Part shown: piece after piece, positions 1 to 11,511 of the stretch
How the letters are laid out: every line of letters begins with the position of its first letter
Numbering within the stretch: position 1 is the first letter of the stretch
Origin: Pseudobdellovibrionaceae bacterium
Lineage (GTDB): Bacteria > Bdellovibrionota > Bdellovibrionia > Bdellovibrionales > Bdellovibrionaceae
Reading direction: 5' to 3'
Length of the DNA: 11,511 nucleotides
Assembly (NCBI GenBank): GCA_044359815.1
Contig: JBIKLL010000082.1
Span: 1-11,511, forward strand
The notes under the pieces: generated by a model
What the model saw: only the letters and a program-made list of their open reading frames with translations
What the model was told of the DNA's origin: nothing
Databases searched by the model: none
Position numbers and translations under genes: made by a program

Positions 1-21
1 TATTATCACTATTCTTGATTC

Positions 22-546
22 ATGTCGCAACTAGATCCTGAAATTTTACGTGATTTTCAAGCTGAGTCCAAGGACCTGGTTGATCAAATGATCGAGATTC
101 TTGAAAAGTGTGAAGGTGATTTTTCTAAGGTCAAAAGTCTGGAGCAGTACGGGTTGTTTGTGGATCGAATTATGGGCGGTGCTAAATCGCTGGCTATGTC
201 TATCAGTGATAAAAATCATATCATCCACCAAATTGGGGATTATTGTGCGATTTGTAAGGCTGTGGGATATAAGGCTTCACAAATCAAAGACAACGAACAT
301 TTTTATGATGTGGTTGTGGCGTTATTGTTAGATGCATCAGAAATGCTGCCAAAAATGCTGGACCTGGTAGGATCTAATCAAAACCTTAACACAGTTTTAT
401 CAAAAACTTTTGTTGAAAGGGTTAAATGGGTGAGCGAAAAATTTGGTGCTGAATACCGCTCCTCTGTCGAGGTCAACAAAAACGCCCCCAAGAAAATGGA
501 TCAAGGCGACATCGACGACCTGCTGAAAAAGTTAGGATTGGATTAG
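22..546 (+). CDS. Hpt/CheA-P1-like helical protein lacking the canonical His, with CheZ/FliM-like C-terminal peptide
   Basis: N-terminus LDPEILRDFQAESKDLVDQMIEIL resembles CheA P1 helix A (F-x-x-E-x-x-[DE]-L). VDRIMGGA sits where HxxKG is expected. Ends MDQGDIDDLLKKLGLD. Confidence 0.7.
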   Translation: MSQLDPEILRDFQAESKDLVDQMIEILEKCEGDFSKVKSLEQYGLFVDRIMGGAKSLAMSISDKNHIIHQIGDYCAICKAVGYKASQIKDNEHFYDVVVALLLDASEMLPKMLDLVGSNQNLNTVLSKTFVERVKWVSEKFGAEYRSSVEVNKNAPKKMDQGDIDDLLKKLGLD

Positions 547-632
547 GTTTTCGGATTGTCGAAAATATGCATGGATTGATTATCGAATTATCTATGACTT
601 GTTGAAAAAATTAGACTTAGATTGATATTGCC

Positions 633-1253
633 TCAGCAGGAAATCAGAATTTTACCAAGGTCAACTGATCGGGCTCGCTTTGATTTGAGTCGGTACAAAA
701 ACTGGTTAAAAGATTTCAGATATTCTGTTCTGGCAGCATAACCAAGTTCACGCTGACGATGATTGGCTTCGAAATAGGCTTTCAATCCCAGCTCTTCAAA
801 TTTAGTTGTGATAATCCTAGTAAAAGCCAATCCATCCCAAAATCTGCCAAAGGATTTGGATCTGTGCGCCCCTGTGATTTTACGAGCCAAAATAGCTGTG
901 AAAGTTCTAAGGAAATTTTGAAAATTCTGACGGTTTTTAAATCGCACCTTAAGATGCAAATGATTCCCCATATTGACCCATTGAATGATTTCGACAAAAT
1001 ATTTTCTAGATCTATCCTTTAGCAGTTCGGCAGTCAGTGTTTTGTTTTTATAAAAGCTCAATGACCCGATGGCTTTACTGGATTTTAAAACAACGTGATG
1101 AATAGCACCAGGAATTAAGGGTCTGGCAATTTTTCTGCGCTTTTTTAATCTGCTGCCCCCAAAGCTCATGGCTTTGACAAAGCGCAAATCCTGCTGGGGA
1201 ATCAGAGATAGTTGTTGATTATTTTTATGATTTTTTAAATTCATACGGGGCAA
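633..1253 (-). mobile_element. HUH Y1 tyrosine transposase (IS200/IS605 TnpA or REP-associated RAYT-like)
   Basis: N-terminal HHVVLKS strand, HUH motif MGNHLHL (951-965), FW..., and a candidate catalytic Tyr helix LKAYFEAN (Tyr codon 774-776). No tnpB nearby. Start is TTG 1253 or ATG 1244. Confidence 0.8.
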
Positions 1254-1462
1254 TATATTAGTGGCTGTTTAAGTTATCAAAATAATTATGAAAACATGAA
1301 ATTATTTTAATTTATATTTGTCTGTCGGCGTGGCTGAGCACAGAATTTTTTGATCTGTTTGTATGGAATCGTTGTTGTTGAATCAACTAAGCATGGGGTC
1401 TGTTATTATGTTTAAAAACTGATTCAGTTTAAGTGTCTGAGGTTATGATAAAGTTTGTATTG

Positions 1463-1606
1463 TGATCAATTTGTGCGGTGATCAGTCCATACAATGGTCA
1501 ATTTTTGCAGTGATCAGTCCATACAATGGTTAATTTTTGCGGTGATCAGTCCATACAATGGTTAATTTTTGCGGTGATCAGTCCATACAATCATCAATTT
1601 GTGCGA
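1463..1606. repeat. Tandem repeat, 32-bp period, about 4.5 copies (consensus TGRTYAATTTKTGCGGTGATCAGTCCATACAA)
   Basis: Invariant GTGATCAGTCCATACAAT starts at 1478, 1510, 1542 and 1574. ATCAATTTGTGCG occurs at both ends (1465-1477, 1593-1605). No unique spacers. Confidence 0.97.
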
Positions 1607-1823
1607 AGCCAGGCAGTGTATTTATGGGTTTGTTTAGCCATTAATATACCGCCCCTATTTCATGTTTTTATAAGATAAAAATTAAGATTTATATTCCTGA
1701 TACAAATAAGTTAATGCCTTACTTTCTCTTCAGATTTAAATTTTATTCCAGGCATTGTTTAAGTTATTTTAGTTTAACTTAAATTGGAGGCTATTAAAAA
1801 TGATCACTATATAAACGGGCGAC

Positions 1824-1900
1824 TACACAATCAGATCGTAATACGTAGCTACGACGGGTACGCAAACAGATCGCAATACGTTTTGGTAGCTAGGATGAGT
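1824..1900. repeat. Degenerate direct repeat, 35-bp period
   Basis: TACACAATCAGATCGTAATACGT (1824-1846) vs TACGCAAACAGATCGCAATACGT (1859-1881), 20/23 identical. GTAGCTACGACGGGT (1845-1859) vs GTAGCTAGGATGAGT (1886-1900), 12/15. Confidence 0.75.
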
Positions 1901-1927
1901 CGGTAATTGCAATCTAAAACAGAGTAT

Positions 1928-3091
1928 TCAAAGGCTTAATTTATCGTAAACTTCTTGGGCCAATTTTTGCAGCTTAGGGTTTTCAGATTGGGTCAGGGAT
2001 TTGATTTCTGGCAGCAAGTTTTTAATCCCCAGATTTTCGGCAACATACAAAGCATTGCGCTTTAATCCAAAGCCTCCAGCTCTGGACAAAGGAGTCAGCC
2101 TGACAGTCTTTTGAAGCTTTTGATTGCTGCTGGTTAAAATCTCCCTTAACGCTTTTTCAATCGCCAGGTTTTCAGTCACTGAAGTTCCAGTCACTGAAGT
2201 TTCAATCGCAGGGGATTCAATCGGCGGTACCGCCACTGTCCCAGAAAAATCAGTGGTGCCAGCCGATTCGCCCACAGGAACATCACTTTCAAAAGCATCC
2301 GCTCCAGCAGCTGTCGCCCCATAAATCGTCAAAACCTTTTGATTCCAGGGGCAGACATCCTGGCAGATGTCGCAGCCAAAAAATCGATCACTAAACCTGG
2401 CCCGCAAATCTGGCTTAGCAATATCACGGGATTCGATGTTCCAATAAGAAATGCATTTGTTAGCATCCAGCTCACGGACAGTTAAAGCCTGTGTGGGGCA
2501 GGCCTCGATGCACCGATTGCAGTTGCCACAAAAATCATGCACGGGCGTGATTGATTTTTCAGGGCAATCAACCGAACAAAAAATGGTGGCGATAAAACTA
2601 AAACTGCCTTTTTTTGGATGAATCAACATAGTATTTTTACCAATCCAACCCAGTCCCGCTTGGTAAGCCAGATCTCGCTCCAGAACTGGGCCTGAATCAA
2701 CAAAGCTTACAAAAGTCTCTGTCGGGTAAGCGTCCTCAAGCCCGGCCTGACAATGACTCAGTAATTCTTTAAGCACTAAATGGTAATCGGGGTGTTTGGC
2801 GTATTTTGCTATTTTTAGTGGCGACCAAGGATGGGGCTCAAGCGAGCCCTTTAAATAATCAAAACTAAAAACAAACACCGATTTCAGTTTAGGGTCTATG
2901 GCTTTGGGATTTTCTTTGAATCGCAAATGGTCATTCAGGTAATTCATGCCAGCATGTTTGTTTTCAGTCAGCCAGCGTTTGTAAACATCGATGGTCAGGG
3001 GCTTTTGCAATGGCAGCCACTCAAACCCAATGCATTCAAACAAACTAGAATTATTTTTAAGCGCTAATTGCACTATTGCTTTGGCATCCAC
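1928..3091 (-). CDS. queG: tRNA epoxyqueuosine(34) reductase QueG
   Basis: HAGMNYL, IAKYA..DYH, FVDSGPVLER, AGLGWIGKN, and Fe-S motifs CGNCNRCIEACPT, KCISY, GCDICQDVCPWN. GTG at 3091 preferred because the ORF-track start at 3127 would overlap cca. Confidence 0.95.
   Translation of the reverse strand: MDAKAIVQLALKNNSSLFECIGFEWLPLQKPLTIDVYKRWLTENKHAGMNYLNDHLRFKENPKAIDPKLKSVFVFSFDYLKGSLEPHPWSPLKIAKYAKHPDYHLVLKELLSHCQAGLEDAYPTETFVSFVDSGPVLERDLAYQAGLGWIGKNTMLIHPKKGSFSFIATIFCSVDCPEKSITPVHDFCGNCNRCIEACPTQALTVRELDANKCISYWNIESRDIAKPDLRARFSDRFFGCDICQDVCPWNQKVLTIYGATAAGADAFESDVPVGESAGTTDFSGTVAVPPIESPAIETSVTGTSVTENLAIEKALREILTSSNQKLQKTVRLTPLSRAGGFGLKRNALYVAENLGIKNLLPEIKSLTQSENPKLQKLAQEVYDKLSL
2156..2230. 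repeat. Degenerate 15-bp tandem repeat (5 units) inside queG
   Basis: Units start at 2156, 2171, 2186, 2201 and 2216; CAGTCACTGAAGTT is exact at 2173 and 2188. Encodes VPPIE-SPAIE-TSVTG-TSVTE-NLAIE on the minus strand. Confidence 0.85.
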
Positions 3092-3108
3092 GGTTCCATC
3101 GCTATAAT
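3081..3108 (+). promoter_or_regulatory. Candidate sigma70 promoter for cca operon
   Basis: TTGGCA (3081-3086), 16-nt spacer, TATAAT (3103-3108), ending 7 nt before ATG 3116. Confidence 0.55.
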
Positions 3109-3115
3109 TGCATTT

Positions 3116-4336
3116 ATGTCCAGTCAATTGCCGACAGGTATTTCAAAGCAAAAACTTGATCAATTGGGTCAAGATCCTAAATTTGTTACAGCCAAATCCG
3201 TTTGCGAAACACTTTGGGCAAAAGGCTTTAAATGTTATTTTGTCGGAGGCAGTGTCAGGGATATTTTGATTGGACGCTTGGGCAAGGACTATGATTTGGC
3301 CACATCGGCTTTGCCTGAACAAATCGAAGCTGTGTTTCCAAAAACCATAGCTATTGGGAAAGCTTTTGGCATTATAACTGTCATTCAAAATGGAATCCCC
3401 ATAGAGGTCGCAACCTTCAGATCGGAATCAACCTACACTGATGGCAGGCACCCAGAAAAAATCCAATTCACTGATGAAAAGACCGATGCTCTCAGACGGG
3501 ATTTTACAGTAAACGCGTTGTTTTGGGATCCCAGAAATTCTGAGATTATTGATTATGTAAATGGATTATCTGATTTGCAAAATCGCATTTTAAAAACTGT
3601 GGGGGATCCTCAGGCCCGATTTACCGAGGATTATTTGCGACTGATCAGATTGATCAGGTTTCAATCACAATTGGGTTTTGAAATTGAGGCAAAAACCCTG
3701 GAAGCCTTCAATAGCCAATTTATCAAAGCACTGCAGGTTAGCGCCGAAAGACTGACCCAAGAATTTGATGCATTATTAAAAGGTCAGCATTTGCAAGCGG
3801 CATTGACGACCCTGCAATCGTGTCAGTTTTTTCACAAGTTTTTTCAGCTGAGTCAGCCATTGCTGTCACCTCAGAATATTTTTTCGGAGCCGGATTTCAG
3901 ATGGGCGCAGTTTTTAGTGTATGTGAATGTGGCAAACGATCCCGAGCAGATTTTAAAGTTTTTCAAACTTTCCTCGCAGATCAGACAACAAATTGATCAT
4001 TATTTATTTTGGTTTGCACAAAAAAACATCAAGGATTTCCAAAACAGTTGGTTTGAAAAAATATTTAAAACAGGGTCTTTCCAGGGATTGTCAAAAGCTC
4101 ACGAACTGGGTTTAGTTTCAGCAGACTGGTATCAAAATCTTGCCCAGGTTTATCATGCTCATCATAAAACAGCTCCTCAGCCTATTGTGGGATTTAATGA
4201 TCTGCCAGTTCAATATCAAAAGCCTAATCCAGAAACCGGCCTTTTGCTGAAAAGAATCTACTGGATTCAATTAAAGGAATCGATTACAGATAGGGAATTG
4301 TTGATTAAAAAAGGCTTAACGGAAACCAAGCAATGA
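3116..4336 (+). CDS. cca: Class II tRNA nucleotidyltransferase (CCA-adding enzyme family)
   Basis: Motifs VGGSVRD, DYDLAT, EVATFR, loop ESTYTDGRHP, DALRRDFTVNAL, RFTEDYLRLIRLIRF, VSAERL. ATG 3116 preferred over TTG 3068. Confidence 0.92.
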   Translation: MSSQLPTGISKQKLDQLGQDPKFVTAKSVCETLWAKGFKCYFVGGSVRDILIGRLGKDYDLATSALPEQIEAVFPKTIAIGKAFGIITVIQNGIPIEVATFRSESTYTDGRHPEKIQFTDEKTDALRRDFTVNALFWDPRNSEIIDYVNGLSDLQNRILKTVGDPQARFTEDYLRLIRLIRFQSQLGFEIEAKTLEAFNSQFIKALQVSAERLTQEFDALLKGQHLQAALTTLQSCQFFHKFFQLSQPLLSPQNIFSEPDFRWAQFLVYVNVANDPEQILKFFKLSSQIRQQIDHYLFWFAQKNIKDFQNSWFEKIFKTGSFQGLSKAHELGLVSADWYQNLAQVYHAHHKTAPQPIVGFNDLPVQYQKPNPETGLLLKRIYWIQLKESITDRELLIKKGLTETKQ

Positions 4337-4980
4337 CATTACGCAATCGAAACATTTTGTACAGTGCTCGCAGTTGGAAAAGGCTTTCAGCCTATTTTGT
4401 GGATCAATTTATCCTGAATGTGTTTTTAGGACCGTTTTATCTGGGTTTTTTTAAACAAATCCTCAGTGTTGGTGTGGTTAAGATAAGTTTCATTCATGTG
4501 ATGGCTTATTTTATGGTTCAGTTTTTTTATTTTGCCTGTTTTTATTATTTTTTTTCGGCAACACCGGGCAAATGGCTGTTTGGCCTCAGGCTGATTAATA
4601 ACAACACGGGCGACGAACCCACATTGAGCCAGGTTTTTTTAAGGGTTTTGAGCGAATTTCTGTTGGGAGTTTTTGGGATGACTTTTCGATCCTTGGCATT
4701 GTTTCGACTGGACCGCAGACATGTTTCTGACTGGATCGCTGAAACTCGGGTCGTGCAGGTCTACCCAAGGCTTCTGCCACCCAGCAGACGGTGGTTTATA
4801 GGATTGATTATGTTTCTGTATTTCTTCTTTACCTCATTTGGTGCCCAGTATTCGTTGATTCAAAAAAGCCAGCTCAATGGTACTGAGTTAGAGATTTCAA
4901 ATTTTTTATGCGCTCCATTAGGACTCATCGATTGTGATCAGTCTGGTCACAATAGTGGAAGTGATAACGAGACAATATAA
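4333..4980 (+). CDS. RDD family membrane protein
   Basis: WKRLSAYFVD, ATPGKWLFGLR, RRHVSDWIAETRVV, plus hydrophobic segments. ATGA overlap with the cca stop. Confidence 0.9.
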   Translation: MTLRNRNILYSARSWKRLSAYFVDQFILNVFLGPFYLGFFKQILSVGVVKISFIHVMAYFMVQFFYFACFYYFFSATPGKWLFGLRLINNNTGDEPTLSQVFLRVLSEFLLGVFGMTFRSLALFRLDRRHVSDWIAETRVVQVYPRLLPPSRRWFIGLIMFLYFFFTSFGAQYSLIQKSQLNGTELEISNFLCAPLGLIDCDQSGHNSGSDNETI

Positions 4981-6205
4981 ATTACCGAAAACTAAATTTT
5001 CTGATTTTATCAAAAATAAATTAATGCTTATCAAAGTCACTGTAATGGCTAATCCCTTTGCTACAGCAATAACATTTTTGCTCATCACTTGGATCAGCAC
5101 GGCAATGTTTGAATTGTCAGTGGAAGCGCCTGCCGAAAATCATAATATCAATAACGTTGAAGATGCTTTGTGGTGGGGGATAGTGACCTTTCTGACAGTG
5201 GGATACGGTGATAAGTACCCTGTCACCACAGCAGGGCGGATCGCCGCTGCGGGACTAATGATATCTGGAGTGGTCGGAATTGCAGTGATCACAGCGAAAA
5301 TTTCTAGTTTTTTCTTGGAGCGAGCTTTAGCTGAAAGGAGCGGTTTTGTGGACAGCAATACATTAAAAAATCACTTTGTGATTTGCGGCTGGAAAGACGA
5401 AATGATCAAGTTCTTGGGGCAGATTCTGGCCACAAACAAAAACGTCACCGCCGACAAAATTGTTTTAATCAACAATGCTCCTTTAACTGAGATTGAAAAT
5501 ATTTTGAATGATCCCAATCTTAAAAAAGTAAAGGTCATCAGAGGAGATTTTTTTGCTGAGCACACACTGAAGCGGGCCGTTCCTGAAAGAGCTGCAAAAA
5601 TTTTAATCCTAGCCGATGCCTCGCCAGATATGGCGGGTAATATTCCGACTGTCACTGAAGCCGATGCTAGGACGGTGATGACAGCAATGACCCTGGCCAG
5701 TATCGCCAGGGGAACCCCAGTGGTGGCAGAGATTTTAGATCCTGGGATGGATCAGTATCTGCGATTGGCTCAGGTAAATGAAATTATTTATTCCAGGGAT
5801 TATTCGCGGTTGCTGTTGGCACTTTCATCGACGGCCACGGGTTTGACAAATATTTTTCATGATTTACTAAGCCCCCACAGTCCTTATTTTATCACTACCA
5901 TCACGGTGCCAGAAAATATGGTAAACAAAACCTTTGCGGATTTGGTTGAGGGTTTTAAAACGCAGTTTCCCAAAGATTCAGTGATTGGAATTTTAGAAAA
6001 TTCGGGTAATTCGCATTTGATCAAGGAGCTGGCTATCAGAAGAGCTCAGCAAACACCCAACATGGCCCAATTGGTGACAAATCTGCAAGGGGTAAAAACT
6101 CTTAGATTTAATCAACCAAAATTTAATCCACCACCAGATTATATAATCAAAGATGGCAGTATGGCCATTGTGATTGAAGATCGAGGAGAGCAAGCTCATG
6201 TCTGA
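4934..6205 (+). CDS. 2-TM potassium channel with RCK (TrkA-N-like) domain, MthK-like
   Basis: Pore helix DALWWGIVTFL and filter TVGYGD (5195-5212), YPVTTAGR, RCK start HFVICGW, VIRGD, VVAEI. Start uncertain (4934, 4961, 5024 or 5045). Confidence 0.92.
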   Translation: MISLVTIVEVITRQYKLPKTKFSDFIKNKLMLIKVTVMANPFATAITFLLITWISTAMFELSVEAPAENHNINNVEDALWWGIVTFLTVGYGDKYPVTTAGRIAAAGLMISGVVGIAVITAKISSFFLERALAERSGFVDSNTLKNHFVICGWKDEMIKFLGQILATNKNVTADKIVLINNAPLTEIENILNDPNLKKVKVIRGDFFAEHTLKRAVPERAAKILILADASPDMAGNIPTVTEADARTVMTAMTLASIARGTPVVAEILDPGMDQYLRLAQVNEIIYSRDYSRLLLALSSTATGLTNIFHDLLSPHSPYFITTITVPENMVNKTFADLVEGFKTQFPKDSVIGILENSGNSHLIKELAIRRAQQTPNMAQLVTNLQGVKTLRFNQPKFNPPPDYIIKDGSMAIVIEDRGEQAHV

Positions 6206-6692
6206 GGTAGATTATAACATCCTTAAAAAAGTAGCCCTGTTTGACGAGGTAAAATCCAACGATGAAGGGCTTAAGAAATTTTTCTCGATAATGAAAGTCA
6301 CTAAATACAGCGCAGGTCACATTATTATCGAGGAAGGCAAACTGGGCGATGAGTTTTTTATTTTAATCCACGGTCAGGTCAGTGTCTTAAAGCAAACTCC
6401 TGACGGGGAAAGATACAAAGTTGTAATTTTAAAACACGAAACGACTCCGTCCTTGGGCGAAGGCGGTTTGATTGAATCAGAGCCTCGATCAGCCACGGTC
6501 ACCTGTGACGCTGAATGCACATTTTTGGTTTTGACTCAGAGGGATTTTTTAAGATTTTGCGCCGAGAACCCTCAGCTAGCAGTCCCAATCCTGAAAAAGA
6601 TTTCTTCGGGACTAATTAGCAGGCTCAGAAAAATGAATGACGACCTGATGCTTTTGCACAAAGCCTTAATGACCGAAATCCGCGGCCACTAA
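6198..6692 (+). CDS. Stand-alone cyclic nucleotide-binding domain protein (no DNA-binding HTH)
   Basis: LKKVALF, IIEEG..GDEFFILIHGQV, phosphate-binding cassette GEGGLIESEPRSATV, C-helix ISRLRKMN. GAGGAG SD at 6183-6188; ATG 6198 overlaps the channel's 3' end. Confidence 0.9.
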   Translation: MSEVDYNILKKVALFDEVKSNDEGLKKFFSIMKVTKYSAGHIIIEEGKLGDEFFILIHGQVSVLKQTPDGERYKVVILKHETTPSLGEGGLIESEPRSATVTCDAECTFLVLTQRDFLRFCAENPQLAVPILKKISSGLISRLRKMNDDLMLLHKALMTEIRGH

Positions 6693-6707
6693 CACCCATA
6701 AAAATCA

Positions 6708-6755
6708 TTTTTAAATTCAAATCCCCTAAGGATAGGGGATTTGGAAGTTTAAAAA
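6708..6755. terminator. Probable bidirectional intrinsic terminator
   Basis: Perfect 11-bp stem CAAATCCCCTA (6718-6728) / TAGGGGATTTG (6733-6743), 4-nt loop, outer TTTTTAAA/TTTAAAAA, between convergent genes. Confidence 0.75.
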
Positions 6756-6780
6756 TTTGGATTTATGCGCGGTGGTGGTC

Positions 6781-7284
6781 TTAAGTTACGATCAATTGAA
6801 CGTAAAATTTTTCGGAAGAACCTTTAAGCTCAAACGGTACCACCAATGTGGGTGCGTTGTGGGCGTCAGGGATAACGATGTCGCCCTTGATAACCTGGGG
6901 GATCGCCATCTGAAACGAATACCCTTGTTCATTCAGGGTTTTTTTAGCTTCGCCATAGATTTGATTGGTAAACTCACCAACAGCATCCCAAACATCTTTG
7001 GTCAGTTCTTTGTGTTCTTCGCCAAACATGTTCTTTACGATTTTTAATATGGCTGCGGCTTCAAAACAAATCGACAAATGTCCCTTCATACCCCCGGCAG
7101 TCATGCCCAGGGTTCCGGTGACTTCGCCCATTTTTTTAAAGCTTTTTTCGATATAAGGTTTTTTGACGACAACTTCTGTGCAACCGGTGATCGAAATGGT
7201 TGCATTCACGCCATTAACAAAGGCTTGAACGAAATTTTTGTCAAAGATCGGATTATTTTCTGCCAGTTTTAAAGCTGCTCCCAT
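6781..7284 (-). CDS. cheX: Chemotaxis phosphatase CheX family protein
   Basis: FVQAFVNG, EVTGTLGMT..GHLSICF, catalytic DAVGEFTNQIYG (E-x-x-N), MAIPQVIKG. Directly downstream of cheY. Confidence 0.9.
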   Translation of the reverse strand: MGAALKLAENNPIFDKNFVQAFVNGVNATISITGCTEVVVKKPYIEKSFKKMGEVTGTLGMTAGGMKGHLSICFEAAAILKIVKNMFGEEHKELTKDVWDAVGEFTNQIYGEAKKTLNEQGYSFQMAIPQVIKGDIVIPDAHNAPTLVVPFELKGSSEKFYVQLIVT

Positions 7285-7302
7285 GTGTGATTTCCTTTAT
7301 AG

Positions 7303-7719
7303 TTATGCAGCTTTTTGAGCTGAAGTTCTGGCCCAAACTTTTTCAAGCTTCATTTTTAAAGTTTGCGCGTTAAAGGGTTTAACAATGTATTCAGAAACAC
7401 CTGATTTTGCGGCTTCGATAATGTTTTTTTGTTCGCTTTCCGCAGTCACCAACATAAAAGGAATATTTTTAAGGTTAGCATCAGCTTTACAGGCCTTAAG
7501 TAGGTCTATGCCGGTCATTCCAGGCATGTTCCAGTCAGAAATAACAAACTGAAAATGTTCATTTTTAGCAGCCGCCGCTTGCAACAGGGCCAGGGCTGGC
7601 TTTCCGTCATCAGCTTCTTCGATCCTTGTGTAACCTAATTCTGACAGAACTTTCTTTACGATTTTTCGCATAGTTGCAAAGTCATCGATGACCAGAAACT
7701 TTGTATCGGATGGAAACAT
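7303..7719 (-). CDS. cheY: CheY-type single-domain response regulator
   Basis: FLVIDDFATMRKIV, ISDWNMPGMTG (phospho-Asp), MLVTAE, YIVKPF. AGGAGA SD at 7724-7729 on the minus strand. Confidence 0.93.
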   Translation of the reverse strand: MFPSDTKFLVIDDFATMRKIVKKVLSELGYTRIEEADDGKPALALLQAAAAKNEHFQFVISDWNMPGMTGIDLLKACKADANLKNIPFMLVTAESEQKNIIEAAKSGVSEYIVKPFNAQTLKMKLEKVWARTSAQKAA

Positions 7720-7765
7720 AATATCTCCTAGTTGGTTCCAGAGTTGCTAAATTTTACCTCATGAC

Positions 7766-7793
7766 TCTTCGGTCTAGTTTTTGAAAAACTATA
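7766..7793 (-). promoter_or_regulatory. Candidate sigma28 (FliA) promoter for cheY-cheX with overlapping palindrome
   Basis: Minus strand reads TATAGTTT-N12-ACCGAAGA vs consensus TAAAGTTT-N11-GCCGATAA. Palindrome TAGTTTTT-G-AAAAACTA at 7775-7791. Confidence 0.4.
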
Positions 7794-7860
7794 GTCCAAT
7801 ACTATTGCGTTCAAAATGGAATCCTGTCAGACTTTTTGATGGGAGCAGTTGTCTATTAAT

Positions 7861-7874
7861 GAAACAATTGTTTC
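7861..7874. promoter_or_regulatory. Perfect 14-bp palindrome, candidate operator
   Basis: GAAACAATTGTTTC lies in the middle of the cheY/luxR divergent intergenic region. Confidence 0.4.
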
Positions 7875-8032
7875 TTAAAAAACCTTTCAAAAGGCCAGCA
7901 CCGGGGTGGGATTGAAGGGTTTGCAGACAGCCTAAAGGAGACATGGACTAATAACTAACAAGACATACGGATGATGGATTAACCGGCAAGTCAATTATCA
8001 GTGTCTTTAAGATAAAAGGGGAGGGAGCAAGG

Positions 8033-8422
8033 ATGCTCAGAGACGTATTAATACAAAAAGGACTTTCGAACAGAGAAGCTGAAGTAGCTGAACTAGTATC
8101 AAAAGGTCTTTCAAACAAGGAAGTTGCCAATCAGCTTTTCGTAACAGAAAAGACTGTAAAATTTCACCTTACTAACATCTATAAAAAGATGAATGTGAAA
8201 TCACGAGCTCAATTAATCGTATGGTGTTTGCCACACCTTGGATTCGTCGAAAGCGAAAACAAAGGGAACGAACAAGCTATACAAGCGGCAAACAACAATG
8301 CCAACGCAACACAGGTTATCCCCGCTGGAAACGCTACTGTTGGTGGACCGCAAATCATCCCAGGTCGCAATAACGACATCAGTGGTCGTGGCGGCAATGG
8401 CGATGTCGGCATCGGAATGTAA
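8033..8422 (+). CDS. LuxR/GerE-type HTH transcriptional regulator (no receiver domain) with low-complexity tail
   Basis: LSNREAEVAELVSKGLSNKEVANQLFVTEKTVKFHLTNIYKKMNVKSRAQL. SD GGGGAGG upstream. Confidence 0.93.
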   Translation: MLRDVLIQKGLSNREAEVAELVSKGLSNKEVANQLFVTEKTVKFHLTNIYKKMNVKSRAQLIVWCLPHLGFVESENKGNEQAIQAANNNANATQVIPAGNATVGGPQIIPGRNNDISGRGGNGDVGIGM

Positions 8423-8447
8423 TTGATAAAAGGGCATGGCTGCTTGA

Positions 8448-8921
8448 GTGCAATCTGAAAAGCCGGTTTCAGCATCTGAAGTAGTCATGACCGAATTGGT
8501 TTTACCAGTTCACACAAACTCCCTCGGGTCTATCTTCGGGGGAGTTATTATGTCTTGGATAGATATCTGTGCCGCAATCTGTGCACAAAGACACTCAAAC
8601 AAATCTGTAGTCACTGCCTCGATCGATCGTTTAGATTTCGTCGCACCTGTTTATAAAGGGTGGGTTGTTAATCTGAAGGCTCATGTTAATTTCACGGGCA
8701 AATCATCCATGGAAATCGGAGTCCGAGTGGATGCTGAAAATCCATCAACGGGCGAAACCTTTCACACAGCATCAGCTTATCTGACATTTGTGGCTTTGGG
8801 ATCCAACGGCAAGCCCACAAATATTCCGCAATTGATTTGCGAAACGCCTGAAGACAAGCGCAGAAACCAAGAAGCTAAAAAACGCCGCAGCGACAGAATT
8901 CAGAACCGGCAAACAAAATAA
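8448..8921 (+). CDS. Acyl-CoA thioesterase, hotdog fold (YciA-like)
   Basis: VLPVHTNSLGSIFGGVIMSWID, VVTASID..DF..PV, GKSSMEIGV, YLTFVAL, RR..A..RR. Confidence 0.92.
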   Translation: MQSEKPVSASEVVMTELVLPVHTNSLGSIFGGVIMSWIDICAAICAQRHSNKSVVTASIDRLDFVAPVYKGWVVNLKAHVNFTGKSSMEIGVRVDAENPSTGETFHTASAYLTFVALGSNGKPTNIPQLICETPEDKRRNQEAKKRRSDRIQNRQTK

Positions 8922-9219
8922 TCCCTAAGTTACTGATATCCTAAAGCAAGAGACAATTTTTGGAACAATTCTGAATAAAAGAAAATCTTTGAGCATATAT
9001 AAAATTAATTGTCTTCAATATGGACGAGATGTCCTGTATTGCATCTGAATGAATTCGTTAAACCTATTAAATTTCTATGATTATTGCCATCGGCACATTG
9101 CCCATTGGCTCCGCAAACACTGGGCTTTCCTGCCCCTGATTATGCGCTTTATGCGTAAAATTTAACAAACTCTTTTGAAATTTAGGTAGAATCAACTTTT
9201 TGAATTAAGGACTTTTGAA

Positions 9220-10416
9220 ATGATTAAATTTATAACAATTTTGATGATTATTTTTTCGGGATTAGTATCCGTACCTGAAACAACTTTTGCCAATGATAAG
9301 GACGTTACAGGTCCCATTGGTGGTCGTATCAGGACCGGAGTGTATGAGGTTCCAAACCCGCAAACTGGAAACATAGACAAGGTTCAGTCTGAAACTCTGT
9401 ATTTTGTGATCGAAGCGGATAAGGACATGAACCAGGCTGATTTGGCAGTCAAAGCCGCCAGAGATTTTCTGCACGAAGAGATCAAGAAAAACCCACATAT
9501 AAAAAAATACACTTTCGTTGTGAATCAGGGACAGGGCAATGTAGATCGTTTTTACACTGATGAGGTGGCAAGAAACAAAATCGCCAGATACATCGGCGCA
9601 GAATCTGCCGAAATAGTTTTTGATGCCTTGCCTGGATCGATCATTGTGAACACTGAGATTTCAAAAGAAAGCTTGGGCCAATACCGCCTGGGACAAAATG
9701 GACAGAAAAAAAGCAAAATGTTGTGGGTGATGGCTGCGACCAGAGCCACAATCAACGGATTAGGTGTGTGGGCAGGATTGAGTTTTTTTCCAGCTGATGG
9801 TTTGCCACCCGAGGTTTCCGTTCCTATGGCCGTAATGTCAGGCATGATGTCAGGATTTTTGATGATCAACAATGTTTGGGTTATCAAATGGTTTTCTGGC
9901 AAAGGGTATATTAAGCCATCTGAAATCCAATCATCAAATTTTCCAGAAACCTTAGTCAAAGACGGTCTGTTAACTCTGGTTTATGTAGGGATAGTTCAGT
10001 TGGTTAGAGGTATTGCCGAAGGAGCTCCGGTTGAATATTTAATTCAAGGGGGGTTTCCATTTATCAACGATGGGATTGTAAAGGCTGTATTGGTAGGCGC
10101 CATATCCGAGGGATTTTGGAATGCCAATATATCTCATGGAACTCACTTGTTGGTTGAAAAATATCCGAAAAAGGCTGATCTGATTTGGCGTTACAGTGCC
10201 ATACCGATGTTTACCCTAAGCGCCTTAGCGACTTTCGGTACAGTGGTGGGTGCAGCAGGATTTCCGATGGGGGATTACATGCTGATTGGCTTAACCGCCA
10301 GTGCAGTGGTTGTGGATTTAGCTTATGTGGGCAATCTTAAAAAATTGTACCAACAAACCAAAGCCTACGCCCGAACATTTACCAACGCCTACAAATGCGA
10401 AGCCGTGTTTTTTTAA
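9220..10416 (+). CDS. Hypothetical exported/membrane protein
   Basis: 398-aa ORF, AAGGA SD, N-terminal signal peptide (..TFA|ND), soluble N-domain, then several Gly-rich hydrophobic segments. Single Cys in C-terminal CEAVFF. Confidence 0.8.
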   Translation: MIKFITILMIIFSGLVSVPETTFANDKDVTGPIGGRIRTGVYEVPNPQTGNIDKVQSETLYFVIEADKDMNQADLAVKAARDFLHEEIKKNPHIKKYTFVVNQGQGNVDRFYTDEVARNKIARYIGAESAEIVFDALPGSIIVNTEISKESLGQYRLGQNGQKKSKMLWVMAATRATINGLGVWAGLSFFPADGLPPEVSVPMAVMSGMMSGFLMINNVWVIKWFSGKGYIKPSEIQSSNFPETLVKDGLLTLVYVGIVQLVRGIAEGAPVEYLIQGGFPFINDGIVKAVLVGAISEGFWNANISHGTHLLVEKYPKKADLIWRYSAIPMFTLSALATFGTVVGAAGFPMGDYMLIGLTASAVVVDLAYVGNLKKLYQQTKAYARTFTNAYKCEAVFF

Positions 10417-10479
10417 ACCCCAAAACTCAATTGGATTGAACAACGGTTTTCGAAACATTTGATCCCTGTTAAAGTCAGG

Positions 10480-10516
10480 GTGGGGTCACTAAATTTGGCC
10501 CCACTAAAGATTTTTG
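10480..10516 (+). terminator. Possible intrinsic terminator
   Basis: GTGGGGTCA (10480-10488) / TGGCCCCAC (10496-10504), 9 bp with one G-U pair, followed by TAAAGATTTTT. Confidence 0.5.
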
Positions 10517-10737
10517 TTCTTCCAGCTCAGGATCGAATCGATTTATAAGGTTCTCCACTAGCAAATTTTATTAGTTTCAAAAAGCTATTTGCTTTAAGAA
10601 ATTCAATCTTAAATAAAATAGGCCGCACTGAATAATATGTGGTTAATAATTTTTTATTTAAAAAATTAAATTTTGAAATTTCGTTCACTTTTATTTTGAT
10701 TTACCTTAAATTAATTTTCTCAAAATAAGGGGGGACG

Positions 10738-11115
10738 ATGAAATTAGTTTTAGCATTTTTAGGTTCTGTTTTTTTCAGTTTGAATGTTTTTGCCGATAGA
10801 AACTTAGCAGTCATTGAGGCTTCAGACATCGTTTGTGAGTCTGAATACAATTTGTTTTCTCTGGAGATAAATTCTTCCAGGGGGACAGTGGTGGTTTTTG
10901 ATAATCTGCAAGGTCGGGTTTCCCATACACTACTGGGGCTTGAAAAATCACAAGTGGGGTCGGTGATTCAGTTGATCAATAATGATGACAGAAATTTGCC
11001 TGAAGGTGTGGTCTTTGAGGTGGATTTTGAAAAATCTGGTTACAATGCCTACTCAGTTGATGATCATGGTTTTAATCCAAAGACGACTAGATACGATTGC
11101 CGAAAGATCGATTAA
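10738..11115 (+). CDS. Small secreted hypothetical protein
   Basis: SD AAGGGGG, Sec signal peptide MKLVLAFLGSVFFSLNVFA, beta-strand-like alternating pattern, two Cys near the ends of the mature protein. Confidence 0.8.
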   Translation: MKLVLAFLGSVFFSLNVFADRNLAVIEASDIVCESEYNLFSLEINSSRGTVVVFDNLQGRVSHTLLGLEKSQVGSVIQLINNDDRNLPEGVVFEVDFEKSGYNAYSVDDHGFNPKTTRYDCRKID

Positions 11116-11137
11116 AACTAAATCCAAGCTTGTGTGA

Positions 11138-11159
11138 GCGATGGGATATAGCCCATCGC
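11138..11159. terminator. GC-rich hairpin between convergent genes, probable terminator
   Basis: GCGATGGG-ATATAG-CCCATCGC, perfect 8-bp stem; weak U-tract. Confidence 0.55.
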
Positions 11160-11274
11160 AGTTTCTGAAAGAAGTTTTTGCCAGCCGATATTCTGTTTCA
11201 TTCAATAATGGATTCAGAAAAGTAATTGTAAACTGGTTTTATCTTCACTGCCGTTAAAAATAGCCAAAAGCTAT

Positions 11275-11511
11275 TCAAAACTGAAAAACTTCTTGTTTGT
11301 ACTTGAGTCGATTATGGATCCCGCAAAGCAATTGCAAATTGGCTCTATCATTGCTCCCGTTAGCCCAACGCGGTTGAATGTGATCCAGCTGCAGCAGGTA
11401 TTTTGATCCACATATTTTACCAGTATTTTTGTTCCGCCACTGGCAGCACTGATCGCGCTGAAAAATCTCCCTTTTTGTTTTGATAGGGATATAAGCCCGA
11501 ACGATTGGCTT
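11275..11511 (-). CDS. HNH endonuclease, C-terminal part (5' end outside window)
   Basis: Manual translation from 11511: KPIVRAYIPIKTKREIFQRDQCCQWRNKNTGKICGSKYLLQLDHIQPRWANGSNDRANLQLLCGIHNRLKYKQEVFQF*. Has RD..C..C, DHI.P, N, C..HN. Not in the ORF track. Confidence 0.9.
   Translation of the reverse strand, partial: KPIVRAYIPIKTKREIFQRDQCCQWRNKNTGKICGSKYLLQLDHIQPRWANGSNDRANLQLLCGIHNRLKYKQEVFQF

Follow-up and report, generated by a model that had tools for sequence, protein, structure and literature searches.

The window, as the whole stretch of 11,511 nucleotides analysed here is called, holds a predicted Y1 HUH nuclease/transposase gene and, upstream of it, a tandem array of 32-bp units, both lying between two convergent genes, one for a conserved 174-aa protein and the other queG (Table 1). 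In 17 of 29 loci of relatives these two flanking genes abut tail to tail, so that the segment between them in the window is an insertion; in the other 12 loci queG either lies 0.3–1.3 kb away (four loci, in one of which, L202, a distant member of the HUH family sits between the genes) or is absent from the 1.5 kb examined (eight loci). The comparison of empty and filled sites suggested in the first-pass annotation of this DNA thus yielded an empty site in most of the relatives' loci. No tnpB accompanies the HUH gene, as had also been stated, its neighbours being the 174-aa gene and queG. The 174-aa gene (22–546, forward strand) has no match in Pfam or NCBIfam. Of 182 genomes of the family, 141 contain it, and it is usually arranged tail to tail with queG. 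Inside the insertion, at 1786–1815 on the forward strand, a strong ribosome-binding site and an ATG are followed by a stop after four codons. This may be what is left of a small gene, though nothing matching it was found elsewhere.

Table 1. Features of the inserted segment and its HUH gene, in window coordinates.
Feature	Position	Strand	Remarks
Whole lineage-specific insertion	547..1927	.	between the convergent 174-aa gene and queG
Motif-like ATTGATATTGCCTC	621..634	+	inverted, overlaps the stop codon; at 1 of 8 copies; may be chance
Y1 HUH nuclease/transposase gene (predicted)	633..1244	-	203 aa from ATG 1244; NHLH, FWD and YFEANH motifs
Family motif ATATATTGCCCC	1247..1258	-	core ATATTGCCCC at 1247-1256; non-palindromic, overlaps the -10 box
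Sigma-70-type promoter TTGATA-17-TATATT (predicted)	1252..1280	-	10/12 matches, best of 8 sites
AT-rich stretch	1281..1311	-	common to the eight paralogs to about -58; no shared DNA further out
Tandem array, 32 bp x 4.4	1466..1605	.	unique to the locus; 13-nt direct repeat ATCAATTTGTGCG at its bounds; read as a local duplication product
Degenerate motif copy TAAATACACTGCCTG	1610..1624	-	gene strand; 5 nt from the array edge; 9.4-9.7 bits; tentative
Inverted degenerate motif TTAATATACCGCCCC, then 16/17 inverted copy of 1286-1302	1641..1673	+	

The reading frame of the HUH gene is open over 633–1253 on the reverse strand. Its start is likely the ATG at 1244 and not the TTG at 1253, because the TTG falls within the predicted -10 box and because the database gene call is also of 203 aa; the length of 206 aa first given for the protein should probably be shortened to this value. 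The predicted promoter stops 7 nt ahead of the ATG, a leaderless transcript is predicted, and the exact pattern TTGATA-17-TATATT occurs five times in the genome, each time ahead of a family gene. In the protein the NHLH motif (H95/H97), W136 and Y157 are invariant among 50 aligned homologs, and the AlphaFold model (pLDDT 81.8) has the predicted fold of a Y1 HUH enzyme. Profile scores stay below the curated cut-offs: 22.5 bits against 23 for Pfam Y1_Tnp, 22.9 against 80 for the NCBIfam profile REP_Tyr_transpos, whose best E-value among 50 family members is 1.6e-5, and 19.6 against 55 for transpos_IS200. Foldseek searches with the model returned the TnpA proteins of IS608 and ISDra2 with the best E-values and TnpA_REP (4ER8) with the top TM-score (0.52, rmsd 3.0 Å); Y157 is in register with the tyrosine of the YIESQH motif of ISDra2 TnpA. 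Full-length family matches measure 185–228 aa with an HUH-to-Y spacing of 60 aa, and the tyrosine motif never contains NP, its form being Y-x-x-[AG]-N in almost every sequence whose locus bears the DNA motif described below. The earlier description of an intact Y1 HUH transposase is therefore upheld by the open frame, the invariant residues and the predicted fold, and the proposal of a RAYT-like system without palindromic REPs fits what appears to be a divergent RAYT-like Y1 enzyme.

The gene stands alone at this locus, as the first reading had it, but not in its genome (G000), which harbours eight close family copies (85–91% protein identity) and two distant ones (36–40%). All eight close copies are intact, with 78–86% DNA identity, dS of 0.8–2.9 and dN/dS of 0.02–0.06; the DNA that they share runs only from about -58 to the stop codon, and their flanks hold no shared repeats. 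The window gene is thus among eight copies, all of them old and intact, that represent in this genome a Y1 HUH family of the predatory Bdellovibrionales under purifying selection. Persistence at one site is illustrated by the copy on contig C56 and its ortholog L031 (dN/dS 0.10; dS 0.23, vs 0.27 for the neighbour gene) and is found in close relatives also (L054/L057, L052/L058 and L059/L070). In the pair L054/L057, whose members share their genomic site, identity is 83% for the HUH gene and 90–92% for the flanks, which suggests replacement or conversion by a paralog. Family relatives were found in 25 of 41 genomes sampled, close relatives (E up to 1e-50) in 15 of 182 genomes of the family with one to eight copies each, and 792 representatives at E up to 1e-10; the titles of 80 family loci are mostly Bdellovibrionales, and a search of plasmids and viral contigs found no relative. 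In a quick tree of 98 rows the copies cluster by genome, and 67 of the 68 rows that bear the motif described below fall, together with six others, on one branch with support of 97.

The 32-bp array was confirmed as a feature of 4.4 copies with 92% matches and a TRF score of 231, its inner copies being nearly identical. Public lake-metagenome contigs enter it with no differing letters (X1, X3 and X4 from both sides, X2 from one side); every such contig from the four runs breaks inside the array and none spans it, so the copy number is without independent confirmation. The first-pass annotation had viewed the array as a possible substrate or product of the enzyme, or as a noncoding RNA. That the unit is the specific substrate of the window enzyme, or a noncoding RNA unit, now appears very improbable. 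Its position beside the gene and within the same insertion, and the near identity of the inner copies, would agree with such a role. On the other hand, the genome-wide search that had been proposed for the unit found no copy outside the array: the four matches to its 18-nt core at up to one mismatch in 2.95 Mb all lie within the array, and the best match beyond it has two mismatches in 18 and unrelated flanks. The paralogs, at 85–91% identity, stand beside units unrelated to this one, a comparison that by itself disfavours the unit as substrate, and the DNA flanking the array matches nothing in the family loci compared. The sole hairpin of the unit is the 4-bp one already named at the outset, array and unit fold like shuffled sequences (z +0.39 and +0.74), and no Rfam family comes near its gathering score for either. 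Being unique in the genome and folding no better than shuffles, the unit is not a REP-like substrate, and a dispersed REP was rejected because no copy exists elsewhere in the genome. A structured RNA was likewise rejected (no Rfam match near the gathering score, fold z about +0.5), as was a CRISPR array, since the units run head to tail and are 92% alike over their whole length with no constant-repeat/unique-spacer layout. What may survive of the original proposal is the array as a product of the enzyme.

The candidate for a non-palindromic site is, from the sequence comparisons, the motif ATATTGCCCC by the gene start, which had escaped the first reading, and not the 32-bp unit. With up to two mismatches it precedes the start in 72 of 80 loci, among them all eight copies of the window's genome, and no other non-coding stretch of the family is as well conserved; its longer form in the window, ATATATTGCCCC, is a likely binding or nicking anchor of the enzyme. 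It could also be a promoter feature, because in the window's clade it overlaps the -10 box, and in most clades it overlaps either the -10 or the -35 box. Around the loci of the window's own clade (69–72 loci) extra or oriented copies are not enriched; in the window's genome, the 9.2 kb upstream of the eight copies contain five extra matches of at least 9 bits, where 1.15 would be expected; a coding gene holds one of the five. Two others, both degenerate, flank the far edge of the window array (1610–1624 and 1641–1655), the first of them at 9.4–9.7 bits, a score reached about 0.12 times per kb in the genome. The segment 1641–1673, likely a rearranged relic of the promoter region, pairs with 1610–1624 as a weak hairpin (fold z -2.3 and -2.0).

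The motif is most conspicuous in the genome G029, an outlier among 384 genomes, the other 383 having at most six exact copies. There, all 14 core family copies have one to seven direct copies of AATGACAYTGCCC at 50–960 bp upstream, 42 in total with none on the other strand, against a background of 4 in 920 kb, and a separate promoter lies downstream of the last motif copy. Of the 42 exact copies in the whole of G029, 37 are upstream of family genes, one is just downstream and four are elsewhere, with none for the reversed control. In two loci (L225 and L233) duplicated segments of 224 and 142 bp start and end at the motif and are young duplications; most other spacers are mutually unrelated. 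Capture of host DNA in these spacers was considered for two of the 14 upstream regions and rejected, no convincing match being found elsewhere in G029. In G017 the motif lies upstream of all four core copies and of a separate promoter, in either orientation and often with microsatellites, and in G040 one copy has three motifs in a row.

Other branches of the family have motifs of their own. In the clade of the distant paralogs C116 and C123, 11 of 12 loci have TACCTTCGYTCAC on the same strand as the gene, a count that includes the five loci in which it was noticed before being found in six of the other seven. Of the 38 remaining loci, 19 have close to the start a third form, either TTGACATCGCTAC, which is joined to the -35 box, or CCATCGCCCC, with 0.03 expected per stretch searched, the pattern having been drawn from the loci in which it is counted. 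A motif that changes with the protein and moves among -10, -35 and far-upstream positions would be behaving as a cognate binding site. As separate observations, the sister-clade core WACCTTCGCTC is dispersed, with 25 exact copies in G029 and 13 in G040 (2 and 4 for the reversed controls), and four loci of G029 (L230, L244, L247 and L258) have dispersed tandem arrays whose basic unit, TTGTCGTGCCC, is similar to the family motif; a family gene has one cluster of these arrays upstream of it.

Tandem arrays accompany the family genes in the window's genome far above background, in line with the expectation of flanking arrays at homologs. With gene calls taken as crude ORF calls, arrays of TRF score of at least 70 lie within 600 bp upstream of all eight copies and of 25 of 2656 other genes; among controls with an upstream gap of at least 300 bp the count is 9 of 320 (Fisher p 8e-12). 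These figures apply with no filter in either group, and exclusion of arrays inside crude ORFs gives 6/8. Downstream arrays occur at one of the eight copies vs 35 of 2656 other genes. The array units, of 6, 7, 8, 24, 32, 42, 51, 77 and 85 bp, are mutually unrelated, and the arrays lie about 80–430 bp (83–427) from the gene start, outside the conserved promoter. In eight related genomes the trend is weaker: arrays occur at 9 of 36 family genes vs 4 of 150 long-gap controls, and three of the eight genomes have none at 13 copies. Over 80 loci, repeats peak in the 500 bp ahead of the gene (7/78 and 7/75) and at the 3' end (8/75), the remaining bins of this profile being mostly coding. Distant loci with the motif have arrays in 6 of 22 cases vs 6 of 40 for those classed as lacking it, many of which were later shown to have a motif of their own. 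Related genomes and paralogs are, in all these counts, not independent samples.

In one genome, five copies (L074, L076, L077, L081 and L097) still have in common some 350 bp of upstream DNA and as much as 250 bp of downstream DNA. The common stretch breaks off sharply on its 3' side and raggedly on its 5' side, and each copy has internal duplications of its own, a pattern which implies that duplications arise inside the non-coding DNA of the element after copying. A sharp 3' end with a ragged 5' side is what one-ended rolling-circle copying would give. The common flank of these five copies ends sharply at AGAAAGATCCC. At another copy of the window's genome (C48, 47340–48180) the upstream DNA contains a 98-bp inverted copy of the gene's 3' end (93% identical), a second motif, and a direct duplicate of the gene, now decayed, with arrays of 85 and 5 bp occupying its middle.

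The reading preferred here, which we rate at about an even chance, is that of a motif-anchored RAYT-like enzyme whose nicks would seed local duplications, the 32-bp array being a one-off scar of this activity. Its basis in observation is a multi-copy family under purifying selection, a clade-specific motif, unrelated arrays upstream and an empty insertion site; the binding, autorepression, nearby nicking and seeding of duplications are inferred. The protein would bind ATATTGCCCC and thereby also repress its own promoter, autorepression being possible since the motif overlaps a promoter box in most clades. The anchored enzyme would then nick single-stranded DNA at distances of up to a few hundred bases and with loose specificity, as does TnpA_REP of E. 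coli, which cleaves single-stranded DNA at C|T in an anchor-dependent manner more than 400 nt from the anchor (PMC3333891, as described there). Nick-primed synthesis and strand transfer would add a copy of local sequence, in the way of the nick-primed amplification model proposed for BIMEs in the same paper, and slippage would expand the seed duplication, events inside the gene being purged. A duplication with the motif at both ends would yield cassette arrays delimited by it, as in G029; with ends away from the motif, arrays of arbitrary units would arise, as in the window's genome. Transposition of the gene itself would be rare, and each copy would afterwards remain at one site. Several points weigh against this scheme: the 32-bp unit has no motif and the motif copy at the array edge is degenerate; extra motif copies are not enriched in the window's own clade, and G029 is an outlier; distant loci with and without the motif differ little in their arrays; and two pre-existing short direct repeats with slippage alone would also give motif-bounded duplications.

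The main rival, to which we assign a substantial probability well short of even, takes the motif as only an autorepression operator or promoter feature and the arrays as passive slippage minisatellites in unconstrained inserted DNA of a repeat-prone genome. It agrees with the overlap of the motif with promoter boxes, with the wholly lineage-specific nature of 547–1927, with the many microsatellites that this genome has far from family genes, and with the arrays at C48, which occupy a decayed gene duplicate; most copies in other genomes (27 of 36 in the related ones) are moreover free of arrays. The peak at the 3' end and the orphan arrays are left unexplained by a 5' anchor and fit passive slippage. 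Such orphans number 19 (intergenic, score of at least 100, away from the family), and their origin as sites of lost copies was rejected, since only one has a strong motif copy nearby. Passive slippage fits less well the contrast of 8/8 with 9/320 and the upstream bias: long intergenic regions rarely have arrays (9 of 134 of those of at least 500 bp elsewhere, as with the long-gap genes), and the downstream flanks of 288–714 bp at five copies have a single array of score of at least 70. Loss of mismatch repair was rejected as a cause of the repeats, mutS and mutL being present with open frames, which also counts against a passively repeat-prone genome. In G029, finally, copies of the motif as far as 960 bp from the gene have remained intact between diverging spacers.

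The same upstream bias (8/8 vs 1/8 downstream) would be expected if the arrays were selected as length-variable regulatory DNA that tunes or switches the expression of each copy, and the DNA upstream of the C56 copy does differ from that of L031 in the number of 77-bp units and in a segment with a 7-bp array. Such a role is nevertheless improbable, as the arrays lie outside the conserved promoter, have no common unit, period or composition and are absent at most of the relatives' copies. Returning to the motif-anchored enzyme, its extension to the whole group, namely that a domesticated Y1 HUH superfamily of the Bdellovibrionales reads a short, unstructured, clade-specific word in place of a hairpin and writes tandem duplications (motif-delimited cassettes in one lineage, arbitrary mini- and microsatellites in another) next to it, is put forward as a tentative generalization that could well fail.

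Among the closest known systems are the RAYT/TnpA_REP proteins of REPtrons (PMC3333891; class 2 of PMC6006769, as defined there), with which the family shares the Y1 HUH fold bearing the HUH motif, conserved W and catalytic tyrosine, the best TM-score, diverged copies held under purifying selection at one site, and variable repeats beside the gene. The HUH family behaves as a domesticated one, with a copy number above the usual one or two: eight copies here vs subclass means of 1.0–3.9 for RAYTs (PMC6006769, in its Table 1). The signatures described in that paper are Y---Q for class 1 and Y---NP for class 2, whereas the family has Y-x-x-[AG]-N. Unlike REPtrons, it has no GTAG-tagged palindrome, flanking or dispersed; its putative site is an unstructured 10–13-mer at the promoter, undispersed in this clade, its flanks have no common repeats and its arrays are made of unrelated local sequence, the 32-bp unit being unique. 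Tandem clusters of REPs and REPINs are known, and as described they are built of REPs (PMC3116915). In the genome of L101–L107 some copies have common palindromic repeats flanking them on either side, a more REPtron-like layout.

The REP-less TnpA_Y1 subclasses 2.1 and 2.3 of PMC6006769 resemble the family in having several diverged copies per genome and no REP-like hairpins. As described in that paper they are longer (median 238 and 325 aa), with extra domains, Y---NP and other taxa, so that by the published description the family, at 185–228 aa with 60 aa from HUH to Y, falls outside them. Neither a cognate motif nor arrays are described for these subclasses in that paper, whose main text makes no mention of Bdellovibrio. 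TIRYTs and their TIRtrons (PMC3733652, as characterized there) share a RAYT-like gene with short non-REP motifs nearby, and the reverse strand of the family motif also begins with GGGG. Their TIRs, however, bracket the gene in inverted orientation and share GGGGWSAS, whereas the family motif GGGGCAAT is upstream only and mostly direct; inverted flank copies were found at C48 and L072 only, with unrelated sequences, and thus do not amount to terminal repeats of the TIRtron kind. At L072 an inverted repeat of 206 bp (95% identical), in itself a hairpin, stands on both sides of the gene.

With the TnpA of IS200/IS605 elements (IS608 and ISDra2) the family has in common the best Foldseek E-values, the tyrosine in register and the insertion between abutting genes. 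It differs in the absence of tnpB, of conserved subterminal hairpins and of Y---Q, and in copies that are 78–86% identical in DNA vs about 99% for IS200/IS605. No conserved DNA is found past the stop or beyond -58, and the end regions fold like shuffles (z -1.3 to +0.65). The DINE-1/Helentron elements of animals (PMC4067079, as described there) are rolling-circle-mobilised DNA with microsatellites and variable internal or central tandem repeats; they depend on a eukaryotic Rep/helicase and have subterminal inverted repeats, so the likeness is one of analogy only. In sum, the family would work like a REPtron without hairpins and yet fails to belong to RAYT class 2, IS200/IS605 or the TIRYTs. 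A literature search with most subscription journals outside its scope found no paper on this Y1 family.

The characterised Y1 transposases and RAYTs of the literature cited here are described as recognising hairpins. A large family (792 representatives) with a different non-palindromic word in each clade offers enzyme-substrate pairs for tests of hairpin-free recognition, and makes testable both the role of REP-less multi-copy RAYT-like genes and the proposal of the BIME amplification model that HUH nicking creates tandem repeats in vivo. If the generalization to the whole group is true, bacterial tandem repeats would have a source that is driven by an enzyme and anchored to a site, and the group would be one of hairpin-free HUH enzymes with natural variants of specificity. 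If the arrays are passive, a motif-defined transposase clade for which no description was found and an ordinary minisatellite remain.

The window's genome contains other repeat systems. A separate RAYT with a YIYQNP motif (C8, 9768–10106) is flanked by GTAG-led repeats in inverted pairs, and these repeats occur at about 54 sites genome-wide, several with small tandem duplications of their 3' end. REP-type systems are thus detectable in this genome, and the window gene is not the partner of these repeats; a link between the two was rejected, the GTAG REPs flanking the separate RAYT. An abundant family of long-hairpin repeats has about 230 core matches on many contigs. A link of the HUH family to it was rejected, as none lies within 11 kb of a close paralog except for a degenerate half at C56, and a resemblance of the promoter to the hairpin arms was also rejected, having failed in a matrix scan. 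That half makes up the array of 77-bp units ahead of the family gene on C56. Many contig ends of the assembly are microsatellites of 4–8 bp; the starts of contigs C23 and C105, for example, have the same 8-bp microsatellite on opposite strands, and these two contigs are likely adjacent.
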